Source: an uncultured Dehalococcoidales bacterium (GTDB lineage: Bacteria; Chloroflexota; Dehalococcoidia; Lucifugimonadales; Lucifugimonadaceae). Taken from it: a DNA stretch of 54,636 nucleotides. The first letter of the stretch is position 1. The number at the start of each line of letters is the position of its first letter. The translations under genes and the position numbers were made by a program. The notes below the pieces were generated by a model, which was not told where the DNA came from, made no database searches, and saw only the letters and a program-made list of their open reading frames with translations. Of this stretch, positions 1 through 54,636 are shown piece by piece. Where the stretch lies: the NCBI GenBank assembly GCA_964435915.1, contig CAYTAO010000004.1:226-54861 (forward strand). Direction: 5' to 3'.

Positions 1-398
1 ATCCAGCCCGAAACATTGCCCGGCACCATTGGCGCGATCGGGCCCGTCTCAGCATTGAGGTGGTCATACATCTCTGGCTGTGCGGCATTTGGTGCGTGCC
101 CCGAGAAGTTCAACGCTCGTGTGCGGCCCTCTTTTGCGACGTAGACCATCCCGATGCCAATACCGCCTGATCCCGACATGTACGGTTCGGCGACATTGAG
201 CATGGCTGCTACTGCTACCGCGGCGTCGAAGGCGTTTCCACCGTCTCGCAGTACGTCCACACCGGCTCGAGAGGCGTACGGGTGTGCTGAAGCCACCATG
301 CCGATCTAACCGGTTGCCGGGGCACGAGTCGAACGCCCGTGGGTCGTGGCACCTTTAGGGAATATCGTGCTGGACTCGATATTGTCGACCTGATTCAC
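1..398 (-). pseudogene. Gamma-glutamyltransferase (Ntn-hydrolase) family, 5' part; runs off the window start; in-frame TAG at 306-308
   Basis: Manual translation from GTG at 398: VNQVDN...[54 protein letters not shown]...VPGNVSGW, a typical GGT N-terminus. It could instead start at ATG 299 as an intact but N-terminally shortened gene. Confidence 0.8.
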
Positions 399-1238
399 AG
401 TACTGGCCTTTCGATTCGCCTTCGCGCGTTGCTGATAAACCAGCCCCGAGAGCTGGTCGCGTGATTCAATTTTTTGTTTGTCGCTTCCGTAAGCCATTGA
501 GTAGTGGCCTTTATACCCGAAGTTTTCGAGACGTGTGAACAGATTTGTGAAGTTGAGATTGCCTTCACCGGGAACGAGATGGACCTCGTAGTCGCCGGCA
601 TTGTCGGCGAGCCGTACCTCGCCGATGCGATCAATTCCGAACTCATTGAGAAAGCCATCTATCCCATCAGGGACCAGATGCGAATGGTTGGCAGTGAACG
701 CCCAGCCCAAATACTCGGCTGGAATCTCATCAAAGTACTCTCGAAGCTCTTCAACGGTATGGGCTATGTAGTGTATTTCGGCCCTGTCGGGTTCGAAGTT
801 CAAGTTCTCGAGCAAGATTCGCTGTCCGGTGTCGGAACCGTACTTGCTGATTCGTTTCAGCCGCTCGATCGAGGCCTTTTTTCGCTCGGGTATGTCACCT
901 GAAAAGTGATATCCGGCGTGCACAACCGTCCATGCGCAGTCGAGTTGGTTGGCGAGATCGACACTCGCTCGCATGTACTCCTCAACGGCACGCGAAACGT
1001 GTGGCGAGAACTCAGCGACGTTTACGGCTGAAAGAGTGTGCAGTCCTATGGAAATACCATTCGATTCGCATATTTTCCGAACTTCGCGCGATCGCTCGGG
1101 TGTGAATGTGTCCATGTGATTGGGACCCGCGTCGGCGTTGAAATCAAGAAAGAAAAACTCGTTATCAATCGCCCACTGAATGGCGTCTTCCAGCCGAGTT
1201 TTTCCAGCGTCGAAACCTATTCGATCCTTCAACGACAT
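306..1238 (-). CDS. Sugar phosphate isomerase/epimerase (xylose isomerase-like TIM barrel); C-terminal ~40 aa probably read-through into the GGT N-terminus
   Basis: VVHAG, ILLENL, HSHL and DNAGDYEVHLVPGEG metal-binding motifs of AP_endonuc_2-type proteins. Confidence 0.8.
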   Translation of the reverse strand: MSLKDRIGFDAGKTRLEDAIQWAIDNEFFFLDFNADAGPNHMDTFTPERSREVRKICESNGISIGLHTLSAVNVAEFSPHVSRAVEEYMRASVDLANQLDCAWTVVHAGYHFSGDIPERKKASIERLKRISKYGSDTGQRILLENLNFEPDRAEIHYIAHTVEELREYFDEIPAEYLGWAFTANHSHLVPDGIDGFLNEFGIDRIGEVRLADNAGDYEVHLVPGEGNLNFTNLFTRLENFGYKGHYSMAYGSDKQKIESRDQLSGLVYQQRAKANRKASTVNQVDNIESSTIFPKGATTHGRSTRAPATG

Positions 1239-1310
1239 TCACGTGTTCCTTTTCTTGTGTGCGGCAGTGCCGATGTTTTTACAAATTCTTCCAGGCGATG
1301 AACCGTTCGT

Positions 1311-2750
1311 TTAGCTCCAGTTCTCGTAGAGTCGGCTGTTTTCGAGATTTATCACCTCGTATAGGAGTCCACTGGCTGCCGCTGCATCCTTGCCATCTTC
1401 GAGCACCAGCCACGTACCGCCTCTACCAATCGCCCTGCCGTTGAGCATGATCAACTCACCGCCGACCAACGACATTGATGCCTTCCCTGTTCTCGGGTTC
1501 ACTATCGTTACGTCGGCATCAGCGCCTTCGGAGAAATGTCCCTTGTTAAATAGCCCTAGCATCTGTGACGGCGTATAACTGAGCTTGGTAACGGCTTCAT
1601 TCATGCTGAGTGCACCGAAAGCCACAAGCGCCATAGACCGCTCGATAGCCACGTTTCGTGGTAGCGACCCGCCATCGGTCGATATAGCGTCGACCCGGAA
1701 CGTCCCATCGTCGTATTTTGCGGTCGCAAGGCTAAAAGCACTGGTCGGCGGGTTCACAGGGAAGCTGAGAGAAGCATCGGTCGAAGCGGTCTCCCAGATA
1801 TCGACTGCTTCCTGCCCGGTAACCAGCACTACTCGACCGCCACGTTCAACAAGTGCAGATCCATAGCCATCGAGAAGCGCAGTTTTCACTCCTTCGTCGG
1901 TCGTTGGATAGCCTCGTGCCTTCAAGCAATTCTGGGCGACGTTGTAGACGAGATCGCCGTTCTCATCGCACTTCCCATTCGTACCGTTCGCCTGTGCTAG
2001 GTACGCCTCGGTGACCCACTGCGAGCGCATCTGCTCGATGATCCCGAGTGCTTCCTTCACTTCCTCCTGCGGGTCGTCGATCATGCCGCGCGTGTACGAA
2101 TTGATGTGCGCTACGTGTAGACGACCTTTGCCAGTGATCCCCGGCACCTCTCGAAGCCCGGTCATATCGCTACCGGAATCCTTGGTACCAACGTGGAAAG
2201 CCACCCAGGCAAGGTGGTCGTTGGCGGCATTTACAACGTTGCTGGAAGCTTCCGGTGTAAATGGATGGTAGCCGCCCAGCATTTTCACCCCGATTCCGCC
2301 ACGCTTTTTGACGTCGGCGATCACATCTGTGAGAGTCGCGGATCTCGGGTCGTCTTCTGAAATAGTAGAGTGCGGCACAAGGCCCATCAGCGAAGCAACG
2401 ATCCGACCCGCCCCGCGCGTAACCATGCCCTCCGCCATCGCGGTCGGGTCGCCAGCAAGATCGAGAGCCGTAGTGGTTCCCGATTCGACGAGCATGGCGT
2501 GTCCGAGTGCCCTATCGACACTTCTGTTGAACGGACTCGAGAGATGGGCATGGGTGTCGATATGGCCCGGCATTACCATCTGGCCAGAAACATCAACGAT
2601 GTCATCGGCTTGCTCAAGTGCGATGTTTTCGGCCACTAAAGCAATCTTGCCGTGCCGAATCCCAACGTCGAATTGACCGTCGATACTGTTTTTCGGGTCA
2701 ACTACTCGGCCGCCCTTGAGTACCGAATCAAATTTCTGAGAAGTTACCAA
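1311..2750 (-). CDS. Metal-dependent amidohydrolase (dihydroorotase/FwdA-like), paralog 1
   Basis: LKGGRVVDP, PGHIDTHAH, AISTDGG and GADADVTIV motifs. Start moved to TTG 2750 to match the paralog length; the ORF-track extension to 2897 is a low-complexity intergenic stretch. Confidence 0.85.
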   Translation of the reverse strand: MVTSQKFDSVLKGGRVVDPKNSIDGQFDVGIRHGKIALVAENIALEQADDIVDVSGQMVMPGHIDTHAHLSSPFNRSVDRALGHAMLVESGTTTALDLAGDPTAMAEGMVTRGAGRIVASLMGLVPHSTISEDDPRSATLTDVIADVKKRGGIGVKMLGGYHPFTPEASSNVVNAANDHLAWVAFHVGTKDSGSDMTGLREVPGITGKGRLHVAHINSYTRGMIDDPQEEVKEALGIIEQMRSQWVTEAYLAQANGTNGKCDENGDLVYNVAQNCLKARGYPTTDEGVKTALLDGYGSALVERGGRVVLVTGQEAVDIWETASTDASLSFPVNPPTSAFSLATAKYDDGTFRVDAISTDGGSLPRNVAIERSMALVAFGALSMNEAVTKLSYTPSQMLGLFNKGHFSEGADADVTIVNPRTGKASMSLVGGELIMLNGRAIGRGGTWLVLEDGKDAAAASGLLYEVINLENSRLYENWS

Positions 2751-2843
2751 TAGTCCAGATCCCTGCCTTGAGCGGTTAGTGTGTCGCGTTTGGGCGAATT
2801 TTGAATTGCGTACGGGGATTCTACAGAGGCTTGCTAGTTTGTA

Positions 2844-2904
2844 GTAACGGGGGCGTAACGAAAGCGGTAATCGAACGGTAACGGTTACGGTAACCACTCC
2901 GTAA
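2844..2904. promoter_or_regulatory. Six phased GTAA direct repeats in a divergent intergenic region; candidate transcription-factor binding array
   Basis: GTAA starts at 2844, 2855, 2867, 2878, 2890 and 2901 (spacing 11,12,11,12,11). Confidence 0.4.
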
Positions 2905-3053
2905 TTTTCACTGTCCGAATATACCTATATCGAAGGCGTGCCAAGGGATTCAGAAATAACTAGAATGGTTGCCTGCCGCATGTTGCGAATGAATCTCTTG
3001 GCACGTTTTCGCGTCAGAAGCCTGAGAATTGAAGACAAATGGAGAAATAATTA

Positions 3054-3849
3054 ATCTCGAACAAATGACTCCTGCTCGCGATGATGTTTGGACTTATCGT
3101 ACTGGCAATTGCCGGATGTATTAGTGGAGGCGGTGAATAGGAAACCGCACCAGTAACCACAAAACGACCATCGCATCTACAGTGTCTCCCGGGCCGTCAC
3201 CAACGACGAAACCCAGTGCTTCCGGATCTACATCCACGCCCGTTCCCGGTGATGAAAAATTGATATCGAGAACAGGCATGCTTGAAGTACGAGTGACAGA
3301 GGCACCGGATCCTTTGATCACCGTTGTATATGTAACAACCGACAACATCGAGGTTTCGGCTACCAGCGAAGGCTGGATCTATGTAATCGATGAAGAGATC
3401 ACGTTCGAGTTAGTTGACGATTTCAAGGTCGATAAATGCCTGGTAGGCGGGCAACGCCAGGGCTTCCTGTTCAAACCAGTCATTAAGCTCGCGTCACGTG
3501 ATCCGGGTGAGATCGGCGATGAAACTGTTGAGCTAACCGACAAGCACGAAAAGCGAATCCAATCCCTCGACCAGTACCGATGAGAGTTACTCCGCCGGCG
3601 CAGCCAACGGCTGTTCCGGCAACAGCGACCCCGGTTCCGCCAACGTCGGCATCAGAACCAACAGCAACGCCGACCGCTACTCCTGACGCGATTGGCGCGT
3701 TCTTCCTCGACATCCTTGAACCGGTAGATGGAATTGAAGTCGTATCGGTAGACAGATTCGAAGTGATCCGCAGAACTTCTGTTGATGCACTTGTATCCGT
3801 GCAACGACACGTTCGTTCGGTGCCGGCACTTATCGTGGGGCAGGTCTAA
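3054..3849 (+). pseudogene. Degraded lipoprotein (DUF4382-like segment, Pro/Thr-rich linkers, C-terminal Ig-like segment)
   Basis: GGAG RBS at 3041. Frame reads (atc)SNK*LLLAMMFGLIVLAIAGC-ISGGGE* (lipobox; stops at 3066 and 3138). Later pieces in other frames: GMLEVRVTEAP, PTAVPATATPVP, FLDILEPVDG...TSVDALVSV. Confidence 0.6.
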
Positions 3850-3868
3850 ACTCCGCGTCTTACAACTG

Positions 3869-5140
3869 ATGATGACAACCTCAGAAACAACATCTTCGAA
3901 TCACCACGATTCCTCCGACCAGAAAGGCCGTCCGGGCTTTGACGCCCTGATCGTCTACGCAGGAAGAGGCTTGCGAGATATGGGGCGAGGTCTGATCGCC
4001 GTAATTCTGGCGATCTATCTTGCTGAAATCGGGCTCTCCATTCCGCAGATCGGTCTCGTATTGGGTGCCAGCCTGGTCGGGGGTTTCCTGTTTTCGATAG
4101 TTGTTATGTTCACTGCGAACACGATCTCTCGGCGCAACTGGTTCGTGATTATTTCGGTGATTACAGCGCTCGCAATCCTCATGTTGTTTTTCACTGAAAA
4201 CGTCTGGCTGATCGGGCTCGCATCCTTCTTTGGATCGTATGCAGGTAGCGGGATGCACTGGGGACCGAGTCTCCAACTCGAACAGTCGTCGCTGACTGAA
4301 GTTACGAACTCCCAGTCTCGTACCCGCGCGTTTTCGAATCTGTCCGTATCGTCAGCCAGTGGCAGAGCAATCGGCAGCGCGCTAGTCGGTGTCGCCACAT
4401 ATTTGATAGCTGGTCGTGACTGGGAAGTGGTCGACGCCTACAAAATTCTTCTTGCCATATATCTGGGCATCAACCTGCTTAATGCCGCCATATACCTCGC
4501 ATTATCGCCGGCAGTTGAATCGAAAGCCAGCACGGGTGCTTTACTTGTGAATCCGCTCAAGACGCCCTCCAGAAAGCCGATTCTGAAGTTGTCGGGTCTG
4601 TTCGGTGTCGATTCTTTTGCGGGCGGGATGATCTTCGACGCCTTCTTCGCTCTGTGGATGCTCGAGAAGTACGGCATGAACGAGGGGATGATCGCTGCCA
4701 TCATGATAGCCACCCAAGGGCTGAATCTGGTTTCTATATGGCTGGCGCCCTCAGTTGCCAGACGCATTGGGCTGCTCAACACGTTCGTCTGGACCCAGGT
4801 TGCCTCGAATATCTGCCTGATAGCGTTTGCGTTCGCACCGGGTGCGATTATTGCGGCGAGCATCTGGATGCTTCGCGGAATATTCGACGAAATGGACGTA
4901 CCGACGAGGCAGTCGTATATGATGGCCCTTGTGCCACCAGAAGAACGTACGGTGATGGCAGGATCAGCAAATCTGGGGCGAGGACTGGGTCGAATGCCCA
5001 GTTCAACCGTGACCGGGTTTCTCTGGGCCGGGGCGTACACCGTCGCTCCCTGGCTGGTCGGTGGCGGTCTGAAGTTGGTATACGATTTCGCCATCTACTT
5101 CTCGTTCAGGAACGTGAAGGTACCCGACGATATCGATTAA
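3869..5140 (+). CDS. MFS transporter
   Basis: About 12 hydrophobic segments; LFGVDSFAGG and MDVPTRQSYMMA motifs; likely start ATG 3869/3872. Confidence 0.9.
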   Translation: MMTTSETTSSNHHDSSDQKGRPGFDALIVYAGRGLRDMGRGLIAVILAIYLAEIGLSIPQIGLVLGASLVGGFLFSIVVMFTANTISRRNWFVIISVITALAILMLFFTENVWLIGLASFFGSYAGSGMHWGPSLQLEQSSLTEVTNSQSRTRAFSNLSVSSASGRAIGSALVGVATYLIAGRDWEVVDAYKILLAIYLGINLLNAAIYLALSPAVESKASTGALLVNPLKTPSRKPILKLSGLFGVDSFAGGMIFDAFFALWMLEKYGMNEGMIAAIMIATQGLNLVSIWLAPSVARRIGLLNTFVWTQVASNICLIAFAFAPGAIIAASIWMLRGIFDEMDVPTRQSYMMALVPPEERTVMAGSANLGRGLGRMPSSTVTGFLWAGAYTVAPWLVGGGLKLVYDFAIYFSFRNVKVPDDID

Positions 5141-6570
5141 CCGCGACCGGCGTAGATCATCGCCTGAGTTATATCGAGAAGCTGGTAGTCGATTCCGGTG
5201 GCCAACACAGCCTTTTCACCCCGCTCGGTCGTGAGAATCGCCCCGCCCGATCCGACGACCCTGCCAGCCATCATGATCAGGTTTCCACCTACAATTCCGT
5301 AGGTTGCCTTGCCTGCATCAGGATCGATCACCGTCAGGTCGGCGTCTTTACCTTCGGAAAGCCTCCCTTTCGAGCCCAGTCCCATCATTTTTGCAGGGTT
5401 AAGGCTCAGTTTGAGAACCATTTCGAGCGGTTCAAGAGCTCCAAACTTCACAAGTCTCATCGCCTGCTCGATATTCACGTTGCGCGGTAGTGCACCGGCA
5501 TCACTTCCGATCGCGTCGATGATGAACTCGTTCTCGGAGTTTTTCGCGGCCGTGAGCTGAAAAGCTGATGTAGCGCTGTTCACTGGGAAGCTCAGAGAGA
5601 CATCCGTTTTACCTTCGTCGAACAGCTGGACACCTCGTTCACCCGTCACAAGAGCCAGCCCGGTGCGAGTCTCCTCAACAGTCGACGCGTAGCCGTCACG
5701 AAGCGCAGCTCTAATCCCTTCGTCGGTCGTTTCGTAGTTCTGAAGTCGCAGGCAGTTCCCAACAACATCGGCCAACACGTTGCCGTTCTCGTCACATTTT
5801 CCAAGAGTGAAGTTTGGTCGCGCGAGGTGAACCTCCGAAACGACCTGGTCCCTCAGGTCATCGACGATGCTCAGTGCTTCATGAATTTCTTCTTCGATCG
5901 AAAGAATTGATCCCCGGGTGTAGGCATTTATGTGGGCGATATGGAGCCGCCCTGTGTTGCCGAGTATTCCGGGAATCTCGCGCAGTCCATCGAGCCTGGA
6001 GCCGGTTCCGGTGGTTCCAACGTGAAAAGCCACGTACGCTGCCATCTTGTTGGCAGTAGAGATAAACCTCGCCGTTTCGTCCGTGGTGAACGGGTAGTAG
6101 CCACCCCATAGCTTGATTCCGAGAGATCCAGCCTCCAACGCCCTCTCAACGATCTTGTCAATCACGTCAGGACTCAACCGGCCCTCTGGTACCGTCTCAC
6201 CCGGCTTGAGGTAGCCCAAACTGCCGACGTTCACCCCGGAGCCCCGTGCCGCCACGCCAGCTACCAGTGTTTCCATACTTCCGCCGAGGTCGATAACCGT
6301 CGTTGCGCCGGCTGCCGCTACCATTTGAAGTCCCAGGCCACTGATACGCCCCATATCAGAAGCATTCGCTACATGAACGTGCGTGTCGATCATTCCCGGC
6401 ATGACCCATTGACCGACCGCGTCGATCGAGTCCTGAGCCTGCGCCGGATCAATGTTTGGCTCGATCCGTTCGATCACGCCGTTGGTAACAGCCACGTCGG
6501 CCGTTTCATCGCGGCCCGATTCGGCATCGAGGACCCTTCCGTTTCGAATTAGTAGATCGTAGTGAACCAA
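5137..6570 (-). CDS. Metal-dependent amidohydrolase, paralog 2
   Basis: YDLLIRNGRVLD, PGMIDTHVH, AIGSDAG and GKDADLTV motifs; colinear with paralog 1. Confidence 0.9.
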   Translation of the reverse strand: MVHYDLLIRNGRVLDAESGRDETADVAVTNGVIERIEPNIDPAQAQDSIDAVGQWVMPGMIDTHVHVANASDMGRISGLGLQMVAAAGATTVIDLGGSMETLVAGVAARGSGVNVGSLGYLKPGETVPEGRLSPDVIDKIVERALEAGSLGIKLWGGYYPFTTDETARFISTANKMAAYVAFHVGTTGTGSRLDGLREIPGILGNTGRLHIAHINAYTRGSILSIEEEIHEALSIVDDLRDQVVSEVHLARPNFTLGKCDENGNVLADVVGNCLRLQNYETTDEGIRAALRDGYASTVEETRTGLALVTGERGVQLFDEGKTDVSLSFPVNSATSAFQLTAAKNSENEFIIDAIGSDAGALPRNVNIEQAMRLVKFGALEPLEMVLKLSLNPAKMMGLGSKGRLSEGKDADLTVIDPDAGKATYGIVGGNLIMMAGRVVGSGGAILTTERGEKAVLATGIDYQLLDITQAMIYAGRG

Positions 6571-6684
6571 GAAGTAATTCCTTACCCAATTTACGATTTA
6601 TGCGTCAGAATTGAACGCAGTTTATTCACTAATTACCAAACCTGAAGCCATCGCGACATCGATCGCTGGGCTAATGATCTCGAT

Positions 6685-7290
6685 TTGTATACAAAACCAG
6701 TACCTGTAATCCAGCTCCGAACAAGCCTCACACTCGGTGCGCTCATCGGTCTCGCGGTTGTGCTTGCCAGTTCGATATCGCTGTTGTACGCGCAGGACAC
6801 CCAGACCGAAGAGGCCATTGTTGGCTACCGAATCATCGGCGAGGATGTCGTTGGACCGTACACGATCCAGGCCCAGGTGAGTCCGGTCGCTCCGATACCC
6901 GGTATTTCACGGTTCGCAGTGCGAGTGCGAGATGCCGTCAGTGGTGAAGATATTCCCGTCGCGATTGTGCGCATTTTTGCGACGCCTTCGGAAAAGGGCG
7001 AAAAACAGTACTCGCCGGCACTCAATTCGCCATTCGACCCGGTGTACTACCTGGCGCAGCTCGATGTGGATCACCCCGGAGTATGGGCTATCGATATAGA
7101 AGTAGAGTCTGAACTCGGAACCGGGGCTACCGTGATGTCGATTTTGGTAGCGGACCGGAGTCGGAGCGCAGAAAGCTGGGCTGCAGGACAGGCGCTATTT
7201 GTGCTAGTTACACTTTCGTTTGTCGTTGGTATTTCGTGGGTCTGGTACTCGTCAAAAAAAGCACTCAAGCGTCGAGATCAGCAACGCTAG
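6685..7290 (+). CDS. Exported/membrane-anchored hypothetical protein (possible YtkA/FixH-like Ig fold)
   Basis: N-terminal signal-like helix, beta-rich core ending PGVWAIDIEVES, C-terminal TM helix with basic tail. Confidence 0.65.
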   Translation: MYTKPVPVIQLRTSLTLGALIGLAVVLASSISLLYAQDTQTEEAIVGYRIIGEDVVGPYTIQAQVSPVAPIPGISRFAVRVRDAVSGEDIPVAIVRIFATPSEKGEKQYSPALNSPFDPVYYLAQLDVDHPGVWAIDIEVESELGTGATVMSILVADRSRSAESWAAGQALFVLVTLSFVVGISWVWYSSKKALKRRDQQR

Positions 7291-7510
7291 CCAGATATCG
7301 TGAGAATTTCTGGTTGCGGTATCGGGGGCTCACTTTCAGTACGAGCAGGGTTAAATTTCTTGACCGACCGTGTTCGCAGTGATACTTTTGCCCCATCTTT
7401 CCGTGGTGCGCGACAACCAATAAGGAACCGGCTTTCCCGGTGCGTCGTCAGCGCACCCAGTAAGGCGAAATCGGGTTCAATCTCCAATTTCGACTAAATA
7501 GGAGCACGAT

Positions 7511-8284
7511 ATGACAGAACCAGTACCTTTTGAGGCCGAAGAGATCACTCCCAACGAGGGTGGGCGAGGGATAGTCGCTGAATCAGCGCCGTTCGTGGCT
7601 TCAGTTGAACGACTGATAATCAGAGTTCGCAGCGCGAAGCTCAACGATCATGGTCAAATGATAGAGAACCTAGAGGCGTGGATCGACCGAGCCATGCATG
7701 GTGGAATGGATGTTCTGCGAGATGGAGATAAGATCCTAGCTACCCTGAACGCCAACGTTGGCGAAATGATTCACTCTCGCACAATGCTGCGAAGAATCGT
7801 GTCGCCGATGGTTGGCCTGACTCTCCTGGCTGGTGCTCTTGCCGCAACCACGGTGACAGTTTCGGGTGTCGAGGCGCTGTTCTTATCGACTCCACTTGAG
7901 ATCGTGTTTGCAGCGGTCATCTTCGGTATCGCCGGTAGCGCGTTTGCAGTATTGCTTCGCACGGTAACCATGCAGCTTGAGTACACAGAAAAAGTGGCGT
8001 TGTTCATGGTTGGACTTGCACGTCCTCTGGTTGGTGGAGTCCTTGCTCTGGCAGTGTTCGCATTGTTCGGTGCCGGAATCATCTCGCTTCCGTTGGTCTC
8101 CGATCAGGAAACAACTACCCGAGTGTCATTCCTGGCTGGTAGTGGTGGAAGCGGAATCTTCGCCGGTCAGCTGGCACTGTTTGCTTTCGCATTTGCTGCA
8201 GGAATCTCAGAAGGATTCCTCACACCCCGCCTTTCACGAGGTGTCGCTCGAGTAGCTGACAAGTTCAGCACGATGACTCAGTAA
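7511..8284 (+). CDS. Hypothetical integral membrane protein
   Basis: AGGAG RBS at 7500-7504; about 4 TM helices; ARPLVGGVLA and FAFAAGISE motifs. Confidence 0.75.
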   Translation: MTEPVPFEAEEITPNEGGRGIVAESAPFVASVERLIIRVRSAKLNDHGQMIENLEAWIDRAMHGGMDVLRDGDKILATLNANVGEMIHSRTMLRRIVSPMVGLTLLAGALAATTVTVSGVEALFLSTPLEIVFAAVIFGIAGSAFAVLLRTVTMQLEYTEKVALFMVGLARPLVGGVLALAVFALFGAGIISLPLVSDQETTTRVSFLAGSGGSGIFAGQLALFAFAFAAGISEGFLTPRLSRGVARVADKFSTMTQ

Positions 8285-8303
8285 TTCGAAAACAGCGAAA
8301 ACG

Positions 8304-8345
8304 AAAAGGCCGGTTTCGTAACTTACGGGATCGGCCTTTTTATTT
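8304..8345. terminator. Bidirectional intrinsic terminator
   Basis: AAAAGGCCGGTTTCGTAA-C-TTACGGGATCGGCCTTTT long hairpin with A and T tracts, between convergent ORFs. Confidence 0.8.
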
Positions 8346-8346
8346 G

Positions 8347-8487
8347 TCAGTTTCTGTATGGCGGTTGGCTATAACTCTGAACCGATTGCGGCTCGTCAAT
8401 CACCGGCACGTCATCTGTAAGCGCCCAGAAGTTCACAGCGGCTGTAACGACCTGCAATATTGCGAGAACGATGGACATCCCTTTCAT
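8347..8487 (-). CDS. Possible small membrane or secreted protein (~46 aa)
   Basis: MKGMSIVLAILQVVTAAVNFWALTDDVP...; one hydrophobic helix; stop lies directly at the bidirectional terminator. Confidence 0.4.
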   Translation of the reverse strand: MKGMSIVLAILQVVTAAVNFWALTDDVPVIDEPQSVQSYSQPPYRN

Positions 8488-8633
8488 CGACGAACCGCGT
8501 CGTACGCGGGGGTGCTGACTCCAGGCTCCTACTTCTGCCGCGATACTTTCCATTCGTGAGCCGAGCATCGATTCGCTTGCTGGCGTTATTCAGATCCTCA
8601 CCGGGAATTGTTTGAGTCAAGCAACGTTCAGGT

Positions 8634-9665
8634 CTAGCCCTTGAAATTCGCAAGCTGGTCGGCAAACGTGAACACGGCCGGTAGCCCACCCGTGTGGAGG
8701 AAGATGACTGTTTCATTGTCGTTAAATCCTCCTTCAGCGACCTGGTCGATCAGTGCGGCCATCGCCGTTCCCGTGTAGTTCGGGTCGCAGATAATCGCAT
8801 CGGTCTGTGCAGCGATATGGATCGCCTCAGCGACCTGCGCGGTCATCACGCCGTAGCCCTCGCCAACGTACTGGTCGAGTATTCGCATATCGCTTTCTGT
8901 GAACGTTACGGGTAGGTCGAGCAGTTCCTGAATGTCTTCGGTGTGCTGGAATATGTATTCGCTCAGCGGGACATCGTAGTTCACTGTCACACCTGTGAAC
9001 TTCCAGTCGAGTCCCATCGACTTGGCTGCGATGATTAAGCCAGATATCGAACGACCCGCAACGCCGATGATGTGGACGTTTTTGAGATTGTTTTTTTCGA
9101 TCTGCTCAAGAATTTCAATACCGGCCTGAACGAATCCGACCATTCCGACTATTCGCGGGAACAGGTGCTCTTGAATCAGGTAGGGCTTGTGTCCTTCGCC
9201 TTCGAGTTCTTCTTTCAGCCTGGTTGCGTAGCCTTCTGCGTCCCCTGACTGGTATTCATCGAGCAGGTGCAGTTCGGCTCCGAGGATCTTGTCGATCAAC
9301 AGGTTGCCCTGCACGTTTCGGTTTGCGGCGTTCTTGAGAATGAGAATGTAGCGCATCCCGATCTTGTTGGCTGCTGCTGCCGTCATTCGGGCGTTGTTCG
9401 AGTGATAATCCATGATGTTGAGCATCACGTCGTAACCCTCATCGGCAATATGCGGCATCTCGTATTCGTAGTGACGAGCTTTGTTACCGCCAAATGCAAG
9501 ACCGGTCATGTCTTCGCGTTTGATCCAGATATTCGGACCACCGAGTCGTTCGGTCAGGCGCGGCATTTCTTCGAGAGGGGTCGGCAGATGGGCAAGTCGT
9601 AATCGAGGAATCTTGTCGATGTGGGACTGAAGTTCAGCAGGCGTGAGGATTTTTGTTGTGGTCAT
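8634..9665 (-). CDS. PLP-dependent D-cysteine desulfhydrase/ACC deaminase/cysteate sulfo-lyase family, paralog 1
   Basis: LPTPLE, KREDMTGLAFGGNK (PLP Lys), DPNYTG, FLHTGG. Confidence 0.88.
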   Translation of the reverse strand: MTTTKILTPAELQSHIDKIPRLRLAHLPTPLEEMPRLTERLGGPNIWIKREDMTGLAFGGNKARHYEYEMPHIADEGYDVMLNIMDYHSNNARMTAAAANKIGMRYILILKNAANRNVQGNLLIDKILGAELHLLDEYQSGDAEGYATRLKEELEGEGHKPYLIQEHLFPRIVGMVGFVQAGIEILEQIEKNNLKNVHIIGVAGRSISGLIIAAKSMGLDWKFTGVTVNYDVPLSEYIFQHTEDIQELLDLPVTFTESDMRILDQYVGEGYGVMTAQVAEAIHIAAQTDAIICDPNYTGTAMAALIDQVAEGGFNDNETVIFLHTGGLPAVFTFADQLANFKG

Positions 9666-9796
9666 TGTGAAGGTGCCGGTGGCACTATTTCTCTGAATTG
9701 AAATTTGTCGACCGATTCGAGAATTGTAGAGGTGAACTGTGACCTATGCAGTGCGAGCTATACGGGGATTCGGCTAGGGTAGCGAGATCATGCGAC

Positions 9797-9821
9797 TGTC
9801 ACCCCGATGAAAATCGAGGTC
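9797..9821 (+). repeat. TGTC-tagged REP-like hairpin
   Basis: TGTC-ACCCCGAT-GAAA-ATCGAGGT-C, 7/8-bp stem, 23 nt before the GIY-YIG relic. Confidence 0.55.
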
Positions 9822-9844
9822 AAGCAAACCCACTTCACTAACGA

Positions 9845-9949
9845 ATGAACCACGAGGCACGTTCATATTATGTTTACATGCTCGCTAACAAAGGTCGCAT
9901 AATCTACACGGGCGTAATTGGGGATCTTCATACTCGAACTTGGTAGCAC
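9845..9949 (+). pseudogene. Small GIY-YIG nuclease (YhbQ/UPF0213-like) N-terminal relic
   Basis: MNHEARSYYVYMLANKGRIIYTGVIGDLHTRTW*H matches the YYVYIL..N...LYTGVT.DL..R..QH pattern; TAG at 9944; absent from the ORF track. Confidence 0.8.
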
Positions 9950-10195
9950 ACGTATGCTAGATCAATACCAAGGGGATTGGAGCGTATACCATCGGCATGG
10001 TGATATGCGTGGTGAAGTCGATCGAACGAGAGAAAGTTCGCTTGAAAACGCGGGCTCTTTGGCACGTCGACCCTCTCTACCGGCAGCAATAGTTATCGGA
10101 TTGACCATAATACCGATTTGAATGGTGTTTCGATGGTTCCGGTCAAGACGCTCAGGTTAAGGGTTCGTCTTAGGCTGTTACTGCCGTGCATCCAC

Positions 10196-11224
10196 TCAAT
10201 CCAAAAACTTATCCGCGTGTGCAAATACCTGCGGAAGCCCTCCCGAGTGGATGAAGCAGATGGTTTCTTCAGGGTCGACCCGACCAGCCCGAAACTCGCC
10301 GATCAGTCCTGACATCGACTTACCTGTGTAATTCGGGTCGAGTACGAGTCCTTCGACCTTACCAACCATCATTATGGCTTCTATGACCCGATCGTCTGGC
10401 TCCCCGTATCCCGGACCCATGTAGGCGTTAAGCACGTCGAGATCTGACGCGTCAAGGGAGTGCTCTAGCCCGAACATCTCATCAACCCTTGAGGCGCGAG
10501 TGCCCGTGGTTTTGGGAAAATCCTCGATCTTGCCGGGTGAATACTGAACCGCAGTAGTTCTCCAATCGAGACCTCGATTCTTGCCGTAGAGCTTCAGGCC
10601 TGCAATCGATCGACCCGTAAGGCCCCAGAACCTGACCGGACCCTTAACATCAGCCGCTTCCAACTGTTCTTCGAGTTCTAGGCCAGTCTCGAGAAAGCCG
10701 ATCATGCCCATCACGTCGGCGAACGGATCGTCGGGCATGATATACGGTCTTCCACCCGCCTCAGTTACTTCCGAAAAAATCTTGTCCGCCACCTGTCGTC
10801 CGTACTCGGCAGGAGTCCTGTGTATCTCAGCACCCATCAGTTTGCACAGCAGCAGATTGCCTGTGACTGGCGCAGTAACCATGTCGATCGAAACGAGGTG
10901 GTATTTCAGCCCTACTCTGGCGCAACCTGCCGCGAGAAGTCGAGCCTGATTCGAGTGATAGTGGTTGATGTTAATTACAGTGTCGAATCCACCCTCGATG
11001 ATGTGGGCCATCTCGAACTCGAAGTGCCGACCCTTGTTGCCACCAAATGCCAGGCCCGTAACATCGTCACGCTTCACGAGCATACGGTTCGGAACCGAAA
11101 AACCCTCGTCGATAAGCGTCTGGCGAAGCCGGTCGAGTGCCTCAAGCGGTGTGTTCAGGTGCGACAGCTTGAACCGAGGCAATTCTTTGAGTTTTTGTCG
11201 GATATGTTTTTTAGAAATGGTCAT
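10196..11224 (-). CDS. PLP-dependent D-cysteine desulfhydrase/ACC deaminase family, paralog 2
   Basis: KRDDVTGLAFGGNK, YHSNQAR, LDPNYTGK, FIHSGG. Start placed at ATG 11224; the ORF-track extension runs through REP-like repeats. Confidence 0.88.
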   Translation of the reverse strand: MTISKKHIRQKLKELPRFKLSHLNTPLEALDRLRQTLIDEGFSVPNRMLVKRDDVTGLAFGGNKGRHFEFEMAHIIEGGFDTVININHYHSNQARLLAAGCARVGLKYHLVSIDMVTAPVTGNLLLCKLMGAEIHRTPAEYGRQVADKIFSEVTEAGGRPYIMPDDPFADVMGMIGFLETGLELEEQLEAADVKGPVRFWGLTGRSIAGLKLYGKNRGLDWRTTAVQYSPGKIEDFPKTTGTRASRVDEMFGLEHSLDASDLDVLNAYMGPGYGEPDDRVIEAIMMVGKVEGLVLDPNYTGKSMSGLIGEFRAGRVDPEETICFIHSGGLPQVFAHADKFLD

Positions 11225-11349
11225 TTGTACGAATTGATTTGTCTGAGAACCAAGTCGTCGATTACTTATTCGACTGGGCATGAAAGCGTGGTTTTGCGAG
11301 ATAGATACAAGACGATCCAGCACACGATTGTGACCGACGTTTTCAACGT

Positions 11350-11425
11350 TGTCATCCTGAACTCGATTCAGAATCACGGGTGGGAATATTGCTGTAGTTG
11401 TCACCCTGAGTTCATTTTCAGGATC
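11350..11425 (+). repeat. Two direct copies of a TGTC-tagged palindromic REP-like unit
   Basis: TGTCATCCTGAACTCGATTCAGAATC (11350-11375) and TGTCACCCTGAGTTCATTTTCAGGATC (11399-11425). Confidence 0.7.
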
Positions 11426-11720
11426 AATATGGCTTGGAACGGGGAATTGAACAATTCAATAGCGATTGTTGCGCAGGCACGGCGAGTGGTCATCGTGGGA
11501 TTGAGGTGCTGTCGAAAGAGCGCGCTTTAACTCTGTATTTCTATGGTTGCTTATCGCCTCACAGCATCAACACAAAACAGCTCGTGTTAGCAGATAAATA
11601 AGGGTGTCAGATTTCAGAGGAACACCCCAGTTCAATAGACACACGACCCTAGCTGGAGCTTTCGATGTTAATATCACTGGGCATTTTCATTGGATTTGTT
11701 GTTCAGGAGGATCGAGATTC

Positions 11721-12893
11721 ATGGCAGGACCACTGCGGGTCGGATTAGTTGGCGTTGGTCAGCGTGGTGTTCAGCACATCCGAGCGATGGTCCAGATGCA
11801 GAAGGATGAAATCGTCCAGGTCACTGCGCTTGCCGATCCATACCCCGAGAACCTTACCGATAGCAAGATAACCAGTTATGTTCCTGAGTACTCGTCAATC
11901 GGCGTAAAGATGTTCAATAGCGCCGATGCCATGATCGAGTCGGGGCTGGTCGATGCCATGTGGTTCGTCATCCCACCGAACCAGCACCGAGGTGAGATCG
12001 AGCGAGCTGCGGAGCGTGAAATCGCCATATTCGCCGAGAAGCCGCAGTCACTGTTTCTCGATGACATCATCAGTCAGGATGCTGCCATTACGAAGGCTGG
12101 CGTGCCGAGTACGGTCGTGTTCCAGATGCGACACGACCGTGGCTACTCGGATATCGCCGCCTACTTGAGCGACAAGTGGGTGGCCGCGATGACGATGATC
12201 GCCGAGGGAGCTGTGGAGGGGCACGGCACCAAGCACACTCACACCGAAGATCAGGGTGGGCCCGCCAATCGAGTTTGGACTGCGAACCGTGCGTGGGCGG
12301 GTACTTCAATCGTAGAGGCTGGTATTCACCAGACCGACATCATGCGTTATTGGTCGAACGACGATGTAGATTGGGTACGAGCTATTTACACTAATCGACC
12401 GGTCGATCTGTATGAAACCGAGGGCGATAATCCGATCGCGTACACGGTTACATACGGAATGAAAAAAGGCGGAGTCGCAAATATTTTGTTCACAAAACCG
12501 GCGCGCTCGTACTATCTTGGTCGATTCGACTACATCATCCACACGCACGGCACAATTAAGCTCGAAGACGACATTGTCGATTACACATTCGAGGGCGACT
12601 GGCCTCCGAAAGAAAAGCCGACGATAGATCAGGTTCGCAAGGTAATTTCACCGGGTCCACACTATAGCGCGATGGGTGATGAGAGCACTCTCGGAATCAG
12701 CGAGGCGTTCGCCACATCTATCGTCGAGAACAAGCCCGAAAACCGACTGAATTCGTTCAACTCCTCGATCAACTCACTTGCTTCTGTGCTTGCAGCAAAT
12801 ATCTCGAACGAACTCGATGGCGAGAAGATCGTAATCGACGAGTTCATAAATGACGATAAATACGCCCAATACCGGTTAAACCAGAACAGGTAA
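11721..12893 (+). CDS. Gfo/Idh/MocA family oxidoreductase
   Basis: AGGAGG RBS at 11705; LRVGLVGVGQRG Rossmann motif, IFAEKP, EAGIHQTD. Confidence 0.9.
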   Translation: MAGPLRVGLVGVGQRGVQHIRAMVQMQKDEIVQVTALADPYPENLTDSKITSYVPEYSSIGVKMFNSADAMIESGLVDAMWFVIPPNQHRGEIERAAEREIAIFAEKPQSLFLDDIISQDAAITKAGVPSTVVFQMRHDRGYSDIAAYLSDKWVAAMTMIAEGAVEGHGTKHTHTEDQGGPANRVWTANRAWAGTSIVEAGIHQTDIMRYWSNDDVDWVRAIYTNRPVDLYETEGDNPIAYTVTYGMKKGGVANILFTKPARSYYLGRFDYIIHTHGTIKLEDDIVDYTFEGDWPPKEKPTIDQVRKVISPGPHYSAMGDESTLGISEAFATSIVENKPENRLNSFNSSINSLASVLAANISNELDGEKIVIDEFINDDKYAQYRLNQNR

Positions 12894-13020
12894 ATCGAAC
12901 AAATTGGTCGTTTTGAGCAAGTTCGACGTTGGATTTTGCTTCTTTGCGAAATTAAGGTTTACTCTTTTTCAACTCGAAATTCTCAGTTGCAGTTTCGCAA
13001 ATAACAACGGAGAAAAATAA

Positions 13021-14208
13021 TTGCCAGTTTCAGGTGAATGGTTCAGTCCCACTGAACTGCGTTTTAGCGCGATCCATGTGCGAGCAAAGACCGAGTGGGT
13101 CCACCTATCGCTGGGTGATGGAGCGGGAGTCGTGGGACAGGGCGAAATTACTTCGATCCAGATCGCAAGCGAAGTGGCTCCAGTTGTAGCCCGACTGGCG
13201 AATCGCCTACGTGGCCGTCGCCTAACGAGTGATACCGACGTACTCACTCTGAATAACCTGACCACCGAGCAACTCGAAGACGATCGGGTGCTTGCGACCG
13301 CGGTGAGCGGGTTGAGATGTGCCGTTGCCGATGCCCTCTCTCGGGTGCTGCAGATGCCGATGGTCGACTACTTGCGAGAGTTGCACGACCACGAAGGTAC
13401 AGCCGATACAAAGATACAGCTCTACTCGAATATCAATCGTTCAATGCTTGACGACGACAACGGCAAGGTAGATCGTTCATCTGACGCCTTCGCTGAGATG
13501 GCTCAACGGGCCATGGAAGCGGGATTCACGACCGCAAAATGCGCCCCGTTCGACGAATGCAACCCCCCGTTTAATTCGACTGGATTGCCGCGCGAAGCTG
13601 AGATAGGACTCGATCGAATTCGTGCCGCAAAGGCGGTTGTCGGGCCAGATCGCACGCTGCTGGTCGATTGTCACTCACGATTTGATCTGGATTCGGGGCT
13701 GGCGCTCGAACCCGAGCTCCGTGAGGCTGGTGTTGGCTGGTACGAAGAACCGGTTGATCCTATTAAATCAACTGACGATCTTCGAAAAATTCGTGCGAAA
13801 GCGCAAATGACTATCGCCGGTGCTGAGGCAGGATATGGCATTGATCTGTTTACCCGGCTAATGGAGGAAGACGCTCTCGATGTTGTGATGCCAGACGTGA
13901 AGTTCTGCGGAGGCCCGGTCGAGGCGTATCTAATTGGACGTGAACTTGAAGCACGCTGGGAGGGCTCTGTCTCTATGCACTGCCCGTCGGGTCCGCTGTC
14001 GCTTCTTGCTTCTTCACACGCAACTGCGGCGTTCGGGAACGCAATTCCACTGGAACATGCTGTGTACGAAGTCGAATGGCGCCACGAGGTGCTCGAGCCA
14101 TTTGAGGACATCAATGAGGGTTACCTGATACTCCCTGACGGCTATGGACTAGGAGCCCGTGTCGACCCGGTTGCGGTAGCGATGCGTGGACGCCAATGGA
14201 CCGAGTAA
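13021..14208 (+). CDS. Mandelate racemase/enolase superfamily acid-sugar dehydratase-like protein
   Basis: AKCAPFD, LVDCH, WYEEP, AGAE, MPDVKFCGG, SMHCP metal and catalytic motifs. Confidence 0.88.
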   Translation: MPVSGEWFSPTELRFSAIHVRAKTEWVHLSLGDGAGVVGQGEITSIQIASEVAPVVARLANRLRGRRLTSDTDVLTLNNLTTEQLEDDRVLATAVSGLRCAVADALSRVLQMPMVDYLRELHDHEGTADTKIQLYSNINRSMLDDDNGKVDRSSDAFAEMAQRAMEAGFTTAKCAPFDECNPPFNSTGLPREAEIGLDRIRAAKAVVGPDRTLLVDCHSRFDLDSGLALEPELREAGVGWYEEPVDPIKSTDDLRKIRAKAQMTIAGAEAGYGIDLFTRLMEEDALDVVMPDVKFCGGPVEAYLIGRELEARWEGSVSMHCPSGPLSLLASSHATAAFGNAIPLEHAVYEVEWRHEVLEPFEDINEGYLILPDGYGLGARVDPVAVAMRGRQWTE

Positions 14209-14353
14209 GGTCAGTGCGGCATTTCGGTCAGAACCGTAACTGGCGGTCGATGACATTCGATTTCCTGAGTGAAACCTGCTGAGTCGAGTCGTAGGCTGAG
14301 TAGAACAAGATACACTGTGTCGGTATTACACGCTTCACAATAGGAACTCTGAC

Positions 14354-15091
14354 GTGCCTTCTGATTTTGCTGGGGTTGGTCCAAGACTGATTCATCGTTC
14401 TGAACTGCTGGAACGATTGATCGACTTTGAGATCGAGCCGGGCACCAACTTCATCGTTGAGCTGCTGCCAGCCGGATACTCGCTTGGTGAAGAATGGCAG
14501 TCGCTGTCGAAGTCTGCCCAATCCGACGAAAATGGAATCGTACTTATAAGCTCGGCAGTTCCTCCTTCTGAGTTGCAACCTCGTGTGGCAATGCTGCCCC
14601 CGTTTCCAATCACAGAATCCAGCGAAACCGATTCGTTCGAAGATCTACGAGTGCTCATTTCAAAGCATCAGGTAGTTGGGATTATCCTTCTGCGACTTGG
14701 ACACTGGGCAGTAGCAATCGCCGAAGATGGCGAGCTTGTTGTGACGAAAACAGGAAGCCGGTACGTCAAGGGACAACACAGAAAAGGCGGCCAGTCGTCG
14801 AATCGGTTTCGGCGAGGTCGAGAGAAGTGGATTCGCGAGTTATTCGATCAGGCGGGCGAGGTCGCAAGTGAGAGATTTCGAGATTACCCGGGTCATATCG
14901 ACTTTCTCTCACTTGGTGGTGACAGGGTAGTTCTGCGGGGTTTTTTGAAACGAGTGAAGCTGCCTGACGACATTTGCCGGCGAGTACTGCCAAACCGTAT
15001 TGCCGTCGATCAGCCCGGTCGAAAAGCCCTGGATTCCGCAGTGTTGGACGCCTGGTCGTACAGAATTTTTGAGCTTCAAAGCAATGTTTAA
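14354..15091 (+). CDS. eRF1-fold release-factor homolog (acVLRF1/baeRF1-like peptidyl-tRNA hydrolase)
   Basis: IILLRLGHWAVAI, RYVKGQHRKGGQSSNRFRR catalytic-loop segment, LSLGGDR. Confidence 0.8.
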   Translation: MPSDFAGVGPRLIHRSELLERLIDFEIEPGTNFIVELLPAGYSLGEEWQSLSKSAQSDENGIVLISSAVPPSELQPRVAMLPPFPITESSETDSFEDLRVLISKHQVVGIILLRLGHWAVAIAEDGELVVTKTGSRYVKGQHRKGGQSSNRFRRGREKWIRELFDQAGEVASERFRDYPGHIDFLSLGGDRVVLRGFLKRVKLPDDICRRVLPNRIAVDQPGRKALDSAVLDAWSYRIFELQSNV

Positions 15092-15364
15092 GCTCTTTAC
15101 TCGACATTGCCCCAACAAGTCGGGTTTTGGATCTGTTTCAATTATCCCACTAAATACGCCCATACAAACATATAGACAATGGGGAACTATACGCACACTT
15201 GCGTGGGGCGTAGCATCGCGCTGCCCCGCTAAATAATGGTGGATGGCGATATGTGAGGCGTCCGCGTCAAAGCTCTGCTTTTGATAGCCGGTAAACGTCT
15301 AGATAACAAACTTCAGCTCAGACCTCACAAACACCGAGGCCGAAAGCAAAAGGTGTAATTAGCG

Positions 15365-16300
15365 ATGACTACTGCGCGAACTGGCGAACGAGTCGCCTAC
15401 TTCAATGGCCAGATAATGCCCGAATCCGAAGTCAAAGTCCCATTCAGAGACAGGGGATTCAAGTACGGAGATGCCGTATTCGATATGACAAGAACATTCG
15501 GGCACAATATTTTCAAGATTGAGACCCATATCAGCCGTTTCTATAACTCACTCCGGTACGTCGATATCGATCCCGGCATGTCCGAAGAAGAGATGGTCGC
15601 GAAGTCTCGAGAGGTACTTGAAGCCAACATGCACCTGCTGGGTCCAGATGATGACTACTGGGTTGGCCAAAGAGTTTCACGTGGTGTTGATTTAGTTGGC
15701 GGTGATATGTGGGAGACCGCGGGTGGTCCAAACGTAATCATCGAGTGTGCTCCTCTGCCATTGAAGCCTCGGGCCAGGCTCTTCAAGGACGGAATCGACG
15801 TCCTAATCCCCTCCGTTCGCCGAACGCCGCCTGAGTCGCTCAGTCCTCGTGCTAAAACACACAACTATCTAAACCTGATCATGGCCGACATGGAAGCGAA
15901 GTCGCAGGACCCCGAGGCGTGGGCGATTCTGCTCGATACCAGGGGATTTCTGACAGAAGGAATCGGTTCGAACTTGTTCACGATCAAGGACGGAGTCATC
16001 TACACGCCTCAGGAGCAGTTTGTTCTGGGCGGCATCTCTCGTGAAACGGCGATCGAAATGGCCCAGCGAATAGATGTTCCAGTTGTGGCGAAGGACATTG
16101 ATATGTTCGATGCAATGACAGCTGACGAGGTATTCTTGACTTCGACTTCACTCTGCATCTGCGGTGTTCGCTCGTTCCAGGGTCGAGAAATAGGCGATGG
16201 CTCGGCAGCAGGACCGATCACGAAGGCACTTATGGACGCCTATGTAGATTTCGTAGACTTCGACTGGATCGGTCAGTATCTGAAGCGGCTCGAGAGCTAG
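15365..16300 (+). CDS. Class IV PLP aminotransferase (IlvE/Dat/PabC family)
   Basis: AYFNG, DRGFKYGDAVF, AKTHNYLN, LTEGIGSN, LGGISR, ADEVFLTST. Confidence 0.92.
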   Translation: MTTARTGERVAYFNGQIMPESEVKVPFRDRGFKYGDAVFDMTRTFGHNIFKIETHISRFYNSLRYVDIDPGMSEEEMVAKSREVLEANMHLLGPDDDYWVGQRVSRGVDLVGGDMWETAGGPNVIIECAPLPLKPRARLFKDGIDVLIPSVRRTPPESLSPRAKTHNYLNLIMADMEAKSQDPEAWAILLDTRGFLTEGIGSNLFTIKDGVIYTPQEQFVLGGISRETAIEMAQRIDVPVVAKDIDMFDAMTADEVFLTSTSLCICGVRSFQGREIGDGSAAGPITKALMDAYVDFVDFDWIGQYLKRLES

Positions 16301-16335
16301 GCTCCAAAAAGCATAACCAAAGGCCAATCTTCAGT

Positions 16336-17484
16336 ATGAACAAAGAGTTGTATCTGCCACTACAAGGTAGTTGGGAACGAAAAAGCGCTTCTTCACTCGG
16401 AATGGACCAGTCGATTCTCAATTTGTCGGTTCAGTTTGCAAAAGATAACGAGATCGAGTGGCCGATCGACATTAGTCACCAGAACGTCGGGCAGGACGCC
16501 TCCGAGTGGGCCGAGAAGCTTGGACCGTTCAAGGATCGAGGTGGCCCGGCTGGCGTCGTGATCAAAGATGGGTACATCGTTGCCGAGTGGGGCGACCTGA
16601 ACCGTGTTGACCTCACGTTTAGCGCCACCAAGAGCTACGTGGCGACAATAGCAGGTCTTGCGCTGGATAAAGGCTTGATCAAAAGCACATCAGATCCTGT
16701 ACTCGGCTACGAGGCAGGAAAGTCGATCACAAATCCGGCCACTGGCGAGCTAATTGACGGGTTCGACACGGATCAAAATCACGGTGTTACATGGGCGCAT
16801 TTGCTCCAACAGACCTCCGAATGGGAGGAAACGCTGTACACGAAGCCCGACGTCGTCGACTGGAACCGAAATCTTGACCCCGACGGCATGAACGCAGTGG
16901 GTGATTTTCAGAGGGAGAAGCGACAAAACCCGGGCGGACACTGGGAGTACAACGACGTCAGGGTAAACCGAACTGCTTTGGCGCTTCTTGCTGTTTGGGG
17001 TGAGACGCTTCCGGGCGTTCTGAAACGTGATGTGATGGACCCAATAGGGGCGTCAGACACGTGGGAATGGCACGGCTATGGCGATCACTCACTTGTGAAT
17101 CTCGATGGACTCGTAACTGAGTCGGTATCGGGAGGAGCTCACTGGGGTGGTGGACTCTGGATTAACACACTCGACCACGCCCGCTTCGGGATGCTTTTCT
17201 TGAATCGAGGTCGCTGGGGCGATCGACAGATTATTTCGGAACGCTGGATAGACATGATGACTGTGCCATGTGAACTCAACGCGCAGTACGGCTACATGTG
17301 GTGGCTCAACACGGGGCATATTCGCTTTGGTAAACATGCTTCAGAGTCGACTTTCGCCGCATCAGGCGCCGGTGGCAACTCGGTTGTTATTGATCCTGAG
17401 AAGGACCTCGTTATAGTTACCAGATGGTGTGAGGATGTATCGGGCGTTGTCGATCTAGTGGCTCAAGCGGTGGGATCTGACTAG
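16336..17484 (+). CDS. Serine hydrolase, beta-lactamase-related family
   Basis: SxxK motif (FSATKS), HLLQQTS, WEYND, YGYMWW. Confidence 0.9.
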   Translation: MNKELYLPLQGSWERKSASSLGMDQSILNLSVQFAKDNEIEWPIDISHQNVGQDASEWAEKLGPFKDRGGPAGVVIKDGYIVAEWGDLNRVDLTFSATKSYVATIAGLALDKGLIKSTSDPVLGYEAGKSITNPATGELIDGFDTDQNHGVTWAHLLQQTSEWEETLYTKPDVVDWNRNLDPDGMNAVGDFQREKRQNPGGHWEYNDVRVNRTALALLAVWGETLPGVLKRDVMDPIGASDTWEWHGYGDHSLVNLDGLVTESVSGGAHWGGGLWINTLDHARFGMLFLNRGRWGDRQIISERWIDMMTVPCELNAQYGYMWWLNTGHIRFGKHASESTFAASGAGGNSVVIDPEKDLVIVTRWCEDVSGVVDLVAQAVGSD

Positions 17485-17490
17485 TCACAC

Positions 17491-18498
17491 ATGGCCTCGA
17501 CCTCTTCTCAAGAGCCGCCAAAAGCTCCGGATTCGCCTGTAACCCAGCCGCGACGCCCTCTTTCGTTGAAAGCCGGGGCCTTTTCGCTCCTGCTCTCGAC
17601 CATGTGGGCCGGGAATCCAGTTGCCAACAAGGCGGGGTTGGAAGACGCCGGACCACTACGGCTTGGTTACCTACGATTTATTCTTGGTGCGATAGTCGTA
17701 CTAATATATGCAATCGCGACCAAGCAATCATTCAAAGTCCACCGGAACGAATGGACTCCTCTTGTTTTGCTGGGTGTGCTGTTTACCGTTCAGCTTGCGT
17801 TTATGAATGTTGGGCAGGATTACACGACAGCAGGGCACGCAGTTGTCGTGACGACCACGTTTCCACTGTGGACAGGAGTGTTCGCACACTTCTTTGTGCC
17901 TGGCGATCGCATGTCGCGGTCTCGAACGTTTGGAACTCTGGTTGCTTATACGGGAGTGGTAGTCGTTTTGTACAAGGGGTTTGCCGACTCGAGTTCGGAT
18001 TTCCTGATCGGCGACCTGCTGTTACTTGGCTCGGCAGTACTTTTGGGAGCTCGGCAGGTTTACCTGTCGCAGCTCGGGCAGGGCATAGCTCAACACAAGC
18101 TGCTCATGGCGCAGGGTATATTCGGAATCGTAACGTTCGTATTAGCCAGCCTGATTTTCGAGTCTGGCGAGGCTTTTACAGTCACATCTCGACTGATCAT
18201 CGCCCTGTTCTATACCGGAGTGCTGATAGCCGGGCTAGGGTTTATCGGACAAACATGGCTGCTGAAGCGCTACCTGCCCTCACGAGTGACAGTCATATCG
18301 CTGAGCCAACCGATATTCGGTGTGCTGTTCAGTTGGTGGATACTTGGTGAGTCGATCGGGGGTGAACTGTACATCGGCGCGCTACTGGTCGTAGTCGGGT
18401 CGGCGCTTGCCCAGCGAAGCTCAGGTTCGAAGACGGTTAAGACGGCGAAAGATACCGGATCTACGCCACCAGGGCCTGCTGGTGGCGCTTCTCCATAA
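17491..18498 (+). CDS. DMT/EamA family transporter
   Basis: About 10 TM helices in two EamA repeats. Confidence 0.9.
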   Translation: MASTSSQEPPKAPDSPVTQPRRPLSLKAGAFSLLLSTMWAGNPVANKAGLEDAGPLRLGYLRFILGAIVVLIYAIATKQSFKVHRNEWTPLVLLGVLFTVQLAFMNVGQDYTTAGHAVVVTTTFPLWTGVFAHFFVPGDRMSRSRTFGTLVAYTGVVVVLYKGFADSSSDFLIGDLLLLGSAVLLGARQVYLSQLGQGIAQHKLLMAQGIFGIVTFVLASLIFESGEAFTVTSRLIIALFYTGVLIAGLGFIGQTWLLKRYLPSRVTVISLSQPIFGVLFSWWILGESIGGELYIGALLVVVGSALAQRSSGSKTVKTAKDTGSTPPGPAGGASP

Positions 18499-18664
18499 GA
18501 TCGCTAACCACCTCGATATCAAGGTGGCGCTTCGGGTAAAACGCTCTAGCTCCAGCTTCACTGTGTTTCACGGACCGTTTGCTGTTGGGTTTTGCGCAAG
18601 ATGCAGATTCTGGGCAACAGTAGCGTATAGCTCCGTGGGAGCAGGGTAGAATTCTTGTCGCACC

Positions 18665-19393
18665 ATGCCCGATTCGAACCCACATACTCAGTATCCTGAG
18701 AACCAGAATTACATTAAACCCACTGCCGAAACGTCGGGCATTACGCGCCTGAGTAAGACGGAAAGTGAGACTGAGGGCGCACATCTCCGACGAGTGGCTG
18801 AGGAGTTGAGTGGTTCGGGTGAAGAGCGAATCGCACATTTACGATCACGGCTTTCGAGTCGAGATATGCGCGAGCGAATAATGGGAGCCCGGGAACTTGG
18901 TGCAAACGGTTCACTCAGAGCGATACAGGTTTTACGCGACATGCTCGTGTCGGTAGACGAAAACGCGTGGAAGCTGGCTATTCACGGGCTAAGAACGGGT
19001 GGGTCACGCGAAGGCTGGCTGTGCCTTGAAGGCATTGCGCAGGAAGACGCGAAGCAACTCGAGTCGGCAGACGAGGACGCAAGGAGCCGTTCGTTCAAGC
19101 GGTTGATGGCGATGGGTAGAACCAAGATGATGGACCGCCTGTTTCGCGCTGCCGATGGTCACTCTAGATTGATTCCCGGTGATATCGCTAAAAAATTCTC
19201 TCAAAATGCAGTCGACACGCTGCCACAGTCACAACGAAACGTGATGGAACTAAGACTGGGCCTGACGAACGGTGCATCAGCCACTCCGTCGGATACGGCG
19301 ACAACTCTTGGACTAGACCTCGACCAGGTTCGTGCGCTCGAACTGCAGGGTTGGCAGTCGATACATTCCCCATTACTCCTCGACGATAACTGA
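18665..19393 (+). CDS. HEAT-like repeat protein with C-terminal sigma70 region-4-like HTH
   Basis: RERIMGARELGANGSLRAIQVLRDML (HEAT/PBS-like); TLPQSQRNVMELRLGLTNGASATPSDTATTLGLDLDQVRALELQG (sigma70 r4-like). Confidence 0.65.
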   Translation: MPDSNPHTQYPENQNYIKPTAETSGITRLSKTESETEGAHLRRVAEELSGSGEERIAHLRSRLSSRDMRERIMGARELGANGSLRAIQVLRDMLVSVDENAWKLAIHGLRTGGSREGWLCLEGIAQEDAKQLESADEDARSRSFKRLMAMGRTKMMDRLFRAADGHSRLIPGDIAKKFSQNAVDTLPQSQRNVMELRLGLTNGASATPSDTATTLGLDLDQVRALELQGWQSIHSPLLLDDN

Positions 19394-19462
19394 CCCCTGG
19401 AGAATCGCAGGCATATACTGCATCGGAATTGAGTAACGAACAGGCAACAGGTCAGGCCGCGT

Positions 19463-19792
19463 CCCAGGAGTAATCTCCCGGTTGGTGCCACCGAGTATGA
19501 AGGCGACTTCTTCTTCACCAAGGGTATGGCACGATTCCGCCTCAAGTACGGATCTGCTGCAGGCCAGGAGACCGCCATGTACATTGACGATACAGATGAG
19601 GGCACATGGAAGAAAGAACCCGTTGCAGAAACCGATAACCTGCTCGACGAGTTCACCGAGTTTGTCGCAGCAATCGAACGTGGTGATGCAGACACGCCGA
19701 GTCCGCAGGAACACGGGTTGAAGGTCCTGAGGGTGTTCGAAGCCACGGAAGAATCGGCACGAACGGGTCGGGAAGTTAAGATTGATTGGTAA
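19463..19792 (+). pseudogene. C-terminal fragment of a Gfo/Idh/MocA oxidoreductase
   Basis: ...YEGDFFFTKGMARFR...EFTEFVAAIERG...HGLKVLRVFEATEESARTGREVKI; no Rossmann N-domain upstream; left boundary approximate. Confidence 0.7.
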
Positions 19793-21026
19793 ATGGCCAG
19801 GTCTGGGATTTCTGAACTCAAGGTCCACTCTGACCACCGTTTACGAGTCGGGGTTCACGCGGCCGGACAACAGGTTTATTCCGGTCGCCTCCGACGACTT
19901 GATCGAGTACATGGCTTCGGACTCGAAAACTTTCGGCGATGATTGCTCGGATATTCGCGAAGTAGCGAATTGGTTTATCCGCATTCTTGAGCAGGAGAAA
20001 TCCTCGTTCGAACGACTGATTACGAGGAGTTACGCTAGGATAAATCCAGATCGTGAAACGATCGATATCCTAAACAACGACGCGCCTGTAGATGCAGATT
20101 TCGAACAGCTGAATTCCAGAGTTCAGCATATGCTTGAAAAGGCCAACTTCGAGCGGTTGTCTGATGATCAGGTGCGCACAGCTGTCGAGGCAGGCAATAC
20201 CCGCGGCATGAAGGTGAAGCTCGACGAGGAGAGCCTTGAGGAACTGGCGATCTGGGTGCGAGGACGCTCAACGGCTCCATATCACCGCCGAACGCTGACT
20301 CAGCCGTTTAAGGGCGAGACGAGCACGATAGCTATATTCAATCGATTAGCCGTAATAACGCGCCCGGCTGGTGAATCTAATGTTCAACTTCGGTTGTTTA
20401 AAGACATTCCAATACGCAACGTCGAAGCACTCCTTCCTAATGCCAATGTTCGAATGGGCGCCAGAGACGCGGTGATGATGATTGGCGGTGGTGTTGGGGC
20501 AGTCTGGACGGTGGTCACGAAAATACTTGCGGTTGGACTTGTTGCTGCGAGTCAGCTTTTGTGGGTAATTGCGGTGCCTTTAGCCGGACTGTTCTGGAAG
20601 GTGTTTTCCGGCTATCGCAGGGCCATTAAAGACAGGGACTCGAACAGGGCAAAGCACCTGTATTTTCAGAGTCTTGGAGCTAATCGGAGTGCCATCCACA
20701 GAATCTCGTTCATGATCTGCGAAGAAGAGATAAAAGAGGCCGTGCTTCTCTACACGTTCTGCCTCGACGTCGAAAAGGACGGTCGTTCGACATCAGAGGT
20801 CGCCATCAAATCAGAGATCGAGAAATACCTGAAGAATTTGACTTCAACCGACGTCGATTTCGATATAACCGACGCGATTGAAACCCTCACTCGGATGGAC
20901 CTGTGGAAAGACCGACTTGAACTACTTGTAATCGGCATCACCGAGGCTTCAAGCAAGCTCGAAGCTCACTTCCAGCAGGGCCTATCGCGTGACTATCACG
21001 CCGGACTACTGGGCATAGTGGATTAA
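19782..21026 (+). CDS. DUF3754/TMEM143 family protein
   Basis: RFIPV, LEKANF, LRLFKDIPIRNVEALLP, EEEIKEAVLLY and VDFDITDA motifs; start uncertain. Confidence 0.8.
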   Translation: MIGKWPGLGFLNSRSTLTTVYESGFTRPDNRFIPVASDDLIEYMASDSKTFGDDCSDIREVANWFIRILEQEKSSFERLITRSYARINPDRETIDILNNDAPVDADFEQLNSRVQHMLEKANFERLSDDQVRTAVEAGNTRGMKVKLDEESLEELAIWVRGRSTAPYHRRTLTQPFKGETSTIAIFNRLAVITRPAGESNVQLRLFKDIPIRNVEALLPNANVRMGARDAVMMIGGGVGAVWTVVTKILAVGLVAASQLLWVIAVPLAGLFWKVFSGYRRAIKDRDSNRAKHLYFQSLGANRSAIHRISFMICEEEIKEAVLLYTFCLDVEKDGRSTSEVAIKSEIEKYLKNLTSTDVDFDITDAIETLTRMDLWKDRLELLVIGITEASSKLEAHFQQGLSRDYHAGLLGIVD

Positions 21027-21847
21027 TGGCCATTCTGAAAGCTGTTTTGTTCGATCTGGACGATACGTTGGTCCCCGAAATGGAGCCCGAACGCGAGGCC
21101 ATGCTAGTTGTATGCGGAATGGCCGCTGACAAGTATGACGCAGATCCGGAAACGATGAGAGTCACTGTAGCAGAGGCCGCAGAGAAATTCTGGGCACAAT
21201 GGAGATCACCCGCTCTGTACGGCTTGATTGCCTATTCGGGGTGGGAAGGACTCTGGGGACCGCCTGACTTGCAGACGATGATCTGGGCAACGACCAGGAG
21301 ACTATCGACAAGCACAAGCGTGATGCCTAGGATGAAGTGATGTCGGCTCACGGAATCGTCGACAACGCCCTCAGAGATAAGATCATCATGAGGCACAGGG
21401 CTGAGAGGGTGAAGCGACTCATTCCGCACGACGTTGTTGAGAAGATGCTTGAGCGCGTAAAAGCAGACTATCCGTTGGCGATCGTTACCAACGGATCACC
21501 GGCAGTGCAGAGATTTAAGCTTGATAAATCCGGTCGCGCCGCGCATTTTTTCCGTCTTCTTTGTCTTCGACGATGTAGGCGTTGGCAAGCCGAATCCGAA
21601 ACCGTTCATATCCGCGTTGAAATCGCTCAATGTCAGTCCGGGCGAATCCGTGATGATAGGCAACTCGTGGAATTCTGATATTCAGGGCGAAGTCAATCTG
21701 GGAATTACGTCGATCTGGTACAACCTCGATCAAGAACCGCAGCCGAGCTATGGAACCCCGCCGACACTCGAGATTGCCTTTCTGGGTGAGGTTCACGGGG
21801 CGATTCGACGGATTGCAAGCGCCCGGCTAACCCCTAACCCGCCCTGA
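21026..21847 (+). pseudogene. HAD-superfamily hydrolase (YjjG-like), frameshifted
   Basis: Motif I FDLDDTL, motif II IVTNG and motif III/IV GKPNP...VMIGNS...DIQG lie in successive broken pieces; frameshifts near 21270 and 21550; TAG at 21328. Confidence 0.85.
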
Positions 21848-21855
21848 ACGATCTG

Positions 21856-22539
21856 TTATTTTCGCGCTATGTCGCCAAGTGCCAGAGTGTGTGAAGAATC
21901 GTTGATCGAACCGATGCTCCACCCGAGCTTTCCGAACCGAAATCGGCTAATGGAGCAGTTGAACAGATCGGACCGCATCGCCAATCGGTTGTCGATTCCG
22001 GCAATGTAGTGGAACAATGTCCGTATCGTGCCGCCGTGACTCACAATCGCGATTGTGTGTGGTCCTGGCTTTTCGTACCACTCAGGGTTGAAAATAATCT
22101 CGTCCTCGATCCAGTTCGAAGCTCGCCGTTCTACCGACCGCAGCGTCTCGTGATCGGGGTCTTTGAAAAACCGTCCCTTCTCGGCTCTAACTATGAAATC
22201 GTCAGGGGTCATCACGTACTTGTCGAATTTTTCTCGCTCAGGGGAAGGTTGCTGTTCAATAATGTCGTCGACCTGCTCGAATTCAGCGTCTGGGATGCCC
22301 ATCGCTCTCAGAACGCCCTCGGTCGTCTGAACGGCTCGCGTGAGTGACGATGAGTAAATCTTGTCGAACTTCACACCTTCGCGCCCAAGCCGTTCGCCGG
22401 CAGCTTCAGCCTGCCTGTGACCACGGTCGGTCATCGGGGCGTTGGCGCCAAGGGCTATTGCCATCCCGGGATTTACATTCGACTCGGATTCACCGTGTCT
22501 GATGAAGTAAAAATCGAATTCGATGTTCTCGTGAATCAA
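21856..22539 (-). CDS. Histidine phosphatase (phosphoglycerate mutase-like), paralog 1
   Basis: FIRHGES, YSSSLTRAVQT, IVSHGG, NCSIS; GGAG RBS and TTG start. Confidence 0.92.
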   Translation of the reverse strand: MIHENIEFDFYFIRHGESESNVNPGMAIALGANAPMTDRGHRQAEAAGERLGREGVKFDKIYSSSLTRAVQTTEGVLRAMGIPDAEFEQVDDIIEQQPSPEREKFDKYVMTPDDFIVRAEKGRFFKDPDHETLRSVERRASNWIEDEIIFNPEWYEKPGPHTIAIVSHGGTIRTLFHYIAGIDNRLAMRSDLFNCSISRFRFGKLGWSIGSINDSSHTLALGDIARK

Positions 22540-22710
22540 ATCGTTATCTCCCAGAGTGTTGATCGCCAGCCGCGAGCAAAATCAGTAATTGAACACTATC
22601 ACCTAGGATCCCTCCGCTCCGTTCTGCGGTAGCCGACCCGATGATAATCGATTCTACTCGCTAGGGATGGTGAAGTTGAGAACGCGAAGTTTGCGGCCGT
22701 ATAACAAGCC

Positions 22711-23427
22711 CTAGTTAACCCCGGTACTGACCTGAACAATTTTGTCGTCTCTTACGATGTCGCCAAGTGCAAGTGTGTGTGACGCGTCGTTGATTGAATT
22801 GATCGTCCACCCTAGTGACCCGAATCCGATTCGGCTGATTGAGCAGTTGAAAATATCGGTTCGTTCGAGCAAGCGGTTGTCCATACCTGTGATGTAGTGC
22901 AGAAAAGCCCTCATAGTGTGCCCGTGACTCACGATGGCAATAGTGTGGGTGCCTGGCTTCTCGTACCACTTCGGGTTGTAGATGATTTCGTCTTCAAGCC
23001 AGTTCGATGACCGACGCTCAACTTCTCTCATCGTCTCACCGTCGGCGGGTTTGAAGAACTGACCCTTCTCGGCCATGAGCAGACGGATCTTGGGCGTAAT
23101 GACATCTTTGGACAGCTTGCCCCGCCACGCGGGTGTTTGCTTTTCGATGATCTGATCAACGCGTTCGAAATCGTTATTCGGACTGCCCATTCCACGTAAG
23201 ATACCCTCGGTCGTCTGAACGGCTCGTGTGAGTGACGATGAGTAGATTTTGTCGAACTTGACGCCCTCGTTGGTGAGTCTGGCGCCAGCTGCTTCCGACT
23301 GTTTGTGACCACGGTCGGTCATAGGGGCATTGAAGTTAACACCCGCAGCTATGCCGGGAGTTACGTTCGACTGTGATTCACCGTGCCTGATGAAGTAGAA
23401 ATCGAATTCGACGTTATCGTGAATCAA
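22711..23427 (-). CDS. Histidine phosphatase, paralog 2
   Basis: Same motifs; start set to TTG 23427 (GGAG RBS) to match paralog 1. Confidence 0.9.
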   Translation of the reverse strand: MIHDNVEFDFYFIRHGESQSNVTPGIAAGVNFNAPMTDRGHKQSEAAGARLTNEGVKFDKIYSSSLTRAVQTTEGILRGMGSPNNDFERVDQIIEKQTPAWRGKLSKDVITPKIRLLMAEKGQFFKPADGETMREVERRSSNWLEDEIIYNPKWYEKPGTHTIAIVSHGHTMRAFLHYITGMDNRLLERTDIFNCSISRIGFGSLGWTINSINDASHTLALGDIVRDDKIVQVSTGVN

Positions 23428-23642
23428 GTACGGAATCTCCAGCGGGTGCTTATGATCAGCCGAAAACAAAAACGGCAAAGCGAACAATATCACCGTAGGG
23501 TGATTCCGTGTGCCGAAAGCGGCCCGGTTACGGGGCGAGGAACGTGGGTTCTCTTAATTGTTCGGGTACTATTACGCACCGCGTACCGGTGGCGGTTTAA
23601 TCGTTGTTCATCACATATAAATCAGTTATTTAAGAGGAAGTC

Positions 23643-24473
23643 ATGAAACCAGCAGATTTGAAAGCTGCACTAAGAGACGAGAAGCCTGTATTTGGATTTA
23701 TGATTTCCGCTTTGGCGAGTATGCGCTGGGGGTCGGTATTCGCCGGTAGCACCCTCGATTTCGTGGTGATCGACTCGGAGCACGGCTCTCGAGACCGTCA
23801 GCTAATTTCCGACACCTGTGCCCAGATGCAGTCTCTCGGCATCACCGCGATTGTCCGAACGCCAAACACCGAGGAAGTGTGGGTTGCAATGGCCCTTGAT
23901 GCTGGTGCAGCCGGGGTACTGGTTCCTTACTGCGAGCCCATCGACGAGGTTCGACACTGTGCCATGAAAGTAAAAACTCACCCGCTTAAGGGTGAGTACT
24001 ACGAACGCGTTGTGGAGACTGGCGAGTATCCGAGTGCAAAGTCGGAGGCTTACCTGAACGCAAAGCACAAAGACCATGTCTTCATCATGGGTATCGAGAG
24101 TGAACCCGCCGCGAATCGTGTTGAAGAGCTGATTGATTGCGCTCCTATCGACGCCGTGTTTATCGGCCCGAACGATATGACCACTTCGCTGGGTATTCCC
24201 GATGAGAGCGAGAACCCTGTCTACCTCGACACTCTGAAGAAGATTATCGGAGAGGCCGACAAACGCGGCCTCCCGACAATGATTCACCAGCAGACACTCG
24301 AAACTTCGGCTACCGCTATCGAGCTGGGTGCGAGGTTCATCATGCACTCTTCAGATGCACGAATTCTCATGCGTGGCACTCAGAACGAGTTCGCCGAACT
24401 GCGAGAAGTTGCTAACAAGAAACACGGTGGTGTCGATGTCGTAGAAGCCGAAGACACGGTAGATATCGCTTAG
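23643..24473 (+). CDS. HpcH/HpaI aldolase family
   Basis: GAGGA RBS; FVVIDSEHG, LDAGAAGVLVP, VFIGPND. Confidence 0.9.
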   Translation: MKPADLKAALRDEKPVFGFMISALASMRWGSVFAGSTLDFVVIDSEHGSRDRQLISDTCAQMQSLGITAIVRTPNTEEVWVAMALDAGAAGVLVPYCEPIDEVRHCAMKVKTHPLKGEYYERVVETGEYPSAKSEAYLNAKHKDHVFIMGIESEPAANRVEELIDCAPIDAVFIGPNDMTTSLGIPDESENPVYLDTLKKIIGEADKRGLPTMIHQQTLETSATAIELGARFIMHSSDARILMRGTQNEFAELREVANKKHGGVDVVEAEDTVDIA

Positions 24474-24493
24474 CCTTTAAAGCGTCGAATACA

Positions 24494-24539
24494 AAGATAA
24501 AGACAGTTCCACCAGTTTGGTCGAGGCTGTCTTTATCTT
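24494..24539. terminator. Hairpin between convergent genes, probable terminator
   Basis: Perfect 13-bp inverted repeat AAGATAAAGACAG / CTGTCTTTATCTT. Confidence 0.6.
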
Positions 24540-24742
24540 GAACCCATTACAGCGAGCCGCTAACTCCCGACTTTCCGACGCCTGCGGAGCGATCTGGCGC
24601 GGGTAGTGCGCTTCAAATACATGACTGTGTTCATCCGCGAGAGTTAACGCGTCCCTATCAGGAGATCTCTCCACAGGGGTCGGGAAAAGAGGTGTGTCCA
24701 ACATCTACTTTTGGCGGTTATCAACTACCGTGCTAGGTACGC

Positions 24743-25474
24743 CTAGCCCAGTGTGAACTTCTTGAACGACTCAGCGTAATCGGCACCTATCTTCTTACCG
24801 AGATCCATCCTGCGCTGCTTCATCCATTTCGCAGATTCTTCCGGATTGCTCAACTGGCTGACGTGCTGCTTAAGGGCGGCGATTGAAGTGTCTACATCCT
24901 GTTCAGTCAGCGGGTTCCAAAAGTTGGCGTTATCACCAAAGCTCATCACCCACACTTCGCGAACCTTGTGTGGCTCCAGTCCTTCATTGGTGTACAGCTT
25001 GGGGAAGGTTAGGTGGTCGCGGGCAGACGGAAACACTGCAGAGAGCGTAGCCTCGCCAGCAGCAAAGTGATCAGGATGACCGATATAACCGCCCTCCATC
25101 AGATCGCGTGTCGGGTTGGTTGTGATCAGCACATCGGGATTCCACTTGCGAATCTGCCGAGTGATGTCACGGCGAAGACCTAGAGTGGGTTCGAGATTAC
25201 CGTCCGGATAGCCGAGGAACTCGACGCTTTTCAGGCCCAGTGTCTTACCGGCGTTTATCTGTTCTTCAGCTCGAATTTATGCGAGCCGCTCGGTGGTTAT
25301 TTATATATATTACGATCCCTTTGATACGTCGGTGCAGAGGACGTATACAACATCCCATCCGAGTCGGCACCATTTAGCAACCGATCCAGAACAGCCATAT
25401 TCGGCATCGTCCGGGTGGGCAGTCACCACCATAGCTCGCTTGAAGTCTTCGTTAGAACCGTCGCCGGTTGTCAT
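24743..25474 (-). pseudogene. PIG-L/LmbE family deacetylase in one frame, interrupted by three TAA codons (possible sequence error)
   Basis: AHPDDAE...CTDVSKGS*YI*ITTERLA*IRAEEQ...GYPDG...GHPDH...HVSQ; stops at 25310, 25301 and 25277; both ORF-track pieces share the frame. Confidence 0.85.
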
Positions 25475-25565
25475 AAATAAAGTAGCCCCGGTAGTCAATG
25501 GAATGTAGCTCATTAAAAACACACAGCAGAAAATGGTAGCACCGGATTGAACGCTGTCTGGTGGA

Positions 25566-26276
25566 TCAGTCCAGGTGAATCGACACAAAATCAGCGACCG
25601 ATCGGACCGCCCGGTCAGAAGCGAAGAACGTGTCAGCGTGATTCGTGTTCGGTAGCGCTGAGAACTCGAAGTTCAAGATTTCGGCAGATTCTCTGGCGTT
25701 AGTGAAGTGGGGGTCGTCCTCACCGCAGAACAACATTGTGGGAGCATCGTGATTCGCCAGTCGATCCCCGACCCCTCGCCACTGAAGTAGAGCCTCGTGT
25801 GATGCGGCCAGCGCAAGCGGGTCGTTTCCGGGCAGCTTTGCTCTTCCTGAACGGAGAACCACGATACGCCGTTTGAACTTGACTGCATCAACAGAAGGCG
25901 GCAACAAGAGCATTCCACCGATTGCCAGCATCGAGAGACGACCGGGTGCCGAAGCGGCGAGTACCAGCCCCGATCGACCGCCCATCGAAAACCCGAGGAA
26001 CCCGAACTTATTTGCGCCTAATTCATCAGCCAGCGCGGTTACGACTGCCGCCCGCTGTTCAACCGTGTGGTCCGCTGGCTCGTGAGACGGGGTAGAAAGG
26101 CCATGCCCGACAGAGTCGAAGACCAACAACGTGGCATGCTTCTCCAACGCACTCAGCCACCCACCCTGCTCCCAATCACTTGAGCGCGAACCCCAGCCGT
26201 GATGAAGAATCAAAAACGGGCCTGAGCCGGATAATTCATAGTGAATTTCAAGTGAGTCGAACGATAGCGTTGGCAT
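25566..26276 (-). CDS. Alpha/beta fold hydrolase
   Basis: LHHGW, DSVGHG, nucleophile elbow GFSMGG, GEDD, late His (TNHAD). Confidence 0.88.
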   Translation of the reverse strand: MPTLSFDSLEIHYELSGSGPFLILHHGWGSRSSDWEQGGWLSALEKHATLLVFDSVGHGLSTPSHEPADHTVEQRAAVVTALADELGANKFGFLGFSMGGRSGLVLAASAPGRLSMLAIGGMLLLPPSVDAVKFKRRIVVLRSGRAKLPGNDPLALAASHEALLQWRGVGDRLANHDAPTMLFCGEDDPHFTNARESAEILNFEFSALPNTNHADTFFASDRAVRSVADFVSIHLD

Positions 26277-26379
26277 TTGATGATTCTAAAGGCTTAGTTC
26301 TTCGCGTTTTGGCTGGGACGGTTGTAAAATCGTTCGGTCGTCAATTAAGTCGAAAGTTTTTAGTCGGAGCGTCAGAATA

Positions 26380-26889
26380 ATGACACAATCGCTCGTATCA
26401 GTGATTATGGGCAGCACATCAGATCTGCCCACTATGCAGGGTGCCGCAGACCTGCTTGAAAAACTCGGCGTTCCGCACGAGATTCGTATTATTTCGGCCC
26501 ATCGAACCCCTGATCTCATGTTCAAGTTTGCCGAAGAGGCAAAAGACCGCGGAATCAAGGTGATCATTGCCGGTGCTGGCGGTGCCGCCCACCTTCCCGG
26601 TATGACGGCCGCCAAGACCGTTTTGCCAGTGATAGGCGTTCCGGTCGAAGCACACAATCTGAGCGGGATGGATTCACTCCTCTCGATCGTACAGATGCCT
26701 CGCGGTGTTCCGGTAGCAACCGTTTCGATTGGCAACTGGGGTGCGGTCAACGCAGGAATACTGGCGGCTGAAATTATTGGACTGCTCGACCCTGAGGTTC
26801 AGGAAAATATTGAAAAGCGGCGAGCGAACGCAGCCTCTGAGGTTGAAGCGACCACTTTCGTGAAGCCTGAATCAGGATCAGGCGATTAG
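26380..26889 (+). CDS. purE: N5-carboxyaminoimidazole ribonucleotide mutase
   Basis: IMGSTSD, SAHRTP, AGAGGAAHLPGM, VQMPRGVPVATV. Confidence 0.97.
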   Translation: MTQSLVSVIMGSTSDLPTMQGAADLLEKLGVPHEIRIISAHRTPDLMFKFAEEAKDRGIKVIIAGAGGAAHLPGMTAAKTVLPVIGVPVEAHNLSGMDSLLSIVQMPRGVPVATVSIGNWGAVNAGILAAEIIGLLDPEVQENIEKRRANAASEVEATTFVKPESGSGD

Positions 26890-26892
26890 TAG

Positions 26893-28056
26893 ATGGAGTT
26901 GGAATCACCCCTGAATCCGGGTTCGACGATCGGAATAATTGGCGGCGGTCAGCTCGGGCGGATGCTCGCGATTGCAGCGCGCCAGATGGACTACAAAACG
27001 ATCGTACTCGATCCTGACGCAGGTTGTCCGACCGGACAGGTAGCCGATGCCCAGATTCAGGATTCCTATTCGAGTAGAGATGCTGCCCGTCAACTGGCGC
27101 GATCGGCCGACATTCTCACCTACGAGTTCGAGAACGTTGACGCTGACTCGGTGTCTTCTGCAGAAGAAATAACACCAGTTCACCCTTCGCCATCCGTTCT
27201 ACGCACTGCCCAGCACCGGTTGCACGAGAAAAATGCACTCCTTAAAGGCGGAATTTTGGTCGCGCCGTTTCGGGAGATCGAATCACTGACTGATCTGCGA
27301 GAAGCCACTGGTGATCTCGGTTATCCGATGGTCCTCAAGACCGCCACCCAGGGCTATGACGGCAAGGGTCAAGTGATAATCACCAGGGTTGAGGACCTTG
27401 AGCGGTCTTATGAGTTGTTGAGTGCGCATGGCACCGAACTTATCGTTGAGCAGTTCGTACCGTTCAAGATGGAGATTTCGACCATATGTGCTCGAACATC
27501 TGATGGCAAAACAGCGACTTTTCCGCCATCCGAGAACATCCACCGCAATCACATTCTCGATGTTTCGATTGTTCCCGCCAGGCTTCCGGACAGTGTGATT
27601 GAAAACGCCCGGCTACTTGCCGCAGATATAGCGGTGCAGTTGAACGTGGTTGGTCTGATCGCAGTCGAGATGTTCATTACAAAAGAGAACGAAATTCTTG
27701 TGAATGAACTTGCTCCTCGCCCGCATAATTCGGGCCACTACACGATGGACGGGTGCGATACCTCGCAGTTCGAACAGTTGGTACGGGTGCTGGCTGGAAT
27801 GCCGATAGCTGAACCCAAGCTCCACTGTCCAACTGTGATGGTCAATCTACTCGGGGAGGTCTGGGAAGACACCGATGGCAATCCCGATTGGGCTGGTGCG
27901 CTGGAGATGCCGGGAGTCAGCCTGCACCTCTATGGGAAGAAAGAAGCCAGAGTGGGCCGCAAAATGGGGCACATCAACGTGGTGGCCGACAAAGTGGAAG
28001 ATGCGCTCTACATAGCGACAGAAGCCCGCGATAAAGCCTGGCGCCGTACGCGTTAA
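26893..28056 (+). CDS. purK: N5-carboxyaminoimidazole ribonucleotide synthase
   Basis: GGGQLGRM, TYEFENV, GYDGKGQ, NELAPRPHNSGH, RKMGH; follows purE. Confidence 0.97.
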   Translation: MELESPLNPGSTIGIIGGGQLGRMLAIAARQMDYKTIVLDPDAGCPTGQVADAQIQDSYSSRDAARQLARSADILTYEFENVDADSVSSAEEITPVHPSPSVLRTAQHRLHEKNALLKGGILVAPFREIESLTDLREATGDLGYPMVLKTATQGYDGKGQVIITRVEDLERSYELLSAHGTELIVEQFVPFKMEISTICARTSDGKTATFPPSENIHRNHILDVSIVPARLPDSVIENARLLAADIAVQLNVVGLIAVEMFITKENEILVNELAPRPHNSGHYTMDGCDTSQFEQLVRVLAGMPIAEPKLHCPTVMVNLLGEVWEDTDGNPDWAGALEMPGVSLHLYGKKEARVGRKMGHINVVADKVEDALYIATEARDKAWRRTR

Positions 28057-28115
28057 CCTCGCTCGTCGAGCCACCGCTTGTAGAGTCGGATGACCTTTTA
28101 CGCGCATGGATAAAT

Positions 28116-28599
28116 TGTCATTGCGAGGAGTTCTACGACGTGGCAATCAGTGTGCATACGCGTAAACCGTGGCTTTTGAGACACATTGCATGGAGATTCA
28201 GCGCCGGCCAGCCACACTGGCATGATCCGTGAAGCCAGTATCAAATAAACGTCTTAATTGGACACCCGAACGTACGCCGTTTACATTCTGGCGAATGCTC
28301 GCCACACACTTTAGGTCGGAATAACGAACGACCTCATACAACGCGTAATTGGACACAGGTACGGAACTGGATCCAAGTTCACGCGGCTGTACAGCCTTCA
28401 ATCACTCGTCTGGTTTGAGTCCACGAACGATGTTTGGGCTGCGCCCAAGCGCGAAAAACAGATGAAAAGACGGAAGCGCGATCGAAAGCTTGCACTGATC
28501 GAGTCACAGAATTCAAACTAGGATGACTTTTCTCTCGAAATCGGACTACCCACGGCTCAGAGACGCTGATTGCTACGTCTTCGGACTCGTCGCAATGAC
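28116..28599. mobile_element. Putative REP-like element: inverted TGTC-tagged repeats enclosing a GIY-YIG nuclease pseudogene
   Basis: Left repeat 28117-28148 versus the reverse complement of 28568-28599: 27/32 identical. The nuclease relic lies between them. Confidence 0.7.
28258..28569 (+). pseudogene. Full-length small GIY-YIG nuclease (YhbQ/UPF0213-like) with two amber stops
   Basis: MDTRTYAVYILANARHTL*VGITNDLIQRVIGHRYGTGSKFTRLYSLQSLVWFESTNDVWAAPKREKQMKRRKRDRKLALIESQNSN*DDFS; TAG at 28312 (Tyr position) and 28519 (Trp position). Confidence 0.88.
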
Positions 28600-28615
28600 C
28601 GGGCAATAGAGAGGC

Positions 28616-29395
28616 CTACTCAGCATCGGGTCGTTTGAACGGTGCTTCTGAGTCGATACGCTCACCTACTTCGGTCAGGCCAATTTCACCGTTGTGAACC
28701 GTGTAGATCTTGTCTGCCATGTCCAGAAGCGTGCGATCGTGCGTGGTCGCTACGATCGACATTTCTTTTTCGAGCACCATCGACTGGAACAACCCGAAAA
28801 TTTTGCCGGCGTTTACGGAGTCGAGTTCACCCGTTGGCTCGTCAGCAAGAATCACACTTGGGCGCATCGCCACAGCCCTGGCGATCGATATTCGTTGTTG
28901 CTCACCGCCGGACAGTTCGTACGGGCGGTGCCTTGCACGCCGACGGAGTCCGACTATCTCAAGGACTTCGTTCGTGCGTTTGGAGCGCTCTGATGCTCCA
29001 ACGCCCGCAATTCGCATGGGCAACTCAACGTTTTCGTAGGCCGAGAGCAACGGTAGCAGTGCGAACGACTGGAACACGACTCCAATGCGGTGCCTTCTCA
29101 GTTGAATGAACTGCTTTTCGTTATAGTTAGACAGATCCTTGCCTTCGAACAACACACGACCCGATGTTGGGTGATCGAGACCTGCGAGAAGATTCAGCAA
29201 CGTGGTTTTACCCGAACCCGATCGCCCCACAAGCGTGATGAATTCACCAAGTCGAACTTCAAGGTCCACGTTCCGAACCGCGTGAACGGTTTCACCCGCC
29301 AACTGATAGTCGCGGGACGCGCTAATCGCCTGTATTATCGGTGCTGAAGTACTCGATGATTCACTGCTGGTGGTTCGCTCAGTCGCCTGACTCAA
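28616..29395 (-). CDS. ABC ATP-binding protein (LolD/FtsE/MacB-like)
   Basis: [28 protein letters not shown]. Confidence 0.93.
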   Translation of the reverse strand: MSQATERTTSSESSSTSAPIIQAISASRDYQLAGETVHAVRNVDLEVRLGEFITLVGRSGSGKTTLLNLLAGLDHPTSGRVLFEGKDLSNYNEKQFIQLRRHRIGVVFQSFALLPLLSAYENVELPMRIAGVGASERSKRTNEVLEIVGLRRRARHRPYELSGGEQQRISIARAVAMRPSVILADEPTGELDSVNAGKIFGLFQSMVLEKEMSIVATTHDRTLLDMADKIYTVHNGEIGLTEVGERIDSEAPFKRPDAE

Positions 29396-30263
29396 GTGTC
29401 ACCCTTCCATCTTTCATGTTTAGCCGTGCTCGTCTCCCAATGTTCAACTCTTCCAGCATTTCGCGAGGAATCTGAACCGATCCAGCCGAGTCGATCAACA
29501 CGAACTCTTCCATATCTGAATCTGACGTTTTACCGCCAAGCCTCCGTTCGAACGAAACTTCTCTGGTGGTCTCCGTGCTGGTTTTACCGTCCTTGATAGC
29601 TACCGCTCTTCCAACGCTTTTCGCGATCGCCGGGGCGTGGGTCACGATGACAATAGTAGATCTAAGGTCCTGATTGACCTTGTTGAGCAGTTCGAGAACC
29701 TCTGCACCTGTCTGGTCGTCAAGCTCACCGGTTGGCTCGTCGGCGAGCAGCAGTGGAGGTTCGTTAGATAGCCCAACGGCTATTGCGACACGCTGCTGCT
29801 CACCACCAGAAAGCTGTGCTGGCTTGTGATCTGCTCGATCGGCAAGGCCAACCACATCCAGCAACTCCAATGCTCGCTTCCCGCGTTCTGATCCGGGAGC
29901 ACCGGAGATAACCATAGGAAGTTCTACGTTTTCGAGTGCAGTGAGATACGGGAACAGGTTTCGTGATGTTTCCTGCCAGATGAACCCAACTTCATGTCGT
30001 CGGTATTCGACAACCTCTCGATTTGTCATTTGCAGTAGATCGTAGTCGCCTACTCGAATCGTTCCCGCCGATGGCACGTCGTACCCGGCGAGTATGTTGA
30101 GCAGAGGTGATTTGCCGCTACCCGAAGCCCCAACAATGGCAATTATCTCGCCCTGGCTCACAGTTAGTTCGAGGCCGCGCAGTGCTACGACCTCCAGATC
30201 GGAGGCCTTATAAATCTTGAATAGTCCACTGCACTCAATGTATGCAGAATCCGGTATTGTCAC
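29379..30263 (-). CDS. ABC ATP-binding protein (LolD-like) with C-terminal AbrB/SpoVT-like extension
   Basis: [24 protein letters not shown]; C-terminal [19 protein letters not shown]. Confidence 0.9.
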
Positions 30264-30303
30264 TTGGATTAACCTCCGTTCACCTTAGATTTCGGGTACT
30301 TGA

Positions 30304-33300
30304 TCAACTTTCACCCATCCTCATTATCCGATGTATCGACATACGGTAGACCGAAAGTAATATCACGCCGATCACTCCGGCGAATACTATCCCTAATAAG
30401 CCGAACGTAATTCCAAAGCCTAACCAGTCGATCTGAATTGCCATCGGTGGCACAACGGTTGTATATTCGCCCGAATTTGCCAGGTACGGCATTATCGATG
30501 TGCCCATGCGCGATCCCATGAATATGCCAAGCGCGACGGCTACCCCGATCACCATGACCTGTTCCAGAACCACCAGGAACAGCAACTGTTTCATCGAAAG
30601 GCCAATTGTCCGTAGCAATGCCAGCTCAGACCGGCGACCGTCGAACGACACTCTGGCGTGAACTAGGAATCCAACTGCGCTTACGACGAGAACAGTAAAG
30701 AATGCAATTCCCAGAAGCGCTCGCCAACCGGCGGAAATAAGAGGGTCGAATGCAACATCGGAAAGTTCAGCGGTTCGATCTATAGTGTTGAATTCTGAGC
30801 GAAGTCTGATCTTTGCCATTTCCCGCCGAACCGGCCCAATCGTCGGATCGCTGGTGCTTCCTGATTCGAGTATCCCTTCTTCCGACTCAAGCAGTTCTGT
30901 GCCGTGAGTAGTGGCAATCCAGAATTCGTTTGGCTGAACTTCTCCAGTCGTACGAGTAATGTTCATACGCTCATGAAGTGCTTCGAAATCAGCCACAAGG
31001 AACGGTTGTTCGTTAATACCAAGGGTCGGGAAGAATTCTATGACATCGCGCACCGAGACTTTTATCGGGATTCCGTCGATCGAAATCTCCAGTGGAGCCC
31101 CGTCTTCCCCCCCGAATGTTTCTACAAAATGAATACTGGCGATGACAGGGACTACACCTGGTATTGATCCATGGGCAAGCCCGCGATATTCACTCCTGTA
31201 CGCCGTTGTCCAGCGTAAGCGGGCTATTCCGTCAAGTTGGGTTCCGTCGGGCATTGTTGCCTGCTCGAAGCTGTCACCCAACGCATGACGTGTCGGTGTC
31301 ATAGTCCGCCAATTATCTACCGAGTCGAACGTTTCGATGATGGTCAGTTCGGTACCTGTCGGGTTAAGCACCGCTATATCGTCGATATCCAGTGCTGCGG
31401 GATCTAGGCCGTTTCCGTAGCTGACTACACCCAGCGAATGAAGTCGTATGGGTTCTTGTGGAAGAAGTCCGGATACGCCGTGTGAAGGAACTGCATGGAG
31501 GCTCGAGCCGATTCGGCACCACTCGGGTGGCTTTTGGTCATCGGGAAGCGGACAGTTGAATCTCGATTCATCTGTCGCCAACGGGATCATAGTTCCTAAT
31601 CGTACAGAGAAAAAGTGATCATTCGCGTCCGAAAGTCTGGCAACGAGGAATGTTGCTGGCTGCCTGACCAACGGACGAATGTTCGCTGTTATCCATCTGG
31701 ACTCAGCTGGCAGCTCGATGCCTGTGGCGGGGCCTATATCGAGAAGTGAAATCTTCTCGTCGAATGATGAAAGGTCGAAGTCATCTCGGAACCAACCAAC
31801 CTCGTCGATAGTATCGAGATCGACTCCGAGTAGTTCGACTCGATCGTAGATAGTACTTGCCGTAACTCTTGTCTGCTCCCGATAAATCGGTGATGCGGCT
31901 TCGACCTCGTCGAGTGCCGTTATAGCGTCGATGACAGAAATAGAAATTCCGCCCGGGCGGTAGTTCACGGATGTGAGTTTCAAATCGGCTCCAGTCCTGT
32001 AGAAGGCCTGGTCTATGGCGCTCTGTTCGAGAGTCGCACCAAAGCTGGCTGCGAATACTCCGAGCGCTGCTGTGAGTATCAACAGCAGAGATACTCGTGA
32101 ATGGTGGGCAGGGTTTCGAGCCATCTGCCAGATACCGAGGATTAGGGCTGGAGGCGTAATCGATGACATTGGTCGTTTGGACAATATCCTGCTTGTCAGG
32201 TCCATTCCGACCGGGAATATGCGTAGCAGGACAAGGCTTGCTGCGACAAGGAATATCGCTGGAACACCGAGAATCAGCTGGTTAACGGAGGTTTCACCGA
32301 ATAGGCTTACGGCCACGAACGATCCCTGCTTGGTTAGCTGCCAGAAAAGGAACATAACTAGGCTTAGGAAGCCCAGATCGAGGTAGTAGCGCTGTACTAA
32401 GGCCAACCTGGCAGGTCTGACCCGTGTGACCCTGCTGGCCAGCAAGGCTAGTCGTGTAGCCCTGAACGCAGGTATGAACAGCGCGATCAATCCCAGCAAG
32501 CCACCGAATAAGGCCATGCGGAACGCATCGAGCGTGAGTCGTACTGGAAGTGGATCTCCACCGTTTAGCTCGTTGTATATCGGCAGGATGCCAATAAGTC
32601 CGACTCCGGCTAGGGCCAGGAATGGTCCCGAAACAGCTGCAATCGCAGCCAGTAGCCCTGCTTCGATGATGAACACAGCCAGAATCTGACTCGAAGTCGC
32701 ACCTCGCGTTCGCAGAAGTCCAACTTCGCTTCGCTGTGCATCTACTAGAAGCGATGCCAGAGTAACGACGTAGTAGAGCACGACGAGAACGATGAGTATC
32801 AATACGATAAACATCGGCAACCGATTGAAGAACAGATCAGTCTCAAACTCACTCAGTACCTGAGGTAGATCTGACCTGAGGAAGAAACCGTCGACTTTCG
32901 CCTTAAGTTCTCGCTCTGTTGAGGCGATAGTCCTCAGAATCGACGCTGTCTCAGAAGCCTTGATCCTTTCAGGGTCGACGTCCAACCACCATGCGTAGTC
33001 GGTTCCCATATTCGGGAGGTAGGGGCCTAAACCGCTGAGAATCGTTTCCCGCGGCACGACGAATCTGGCAAATTGGAGAGTGTCAGTACGGGAACCAAAC
33101 GCCTCGTTCTGAACTCGCCAGTGTGGAGATTCGGGATCAACACGCTCATATAACCCGGTTACGAGTACGTCCACGTGGTTGTGTTCGTCTTCCCAGTGCG
33201 GACGGGCAGGATAGATATCGCCGACACTGAGTTCGAGTAATTCAGCTGACCCCGCATCGAGCAGGCCTTCGATCTGGAAAGTATCGCTGTGTCCGTTGTA

Positions 33301-33810
33301 TACAACGGCTTGAGGCATGTTGCCGGAGGTAACGTCTACGCGGTTTTCGACGTCCGGCATTGTCATCATGGCTACTCGGCGACAGTTACATTCGACTAAT
33401 CCGTCATCCGAGTCGGGAATTATTCTAATTGCAGTTTGGCAGCTACATTCATCGGGCATAACTCTTTCCGGAGGCAGATCGACGAAGAAAGTCCACGTTT
33501 TTATCGAGAACTCTTGTTGGTCGAGGAACGAGCTGAATCGACCGACGAGTGAACTGTTCATCGCGTCGATCATGATGTCGTGGGTTTCCGGGTTTGTAGG
33601 AACCTGTCCCACTTCCACAATCACATCGATGGCGGATGGTTCGTGGGTTGAGAGGGCCCGCTGCAACGCAACGTCACGGAGAGCGTCGAAGAATATGACC
33701 GAGCTGGCCATGATGGTGGCCGCGAGAACAACACCTACCACAACTGCCGATAGCAGTCGCCAATGAGCGAGTGTTCGCTTGACGATGAGTTGGAATGAGT
33801 TGCCAATCAT
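30304..33810 (-). CDS. Large FtsX-like ABC permease
   Basis: Two FtsX-type motifs (QRSEVGLLRTRGA, RRSELALLRTIG) with large extracytoplasmic loops; upstream of two ATPases. Confidence 0.9.
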   Translation of the reverse strand: MIGNSFQLIVKRTLAHWRLLSAVVVGVVLAATIMASSVIFFDALRDVALQRALSTHEPSAIDVIVEVGQVPTNPETHDIMIDAMNSSLVGRFSSFLDQQEFSIKTWTFFVDLPPERVMPDECSCQTAIRIIPDSDDGLVECNCRRVAMMTMPDVENRVDVTSGNMPQAVVYNGHSDTFQIEGLLDAGSAELLELSVGDIYPARPHWEDEHNHVDVLVTGLYERVDPESPHWRVQNEAFGSRTDTLQFARFVVPRETILSGLGPYLPNMGTDYAWWLDVDPERIKASETASILRTIASTERELKAKVDGFFLRSDLPQVLSEFETDLFFNRLPMFIVLILIVLVVLYYVVTLASLLVDAQRSEVGLLRTRGATSSQILAVFIIEAGLLAAIAAVSGPFLALAGVGLIGILPIYNELNGGDPLPVRLTLDAFRMALFGGLLGLIALFIPAFRATRLALLASRVTRVRPARLALVQRYYLDLGFLSLVMFLFWQLTKQGSFVAVSLFGETSVNQLILGVPAIFLVAASLVLLRIFPVGMDLTSRILSKRPMSSITPPALILGIWQMARNPAHHSRVSLLLILTAALGVFAASFGATLEQSAIDQAFYRTGADLKLTSVNYRPGGISISVIDAITALDEVEAASPIYREQTRVTASTIYDRVELLGVDLDTIDEVGWFRDDFDLSSFDEKISLLDIGPATGIELPAESRWITANIRPLVRQPATFLVARLSDANDHFFSVRLGTMIPLATDESRFNCPLPDDQKPPEWCRIGSSLHAVPSHGVSGLLPQEPIRLHSLGVVSYGNGLDPAALDIDDIAVLNPTGTELTIIETFDSVDNWRTMTPTRHALGDSFEQATMPDGTQLDGIARLRWTTAYRSEYRGLAHGSIPGVVPVIASIHFVETFGGEDGAPLEISIDGIPIKVSVRDVIEFFPTLGINEQPFLVADFEALHERMNITRTTGEVQPNEFWIATTHGTELLESEEGILESGSTSDPTIGPVRREMAKIRLRSEFNTIDRTAELSDVAFDPLISAGWRALLGIAFFTVLVVSAVGFLVHARVSFDGRRSELALLRTIGLSMKQLLFLVVLEQVMVIGVAVALGIFMGSRMGTSIMPYLANSGEYTTVVPPMAIQIDWLGFGITFGLLGIVFAGVIGVILLSVYRMSIHRIMRMGES

Positions 33811-34123
33811 GTGTAAGGAGCGAATGAGTTGATCCGGGCCATTCGCACAATCTGCATTTTAATAATCCGCGCAGAATTACGTGCGTCGATCAGAGAAGTC
33901 GTAAATATCCCGCAATTGTACCGAGATGGGGCATAGTAATAGCTGTCAGTATTGGCAATAAAAAGCCGCTCGTAACTACTTCCACTGGATATTGGTTTAT
34001 CTGGCCAGTCCGGTGCTTATTCCAGTCCGTATTCGAATTCAGTAGCAGTGTTTCATCGCCATGACGCATCGAACATCCAAAAGCATTCTAGTAACTTGAC
34101 TTGATACGCTGAATCGGTGGAAT

Positions 34124-35251
34124 TTGGTTTTTCGACCCGGATATGAGCAGACATTGATCACTAGATACGTTCCTGTACTTTCGAAAGTTGCAGTCCTTGC
34201 GATTCTTATTGCACTGATTTTCACCTCGTGTACAACTGTCTCGACAGAAAACGACAACACCGAAGCTGATTCAGACGAGGCATCTACAGCATCGGCTTTC
34301 GTTCCACCACCTACGGTTTCACGTAGTTTTGACTCACCTCAGTTATCAACTCCTGAACTGGTCCAGTTGCTAACGCCGTCGATTGTTCAGATAGCCGTAA
34401 ATTTGAGGCGCGGGCAGGGAGTCGGAACGGGTGTAATCCTTGATGAGGACGGTTTGATTCTGACGAACTGGCACGTGGTGGAAGGAGCCCAGAGCATCAC
34501 CGTGGCGTTCGAAGACGGCACTATCAGCGAAGGTGAGCTGTTTAGGCGAGATCCACAACTGGATCTGGCCATTATCCGGGTTGAAGAAAAAAGCGGATTA
34601 CACCCGGCGGTATTTGGAGATTCTGATGCGCTCAGGATCGGTGAAGACGTAGTGGCGATCGGACACGCTCTTGGCCTACGGGGTGGACCGACGGTGAGCA
34701 AAGGCGTGGTGAGTGCTCTCGACCGAACCATAGTTGGGGAAGCCGGCGGCGACCTTACAGGACTTGTTCAAACAGACGCTGCAATCAACGAGGGCAACTC
34801 GGGTGGGCCACTCGTCAACATGTTTGGTGAGGTGGTTGGTATCAACACTGCCAAGATCAACATTGGCGACCGAATTGGTTTTGCGATCAACATTAACGCT
34901 GCAAAGTCGGCAGCTTATATCCTGATTGCGCAGGGTCGGCTGCCGCCACCGGGGTTCTTGGGGGTTGGTGGTGTCGATGTAACCCGCGCGCTAGCACGGG
35001 CACTGCGCCTACCTGTCAATGAGGGGTTTGGTGTGACGGTTATCGAGCCGGGATCACCAGCAGCGAGAGCGGGAATTGAACTCGATGACATCATCGTTCA
35101 GCTCGATGAAACGGAGGTCAAGCGCGGTCAGGACATCACGGATTTCCTTCGAGATGCGTCTAGCGGAAGCGAGATAACGATCACCGTCGTCCGAGATTTG
35201 CAGTTCCTTGTAAACCTCGATGCGACACTAGTTGAACGCCCAGAACGCTAG
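34124..35251 (+). CDS. HtrA/DegP-like serine protease with one PDZ domain, probable lipoprotein
   Basis: GTGVI, ILTNWHVV, QTDAAINEGNSGGPL, PDZ; lipobox-like IFTSC; start uncertain. Confidence 0.92.
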   Translation: MVFRPGYEQTLITRYVPVLSKVAVLAILIALIFTSCTTVSTENDNTEADSDEASTASAFVPPPTVSRSFDSPQLSTPELVQLLTPSIVQIAVNLRRGQGVGTGVILDEDGLILTNWHVVEGAQSITVAFEDGTISEGELFRRDPQLDLAIIRVEEKSGLHPAVFGDSDALRIGEDVVAIGHALGLRGGPTVSKGVVSALDRTIVGEAGGDLTGLVQTDAAINEGNSGGPLVNMFGEVVGINTAKINIGDRIGFAININAAKSAAYILIAQGRLPPPGFLGVGGVDVTRALARALRLPVNEGFGVTVIEPGSPAARAGIELDDIIVQLDETEVKRGQDITDFLRDASSGSEITITVVRDLQFLVNLDATLVERPER

Positions 35252-35369
35252 CCAGTAGTCTGGTACTACAATCTCTGGAAAATACTTAGCCGCACATTTG
35301 GGATGTATATCGTGCAGAATGTGCTGGTCAGTTACATACATGGCACAAACAAATTTCGAAGGCATCCAG

Positions 35370-36197
35370 ATGACCCAACAGACCGGAACGGAACTAGAAG
35401 GCAAAGTAGCGATCGTTACTGGTGCGGGGCGTATGCGCGGTATCGGACGGGCTTCGGCAGTCGTTCTGGCTCGAATGGGAGCGCACGTTGTTGTTACAGG
35501 TACCGGAAGAAACCCCGATACCTTCCCCGATGACGAAAAAGACGCCGGCTGGAGCGATATTCAGTCGACGGCCGGGCAGGTCGAGTCGTACGGCGTTCGT
35601 GCCCTTCCACTTGTTTCCAACATTGCCGATCAAGATGATGTGCAGAAGATGATCGATGCTACGGTGGCTGAGTTTGGACGAGTCGACATCATTGTGAATA
35701 ATGCCGCAGCACCATACGGCTCCGACCGTGTGGCGGTTGTCGATATGGACGCGGATGTGTTCAAAACCGTCATAGATGTGAAAGTGCTTGGCACTTTTTA
35801 TGCATGCCGGGCAGCCGTGAAGCAAATGATCGAGCAGGGTGAAGGTGGCCGTATCATTAACCTGTCATCGACTATGGGCAAGAGCGGCCGTGCGAACACG
35901 AGTGCGTACAATGCGGCCAACTTTGCTATCGACGGCTTCACTCAGGCGCTCGCAAAAGAGGTGGGGCAGCACAACATCACAGCGAATAGCGTGTGCCCCG
36001 GTACCACTGAAACTTCAAGGCTCGACCCGGTGGGACGAGGCGATGTCTGGCAGGGGCGATTGCAGAGCATTCCGATCAGCCGAGCTGGAACTGATGACGA
36101 AGTCGGTGAGTTGATCGGTTTTCTGTGCAGCCCACGAGCTGGATATATCACCGGTCAGTCGGTCAACATCAACGGCGGTTCGGTTACCGAACGCTAG
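35370..36197 (+). CDS. Short-chain dehydrogenase/reductase
   Basis: VTGAGRMRGIG, VNNAA, NLSS, YNAAN (YxxxK Lys replaced by Asn), YITGQ; likely start ATG 35370. Confidence 0.9.
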   Translation: MTQQTGTELEGKVAIVTGAGRMRGIGRASAVVLARMGAHVVVTGTGRNPDTFPDDEKDAGWSDIQSTAGQVESYGVRALPLVSNIADQDDVQKMIDATVAEFGRVDIIVNNAAAPYGSDRVAVVDMDADVFKTVIDVKVLGTFYACRAAVKQMIEQGEGGRIINLSSTMGKSGRANTSAYNAANFAIDGFTQALAKEVGQHNITANSVCPGTTETSRLDPVGRGDVWQGRLQSIPISRAGTDDEVGELIGFLCSPRAGYITGQSVNINGGSVTER

Positions 36198-36203
36198 ATC
36201 GCG

Positions 36204-36689
36204 CTAGATGTCCTGACCATAGAACTCGGCAATCTCGATGAAGTCTTCGGCATCGTCGTCCCACGCGAACAATCGTGCCTCTACAACGCGGTCCTCGTCA
36301 ATGCCGACCACGATCTGCTGATCCGGGTATGCGGGGCCATCACCCCAGGGATAAGCGGCGTTGCTGCGATCGGTTTCTGAGAAATACGCTCGGCCGTTAG
36401 GGTGTGAGTGATAAATAATCAGTGGCCGAACGTCATCGTCGAGCGTACGTGCCAGATCGAGCAGATCGGAATCTGAGATTACGAAGGCCGTCTGGGAGCT
36501 TCGATCTTTGGCCGTCGGGTGTGCCTCAGGCTCATACGCATTTACTGCTCTTCGCACGCCACTGGCGGTGTTCGAATCCTTATCGCCGGTTATCCAGCCG
36601 CAACACTCGTCAGGGTAGCTCTCTCGCGCATGAGCGAAGATGGCTTCGAGTGATGCTCGTGGTACGTCGATAGGTTCTGGTGTTGGCAA
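36204..36689 (-). CDS. JAB/MPN (Mov34) metallopeptidase, Mec-like
   Basis: YPDECCG and JAMM motif YHSHP....FSETD. Confidence 0.88.
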   Translation of the reverse strand: MPTPEPIDVPRASLEAIFAHARESYPDECCGWITGDKDSNTASGVRRAVNAYEPEAHPTAKDRSSQTAFVISDSDLLDLARTLDDDVRPLIIYHSHPNGRAYFSETDRSNAAYPWGDGPAYPDQQIVVGIDEDRVVEARLFAWDDDAEDFIEIAEFYGQDI

Positions 36690-36805
36690 TTATTAGATCC
36701 TGAGCAAATAAGTAAGTTGGGAACGGTTTGAAGAATCAGATGCAAAGTGTAGTCAATGGTTGCTGGCTGTGGTTTGAGTGTTGGGGTGAACCTAGTCTGT
36801 CGTCC

Positions 36806-36821
36806 CTCCTCGCAATGACAA
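36806..36821 (-). repeat. Half copy of the TGTCATTGCGAGGAG repeat
   Basis: Reverse complement TTGTCATTGCGAGGAG is an exact 16-nt match to 28115-28130. Confidence 0.65.
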
Positions 36822-36986
36822 AACATTCAATCCGGCGGCTGAATTCGGCGACTCCAGCACACGTTCCCGTGTAGATTATTCCTGTGCAGAATCCAAGTGC
36901 TCTGCCAGTTCGTAAAACGTTCGGCGCTGGGATGTGTAACGATCTACACGTAAAACCTAGCGAAAACGAGTTTCATAAAATACCCG

Positions 36987-37454
36987 ATGGCTGGACTTCC
37001 AAGAAGCTGGATAGATAGACGAAGACGCAAGCTGCGCCGGGTTCAGCGCGAGGCACTCGCACGAATCGGGCTGTCGACAGCCGGTGCGCCTGCAGTTGGC
37101 GAAACGACCTTGTGCATCGCCTACATGTGCCCGTGGGCTCATACTTGCAATGGTGCGACTCCGCGTCCGGCGCTCGTTTCTGAACGCGACTGCTTGAGGA
37201 AATTCCCAGTAGAGCGTCGACCAGATTCAGGACTGTCCGATGCTGCCCTCGATAATCTGGCACAACATCGTGAAGACGGAATAAGGCTCGAGCCTGTAAC
37301 TATCGCAGTTCTCGATGAGTTCAGACCGTTCGGGCCTACCCCGTCGATGAACCAGAAACGACCCGAACGCCCGATCTACGAATCAGGTGTTATAGGAAAA
37401 TCGTTTTTGCCATCAGCTGATCGACAGTCCGGACTCCTAGAACAGAGCTCATAG
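36987..37454 (+). CDS. Hypothetical protein, basic N-terminus and Cys/His cluster
   Basis: Fills an otherwise empty gap; LCIAYMCPWAHTC...RDC; no family recognised. Confidence 0.45.
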   Translation: MAGLPRSWIDRRRRKLRRVQREALARIGLSTAGAPAVGETTLCIAYMCPWAHTCNGATPRPALVSERDCLRKFPVERRPDSGLSDAALDNLAQHREDGIRLEPVTIAVLDEFRPFGPTPSMNQKRPERPIYESGVIGKSFLPSADRQSGLLEQSS

Positions 37455-37486
37455 CGCGTCGTACTTTCGTAGGAATTCGGTGAGCA

Positions 37487-38240
37487 CTAGTTGGTAGCGT
37501 TCCGTATCGACCAGATCAAGACCGTCGTGGCGCTACGGGGAATGATCTCGAGTTGCTTTGGATCTGAAGCGGCCCCGTATAAGCGTTCTGCGTTTGCAGT
37601 CGAAACGGTTCTGCCGGAATCGCCCTGAATCACGAGGGTTGGCACAGGTAGGTTTGCTATGTATTTTTTCGAATTGAACCTTGATTGCATGATGAAGTGC
37701 ACCGGTACAAATCGAGTCCAGCCTGCACGTTCAAGCATCACATCTGGAACCGACGAGATAGCCGCTTCGAAATTTAGCGTCGCAGGTTGCGTTATTGAGG
37801 CTAGCTGGGCTGCCACCGCTCCGTCCATTGATTGTCCAAATGAAATGATTTTCTTGCCGGTGTGCAGGTCTGTTGCAAAGTTGTATGCAGTCAAAGCATC
37901 GGCATAAAACCACGTTCTGAAGGGATGCCTTCGTTTCGGCCGTATCCTCACTAGTCGATTACCACTATCGGCGCACCATATCTCCGGTGAATTTCCTGAT
38001 ACTGATCCAGCTGAAGATTGATATTCTCACCGTTGCCGTGAAATATCAGCACATGGCATCCGGTAAGAGGCCGAGTATGTGCCAGCCGTGCAGCTTTACG
38101 CCGTCTGTGGTTATTGGAAATACATCGTCGAACTCGAGCCCCTCATGTGCTCCGGAGTTCCGCGCAACACCGTCTCAGGCACGAATAACACCTGCCGTTC
38201 CAAGCACGAGAGATCCTCCCGGGTTCGCCGAAGACTCAAC
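37487..38240 (-). pseudogene. Alpha/beta hydrolase (ABHD13/BEM46-like), degraded
   Basis: Pieces LERQVLFVP..TPEH, GLEFDDV...DGVKLHGW, FHGNGEN, VID**GYG..EGIPSE (for DYRGYG), GQSMDG (for GxSxGG); several frameshifts; boundaries approximate. Confidence 0.8.
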
Positions 38241-38248
38241 ACTTATCG

Positions 38249-39541
38249 TTAATTCACCGAACCATTTTTGCGGAGACTGGAGATCTCATCAGGCGAGTAG
38301 CCGACATCGCTCAAAATTCTGTCTGTGTCCTGACCAAGGGCCGGAGACGACACCATCTCTGGCATACCGTCACTGAATTGCAGAATAGGGCCTGACGTTC
38401 TGATTTTGTGACCCGTGTGATGCTTCAACTCGATCACGTAATCGTTTGCCAGCACCTGTTCATCGTCGACCATCTCTTCGACGAACCGTATCGGCTCGCA
38501 CGGAATGTCGTGGCTCCTGAGTTTGTTGTACCAGTGGGCAGTCGTGTTACTTGCAAATATGCGTTCGAAGTCTTCAACCAGCTGGTAACCCAGCTTCTCA
38601 GCCTGAGGCGTTGTGTGATCGTAGTCTGGATCTGTGACCCTCGGATCCTTCAGTTCAAATACATCGAGCAGGCGTGCCCTTGCATGAACTGCAAGCGTGC
38701 CGAGCGTCAATCCGCCGTCGAGGGTCTTGTACGACCGATAGTAGCAGTGATAGATAGCCGGTCTGATCGACGACTGGTAGCTGTCCTGAATATCCTCGTA
38801 GCCTACGCCCTGCTCGACAAGGCCCGGATAGACATCCTCGTACCACTTCCTTGCTGGTGCAGGCAGCCCTTCGATATCGGCGACTCTGAGCGTCTGCATT
38901 GCGATGGCGTTCGAGAGGATGCTCGTTGCCCCGAGCTGGCCTTTTCCGGTCTTGCCACGCCCGACAATTCCAGCGAGAATCCCGTTCGCTGCTGCGTAAC
39001 CGGTAGAAAAGTCGATGTAAGACGACGACCACACGACCTCTGGCTGTCCGCCTTTCGTGATCTTTCCTTCACTCGCAACTGCCCCAGTGTAGCCCTGAAC
39101 AATCAAATCGAATCCTGGCATATCGGCCATGTGCCCGGCGGGTCCGTATGCGGTGATGTCGACGTACACGAGTTTTGGGTTGATCTTCGAGACGGTTTCG
39201 TAGTCGATACCCAGCTTGATGGACGTGTCCCGGCGGTTGTTTGAGATGATTCCGTCTGCCGACTCGATAAGCTTCCGAAGTGCGTCCCGTGCAGAATCCT
39301 GTTTCAAGTCGAGGCAGATGCTTCGTACACCGCGGTTGAGCGGTATGAATACCCTGCTTTCGTTTGGCATGAACGAGGTAGCGTGTCTCCAGGGATCGCC
39401 GGTTGGTGGCTCGATCTTTATCACGTCGGCACCCATGTCGGCAAGCAGTTGCCCGCCCCACGGCCCGGCAACGAAACTGCCGAATTCAAGAACTCTAATT
39501 CCCTGCAACGGGCCTGCCATAGGAATTTGATTTGCTGACAT
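38249..39541 (-). CDS. Class III CoA-transferase (CaiB/BaiF)
   Basis: GPLQGIRVLE, LADMGADVIKIEPPTGD, NRG.RSICLDLK, PGFD, PALGQDT. Confidence 0.92.
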   Translation of the reverse strand: MSANQIPMAGPLQGIRVLEFGSFVAGPWGGQLLADMGADVIKIEPPTGDPWRHATSFMPNESRVFIPLNRGVRSICLDLKQDSARDALRKLIESADGIISNNRRDTSIKLGIDYETVSKINPKLVYVDITAYGPAGHMADMPGFDLIVQGYTGAVASEGKITKGGQPEVVWSSSYIDFSTGYAAANGILAGIVGRGKTGKGQLGATSILSNAIAMQTLRVADIEGLPAPARKWYEDVYPGLVEQGVGYEDIQDSYQSSIRPAIYHCYYRSYKTLDGGLTLGTLAVHARARLLDVFELKDPRVTDPDYDHTTPQAEKLGYQLVEDFERIFASNTTAHWYNKLRSHDIPCEPIRFVEEMVDDEQVLANDYVIELKHHTGHKIRTSGPILQFSDGMPEMVSSPALGQDTDRILSDVGYSPDEISSLRKNGSVN

Positions 39542-39833
39542 GCTGCGACGAGTACCTCTGATTGAATTAGAGCCTGCAGAACGCGCAGATGTTATCGTTG
39601 ATCGGCCTTCTGTGCGGGTCGTTCTACGCCAAAAACATAAACGCTCGGTGATTTATTGTGCCCACCGGGCGTTTCGTTCGGTCCTGTTTATAGCGTCAGG
39701 TTGCCTTAGGAGGAATGACAAGAACTGGTCGACGAGCGGATCGAATTACCTTATCTCTGTTCAGGACAAACTCCCTTAGGCATTCAAGCCAGCTCGAGTA
39801 CTTAAAGCAGGTCGGGACGTGGGTGTGTTGCCC

Positions 39834-41057
39834 TTAAAGATCAACACCCGAAGCTTTTGCGACAGTCTCGAGGTCTTTGTCCCCTCGGCCGCTGAGTAGC
39901 AGCAACACAATCTGGTCTTTAGGCAAGGTGGGAACCCACTTCATCATGTACCCAATGGCGTGTGCAGGTTCCAGCGCGGGAATGATGCCCTCGGACCGGC
40001 TCAATAACCTGACCCCTGCCAGCGCGTCGTCATCGGTTGCCGAAACGTACGTCGCGCGTTCGGTGTCCTTCAAATAGCTGTGTTCCGGTCCGACACCCGG
40101 GTAGTCCAGGCCGGCCGAGATGCTGTGGGCCTCTGTTATCTGTCCGTGCTCATCTTGCAGGAGGTAACTCATCGAGCCGTGCAGCACGCCGGGACGACCT
40201 TTGGTCATCGTTGCTGCATGGCGTTTTTCGAGACCTTCACCTGACGCCTCGACGCCAATAAGCCCAACTTCGGTGTTTTTAATAAATCCTGAGAAGATAC
40301 CCATAGCGTTCGATCCACCGCCAACGCATGCAACTACGTAGTCGGGAAGCCTGCCCGTCATCTGAATGACCTGTGCGCGGGCTTCTGCCCCGATAACCGC
40401 CTGAAAATCCCGAACCAGCTTTGGGTACGGGTGAGGGCCCACAACACTACCGATGATGTAGTGAGTTGTCTCCACGTTCGACACCCAGTCACGGATCGCT
40501 TCATTCGTGGCATCTTTGAGCGTGCGACTACCCGATGAAACTGGCTCGACTTTTGCCCCGAGTTCCTTCATTCGGTAGACGTTGGGCGCCTGGCGAGCAA
40601 TGTCTGTGTCACCCATGTAGACGATGCACTCGAGTCCCATCTGTGCACAGACAGTAGCCGTGGCAACGCCGTGCATGCCAGCACCCGTTTCGGCGATGAT
40701 TCGCTTCTTGCCGAGTCGCTTTGCCAGTAGAGCCTGACCTATTGCGTTATTGATCTTGTGAGCGCCAGTGTGGTTCAGGTCTTCTCGCTTGATGTAGATC
40801 TGTGGCCCGCCGAGTTTTTCGCTGAGATTTTTAGCGTGGTACATCGCCGAAGGACGCCCGACGTAGTGGGTTAGTAGGTCTTCGTACTCTTCCCAGAACG
40901 AATCATCTTGTCGCGCCTCGTCGAAGGCATTCTCCAGCTCCGTGAGAGCGGCCATAAGGGTTTCGGGTACGAATTTGCCGCCGTATGGACCGAATCGTCC
41001 GAGAGAATCGGGCAGTGACTCAGAAGCGGGATCGTAGTTGAATGAAGTAGATGTCAT
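39834..41057 (-). CDS. trpB: Tryptophan synthase beta chain
   Basis: [63 protein letters not shown]; start ATG 41057 or GTG 41084. Confidence 0.97.
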
Positions 41058-41224
41058 CGAATATTGCAGTACAAAACAGGTCACAGGCGTTGTGATTCGG
41101 TTGGTAAATTAGAACCCGAATTTGGAGCGTAATGCTCAATCGCAAGCTAGGATAGCAGCGGAGAAGCGGGTCAACTGCGTCTAGCGCGGCGGGCAGGCCG
41201 TTTATCTCTCCACCCGGAATTTCT

Positions 41225-41740
41225 ATGAGGACTTACGCACCGTTGCCCCAGACGAGTTCAAAACGACCGGACATGGACGAGTACATGATGGCGATTGCTG
41301 TTGGTGTTCGAGCACGGGCCAACTGTCTTGGCAGCCATATTGGAGCCGTGCTGGCACGGGACGGGCACATCGTTTCGACCGGCTACAACGGCACCCCGCA
41401 CAACACTCCGAACTGCGACGAAGGCGGCTGTGGACGCTGTTCGAGTCGTGATGACTATCCTTCCGGCACCGGTTACGACCTGTGCATCTGTGTTCACGCC
41501 GAACAAAACGCACTTCTTTCTGCAGCACGATTCGGTATTGCTGTTGAAGGATCGGTTCTCTACACGACATGGCGACCCTGCTTTGGCTGCACAAAAGAGA
41601 TGCTGCAAGCCGGTGTGGCTGGTGTTCGATATGGACGTGACTGGGAGCCGCGAGAAGACCTGCGCGAAGAGTACGAACGCCTGCAGGGCTACTTTCCTGC
41701 TGGCGTAGAAAAAGTCGAAATACCAGAGCTAATTGATTAG
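41225..41740 (+). CDS. dCMP deaminase family (ComEB-like)
   Basis: STGYNGTP, CVHAEQNA, PCFGC zinc motifs; start uncertain. Confidence 0.9.
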   Translation: MRTYAPLPQTSSKRPDMDEYMMAIAVGVRARANCLGSHIGAVLARDGHIVSTGYNGTPHNTPNCDEGGCGRCSSRDDYPSGTGYDLCICVHAEQNALLSAARFGIAVEGSVLYTTWRPCFGCTKEMLQAGVAGVRYGRDWEPREDLREEYERLQGYFPAGVEKVEIPELID

Positions 41741-42022
41741 AAATCGCCTTTTCGGCAATCATAAAAATCGAAACCATAGCTCTCCTAGACCCCTCCGATG
41801 GAACGATAACTTCTTGGAACCCATCGTTCTCTCTCAGCATGCACACTCACCTTGAGTTTTTATTGACTCTCGGAATCAACAATTCGTCAACTACCCTCAA
41901 CCTGCCACTTCTTGAGTGTCAGATCAGGGAATAGGCAGGTCGCTGCTAAACTTCCCGGAATTTAGATTTTCTACACGAACTTTCAACACCGCATTGGACG
42001 CATCTGGGAACGGCTAAAACTT

Positions 42023-43738
42023 ATGGAAAGCACTCATTCACCGCACGGCTTGATTGGCGAGGCCTACCGACCACCCAAGATCGGCACCAAGGGCGCGGTG
42101 GTCTCCAATCACACGATGTCGACGCAGGCGGGAATGCGGATACTTCATCAGGGGGGTAACGCTGTAGACGCCGCGATTGCAGTTGCATTTGCACTTGGCC
42201 CTGCCGAGCCACAGGGTTCGTCGATTGCAGGAGATGGGTTCGTGATGATCCACATGGCAGGAAGTAAAAAAATTGATGTGGTGAATGGAACCGGTGCAGC
42301 TCCTATGGCGGCAACAGCCGACAGGTACTCGGGAGGCATACCCGTCACCGGGATTCTTGGCACTTCAGTACCGGGCATTCTCGATGCACTGCTTGCCGCA
42401 CACGACAAGTACGGCGAGTTGCCGCTTGCGCAGTGCTTGGAACCGGCGATTGAGCTGTGCGAAGAAGGTGTTCCCGTCTCAGCTTTCCAGTCAAGCCAGA
42501 GCGCGAATAATCCAGTGCTCCGAAGCTCAGCGACCTCGGGGCCTGTATTCGCCCCTAACGGGGAGTGGCTAAAACCCGGCGAGATTCGCAGAAACCCCGA
42601 TCTTGCACGTTCTTTCAAACTTATTGCCGATCAGGGTAGAGATGCCTTTTATGAAGGTGATATTGCTCGCGAGATCGCCCGGTTTTCGGAAGAAAGCGAT
42701 GGGCTGCTTACGTACGAGGACCTTAAACGCCACACAGTCGAGTGGCAGGAGGGAATTTCGGTCAACTATCGTGGGCGAACGGTGTACGAAGCGCCCCCTA
42801 ACTCGAGCGGCCACGTGTTGCTGCAAGAACTGGGGATGTTCGAACAGTTTGACATCGATGAGTACGGGTATATGACGGCAGAATCCGCACACCTAATGAT
42901 AGAAGCCAAAAAGCTGGCATTTGCGGACCGCGAGGCGTACATGGCAGATCCCAACTACGTCGATGTGCCGATCGAAGGACTGCTCGATCCCGAGTACATG
43001 ATGGAGCGAGCGAAACTCATTGATGTTGAGAGGGCTGCAGAATTCGTCGATGAAGGCGATCCGTGGGCGTATATGGATCGATCTCCCGAATCATCGAAGA
43101 AACATCGTATAGGCGGTCGACTCCACAATGCTGGACCCGACACTACGCATTTCTGTGTTGTCGATCGCTGGGGGAACTCTGTAGGAGAGCTACAGAGCAT
43201 CCAAGCGGCGTATGGATCGCAGGTGATCGCCGGGTCGACCGGCATCATCCTGAACAATCGTATGACCTACTGGCACCTTGACCCTGGACACATAGACTTC
43301 CTGAACCCCGGCCAGCGGGTGCGTCACACGATGAATCCTGTGATGGTTTTTTCCGCGCCGGTTGATCAGGGAGGCAATCTGGAGATGGTCTACGGAACGC
43401 CGGGTGGCGACACGCAGGTGCAGACCAACCTGCAAATTGTTACCAGTGTTTTCGACTATGGTCTGAACGTGGCTGAGGCGATAGACGGTCCTCGTTGGAC
43501 GCACAACCAGCTGGGTACCAACTCATTCGTAACCATGCGGGATGAAAGCTCACTCTGGATCGAAGACCGGGCAGGCGAAGCGGTGATCGAGGGTCTTGCG
43601 AGGCGTGGACACCCGGTTGAACTGACGGGTAGCTGGGGCGGTGCTGGAAGCGTAGGCGCAATTCAGGTCGATCTTGAAAACGGCACCCTGTTTGCTGCAT
43701 CAGATCCTCGAAGAGAAGGAGACGCTCAGGTTTGGTGA
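42023..43738 (+). CDS. Gamma-glutamyltransferase family protein
   Basis: GGNAVDAA, VPG, EAPPNSSG, autocleavage DTTHFCVVD, LNNRM, GTPGGD.Q, SDPRREG. Confidence 0.92.
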   Translation: MESTHSPHGLIGEAYRPPKIGTKGAVVSNHTMSTQAGMRILHQGGNAVDAAIAVAFALGPAEPQGSSIAGDGFVMIHMAGSKKIDVVNGTGAAPMAATADRYSGGIPVTGILGTSVPGILDALLAAHDKYGELPLAQCLEPAIELCEEGVPVSAFQSSQSANNPVLRSSATSGPVFAPNGEWLKPGEIRRNPDLARSFKLIADQGRDAFYEGDIAREIARFSEESDGLLTYEDLKRHTVEWQEGISVNYRGRTVYEAPPNSSGHVLLQELGMFEQFDIDEYGYMTAESAHLMIEAKKLAFADREAYMADPNYVDVPIEGLLDPEYMMERAKLIDVERAAEFVDEGDPWAYMDRSPESSKKHRIGGRLHNAGPDTTHFCVVDRWGNSVGELQSIQAAYGSQVIAGSTGIILNNRMTYWHLDPGHIDFLNPGQRVRHTMNPVMVFSAPVDQGGNLEMVYGTPGGDTQVQTNLQIVTSVFDYGLNVAEAIDGPRWTHNQLGTNSFVTMRDESSLWIEDRAGEAVIEGLARRGHPVELTGSWGGAGSVGAIQVDLENGTLFAASDPRREGDAQVW

Positions 43739-44292
43739 CAAGCGGACGGGCAACTCCATAAAGTCACGAAATCCCAGACCGACTCGACCGCTTCGAATAA
43801 GGTGGAGCTGTCGAGGTACTGGCCACCATGAAGTACCCACTCCTGGCCGAGCTTCAGTACGAGCACGATTAACAACCATTTGACGAGGCGTTGTCGAGTC
43901 ATCTCGTAGTTCGGCCAGTAGTTAAGCCTGATAGCGACGAAAACAAACCAGAACTCGAACACGTTTGGGAACACGAGAAGCACCGGTCTTACCTGCGTTA
44001 ACTCGAATGCCACGAAACCGATCATCCTGAATGCAAATAGGCCGATTGCGATTGTTCGTTCTGGGCCCACCCATCTATTTGCCACCCACATGAACGTGAG
44101 CATGTAGACGTGGTCGAGCCACTTATCGAAGATCTGGTAGTTACGTAAACCACCCAAATCGAGTACGCCCATGAAGAACAGGTCGGAAAAATCGACCACA
44201 ATTGCAATCAGAGCACCCGCAAACGCCCATCGCAGCACCGGCAGTGACCCTGCGATACGAATGAGTCCTATGACAAGTTGTTCCAGAGTCAT
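43726..44292 (-). CDS. Hypothetical membrane protein
   Basis: About 5 hydrophobic segments; DFSDL, YQIFDKWLD, FPNVFEFW; 3' end overlaps the convergent GGT gene by 13 nt. Confidence 0.75.
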   Translation of the reverse strand: MTLEQLVIGLIRIAGSLPVLRWAFAGALIAIVVDFSDLFFMGVLDLGGLRNYQIFDKWLDHVYMLTFMWVANRWVGPERTIAIGLFAFRMIGFVAFELTQVRPVLLVFPNVFEFWFVFVAIRLNYWPNYEMTRQRLVKWLLIVLVLKLGQEWVLHGGQYLDSSTLFEAVESVWDFVTLWSCPSACHQT

Positions 44293-44312
44293 GTCTGTTG
44301 GAGGGCGATGTT

Positions 44313-44475
44313 TATCATTGTGAGGAGTTTTACGACGTGGTACTCACCGGCCAGGGTATCCTGCGTTGCGATTTTTCCAGCACATATCTTGCCATCATGA
44401 CGTTACCCGATTCGCACATCTACCGCGAGTTGACCATCGATTGCCGCGTCAGCCTGTGGCTTCTTCGCATTGACA
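44313..44475. repeat. Gene-less inverted doublet (REPIN-like) of the TGTCATTGCGAGGAG...GGCAATC repeat
   Basis: 44313-44345 matches 28116-28148 at 28/33. The reverse complement of 44439-44475 is TGTCAATGCGAAGAAGCCACAGGCTGACGCGGCAATC. Spacer 93 nt. Confidence 0.75.
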
Positions 44476-44575
44476 GAGCAGTAACCCAAATCCCAAAACC
44501 CCAACTATAATTTCCCGAGTTCATGAAGCGCGATTATGCACCTTGTACGAAAATCCCGAACTTGTGAGTTAAAAC

Positions 44576-45514
44576 ATGAAATATCGATACCTTGGTAACT
44601 CCGGACTTGAAGTTAGCGTTATTGGTCTTGGTACCAACAACTTCGGCGGTCGTATGGAGTTCAAGGAGGCGCGCGAAGTGATCTTCACTGCTCTCGATGA
44701 AGGTGTTAACCTCATCGACACCGCGAACATCTACTCGCACGGCAACTCAGAAGAGATCATAGGTCGTTCGCTGGTGGACCGACGGGATGAAGCCCTGATC
44801 GCAACGAAGTTCGGCCTGCTCTGGGAAGACGGCCCCCATGGCAAAGGCGGGTCTCGTAAGCATATTGTCGATGCCCTTGAAGGATCGCTACGACGTCTTC
44901 AGACCGATCATGTTGATCTTTACCAGATACACATGCAGGATCCCGAGACGCCGATCGAAGAGACGCTCAGAGCGCTCGATGACATGGTTCGAGACGGCAA
45001 GGTGCGATACATCGGGCTTTCAAACTTCGATCCCTGGCGGATCGCCGATGCACAGTGGACCGCAAGACATCATGGCTATACACCGTTTATCTCCTCACAG
45101 CCCGAGTACTCGATGCTCGAACGTGGTGTTGAGCGAGCCGTGCTGCCTGTCTCCGAGAAATACGGACTTGGCACACTGCCTTACTTCCCACTTGCACACG
45201 GGTTCCTGACCGGAAAGTACCGCCGCAACGAAGCTGTCGGGGAGAACACTCGACTGGCGCTCACTCCTGCTGCACAGGAAAGGCGACTTTCAGATGCCAA
45301 CTTCGACATTCTCGATCAACTCGAAGTGTTCGTCGAAAAGCGAGGACACACGATGGTTGAGTTGGCGTTCGCGTGGCTTCTGGGAACGTCGGCCGTTAGT
45401 TCTGTGATCGCCGGTGCGAGCACTCCTGATCAGATTCGCCAGAACGCTGCAGCTGCCGACTGGGAATTGACAGCAGATGAGATGGAAGAACTGAACGGAA
45501 TTCTCGACGGGTAA
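44576..45514 (+). CDS. Aldo/keto reductase
   Basis: LGNSGLEVSVIGLG, IDTANIY, IATKFG, DLYQIH, GKVRYIGLSN, YFPLAHG. Confidence 0.95.
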   Translation: MKYRYLGNSGLEVSVIGLGTNNFGGRMEFKEAREVIFTALDEGVNLIDTANIYSHGNSEEIIGRSLVDRRDEALIATKFGLLWEDGPHGKGGSRKHIVDALEGSLRRLQTDHVDLYQIHMQDPETPIEETLRALDDMVRDGKVRYIGLSNFDPWRIADAQWTARHHGYTPFISSQPEYSMLERGVERAVLPVSEKYGLGTLPYFPLAHGFLTGKYRRNEAVGENTRLALTPAAQERRLSDANFDILDQLEVFVEKRGHTMVELAFAWLLGTSAVSSVIAGASTPDQIRQNAAAADWELTADEMEELNGILDG

Positions 45515-45808
45515 GTAGCGCCTGGGATCTGTGGGTAGGGACGCTTTTCGCTCATGCGAGGCTCTCGTATTAAAGATCCGCTGTTGTAGGCGCCTTTGCA
45601 GAAGAGCATGAAGCTACAAATCTTGTAAGTTGTGTTGTGAGCGCTACAAGAGTCACGCCTTTTGTTTTGACCATCTATTGAGCATGAAATTTATGCATCC
45701 ATGGCACATCAGTAATTCCCCATATCGTCATGACCCAAAAAGTTCGGATCGCGTGAGCCGTCAGTTCACGCCACGGTGAGCCTATGGAGTCTGTAGAGTG
45801 TTCCGAAC

Positions 45809-47311
45809 ATGCCAGAACACATACTCGCAATCGATCAGGGAACAACCTCAACTCGGGCGATAGTTTTCGACTCGATAGCTACGCCTTTAGGAACTGCTCA
45901 GGTCGAGCTTTCACAGCATTTTCCACAGCCCGGCTGGGTTGAACATGACCCAATAGAAATTGTTGAAGCAGCCGTAAGTGTTGCGAAACAGGCCATAGCA
46001 CGCGCACAGCTTGCACCAAACGATATCGCAGCAATTGGGATAACCAATCAGCGCGAAACCGTCATCGTCTGGGAACGTTCGACCGGTCGACCCGTTGCCA
46101 ACGCAATCGTTTGGCAGGACAGGCGAACGGCCGAAATTTGTGCCGACATTGGCCGTGGAAGCCATGTTCAGGATATTCGTCAGATCACCGGTCTGGTAGT
46201 TGATCCCTATTTCAGTGCAACGAAGCTGATGTGGCTGCTGGCAACAATTCCGAACAGCCAGCAGCGCGCTGAAGCCGGTGAACTATGCTTCGGAACGGTC
46301 GATACATGGCTGCTCTGGCATCTCACAAACGGTGCAGTGCATGCGACTGATGCCACGAATGCCTCTCGAACGATGCTTCTGAATCTCCACGATCTGGAAT
46401 GGGATCCAGAGATGCTGAACCTGTTCGACGTTCCAGAAATCATGCTTCCAGAGGTTCGTGGATCAGCGGACGACTTCGGGGTCACCGATAAGTCGATATT
46501 CGGTGTCGAAATCCCGATCACAGCGATGGCCGGTGATCAACATGCAGCGCTGTACGGCCAGGCCTGCTTCAAAAATGGCCAGATCAAGTGCACCTACGGA
46601 ACGGGAGCGTTTGTACTGGCCAACCGGGGCGCAACGCCGCCGATTCAGCAATCCGGCCCGGGAGACTCAGGACTGTTGGCGACACTGGGATTCCAGATGG
46701 GATCGAAAAAACTTTATGCGATCGAAGGCTCAGTGTTCGTTACTGGTGCGACCGTGCAGTGGCTGCGCGACGGGCTTGGGATCATCTCGAACGCTGAAGA
46801 AACCTTCGATATGGCAATGCTGGCCGGGTCGAACGCGGGTGTTTACTTTGTTCCTGCGTTTGTCGGATTGGGGGCACCTCACTGGCAGCCGCACGCAACC
46901 GCTTCGGTCACGGGCATGACTCGCGGTACCTCAAAGCACCACATAGTTCGCGCAGCCCTCGAGTCGACTGCCTATCAGGTGAAAGACGTCGTAGGCGCAA
47001 TGGAGGGCGGTCGAACACGTTCGAATCAGCCGTTGAGAGCTGATGGCGGTCAAAGTAATAATCCGTTTGTGATGCAGTTTCAGGCCGACATTCTCGATCG
47101 GCCCGTCGAGGTTGCTGGTGTTGCCGAAACAACAGCTCTGGGAGCAGCGTTTTTGGCCGGGCGTGGTATCGGGCTTTGGCGATCTGAAAACGAAATCAGC
47201 TCGCTCTGGCAGGCCTCAGCTCGTTACGAGCCATCGATCAGCGAGTCGGAGCGATCGAGCCTTTACGCCGGGTGGCTCGATGCAATCCGTCGTTCGAGTG
47301 CAACGAACTAG
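45809..47311 (+). CDS. glpK: Glycerol kinase
   Basis: AIDQGTTSTR, GITNQRET, VWQDRRT, PYFSATK, TNASRT, GDQHAAL, KCTYGTG, ADGG. Confidence 0.93.
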   Translation: MPEHILAIDQGTTSTRAIVFDSIATPLGTAQVELSQHFPQPGWVEHDPIEIVEAAVSVAKQAIARAQLAPNDIAAIGITNQRETVIVWERSTGRPVANAIVWQDRRTAEICADIGRGSHVQDIRQITGLVVDPYFSATKLMWLLATIPNSQQRAEAGELCFGTVDTWLLWHLTNGAVHATDATNASRTMLLNLHDLEWDPEMLNLFDVPEIMLPEVRGSADDFGVTDKSIFGVEIPITAMAGDQHAALYGQACFKNGQIKCTYGTGAFVLANRGATPPIQQSGPGDSGLLATLGFQMGSKKLYAIEGSVFVTGATVQWLRDGLGIISNAEETFDMAMLAGSNAGVYFVPAFVGLGAPHWQPHATASVTGMTRGTSKHHIVRAALESTAYQVKDVVGAMEGGRTRSNQPLRADGGQSNNPFVMQFQADILDRPVEVAGVAETTALGAAFLAGRGIGLWRSENEISSLWQASARYEPSISESERSSLYAGWLDAIRRSSATN

Positions 47312-47320
47312 GGAATTATT

Positions 47321-48205
47321 TTGACCATTCTTGTTACTGGAGTAACCGGAAAAACGGGTCGCCGCGTAGTCGAATCTCTGGTGACTCGTGGAGTTGGAGT
47401 TCGGGGACTTGTCAGGGACCTTGAACGAGGCAAGATGGCAACTCTCGGAATGGCTGTCGAACTGGCGCTTGGGGATTTCGATGATCCCGAAACGATCGCC
47501 AAAGCAGCCAGAGGGTGCGATGGAATGTACCTCGTGGTAGCCGACGGCAAGGATCAAGTGCGGCAGGAAGTCGATGCGGCCCGAGTAGCTGCCGAAGCGG
47601 GAGTCGATCACATCGTAAAGCTCTCTTCGAGTGACGCAGATCAACGACGCTCCTACTGGGCAGTTGCTCACAGCGATATTGAGCAGGCGTTAGCGAAGAT
47701 GGAGGTTGGTTACTCAGCAGTTCGCCCTAACTACTTCATGGACGGCTTTCTCGACCTCTTCAAGGCCGATTCGTCCGGCAACATTACGATGGAAGTTCCT
47801 ATTGGCGACGGCAAAATTGGTGCGATAGATACCTATGACATCGGTGAAACTAGCGCGGTACTACTGGCGGGCGGGAAACCACTCAATGGGCATGCGCTCC
47901 TCACCGGACCCGAGAACATCTCGATGGTTCGAGTGGCCGATGCATTTGGCAGCGTTGCGGGTCGAAAGATCACCTATGTCAGCCCCGATCCAATCACTTA
48001 CGGGGCCGAGCTAGAAATAGAGGATTCAGCCAGCGCGGGTGATATTGTCGACATTTATGAGGAAATTCGTTCGGGGACTGCGGAAATGGTTTCCAATGAG
48101 GTCAAATGGATAACAGGCACCCCGGCTCGTTCGGTCGAGCAGTTCGCAAGGGCCAACGTCGAGGCTATTAACGCTGCAATATCCGCCGCACTTTCTCGCT
48201 GGTGA
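47321..48205 (+). CDS. NmrA-like NAD(P)-binding protein (atypical SDR)
   Basis: ILVTGVTGKTG, HIVKLSS, VRPNYFM, LTGPE. Confidence 0.88.
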   Translation: MTILVTGVTGKTGRRVVESLVTRGVGVRGLVRDLERGKMATLGMAVELALGDFDDPETIAKAARGCDGMYLVVADGKDQVRQEVDAARVAAEAGVDHIVKLSSSDADQRRSYWAVAHSDIEQALAKMEVGYSAVRPNYFMDGFLDLFKADSSGNITMEVPIGDGKIGAIDTYDIGETSAVLLAGGKPLNGHALLTGPENISMVRVADAFGSVAGRKITYVSPDPITYGAELEIEDSASAGDIVDIYEEIRSGTAEMVSNEVKWITGTPARSVEQFARANVEAINAAISAALSRW

Positions 48206-48278
48206 AACGACACTGATGACTTCTTTGGATGCTAATCTGCCGCCAGATCTTATCAGGTAGTTACTGGAGATATGAGAA

Positions 48279-49286
48279 ATGTACGTTGGAACCCAGGTCG
48301 GGGCGCGAAACGATTCGGACTTTGAGCAGTGGGCGCAGCTCGGAGTCGTCAACGTCTGTTCCGATCCTCCAGATGACGCTCGTACGTGGACGAAGGATGA
48401 TTTGGCCCGCCACAAAGACAAGCTCGACTCGTACGGCATCACGCTAGATATGGTGCAGATTCCGCTTTCGTCGACGACTCTCGATCGGTCCCAGTCTCCG
48501 AACATCATGCTTGGGAAAAGTCCTGAACGAGATCGTGAAATCGAGGTTATCCAGAACATCATTCGTTTGTGCGGTGAGGTTGGGATTCCTTCAGTTAAGT
48601 ACAACATGAACATCATCGGCATCCCGCGCTCAGAACGTGAGGCGGGCAGAGGCGGTTCGTCTAATTCCACTTTCCGATGGTCAAAGATGAACCATGATGA
48701 CCCAACAACTATCGCCGGAGTTGTTGGTGTAGACGAAAACTGGGAACGCATTGACTACTTCCTCGAGCGTGTAGTACCGGCTGCTGAATCAGCAAAAGTT
48801 CGATTGGCATGCCACCCCCACGATCCCTATACACCAGACGGGTACATGGGAGTAACCCGCGTGCTCGGAACGGTCGACGGCATGAAAAAATTCGTGATGA
48901 TGCACGAAAATCCATACCATGGGTTGAACTTCTGCCAGGGCACGGTGACCGAGATGCTCGATGACCCCAACGAAGAGATCGCCGACGTCATTCGATGGTT
49001 TGGGAGTCGTGAGAAGATTTTCAACGTTCACTTCCGAAACATTCGAGGCCATAAACTCGACTTTATGGAGTCGTTCCCGGACGAGGGTAGCATCGACTTC
49101 ACCGAGATCATCAAGGTTTATCAGGAGGTTGGGTACAAGTACATGCTGATGCCAGATCACGTGCCGTGGATCAGTGGCGATGATCCGCAGGGCACCGCCT
49201 TTGCGTTCTGTTACGGCTACATCTCGGCACTACTGCAGTCGATAGGCGAACCCCGGAAGCAAGCATGGGTAACCAAAGGACCGTAA
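48279..49286 (+). CDS. uxuA: Mannonate dehydratase family (UxuA-like)
   Basis: GGAG RBS; FLERVVPAAE, LACHPHDP, GLNFCQG, VHFRN, LMPDHVP; substrate not established. Confidence 0.85.
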   Translation: MYVGTQVGARNDSDFEQWAQLGVVNVCSDPPDDARTWTKDDLARHKDKLDSYGITLDMVQIPLSSTTLDRSQSPNIMLGKSPERDREIEVIQNIIRLCGEVGIPSVKYNMNIIGIPRSEREAGRGGSSNSTFRWSKMNHDDPTTIAGVVGVDENWERIDYFLERVVPAAESAKVRLACHPHDPYTPDGYMGVTRVLGTVDGMKKFVMMHENPYHGLNFCQGTVTEMLDDPNEEIADVIRWFGSREKIFNVHFRNIRGHKLDFMESFPDEGSIDFTEIIKVYQEVGYKYMLMPDHVPWISGDDPQGTAFAFCYGYISALLQSIGEPRKQAWVTKGP

Positions 49287-49309
49287 GTGCCAGTGGCGGC
49301 CGAGTAATT

Positions 49310-49344
49310 CTCCCTCCCTTCATGGGAGGGAGTTAGAGGGTGGG
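49310..49344 (+). repeat. CT/AG-rich palindromic hairpin
   Basis: CTCCCTCCC-TTCAT-GGGAGGGAG perfect 9-bp stem followed by TTAGAGGGTGGG; related hairpin at 50197-50215. Confidence 0.5.
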
Positions 49345-49501
49345 CCGAACCGCTCGAAAATCGCAACCTAGCGAGTCATCAATAACCCTGAATTAAACCC
49401 CCGGAGTGATAGTGAATCAAGTTCAACATGAGGAAGAAAACGGTTCAGCCTGACAGTTGGCTGTTGTAGGCTGATTCGTGAAATTCATAGGAGAAGCTCG
49501 T

Positions 49502-50005
49502 TTGCCAGACAATCAGGAAACAAACAACCTGGTCGCGTATCGTTCGAAAGTGCGGATTGAGCGTGTAAAAGGCCCGATTCGTAGGGCGTATGTCCCGTCG
49601 CACGACGGTCCGGTCATGCTCGGGGTTCATTCGGAAGTAGCGGAGCACTACGGAGTCGATAACACCAAAGTCGATCCATATACGACGACTCTCGACTATG
49701 TGGTCATGGCCACTGCCGGGTGAATGACCGGAACATTTGGCGGTGCCCTTGAGGCCCGCGGGATTCCGGCTGGCGACGGCTTTCTTATTTCAGAGACAGT
49801 TGGCGAGCTAGAAAAAGAGCGAGGTACGCTTGTAATCAAGCGGATACACGTCGCCTATCAACTGAACGTGGAGTCAGGGCTACTCGCCGAGAAGCAAGAT
49901 GCCATTGAGCGCGCATTCGAGTTGCACCCTGACTCTTGCCCGGTGTACCGCAGCATCTACACCAGCATCGACATCACGAAGAAGATCGAGATCAGCGAGG
50001 GTTAG
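49502..50005 (+). CDS. OsmC/Ohr-like redox protein, probable selenoprotein (UGA = Sec at 49721-49723)
   Basis: AGGAG RBS at 49489 and TTG at 49502. The two ORF-track pieces are contiguous in one frame: TTLDYVVMATAG-U-MTGTFGGALEARG...HPDSCPVYRSI. The UGA sits at the first OsmC catalytic Cys position and CPV supplies the second. Confidence 0.85.
49724..49769 (+). promoter_or_regulatory. Candidate bacterial SECIS hairpin
   Basis: CCGGAA(49728-33)/TTCCGG(49764-69) lower stem; GCGG/CCGC and GCC/GGC upper stem with a bulged U; apical loop CTTGA about 25 nt after the UGA. Confidence 0.65.
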
Positions 50006-50196
50006 GCAGGATAATTCATCGGGTTCGTCTGGGGCTTAACGAATCCAGAGTGACGTGTTGGGTCGCCTGCGGTCAGGAATTTTTCAGTACGGATTATGGT
50101 GATATGGGAAAGGTTTCGAGCAGTGGGTTTTGTTCGAACTTTGTTCGGTTGACGCTTTTTGTTATTCCAGTATCAGCGGTCACACGCACCCGTTAA

Positions 50197-50215
50197 CTCT
50201 CTCCTTGAGAGGGAG
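50197..50215 (+). repeat. CT/AG-rich palindromic hairpin
   Basis: CTCTCTC-CTTGA-GAGGGAG, 7-bp stem with one G-T pair. Confidence 0.4.
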
Positions 50216-50289
50216 GACTCACTTGTCCCCGGCGCGATGTTGACTATCCAGCTAATACCTTACTTGCCGGAGAAAAAGTGGCACGCTAC

Positions 50290-51588
50290 CTAGGGCTTGA
50301 CCATCGAGCCGTCGGCTCGCCGTACGGTGTCCCACGCTCCGCCAAACTCACGTTCCTTGAACGGGAACTTAGCTGCCATTTCTTCATCAATATCGATACC
50401 GAGACCCGGCTCGCCTTTAGACCACATCATGCCGTCCTTCAGGGTCGGAGTGCCCGGGAACATCTCGCGAGTGCGTTCGGGCGGAATAGCCGCTTCCTGA
50501 ATACCAAAATTGTAGTTGTTCAGGTTCAACATCAGGTTCGCCGCGTGGCCAACCGGCGAAGTGTCGCCAGGACCGTGCCACGCCGTTCGTACGCTGTACA
50601 ACTCGCCCATTGCCGAGAGCTTTTTAGCAGGCGTAATGCCACCGATCTGCGACATGTGGATTCGGATGAAATCGATCAGGCGATTCTGGATCATTGGAAT
50701 AACCTCGTGCGGGCTGTTCCACAGTTCACCCATGGCAATTGGCGTTGTGGTCTGTTCACGCACCATTCGGAAGTAGGCGTTGTCTTCAGGTGAGAAGAGG
50801 TCTTCGAGGAAGAACAGCTGGTACTTTTCTACCTCTTTTGCGAACCACACACCGAGGATTGGTGGAATACGCTCGTGAACATCGTGAAGAATCTCGAGAC
50901 CGTATCCGAAGCGACCACGAATGTACTCAAATAGACCTAAGGCCGATCGCATGTATGGCTTTGGCTCGAAAACTCCACCGGGATGGGCGTAACGCTTGTT
51001 CTTGTCGTATTCGCGTAACCATGAAGTTACTGCGATCGGACCTTCAAGGGTGTTTTGGTTCGCGGTGTCCAATCCGCCTACAGCTGCGCCCGTGTTGCCG
51101 TAGGTGGCATAACCGGGAGTCGACATCTGAACTCGGACGTGGTGAAAGCCCTGCTCAACGTATGCCTGAACCTTGTCGCCAACTTCTTCGTGCGATTGAC
51201 CAGAGGTATGAACGTATACGGGAGCCGCTTCACGTGCTCGACCACCGAGCAGGTCGTAGACAGGCATTCCTGCCATCTTGCCCTTGATGTCCCAGAGTGC
51301 CTGATCGATACCGGAGAGAGCGTTGTTGAGTACCGGCCCGTTACGCCAGTAGGAAGAAACGTACGACGACTGCCAGATGTCCTCGATATCGGCGACGTTT
51401 CGACCGATCAAGAAGGGTCGCAGGTAATCATCGATGGCTGCTGCAACTGCCGTTGGTCGCTGAGTGAATGTTGCGCAACCGACTCCGTGAAGGCCGGGCT
51501 CGGATGTTTCGATCTTGACGATCACGAGGCGGATATGGTCCGGCTCGGTGAGGATTGTCTTGATGTCTCGGATCGTTACATTGCTCAT
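50290..51588 (-). CDS. Enolase-superfamily D-mannonate dehydratase-like protein (RspA/ManD subgroup)
   Basis: GVGCATFTQR, SYWRNGPV, ALWDIKGK, HVRVQ, LHDVHER, FFLED, AMGE, TAWHGP. Confidence 0.9.
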   Translation of the reverse strand: MSNVTIRDIKTILTEPDHIRLVIVKIETSEPGLHGVGCATFTQRPTAVAAAIDDYLRPFLIGRNVADIEDIWQSSYVSSYWRNGPVLNNALSGIDQALWDIKGKMAGMPVYDLLGGRAREAAPVYVHTSGQSHEEVGDKVQAYVEQGFHHVRVQMSTPGYATYGNTGAAVGGLDTANQNTLEGPIAVTSWLREYDKNKRYAHPGGVFEPKPYMRSALGLFEYIRGRFGYGLEILHDVHERIPPILGVWFAKEVEKYQLFFLEDLFSPEDNAYFRMVREQTTTPIAMGELWNSPHEVIPMIQNRLIDFIRIHMSQIGGITPAKKLSAMGELYSVRTAWHGPGDTSPVGHAANLMLNLNNYNFGIQEAAIPPERTREMFPGTPTLKDGMMWSKGEPGLGIDIDEEMAAKFPFKEREFGGAWDTVRRADGSMVKP

Positions 51589-51813
51589 AAATAGCTCGGC
51601 CTAGGTGCTTGTGTGGTCGACTCAAAAAAAGCTGGATGAACCCGCCCAGCGACAACGAATTGTACTCACTGGTGGAGGATCATGAGGCGGGCAATCGATT
51701 TCTATTCGATAGCGTCGGATATCCACACGGTTGCAAGTAACAGAGGAGCTCAAGGGGACAGTCGAATTGACTCAACGAAGCATGATTAAATTGCTGGAAT
51801 TAGGTAGTGGGAC

Positions 51814-52170
51814 ATGAAGTTACTAATGTTTGGCTGCACCCTGTTCATCGGCCGGGAAGTTGTTGATAGGGCGCTGAAAGCGGGACATACAGTAGCCGTA
51901 TTCCACCGCGGAGAGCATGAGCCTGAAGAAATGGGCGAGATGTTTCAAATTCATGGTGATAACTTTGATATTGTGGATCATCTTGATGCGATCCAGAAAA
52001 GGGCGCAGAATTCAGTTCACGATACAAAACTGGCAATATCGTCTACTGCGAGTCGTTAGAAACATTCGAGTCGGCACGTGAACGTGAGGTCCAGATGAAA
52101 CGAAGGAATCGGCGTAAAAGATTTGACTGAACGAGCTGAGCAATCCGTACAGGGGGAAGCTTTTGGCGTC
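51814..52170 (+). pseudogene. Truncated NAD-dependent epimerase/dehydratase
   Basis: MKLLMFGCTLFIGREVV...GHTVAVFHRG Rossmann start with a decayed GxxGxxG; stop at 52059; rest fragmentary; right boundary approximate. Confidence 0.7.
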
Positions 52171-52245
52171 GATCGAATTTGGATCTGCCGAGCTCCCTGA
52201 CAGCACCGAATGTCCCTCCGCAGGAGTCGGGACATCCACTACCAC

Positions 52246-53265
52246 CTAGCCCTGGGTGCGAGCCCATTTTCTAAGTGATGGCATTTCTTGTCGCGGCTCC
52301 TGGATCATACCCCATTCGACGTATGACACCTCGGCAACGTACACATCCCCTTTCGAGTCGATCGCCATGCTGTGCGGCCAGAGGAACTGGTCGGGTTCCT
52401 CACCCATCAGCTCTGAACCAAACCTTGTTATCCGGTGCCCTTCTCGGTCGTACACACCAATCCGGTTGCCGAGATTCGGTTCACCGCGATTCGGTGAGCC
52501 TTTCGTCGGTCCCTGCTCGGCTACGTAAATCCGAACGTCATCGCCGGTACCCGTTACTTCGACCGCAACTGCCTTGTGAGCCTGCCACTGGCGAAGGAAC
52601 TCACCATCGAGCGTGAAGACCTGCACACGGTAGTTCTCTCGGTCGCAGACGATCACTTCTTCATCGTCAATCAGTGCAATATTGTGCGGAACATTGAACT
52701 CGCCCGGATCAGTGCCAATGGCCCCCCACGACTTGATCAACTTGCCGTTAGGGTCCAATCGATGGATCCTCGAGTTATCGTACCCGTCAGAGATGAATAT
52801 CTCATTCGTTGTCTTCGAAATGGCGACATCAGTTGGTCGGTGGAACATATCGCCGCTCTGTTTTGGAGCCGGGGTCCCGGAGCCGATTGTCATCAGGTAG
52901 TCGCCTGACTTAGTCATCTTGTGAATCTGATGAGCGTTGTCGTCGACGACCCAGATGTTGCCTTCGTGGTCGATAGTTATGGCATGGGGTCGGTTGAACC
53001 ACGTGTCCCAGAACTGCGATGCGTTTCCGTATGCGTCGTGGGTGATTCGTACATCGTCGGGCGGATTGTCGTTGCCCCACATATTGATCACGTTGCCATC
53101 TGGATCAAACACGAGGATCGGCTTATTTCCTCTGTTGAATACAAATACATTGTCGTCACTGTCCACAGCCACTGAAGTGGCCTCTCGGAGCCAGATCCCA
53201 TGAGGCACCTTTGCCCAGAGCGGAACCGGTTCGAAGACTGTGTTGGACGTGACGATGACGGGCAT
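52246..53265 (-). CDS. NHL-repeat beta-propeller protein (peptidyl-alpha-hydroxyglycine lyase-like)
   Basis: Repeated units FNRPHAI, FHRPTDVA, SDGYDNSRI, GEFNVPHNI, DRENYRVQVF, FLWPHSM. Confidence 0.88.
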   Translation of the reverse strand: MPVIVTSNTVFEPVPLWAKVPHGIWLREATSVAVDSDDNVFVFNRGNKPILVFDPDGNVINMWGNDNPPDDVRITHDAYGNASQFWDTWFNRPHAITIDHEGNIWVVDDNAHQIHKMTKSGDYLMTIGSGTPAPKQSGDMFHRPTDVAISKTTNEIFISDGYDNSRIHRLDPNGKLIKSWGAIGTDPGEFNVPHNIALIDDEEVIVCDRENYRVQVFTLDGEFLRQWQAHKAVAVEVTGTGDDVRIYVAEQGPTKGSPNRGEPNLGNRIGVYDREGHRITRFGSELMGEEPDQFLWPHSMAIDSKGDVYVAEVSYVEWGMIQEPRQEMPSLRKWARTQG

Positions 53266-53279
53266 TTAGTCGGTTCTTA

Positions 53280-53810
53280 TTTCATACAGATGATTTGCGA
53301 CCTGGAACGAGTCGCTGTGAACGCATAGTACTGCTGCTGATTCGCATTGGCGCTAATCTTCGCTTCTGTAAGTATTTCATCCTGATCGTCATCGTTGTCA
53401 CCGATCACTGTGGCGCGATTCTGCCTGATGATGACTCTCATCAAGCGAAACAGTTTGAGCCAGCCGTATGGCGATTGTTTCGTTTGAGTTCTGCTTTCAG
53501 GTGTCACAAAACACCCTCCATAGTATGGCATGAAGGCTGCGCCGCAAATAAATAACGAGGTCGGCTTCTCGCCAAAGCTCTTGCGCCCACCCGAGGTAGA
53601 CTCCTTCGTCGATCCACGCTGGCTGGACTGTAATACTGTGAATTATTTCGTGGCCGCTCAGCTTCAATGATTGCTTCTCCCGCCCCGCTATTCATCTAAA
53701 GAAGCGCATCGAGTTCAAGCGCGGGACAGCCAGTTGTTTCGGCGAGTCGTTTCATCAGGGTCGTCTTGTCAACCGCGGCTCAGTCAGCAACATTAATTAT
53801 GTTATGTGAT
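53280..53810 (-). pseudogene. Degraded P-loop kinase (FlaR/adenylate kinase-like)
   Basis: Pieces INVAD*AAVDKTTLMKRLAETTGCPALELDALL*, AWIDEGVYLGWAQELWREADLVIYL and HLKAELKRNNRH; not called by the ORF track; boundaries approximate. Confidence 0.65.
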
Positions 53811-53916
53811 CACGAAGTAACAATTATTGGTAGATTTATGTGTCTGAATATTTCAAATCGCTCACCTGAATGGTGAAATTTATCGAACTACGGAACGAAA
53901 AGTAGGAAATTATAAA

Positions 53917-54636
53917 ATGTTTGCAGATTTGAGCGGAAAAGTAGCGTTGGTGACCGGCGGCGGGCAGGGTATTGGCCTCGGCATCGTACTGAAGCTGGCG
54001 GGCCAGAGCGCTGATATTGCGATTGCCGACCTGAGCGAAGAGAACGCCGCCGCTGCCGCCAAACAGGTCGAGGCGATGGGTCGTAAGGCTTACACCGCCA
54101 GAATGAATGTGACCGACAAAGATTCGGTCATCGCTGCGGTTGAGAAAATCACCGCGGAAGCCGGCCAGATCGACATTCTTGTCAACAACGCCGGTGTCGC
54201 AGGTGCACCCGGTTCGACAGGAACCGGATTCCGAGATGTGGACTGGGATTTCACGTGGCAGGTAAACGTGAAGGGCCTAGCAGATGTGACCGAGGCTGTT
54301 CTTCCGCAGATGCGTGCGCGCCAGGACGGCAAGATCATCAACATATCTTCAGTAGCCGCCAAAGCAGCCAAGTACCAGACTGCCTACTACGCCACAACGA
54401 AGATGGCGGTAATCGCTTATACGCAGGCGCTTGCTCGTGAGTTCGCGCTCGAGAACATTAACGTGAACGCCGTAGCTCCGGGTCGTATCTGGACCCAGTT
54501 CCACCAGGACTGGATGAAGGAGCGTGAGGCGCTTGGCGACGAGGCTGTAGTCGGTAAAGAAAAGTTCGATGTGTTTATGGGCGCTCTCAAGGAAGTAATT
54601 CCGATGGGTCGACCCCAGGAGCCGTCCGATATCGGT
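53917..54636 (+). CDS. Short-chain dehydrogenase/reductase, runs off the window end
   Basis: MFADLSGKVALVTGGGQGIG, LVNNAG, NISS, YATTK, NAVAPG; AGGA RBS. Confidence 0.93.
   Translation, partial: MFADLSGKVALVTGGGQGIGLGIVLKLAGQSADIAIADLSEENAAAAAKQVEAMGRKAYTARMNVTDKDSVIAAVEKITAEAGQIDILVNNAGVAGAPGSTGTGFRDVDWDFTWQVNVKGLADVTEAVLPQMRARQDGKIINISSVAAKAAKYQTAYYATTKMAVIAYTQALAREFALENINVNAVAPGRIWTQFHQDWMKEREALGDEAVVGKEKFDVFMGALKEVIPMGRPQEPSDIG

What the first reader, a model, noticed from the sequence alone, without database searches (positions are those of the whole stretch)
28116..28599. GIY-YIG nuclease gene enclosed by inverted REP-like repeats: candidate autonomous unit of a repeat-propagation system
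Seen: a 484-nt unit between purK and the ABC operon has 32-nt inverted ends (27/32 identical, each an imperfect ATTGC...GCAAT palindrome led by GTC). It contains a complete ~103-codon GIY-YIG gene killed by two ambers, whose final stop overlaps the right repeat. The same repeat recurs without the gene at 44313-44475 and 36806-36821. Established: REP/REPIN families are maintained by HUH tyrosine transposases (RAYT) flanked by their REPs. Inference: an analogous autonomous/non-autonomous system using a stand-alone GIY-YIG nuclease; to my knowledge its mechanism is uncharacterised.
Basis: partly seen in the sequence, partly recalled or inferred. Interest (0 to 1): 0.8.

Follow-up and report, generated by a model that had tools for sequence, protein, structure and literature searches.

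The report
Dead Ssn nuclease between hairpin repeats
A broken copy of a tiny DNA-cutting gene of the Ssn family (described in 2025) sits between two inverted hairpin repeats that are also scattered gene-less through this genome and its relatives; the layout is already published, but this hairpin type escapes the published search pattern, and the relatives suggest the enzyme likely spreads such repeats.

Summary
Observation confirmed: inverted arms (27/32 identical) enclose a 103-codon GIY-YIG frame (28258-28569) with two TAG stops; 17 arm-like hairpins lie in the genome. The arrangement is not new. The protein is 42% identical (96% cover, E 2e-14) to the gonococcal orthologue of SsnA, the hairpin-specific ssDNA nuclease of Chenal et al. 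2025, who described hairpin-ssnA-hairpin units and proposed a REP/RAYT-like origin. The scan has noted such units before (37 findings, other genomes).

This locus adds a TGTC-tagged, bulged hairpin missed by the published SRM pattern (0 of 17; 0 of 49 genus copies), and genus evidence for mobility. The purK-ABC site lacks the gene in 24 of 24 relatives (14 empty, 7 gene-less hairpins). 49 Ssn copies occupy about 23 sites, hairpin type tracks protein clade, and no Y1/RAYT transposase was found in 29 genomes.

Against tidy transposition: no target duplication, filled/empty differences mostly run 13-86 nt past the tags, and the nuclease-repeat correlation is untestable once kinship is counted. 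The window copy is a decaying pseudogene. Verdict: new variant of a known system; nuclease-driven spread is likely but unproven.

The parts
28116..28148 (+). Left hairpin ('type A'): TGTC tag, ATTGC/GCAAT lower stem, internal loop, short upper stem-loop, terminal C
28258..28569 (+). Ssn-family GIY-YIG pseudogene, 103 codons, TTG start, TGA overlapping the right hairpin
28312..28314 (+). TAG at codon 19, the column of SsnA Y17 (catalytic in Chenal 2025); no other letter listed here in the laid strains X7, X8, X10
28519..28521 (+). TAG at codon 88 (invariant Trp column); polymorphic, TGG in runs X7 and X12
28568..28599 (-). Right hairpin, inverted (tags outward, head-head); tag decayed to GGTC
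44313..44477 (.). Decayed gene-less head-head dimer of the same hairpin (left arm above, right arm just below the control threshold)
36799..36822 (-). Half copy of the hairpin (16/16 identical to the left arm start)
26893..28056 (+). purK, left neighbour (not part of the unit)
28616..29395 (-). ABC ATPase, right neighbour, convergent (not part of the unit)

Best explanation
This is a dead copy of an Ssn nuclease gene between its two hairpin repeats, likely the gene-bearing form of a selfish element whose enzyme would nick single-stranded DNA just 5' of the hairpin tag and so likely seed copies of the hairpins, with or without the gene, at new sites. Shown here: family placement, pseudogene state, gene-less dimers, filled and empty sites in relatives, pairing of hairpin type with protein clade. 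Taken from the paper (for Neisseria and Wolbachia enzymes): ssDNA-only cutting; from its 20-nt product and oligo sequence I count the cut 5 nt 5' of the GTC. By analogy the cuts would fall near 28111/28112 on the top strand and 28604/28605 on the bottom strand, outside both ends. Inferred: GIY-YIG enzymes hydrolyse and form no covalent DNA-tyrosine link (general knowledge), so they cannot join strands as HUH/RAYT enzymes do; movement would rely on host repair or replication restarting from the nick and copying a hairpin-bearing segment with variable flanks. That fits the lack of target duplications, the ragged junctions and the piling-up of different elements at the same intergenic sites.
For: (1) Family: 42% identity over 90 aa to the 94-aa, NTS-flanked gonococcal protein with Y6/Y17/E64; intact clade relatives 42-50%; a YazA-type control 30%. 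It meets the paper's tblastn rule, E 2.1e-14, 96% cover. It shares a supported clade with that protein (98/91 and 100/97), apart from YazA- and Slx1-like rows; grouping it with those is rejected, p-AU 0.02. (2) Mobility: none of 24 relatives read at purK-ABC has the gene: 14 empty, 7 gene-less type-A hairpins, 3 other DNA. The intact unit of G013 is absent at the orthologous site in 5 of 5 genomes compared, including sister G005. 49 Ssn-clade copies fall into about 23 flank clusters; clade A has 7 copies at 5 sites. (3) Pairing: 46 of 49 copies have a hairpin on at least one side, 36 on both; four hairpin labels need 3 changes on the protein tree, the minimum, against 24 when shuffled. In 77 loci from many phyla, strict patterns occur on both sides in 42, in the wrong orientation in 4, and 1 kb away in 0 of 61. 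(4) Gene-less arms resemble the gene's 3' end in register (mean 6.4-6.6/20 against 5.0 shuffled, 0 of 1000). (5) No PF01797 in 29 of 29 genomes, one of them closed; the control rings in 6 of 14. (6) Decay: differences to run X12 are 11 non-synonymous to 1 synonymous in the gene and 3 to 10 in the flanking genes (listed rows only); 17 of 49 copies have internal stops. (7) Abundance: Spearman 0.72 over 29 genomes; in 150 other genomes of the order Ssn is found in 14 of 20 with type-A hairpins and 40 of 130 without.
Against: No movement or cutting was observed. No target-site duplication in 29 dimers (mean longest repeat 1.66 against 1.62 shuffled). In 7 elements with closely abutting filled/empty alignments the extra DNA runs 13-86 nt beyond the tag; only 2 other cases come within 2-5 nt, each on one side, and losses by deletion could explain some. 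The two genomes with most type-A hairpins and intact genes (G013 53, G005 47) are sisters, one event; independent pairs number 2-6 and are not significant. G022 has 37 type-A hairpins but no clade-A gene found (87% complete). One clade-C site is kept in 11 genomes plus this window, i.e. long vertical retention. Across phyla type A sits on several protein branches (11 changes, poorly resolved tree, loose labels). Spacers of gene-less dimers show no blastn match to the gene body. DDE transposases were not searched.
Confidence: 0.6

Rival explanations
1. Host-domesticated nuclease: Ssn is kept to restrict or tune incoming single-stranded DNA, as in Neisseria, and the hairpins spread by other means (recombination, selection as RNA hairpins near gene ends).
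For: Chenal 2025 showed that SsnA lowers transformation by NTS-bearing DNA. One site is held across 11-12 genomes. ComEC is found in 12 of 29 genomes, 9 of them with a GIY-YIG match. 15 of 17 hairpins lie between long ORFs.
Against: ComEC was not found in G000 (93% complete), G005 (92%) or G013 (71%). Copies are many, scattered and often broken (17 of 49), and the window copy decays. A host function does not explain why each clade stays wrapped in its own hairpin.
Confidence: 0.2
2. The gene is a homing parasite of the repeats: hairpin dimers arise first, and the Ssn gene converts into existing dimers using the arms as homology.
For: purK-ABC holds gene-less type-A hairpins in 7 relatives and the gene only here. 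Mixed-type arms and two different clades in one intergenic region occur. The inner arms of the G013/G005 dimers resemble the gene-bearing unit's ends (z about 4-5).
Against: The intact G013 unit lies at a site with no hairpin in sister G005 and in three further genomes. The window's 5' inner arm resembles the G005/G013 dimers no more than arms from other sites (z 1.2-2.8 against up to 2.7).
Confidence: 0.12
3. A RAYT/IS200 or other transposase moves the hairpins and the GIY-YIG gene is a passenger.
For: The layout matches REP/RAYT units; Di Nocera 2013 suggested CGTC repeats might use a range of transposases.
Against: PF01797 in 0 of 29 genomes; no target duplication; hairpin type follows the GIY-YIG clade.
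Confidence: 0.08

Closest known systems
Ssn nucleases (SsnA, CDD cd10448) with NTS/SRM hairpins; Chenal et al. 2025, PMC11893778
   Same: Single-domain ~100-aa GIY-YIG protein in the SsnA clade; gene between inverted hairpins; GTC tag 5' of the stem, AT first pairs, conserved C 3' of the stem (98 of 102 hairpins); dispersed, mostly intergenic copies.
   Different: The hairpin has a 5-bp lower stem, an internal loop and a variable upper stem, and does not match the SRM pattern (0 of 17 here; 0 of 49 genus copies have an SRM nearby). The protein has a ~12-residue C-terminal tail ending in the hairpin. The copy is a pseudogene; several clades with different hairpins share one genome; ComEC was not found.
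CGTC-tagged REP superfamily; Di Nocera et al. 2013, PMC3733652
   Same: CGTC/TGTC tag, AT first stem pairs, short 3' tail, mostly head-head dimers, no linked transposase.
   Different: Their stems are 8-9 bp with 4-5 nt loops; type A is bulged. The repeat-encoded peptides listed for CGTC-1, -3 and -4 in supplement file 3 part 2 do not fit it; CGTC-2 and Figure 2 could not be seen. The paper does not mention GIY-YIG in its main text.
REP/REPIN with RAYT (Y1 HUH transposase)
   Same: Enzyme gene flanked by inverted tagged hairpins; gene-less dimers; enzyme acts on ssDNA hairpins.
   Different: Different enzyme class (PF01541, not PF01797); no covalent intermediate expected (recalled); TGTC rather than GTAG tag; no Y1 enzyme found in the genus.
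UPF0213 (YazA/YhbQ) and Slx1-like stand-alone GIY-YIG proteins
   Same: Same fold; best PDB matches 1zg2 and Slx1.
   Different: Separate branches; the two plasmid-collection controls have no flanking inverted repeats.

Membership tests
Ssn family (Chenal 2025) | SsnA homolog by tblastn E<1e-10 over >75% of the query | tested here: met
   E 2.1e-14, 96% cover, using the N. gonorrhoeae orthologue (94 aa, Y6/Y17/E64, NTS-flanked) because the N. meningitidis protein was not at hand
Ssn family (Chenal 2025) | Falls in the clade with SsnA, apart from other GIY-YIG subfamilies | tested here: met
   100/97, 98/91; p-AU 0.02; about 90 columns, few outgroups
Ssn family (Chenal 2025) | Top CDD hit cd10448 | not testable with these tools
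Ssn family (Chenal 2025) | Single domain, under 150 aa | tested here: met
   103 codons, PF01541 only; model of the intact relative pLDDT 86.5, GIY-YIG fold
Ssn family (Chenal 2025) | Catalytic Y6, Y17, E64 present | tested here: not met
   Window copy: Y9 and E66 kept, the Y17 column is TAG; intact relatives keep all three
Ssn family (Chenal 2025) | Flanked on both sides by hairpin repeats | tested here: met
SRM motif as published | Match to the degenerate SRM search pattern | tested here: not met
   0 of 2 arms, 0 of 17 genome hairpins; the pattern does find the Neisseria control
Ssn family (Chenal 2025) | Site-specific cutting of ssDNA 5' of the hairpin | not testable with these tools
   needs purified protein
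CGTC REP superfamily (Di Nocera 2013) | CGTC/TGTC tag, AT first pairs, head-head dimers | tested here: met
   T before GTC in 92 of 102 hairpins; 29 head-head pairs
CGTC REP superfamily (Di Nocera 2013) | 8-9 bp stem with 4-5 nt loop (families 1-4) | tested here: not met
   bulged hairpin; family 2 consensus not seen
REP/RAYT | Y1 HUH transposase next to the repeats | tested here: not met
   0 of 29 genomes
IS/MITE (cut-and-paste) | Target-site duplication and precise ends | tested here: not met
   one 8-9 bp direct repeat at one site

The most novel reading that the evidence does not exclude
Ssn-hairpin units are a class of selfish element moved by a purely hydrolytic ssDNA nickase plus host repair, and are the missing enzyme of the CGTC/TGTC REP superfamily; several clades, each locked to its own hairpin, coexist and turn over in one genus with no Y1 transposase, and the range of hairpins is far wider than the published SRM pattern.
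Probability: 0.5. Interest if true: 0.65.

Novelty: new variant of a known kind. Interest (0 to 1): 0.35.

Why it matters
The locus itself is a dead gene of a published family, so its own value is modest. Its relatives matter more. Di Nocera 2013 left open what spreads CGTC repeats, and Chenal 2025 only hypothesised that hairpin-ssnA-hairpin is a mobile unit. This genus offers matched, testable pairs (an intact clade-A gene with its two hairpins and an empty site in a sister genome; other clades with other hairpins) and no RAYT was found in it. It also offers new candidate ssDNA-cutting specificities that the published motif misses.

Tried and rejected
Stop-codon recoding: rejected; the two TAGs stand at a Tyr and a Trp column, the second is TGG in two other runs, and the neighbouring ABC gene ends in TAG. 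Assembly error: rejected; runs of other studies carry the unit at the same site with the first stop unchanged (the table hides 18 rows). Excised or empty alleles in reads: no joints in 8 runs, but 7 were contigs and the raw run gave 5 reads, so this says nothing. Expression: the RNA run's contigs did not cover the gene; not informative. Stable canonical hairpin: not supported (spacer folding median z -0.6); one position pair covaries (G/A in 55, A with C or T in 5 of 9), hinting at non-canonical pairs, related copies not corrected for. Target duplication and precise ends: not found (one search was too strict and returned one site). Common origin of the window unit and the G005/G013 purK dimers: undecided. 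Kinship-corrected correlation: too few pairs. Rfam: no match in the window. No solved Ssn structure. Searches used a wrong frame and were discarded. The look-up by relatives gave an unrelated note; by sequence nothing. No complex prediction was run.

Full report
OBSERVATION. The unit is as described. Inverted arms lie at 28117-28153 and 28563-28599 (37 nt, 84%); their 32-nt cores agree at 27 positions. Between them a frame from TTG 28258 to TGA 28569 gives 103 codons with TAG at codons 19 and 88 and matches Pfam GIY-YIG above its cut-off. The unit sits between convergent purK and ABC-ATPase genes and has 50.8% G+C against 52.6% for the genome. A profile built from relatives' arms finds 17 hairpins in the 2.26-Mb assembly above the best reversed-genome score; 15 of 17 lie between long ORFs. 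The closest named relatives of the protein are Dehalococcoidia MAGs, and the stretch is held by marine metagenomes.

STATE OF THE GENE. It is a decaying pseudogene. Besides the stops it has changed W72, L91 and I69, invariant or nearly so in 47 intact relatives. Contigs of runs X7 and X12 carry the same unit at the same site; both have TGG at codon 88, X7 has a one-base loss, and no other letter is listed at the first stop (18 rows are hidden). Listed differences to X12 are 11 non-synonymous to 1 synonymous in the gene and 3 to 10 in the flanking genes.

WHAT IT IS. Notes from this scan pointed to Chenal et al. 2025 (PMC11893778). I read parts 1-6 of 11 (abstract to most methods), passages, one supplement whole and two searches over its supplements. 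It shows that SsnA and three homologs cut only ssDNA a few bases 5' of a CGTC-led hairpin, that such hairpins flank ssnA homologs on both sides in 42% of cases, and it likens hairpin-ssnA-hairpin to IS200/REP units as a hypothesis. A plasmid-collection search with an intact relative returned a N. gonorrhoeae record; its protein has 94 residues with Y6, Y17 and E64 and NTS repeats on both sides, so I take it as the SsnA orthologue. The window protein is 42% identical to it over 90 residues, intact clade relatives 42-50%, a YazA-type control 30%. It meets the paper's homolog rule (E 2.1e-14, 96% cover) and shares supported branches with it; forcing it among YazA-, Slx1-like and other rows is rejected (p-AU 0.02). 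A model of the intact relative has the GIY-YIG fold. The family is large: 4,205 representatives at E 1e-10 or better. The first stop removes the Y17 equivalent.

THE HAIRPIN. It keeps the features the paper found important: a tag 5' of the stem (T before GTC in 92 of 102 copies) and the C after it (98 of 102). But it is bulged and folds no better than shuffles, and the published SRM pattern matches 0 of 17 genome copies and lies near 0 of 49 genus genes, while it does find the Neisseria control. It fits the CGTC/TGTC superfamily of Di Nocera 2013 (PMC3733652; part 2 of 8, passages and supplement file 3 part 2 read) in tag and head-head layout, not in stem geometry; their Figure 2 is not held. 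That paper concludes that CGTC REPs lack a dedicated transposase.

RELATIVES. At purK-ABC, 24 other genomes of the genus could be read: 14 empty, 7 with gene-less type-A hairpins of at least three unrelated spacers, 3 with other DNA, none with the gene. A profile search finds 61 GIY-YIG matches in 17 of 29 genomes. Of these, 49 loci assigned to the Ssn clade fall into about 23 flank clusters; 17 have internal stops, 46 have a hairpin on at least one side and 36 on both. Left out of the 49 were the window-genome duplicate count, two halves of one split gene counted once, seven rows of another branch and three unflanked outliers. Hairpin type (A, B, C, and E for the other branch; labels set by me from the flanks) needs 3 changes on the protein tree, the minimum; near kin share labels, so this shows pairing, not co-evolution. 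An intact clade-A unit in G013 is missing at the orthologous site in 5 of 5 genomes compared. Gene-less arms share an inner motif in register with the gene's last codons. Among 77 of the 79 loci (the two best, of the window's own clade, left out), strict patterns occur on both sides in 42, on one in 16, on none in 19; controls give 4 and 0. Y1 transposases were found in 0 of 29 genomes, ComEC in 12 of 29 and not in this genome.

ABUNDANCE. Exact type-A counts run from 0 to 53, type C from 0 to 102. Repeat totals rise with GIY-YIG matches (Spearman 0.72; medians 19 and 1.5), and in 150 other genomes of the order Ssn is found in 14 of 20 with type A and 40 of 130 without. Against: the two richest genomes are sisters, independent pairs are too few, G022 has 37 type-A copies without a found clade-A gene, and across phyla type A lies on several branches of a poorly resolved tree.

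HOW IT LIKELY MOVES. There is no target duplication in 29 head-head pairs. Among six close genomes, 67 elements gave 210 ortholog comparisons, 51 lacking any hairpin, 41 of them shorter; in the 7 elements whose flank alignments nearly abut, the extra DNA reaches 13-86 nt beyond the tag (alignment ends are imprecise in diverged spacers). Two further sites come within 2-5 nt of the tag on one side, one with an 8-9 bp direct repeat. This argues against clean cut-and-paste and fits nick-primed copying by host repair, which is what a hydrolytic nuclease would need (inference; chemistry recalled). Deletion from filled ancestors remains possible for several sites.

NOVELTY. The enzyme family, the layout and the RAYT analogy are in print. 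Nine searches of the open library (listings only) found no paper showing Ssn-driven mobility or this hairpin; subscription papers are not covered. The scan holds 37 similar findings on other genomes. I file it as a new variant of the Ssn/SRM kind: member by protein, outside the published motif by hairpin, dead at this locus. Interest 0.35.

Noticed in passing
window 9797-9955: A second, more decayed Ssn remnant (clade C) with its upstream hairpin at 9797-9824; the same site holds a clade-C gene in 11 other genomes of the genus.
   Followed up: partly
window 11350-11425: Two type-C hairpins in direct (head-tail) order, inside the 5' end of the mechanically called ORF 10196-11404; the true start may lie downstream.
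   Followed up: no
G000:C66:9187-9441 (L050): Third Ssn pseudogene of this genome, clade B, between inverted hairpins of another type.
   Followed up: partly
L185-L193 (genus genomes): A separate GIY-YIG branch, outside the SsnA clade, is also flanked by inverted TGTC-led hairpins of its own type (7 of 7 rows show an inverted repeat).
   Followed up: partly
L030, L032: A 35-50 bp copy of the right hairpin with its flanks is repeated directly upstream of the left hairpin; L033 has a type-B left arm and a type-C right arm.
   Followed up: no
L005, L006 (purK-ABC site of G011, G022): A type-C dimer is nested inside or beside a type-A dimer: elements pile up at one site.
   Followed up: partly
P0026, P0029, P0033, P0034, P0039, P0069, P0074: Ssn domains appear fused to unrelated enzymes (enoyl-CoA hydratase in about 30 of 120 listed rows, MutS, GluQRS, GyrB, BioA), several with linkers that look like translated hairpins; real fusions or read-through calls.
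   Followed up: partly
window 21828-23493: Two tandem paralogous genes 888 bp apart, 71% alike over 300 nt.
   Followed up: no
L019 (G018 purK-ABC spacer); G000:C35 beside the dimer: Another palindromic repeat type, rich in CCCC/GGGG runs, occupies the same kind of spacer.
   Followed up: no
L053: An Ssn gene with inverted flanks lies between a type IIL restriction gene and DISARM drmA on a Planktothrix plasmid record.
   Followed up: no

What the first reader, a model, noticed from the sequence alone, without database searches (positions are those of the whole stretch)
49502..50005. Hidden selenoprotein: OsmC/Ohr-like gene with UGA at the catalytic Cys position and a SECIS-like hairpin
Seen: two ORFs abut in the same frame across one TGA (GGG TGA ATG) with no SD before the second ATG. 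The joined 167-aa product has TLDYVVMATAG-U and DSCPV, matching the two-Cys spacing of OsmC/Ohr proteins. A stem-loop with a bulged U and a G-containing apical loop starts 5 nt after the UGA. No other lesions are present, unlike the true pseudogenes here. Established: bacterial Sec insertion needs an immediately downstream SECIS plus SelA/B/C/D, and OsmC-like selenoproteins are known from environmental bacteria. Inference: this organism decodes Sec, and standard annotation would miss the gene.
Basis: partly seen in the sequence, partly recalled or inferred. Interest (0 to 1): 0.75.

Follow-up and report, generated by a model that had tools for sequence, protein, structure and literature searches.

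The report
Selenocysteine OsmC-fold gene with atypical SECIS
The apparent stop codon that splits this small marine-bacterial gene in two is most likely read as the rare amino acid selenocysteine at the predicted active site of a redox protein, which databases file as a broken fragment and which belongs to a widespread branch separate from the OsmC-like selenoprotein family already catalogued.

Summary
Confirmed. Window 49502-50005 is one 167-codon OsmC/Ohr-fold frame with a single TGA (49721). Of 142 DNA loci spanning that column, 141 have TGA, 1 TGC, 0 TGG; distant relatives mostly have Cys (66 of 86 rows). The Trp seen in databases is likely a code-4 miscall. Both halves are under purifying selection, and synonymous change collapses over the 16 codons after the TGA. 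The genome has selB, selD with its own TGA, selA in two contig-end halves and six more likely selenoproteins. An intact tRNA-Sec is not assembled; synteny places it in a gap. The protein is not in the catalogued OsmC-like Sec family (13 bits against a cut-off of 95; separate clade). Its hairpin (loop CUUGA) fails the bacterial SECIS consensus that 88 of 93 other-type relatives meet. Sec incorporation and enzyme activity are inferred, not shown. This scan reported the same subfamily earlier in other genomes. Verdict: new variant of a known kind, moderate interest.

The parts
49489..49494 (+). Shine-Dalgarno-like AGGAGA, 7 nt before the TTG start
   Evidence: read from sequence; relatives have similar purine runs before a start at this position
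49502..50005 (+). OsmC/Ohr-fold (Ohr-like) coding sequence, 167 aa when the UGA is read through
   Evidence: PF02566 36.4 bits read through vs 22.3 for the C-half and none for the N-half; AlphaFold pLDDT 94.1; fold matches
49721..49723 (+). In-frame UGA, likely Sec74, at the first (peroxidatic-type) Cys column
   Evidence: 141 TGA, 1 TGC, 0 TGG in 142 loci; Cys in 66 of 86 spanning rows of distant representatives
49728..49769 (+). SECIS-like hairpin; upper stem 49740-49759 with bulged U 49744 and apical loop CUUGA 49748-49752, 24 nt after the UGA
   Evidence: fold, pair probabilities 0.99 or more, suppressed synonymous change, pair counts
49937..49939 (+). TGC, Cys146, predicted resolving cysteine
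   Evidence: C in 119 of 121 rows; 53 of 62 full-length rows of the wider set
50115..50138 (+). Terminator-like stem-loop downstream (weak consensus match)
   Evidence: 3 such sites found vs 1.3 expected by chance
48279..49286 (+). Context: UxuA-like dehydratase gene upstream; neighbour only among close marine relatives
   Evidence: in 28 of the genome loci compared
50290..51588 (-). Context: convergent enolase-superfamily (MR/MLE) gene
   Evidence: 20 loci

Best explanation
This is one intact gene whose in-frame UGA is likely decoded as selenocysteine, giving a 167-residue OsmC/Ohr-fold protein predicted to work as a selenol/thiol redox enzyme. Shown: the open frame on both sides, UGA conservation, Cys in distant relatives, purifying selection on both halves, nucleotide constraint on the hairpin, and selA/selB/selD in the genome. 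Inferred: SelB-GTP-Sec-tRNA binds the hairpin 24 nt downstream and delivers Sec (about 0.95 for Sec as the residue). Inferred from Ohr/OsmC chemistry: Sec74 on the long central helix attacks an oxidant, forms a selenenylsulfide with Cys146 and is re-reduced by a cellular dithiol, probably in a homodimer. Peroxide as the substrate is about 0.5, since the Ohr/OsmC catalytic Glu and Arg are not kept; conserved H43, D65, R86, R137 and H142 would shape the site instead.
For: Column: 80 of 80 metagenome loci TGA; 15 of 16 GTDB loci TGA, the 16th lacks that part; 24 of 25 class-wide matches TGA, 1 TGC; 24 of 24 family matches and 19 of 19 phylum matches carry one in-frame TGA (column not checked for the 16 phylum-only loci). 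Cys in 66 of 86 spanning rows of distant representatives; 34 N-halves end at the column and 16 C-halves start right after it. dN/dS 0.05-0.10 (N-half) and 0.07-0.17 (C-half) where computable against 12 relatives; synonymous difference 0-0.30 in codons +1..+16 vs 0.34-0.83 in the flanks. In 83 of 135 distinct loci the next codon is CTN, so no standard restart. Machinery: selB over cut-off, selD with CAG-U-AGK, selA as two halves at contig ends. Other in-frame UGA genes at known Sec motifs: SelW-like CxxU, two Prx-like, rhodanese, UGSC-family, DsbA-like. selA found in 56 of 62 carrier genomes. tRNA-Sec intact in 4 of 5 same-genus genomes. Fold: best VIA Z 14.6, rmsd 2.2, 138 aligned to Ta0195; next YhfA-type 1ml8 and AQ1549.
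Against: No intact tRNA-Sec in G000: only a 3' half at C18:261-325 with three substitutions (T-stem and discriminator). The hairpin fails the consensus model (my implementation: 3 of 41 type-II sequences pass; the window does not), although that implementation also missed selD, DsbA-like and one Prx in this genome. Folding energy against synonymous shuffles is only modest (window z -1.38, p 0.12; a control window scored as many p<=0.05 cases). selA is common in the class (178 of 251) and phylum (155 of 201), so co-occurrence is a weak test; 6 of 62 carriers lack a selA hit, one of them 95% complete (G528). Protein databases show W in 67 of 121 rows, L in 2, R in 1, and I could not read those records' DNA. 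G000 has some genome-specific nonsense TGAs. No protein-level evidence.
Confidence: 0.85

Rival explanations
1. Sec is the family's reading, but this particular organism has lost its tRNA-Sec to an integration event, so its UGA genes are now silent relics.
For: Only a decayed 3' half of tRNA-Sec is assembled; G000 carries other lesions such as a genome-specific TGA in a phosphotriesterase-like gene and a broken second OsmC-like gene.
Against: In 4 congeners the order is C8-homologous block, trxA, tRNA-Sec, C18-homologous block; G000's C8 ends in the first codons of trxA, and the rest of trxA is missing too, so the intact copy would lie in the gap. The fragment starts at the anticodon loop, as an attachment-site duplicate would (inference). 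A contig of run X1 spans trxA plus a full tRNA-Sec at about 90% to a congener (not shown to be this organism). selB, selD and this gene are intact and constrained.
Confidence: 0.07
2. UGA is a true stop and the protein is made as two translationally coupled polypeptides (UGA-AUG restart) that reassemble into the OsmC fold.
For: ATG follows the TGA directly in 50 of 135 distinct loci; databases hold the halves as separate proteins.
Against: 83 of 135 have CTN after the TGA; the stop is always TGA, never TAA or TAG; the break would delete the catalytic residue in the middle of the central helix 63-85; unsplit Cys forms are interleaved in the same clade.
Confidence: 0.03
3. UGA is read as Trp (or another standard residue), by genetic code 4 or leaky read-through.
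For: 67 of 121 database rows have W at the column.
Against: 0 TGG in 142 DNA loci; W proteins come from short contigs (about 3.5 kb or less) and match TGA-bearing loci at up to 97%; members of the same clusters on longer contigs are split instead; UGA ends ordinary genes in this genome; distant relatives use Cys.
Confidence: 0.02
4. It is a selenoprotein, but not a peroxide-reducing enzyme: the Sec74/Cys146 pair serves sulfur/selenium transfer, disulfide exchange or metal handling.
For: Best structural matches are uncharacterised Ohr-like proteins; the Ohr Glu position (Cp-10) is Leu and no Arg is conserved in the Ohr or OsmC loop positions in the wide set; an Ohr-like protein lacked peroxidase activity in one study (PMC5384416, passages).
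Against: The two redox residues and the fold are those of Ohr/OsmC peroxidases; conserved His/Asp/Arg could replace the triad; no conserved neighbourhood points to another pathway. This rival overlaps the best explanation on Sec and differs only on substrate.
Confidence: 0.4

Closest known systems
OsmC-like selenoprotein of the Sargasso Sea and GOS surveys (PMC1088965, PMC2398784; PF02566, motif UxxT; one row in the 2026 inventory PMC13188914); NCBIfam NF041052 OsmC_like_Se
   Same: Same Pfam fold, Sec at the first catalytic Cys column, second Cys near the C-terminus, downstream hairpin, marine and Chloroflexota occurrence.
   Different: Published sequences read GF-U-LLTQ after a DEP..GG..PAPL segment (supplements), as do NF041052 members I fetched. 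This one reads AG-U-[ML]xGT..GALEAR with a GVHxxxAEHY helix. 13.3 bits vs cut-off 95; best BLAST E 3.6 to 14 NF041052 members; separate branches (SH-aLRT 99, quick tree); both kinds co-occur in G063, G030, G108.
Ohr and OsmC peroxidases (TIGR03562; PDB 1qwi, 1n2f)
   Same: Fold (VIA Z 11-13, rmsd about 3, about 138 aligned) and a two-residue redox pair.
   Different: Catalytic Glu and Arg not kept; spacing 72; TIGR03562 14.1 bits vs 85.8; Sec instead of Cys.
Ohr-like group of Meireles et al. 2017 (Ta0195, AQ1549, TM0919, 2pn2; YhfA-type 1ml8)
   Same: Top structural matches (Z 14.6, 13.9, 13.3); Cys pair without the Arg/Glu.
   Different: 12-18% identity only; function of most is untested; this subfamily has its own H43/D65/R86/H142 signature.
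Consensus bacterial SECIS (model as summarised in PMC13188914)
   Same: Hairpin in the coding region, loop 24 nt after the UGA, 5-nt loop, stable stem; most relatives have the canonical U-[GGA]-R loop.
   Different: In this lineage synonymous changes (GCG CTG to GCC CTT) remove the first loop G and shift the pairing to GCC-CUUGA-GGC with G at loop position 4.

Membership tests
Bacterial selenoprotein | In-frame UGA conserved in homologs | tested here: met
   141 of 142 loci
Bacterial selenoprotein | Cys at the same column in other homologs | tested here: met
   66 of 86 rows; 7 of 120 near homologs; one TGC locus, L069
Bacterial selenoprotein | selA, selB, selD in the genome | tested here: met
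   selA in two contig-end halves, each under the cut-off alone
Bacterial selenoprotein | Intact tRNA-Sec in the genome | tested here: inconclusive
   only a decayed 3' half assembled; expected site falls in a contig gap; 4 of 5 congeners have it
Bacterial selenoprotein | Conserved hairpin just downstream of the UGA | tested here: met
Bacterial selenoprotein | Selenium in the protein | not testable with these tools
   needs 75Se or MS
Consensus bacterial SECIS model | [quoted passage not shown] | tested here: not met
   loop CUUGA, pair probabilities 0.99 or more; 3 of 41 type-II vs 88 of 93 type-I sequences pass my implementation
Consensus bacterial SECIS model | Loop 3-9 nt, 16-37 nt from UGA, stem of 4 bp or more, MFE at most -7.5 | tested here: met
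   5-nt loop, 24 nt, 7-bp upper stem with one bulge, -23.6 kcal/mol
Catalogued OsmC-like selenoprotein (NF041052 / Sargasso UxxT) | Score over the NF041052 cut-off | tested here: not met
   13.3 vs 95 bits; 0 of 61 family genomes over cut-off
Catalogued OsmC-like selenoprotein (NF041052 / Sargasso UxxT) | UxxT motif | tested here: not met
   U-M-T-G-T; G at +3 in 135 of 135 loci
Catalogued OsmC-like selenoprotein (NF041052 / Sargasso UxxT) | Same clade | tested here: not met
   quick IQ-TREE, 64 rows: 14 NF041052 rows and 37 rows of this subfamily on separate branches, support 99; long-branch warning given, careful search unfinished
OsmC/Ohr superfamily (PF02566) | Pfam score over cut-off | tested here: met
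   36.4 vs 27.5 bits
OsmC/Ohr superfamily (PF02566) | OsmC/Ohr fold | tested here: met
   predicted model; Foldseek E 4.5e-8, VIA Z 14.6
Ohr or OsmC subfamily proper | Catalytic Glu and Arg | tested here: not met
   by sequence position only: Leu at Cp-10, Asp at Cp-9, no Arg at 70% or more before the helix (definition)
Ohr or OsmC subfamily proper | Homodimer and dithiol-dependent peroxidase activity | not tested
   no complex model or assay obtained

The most novel reading that the evidence does not exclude
A widespread, predominantly Sec-encoding OsmC-fold subfamily that is missing from the selenoprotein inventories, evolved Sec independently of the catalogued family, and in SAR202-type Dehalococcoidia has re-registered its SECIS by synonymous changes into a hairpin without the 'essential' first-loop G, yet is still decoded by the same SelB that reads canonical G-first loops on other mRNAs of the genome. 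That would be a natural test of the SelB recognition rule in a cultured marine lineage.
Probability: 0.45. Interest if true: 0.6.

Novelty: new variant of a known kind. Interest (0 to 1): 0.4.

Why it matters
It corrects a systematic mis-annotation: hundreds of records are halves or Trp miscalls that lack the catalytic residue. It likely adds a second OsmC-fold subfamily to the bacterial selenoproteome, by the inventory's own rule that a different Sec motif makes a distinct subfamily (PMC13188914, section 7). The atypical but strongly constrained hairpin is a concrete case of the non-canonical SECIS class that reviews say is unexplained (12.6% of BSepDB entries lack a canonical one). A cultured relative exists (Ca. 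Lucifugimonas marina, whose record is the same 93-aa fragment, 77% identical to the C-half), so the claim can be tested. It does not change what is known of Sec decoding in general, and Dehalococcoidia are already known to be selenoprotein-rich.

Tried and rejected
Opposite strand: multiple stops, no gene. Rfam over the window: 0 matches. Repeats around the gene: none. ARAGORN and RF01852 found no intact tRNA-Sec in G000; the RF01852 hits were tRNA-Ser/Leu; relaxed intron searches gave only noise. Folding energy against synonymous shuffles was not decisive. A phylum-wide selD baseline was run with too strict an E-value and found nothing even in controls: uninformative; replaced by selA. selA co-occurrence is weak evidence because the baseline is 71-77%. 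Sequence search of PDB gave only E 0.009 or worse. No conserved neighbourhood beyond close relatives, so no pathway clue. RNA-library contigs cover parts of the gene (X16 49571-49728, 2 differences; X15 49753-49965, 2 differences), but share was small and DNA carry-over is not excluded, so transcription is not claimed. No complex prediction was obtained, so the dimer is untested. The careful tree did not finish; the quick tree is reported. The canonical hairpin register fits type-II sequences worse than the shifted one (A2 also held a few type-I rows; related sequences inflate these counts). Literature: searches found no description of this subfamily; 'TGTFGGALE' is absent from the 4 GOS supplements; 'OsmC' is absent from the deep-Sep and BSepDB main texts, one BSepDB supplement and the Haft preprint main text. 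I could not see the BSepDB database, paywalled papers or bioRxiv supplements, where it may be listed.

Full report
Observation. The window holds an 81-aa and a 93-aa ORF in one frame, joined at GGG TGA ATG. From TTG 49502, which has AGGAGA 7 nt upstream, to TAG 50005 the only stop is TGA 49721-49723. Read through, the 167-aa product scores 36.4 bits on Pfam OsmC (cut-off 27.5); the C-half alone scores 22.3 and the N-half nothing. A 7-kb contig of run X3 spans the stretch with one difference, not at the TGA.

What the codon is. I read the column in DNA. All 80 metagenome loci returned (the best 80 of 588 confirmed) have TGA. So do 15 of 16 GTDB loci (the other lacks that half) and 24 of 25 class-wide matches, the other being TGC. 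Pooled: 141 TGA, 1 TGC, 0 TGG in 142 loci, 135 of them distinct, the window's own included. In a profile search of 50%-identity representatives, 66 of 86 rows that span the column (query left out, one protein counted twice) have Cys, 34 N-halves stop exactly there and 16 C-halves start right after. Against this, near homologs in the protein database show W in 67 of 121 rows. These come from short contigs, match TGA loci at up to 97%, and share clusters with split records, so I infer code-4 gene calls; I could not read their DNA.

One gene, under selection. Against 12 relatives dN/dS is 0.05-0.10 for the N-half and 0.07-0.17 for the C-half where computable. In 83 of 135 loci the codon after the TGA is CTN, so a restart cannot be general. 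The UGA lies inside the predicted central helix, residues 63-85. A control from the same genome: a TGA in a phosphotriesterase-like gene is absent from 3 of 3 congeners, which is how a real lesion behaves.

Machinery. G000 (92.9% complete, 117 contigs) has selB, selD with its own in-frame TGA and selA as two halves at the ends of C17 and C62. A coding-potential scan and NCBIfam gave six further genes with UGA at known Sec motifs. tRNA-Sec is the weak link: only a 3' half starting at the anticodon loop, with three substitutions, is assembled at C18:261-325. In four congeners the intact gene follows trxA; G000's C8 breaks off in the first codons of trxA and the rest of trxA is also missing. I infer an assembly gap at an integration site, with about 7% left for true loss. 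selA is found in 56 of 62 carrier genomes against baselines of 178 of 251 and 155 of 201 (the first tally includes unpublished G244); this is consistent but weak.

The hairpin. It folds at 49728-49769 with loop CUUGA 24 nt after the UGA; the upper pairs have probability 0.99 or more. Energy alone is not decisive. Conservation is: synonymous difference in codons +1 to +16 is 0-0.30, and exactly 0 for 4 of 12 relatives, against 0.34-0.83 in the flanks. The family uses two registers. Most have GCG CTG GAR GCG CGY, a stem closing a GGA loop; 88 of 93 pass my version of the consensus model (null 0.40; genome background 0.085). The window's lineage has GCC CTT GAG GCN; 3 of 41 pass. The two codon changes travel together (81 GCG-CTG, 34 GCC-CTT, 3 GCC-CTG, 0 GCG-CTT), mostly within one family, so they are not independent events. 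The shifted register shows two-sided changes at one pair (CG, UA, AU, GC). Other SECIS-like hairpins of this genome have G-first loops (SelW-like GGAU, Prx GUU, rhodanese GGC).

How it likely works. The AlphaFold model (pLDDT 94.1) matches OsmC/Ohr structures, best the uncharacterised Ohr-like Ta0195 (Z 14.6, rmsd 2.2, 138 aligned), 1ml8 and AQ1549. Ohr and OsmC use a peroxidatic and a resolving Cys plus Arg and Glu; Ohr-like proteins lack the last two (PMC5384416, passages). Here U74 and C146 are the pair; Leu sits at the Glu position, and H43, D65, R86, R137 and H142 are conserved instead. I commit to a Sec74/Cys146 selenenylsulfide redox cycle, with peroxide reduction as the likeliest job at about even odds.

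Comparison with the known. OsmC-like selenoproteins have been predicted since 2005 (PMC1088965: passages and supplement hits; PMC2398784: passage and supplement hits; PMC13188914: passages and parts 1-2 of section 7). Those sequences read GF-U-LLTQ, as do most NF041052 members fetched here. This protein scores 13.3 of 95 bits on that model, has no significant BLAST match to 14 members, lies on a separate branch in a quick tree with a long-branch warning, and co-occurs with that family in three genomes. It works like that family but is not a member. My paper searches found no account of it, but BSepDB itself and paywalled work were out of reach. For PMC12013277, PMC13326102 (also section 11 and one supplement search), 10.1101/2022.07.06.499078 and PMC10444878 I saw term passages only. 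Public records of close relatives are 93-aa fragments named hypothetical or OsmC family, including Ca. Lucifugimonas marina.

Earlier notes of this scan reached the same reading on other genomes; I had reached it before the look-up, and they are not independent evidence.

Verdict. Real and almost certainly a selenoprotein gene; a new variant of a known kind. Interest 0.4. The most interesting residue is the constrained non-consensus SECIS in a lineage with a cultured member.

Noticed in passing
G000:C18:261-325 and C18:~330-12780 (L156): Decayed 3' half of tRNA-Sec starting at the anticodon loop, followed by about 12.5 kb absent at this site in congeners (peptide ABC transporter-like ORFs by eye): likely an island at a tRNA-Sec attachment site.
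   Followed up: partly
G000:C17:1-600 / C62:1-680 (L159, L160): selA is split between two contigs that overlap by TCATCCAAG; the C17 end continues into about 600 nt of 21-29% GC sequence with an N run, suggesting a chimeric join.
   Followed up: partly
L161-L166, L169: Other likely selenoproteins of G000: SelD, DsbA-like (DYT-U-P), SelW-like (CVP-U), Prx-like (W-U-PYC), Prx (TGG-U), two-domain rhodanese (Y-U-QGG), UGSC-family (D-U-GTC).
   Followed up: partly
L239, L240 (G192, G271): A third OsmC-fold type with UGA at the same column (ALGS-U-TAIT, YhfA-like), 36 bits on NF041052, nested among Cys relatives: a possible further independent Cys-to-Sec change.
   Followed up: partly
G000:C45:10875-11150 (L241): Second OsmC-like gene of G000, of the YhfA type, is broken by stops and frame problems.
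   Followed up: partly
L167, L170, L168: In-frame TGAs in a phosphotriesterase-like gene (absent in 3 of 3 congeners), a membrane pyrophosphatase and a CocE/NonD hydrolase look like lesions; the CocE one has a consensus-like hairpin and was not checked in relatives.
   Followed up: partly
L049-L068: A distant branch (about 33-37% identity, GVQG motif) keeps the UGA with a G-U-C type loop in many members; family f26 carries it in 12 of 13 genomes.
   Followed up: partly
P0059 and L138: A record from a 5.86-Mb contig has Leu at the Sec column while its near-identical sister locus has TGA; error or real loss not resolved.
   Followed up: no
L214, L218 and G000:C18: tRNA-Sec of this genus has C rather than A just 3' of the UCA-A anticodon loop stretch (UUCAAC), unlike other family members.
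   Followed up: no
   Followed up: no
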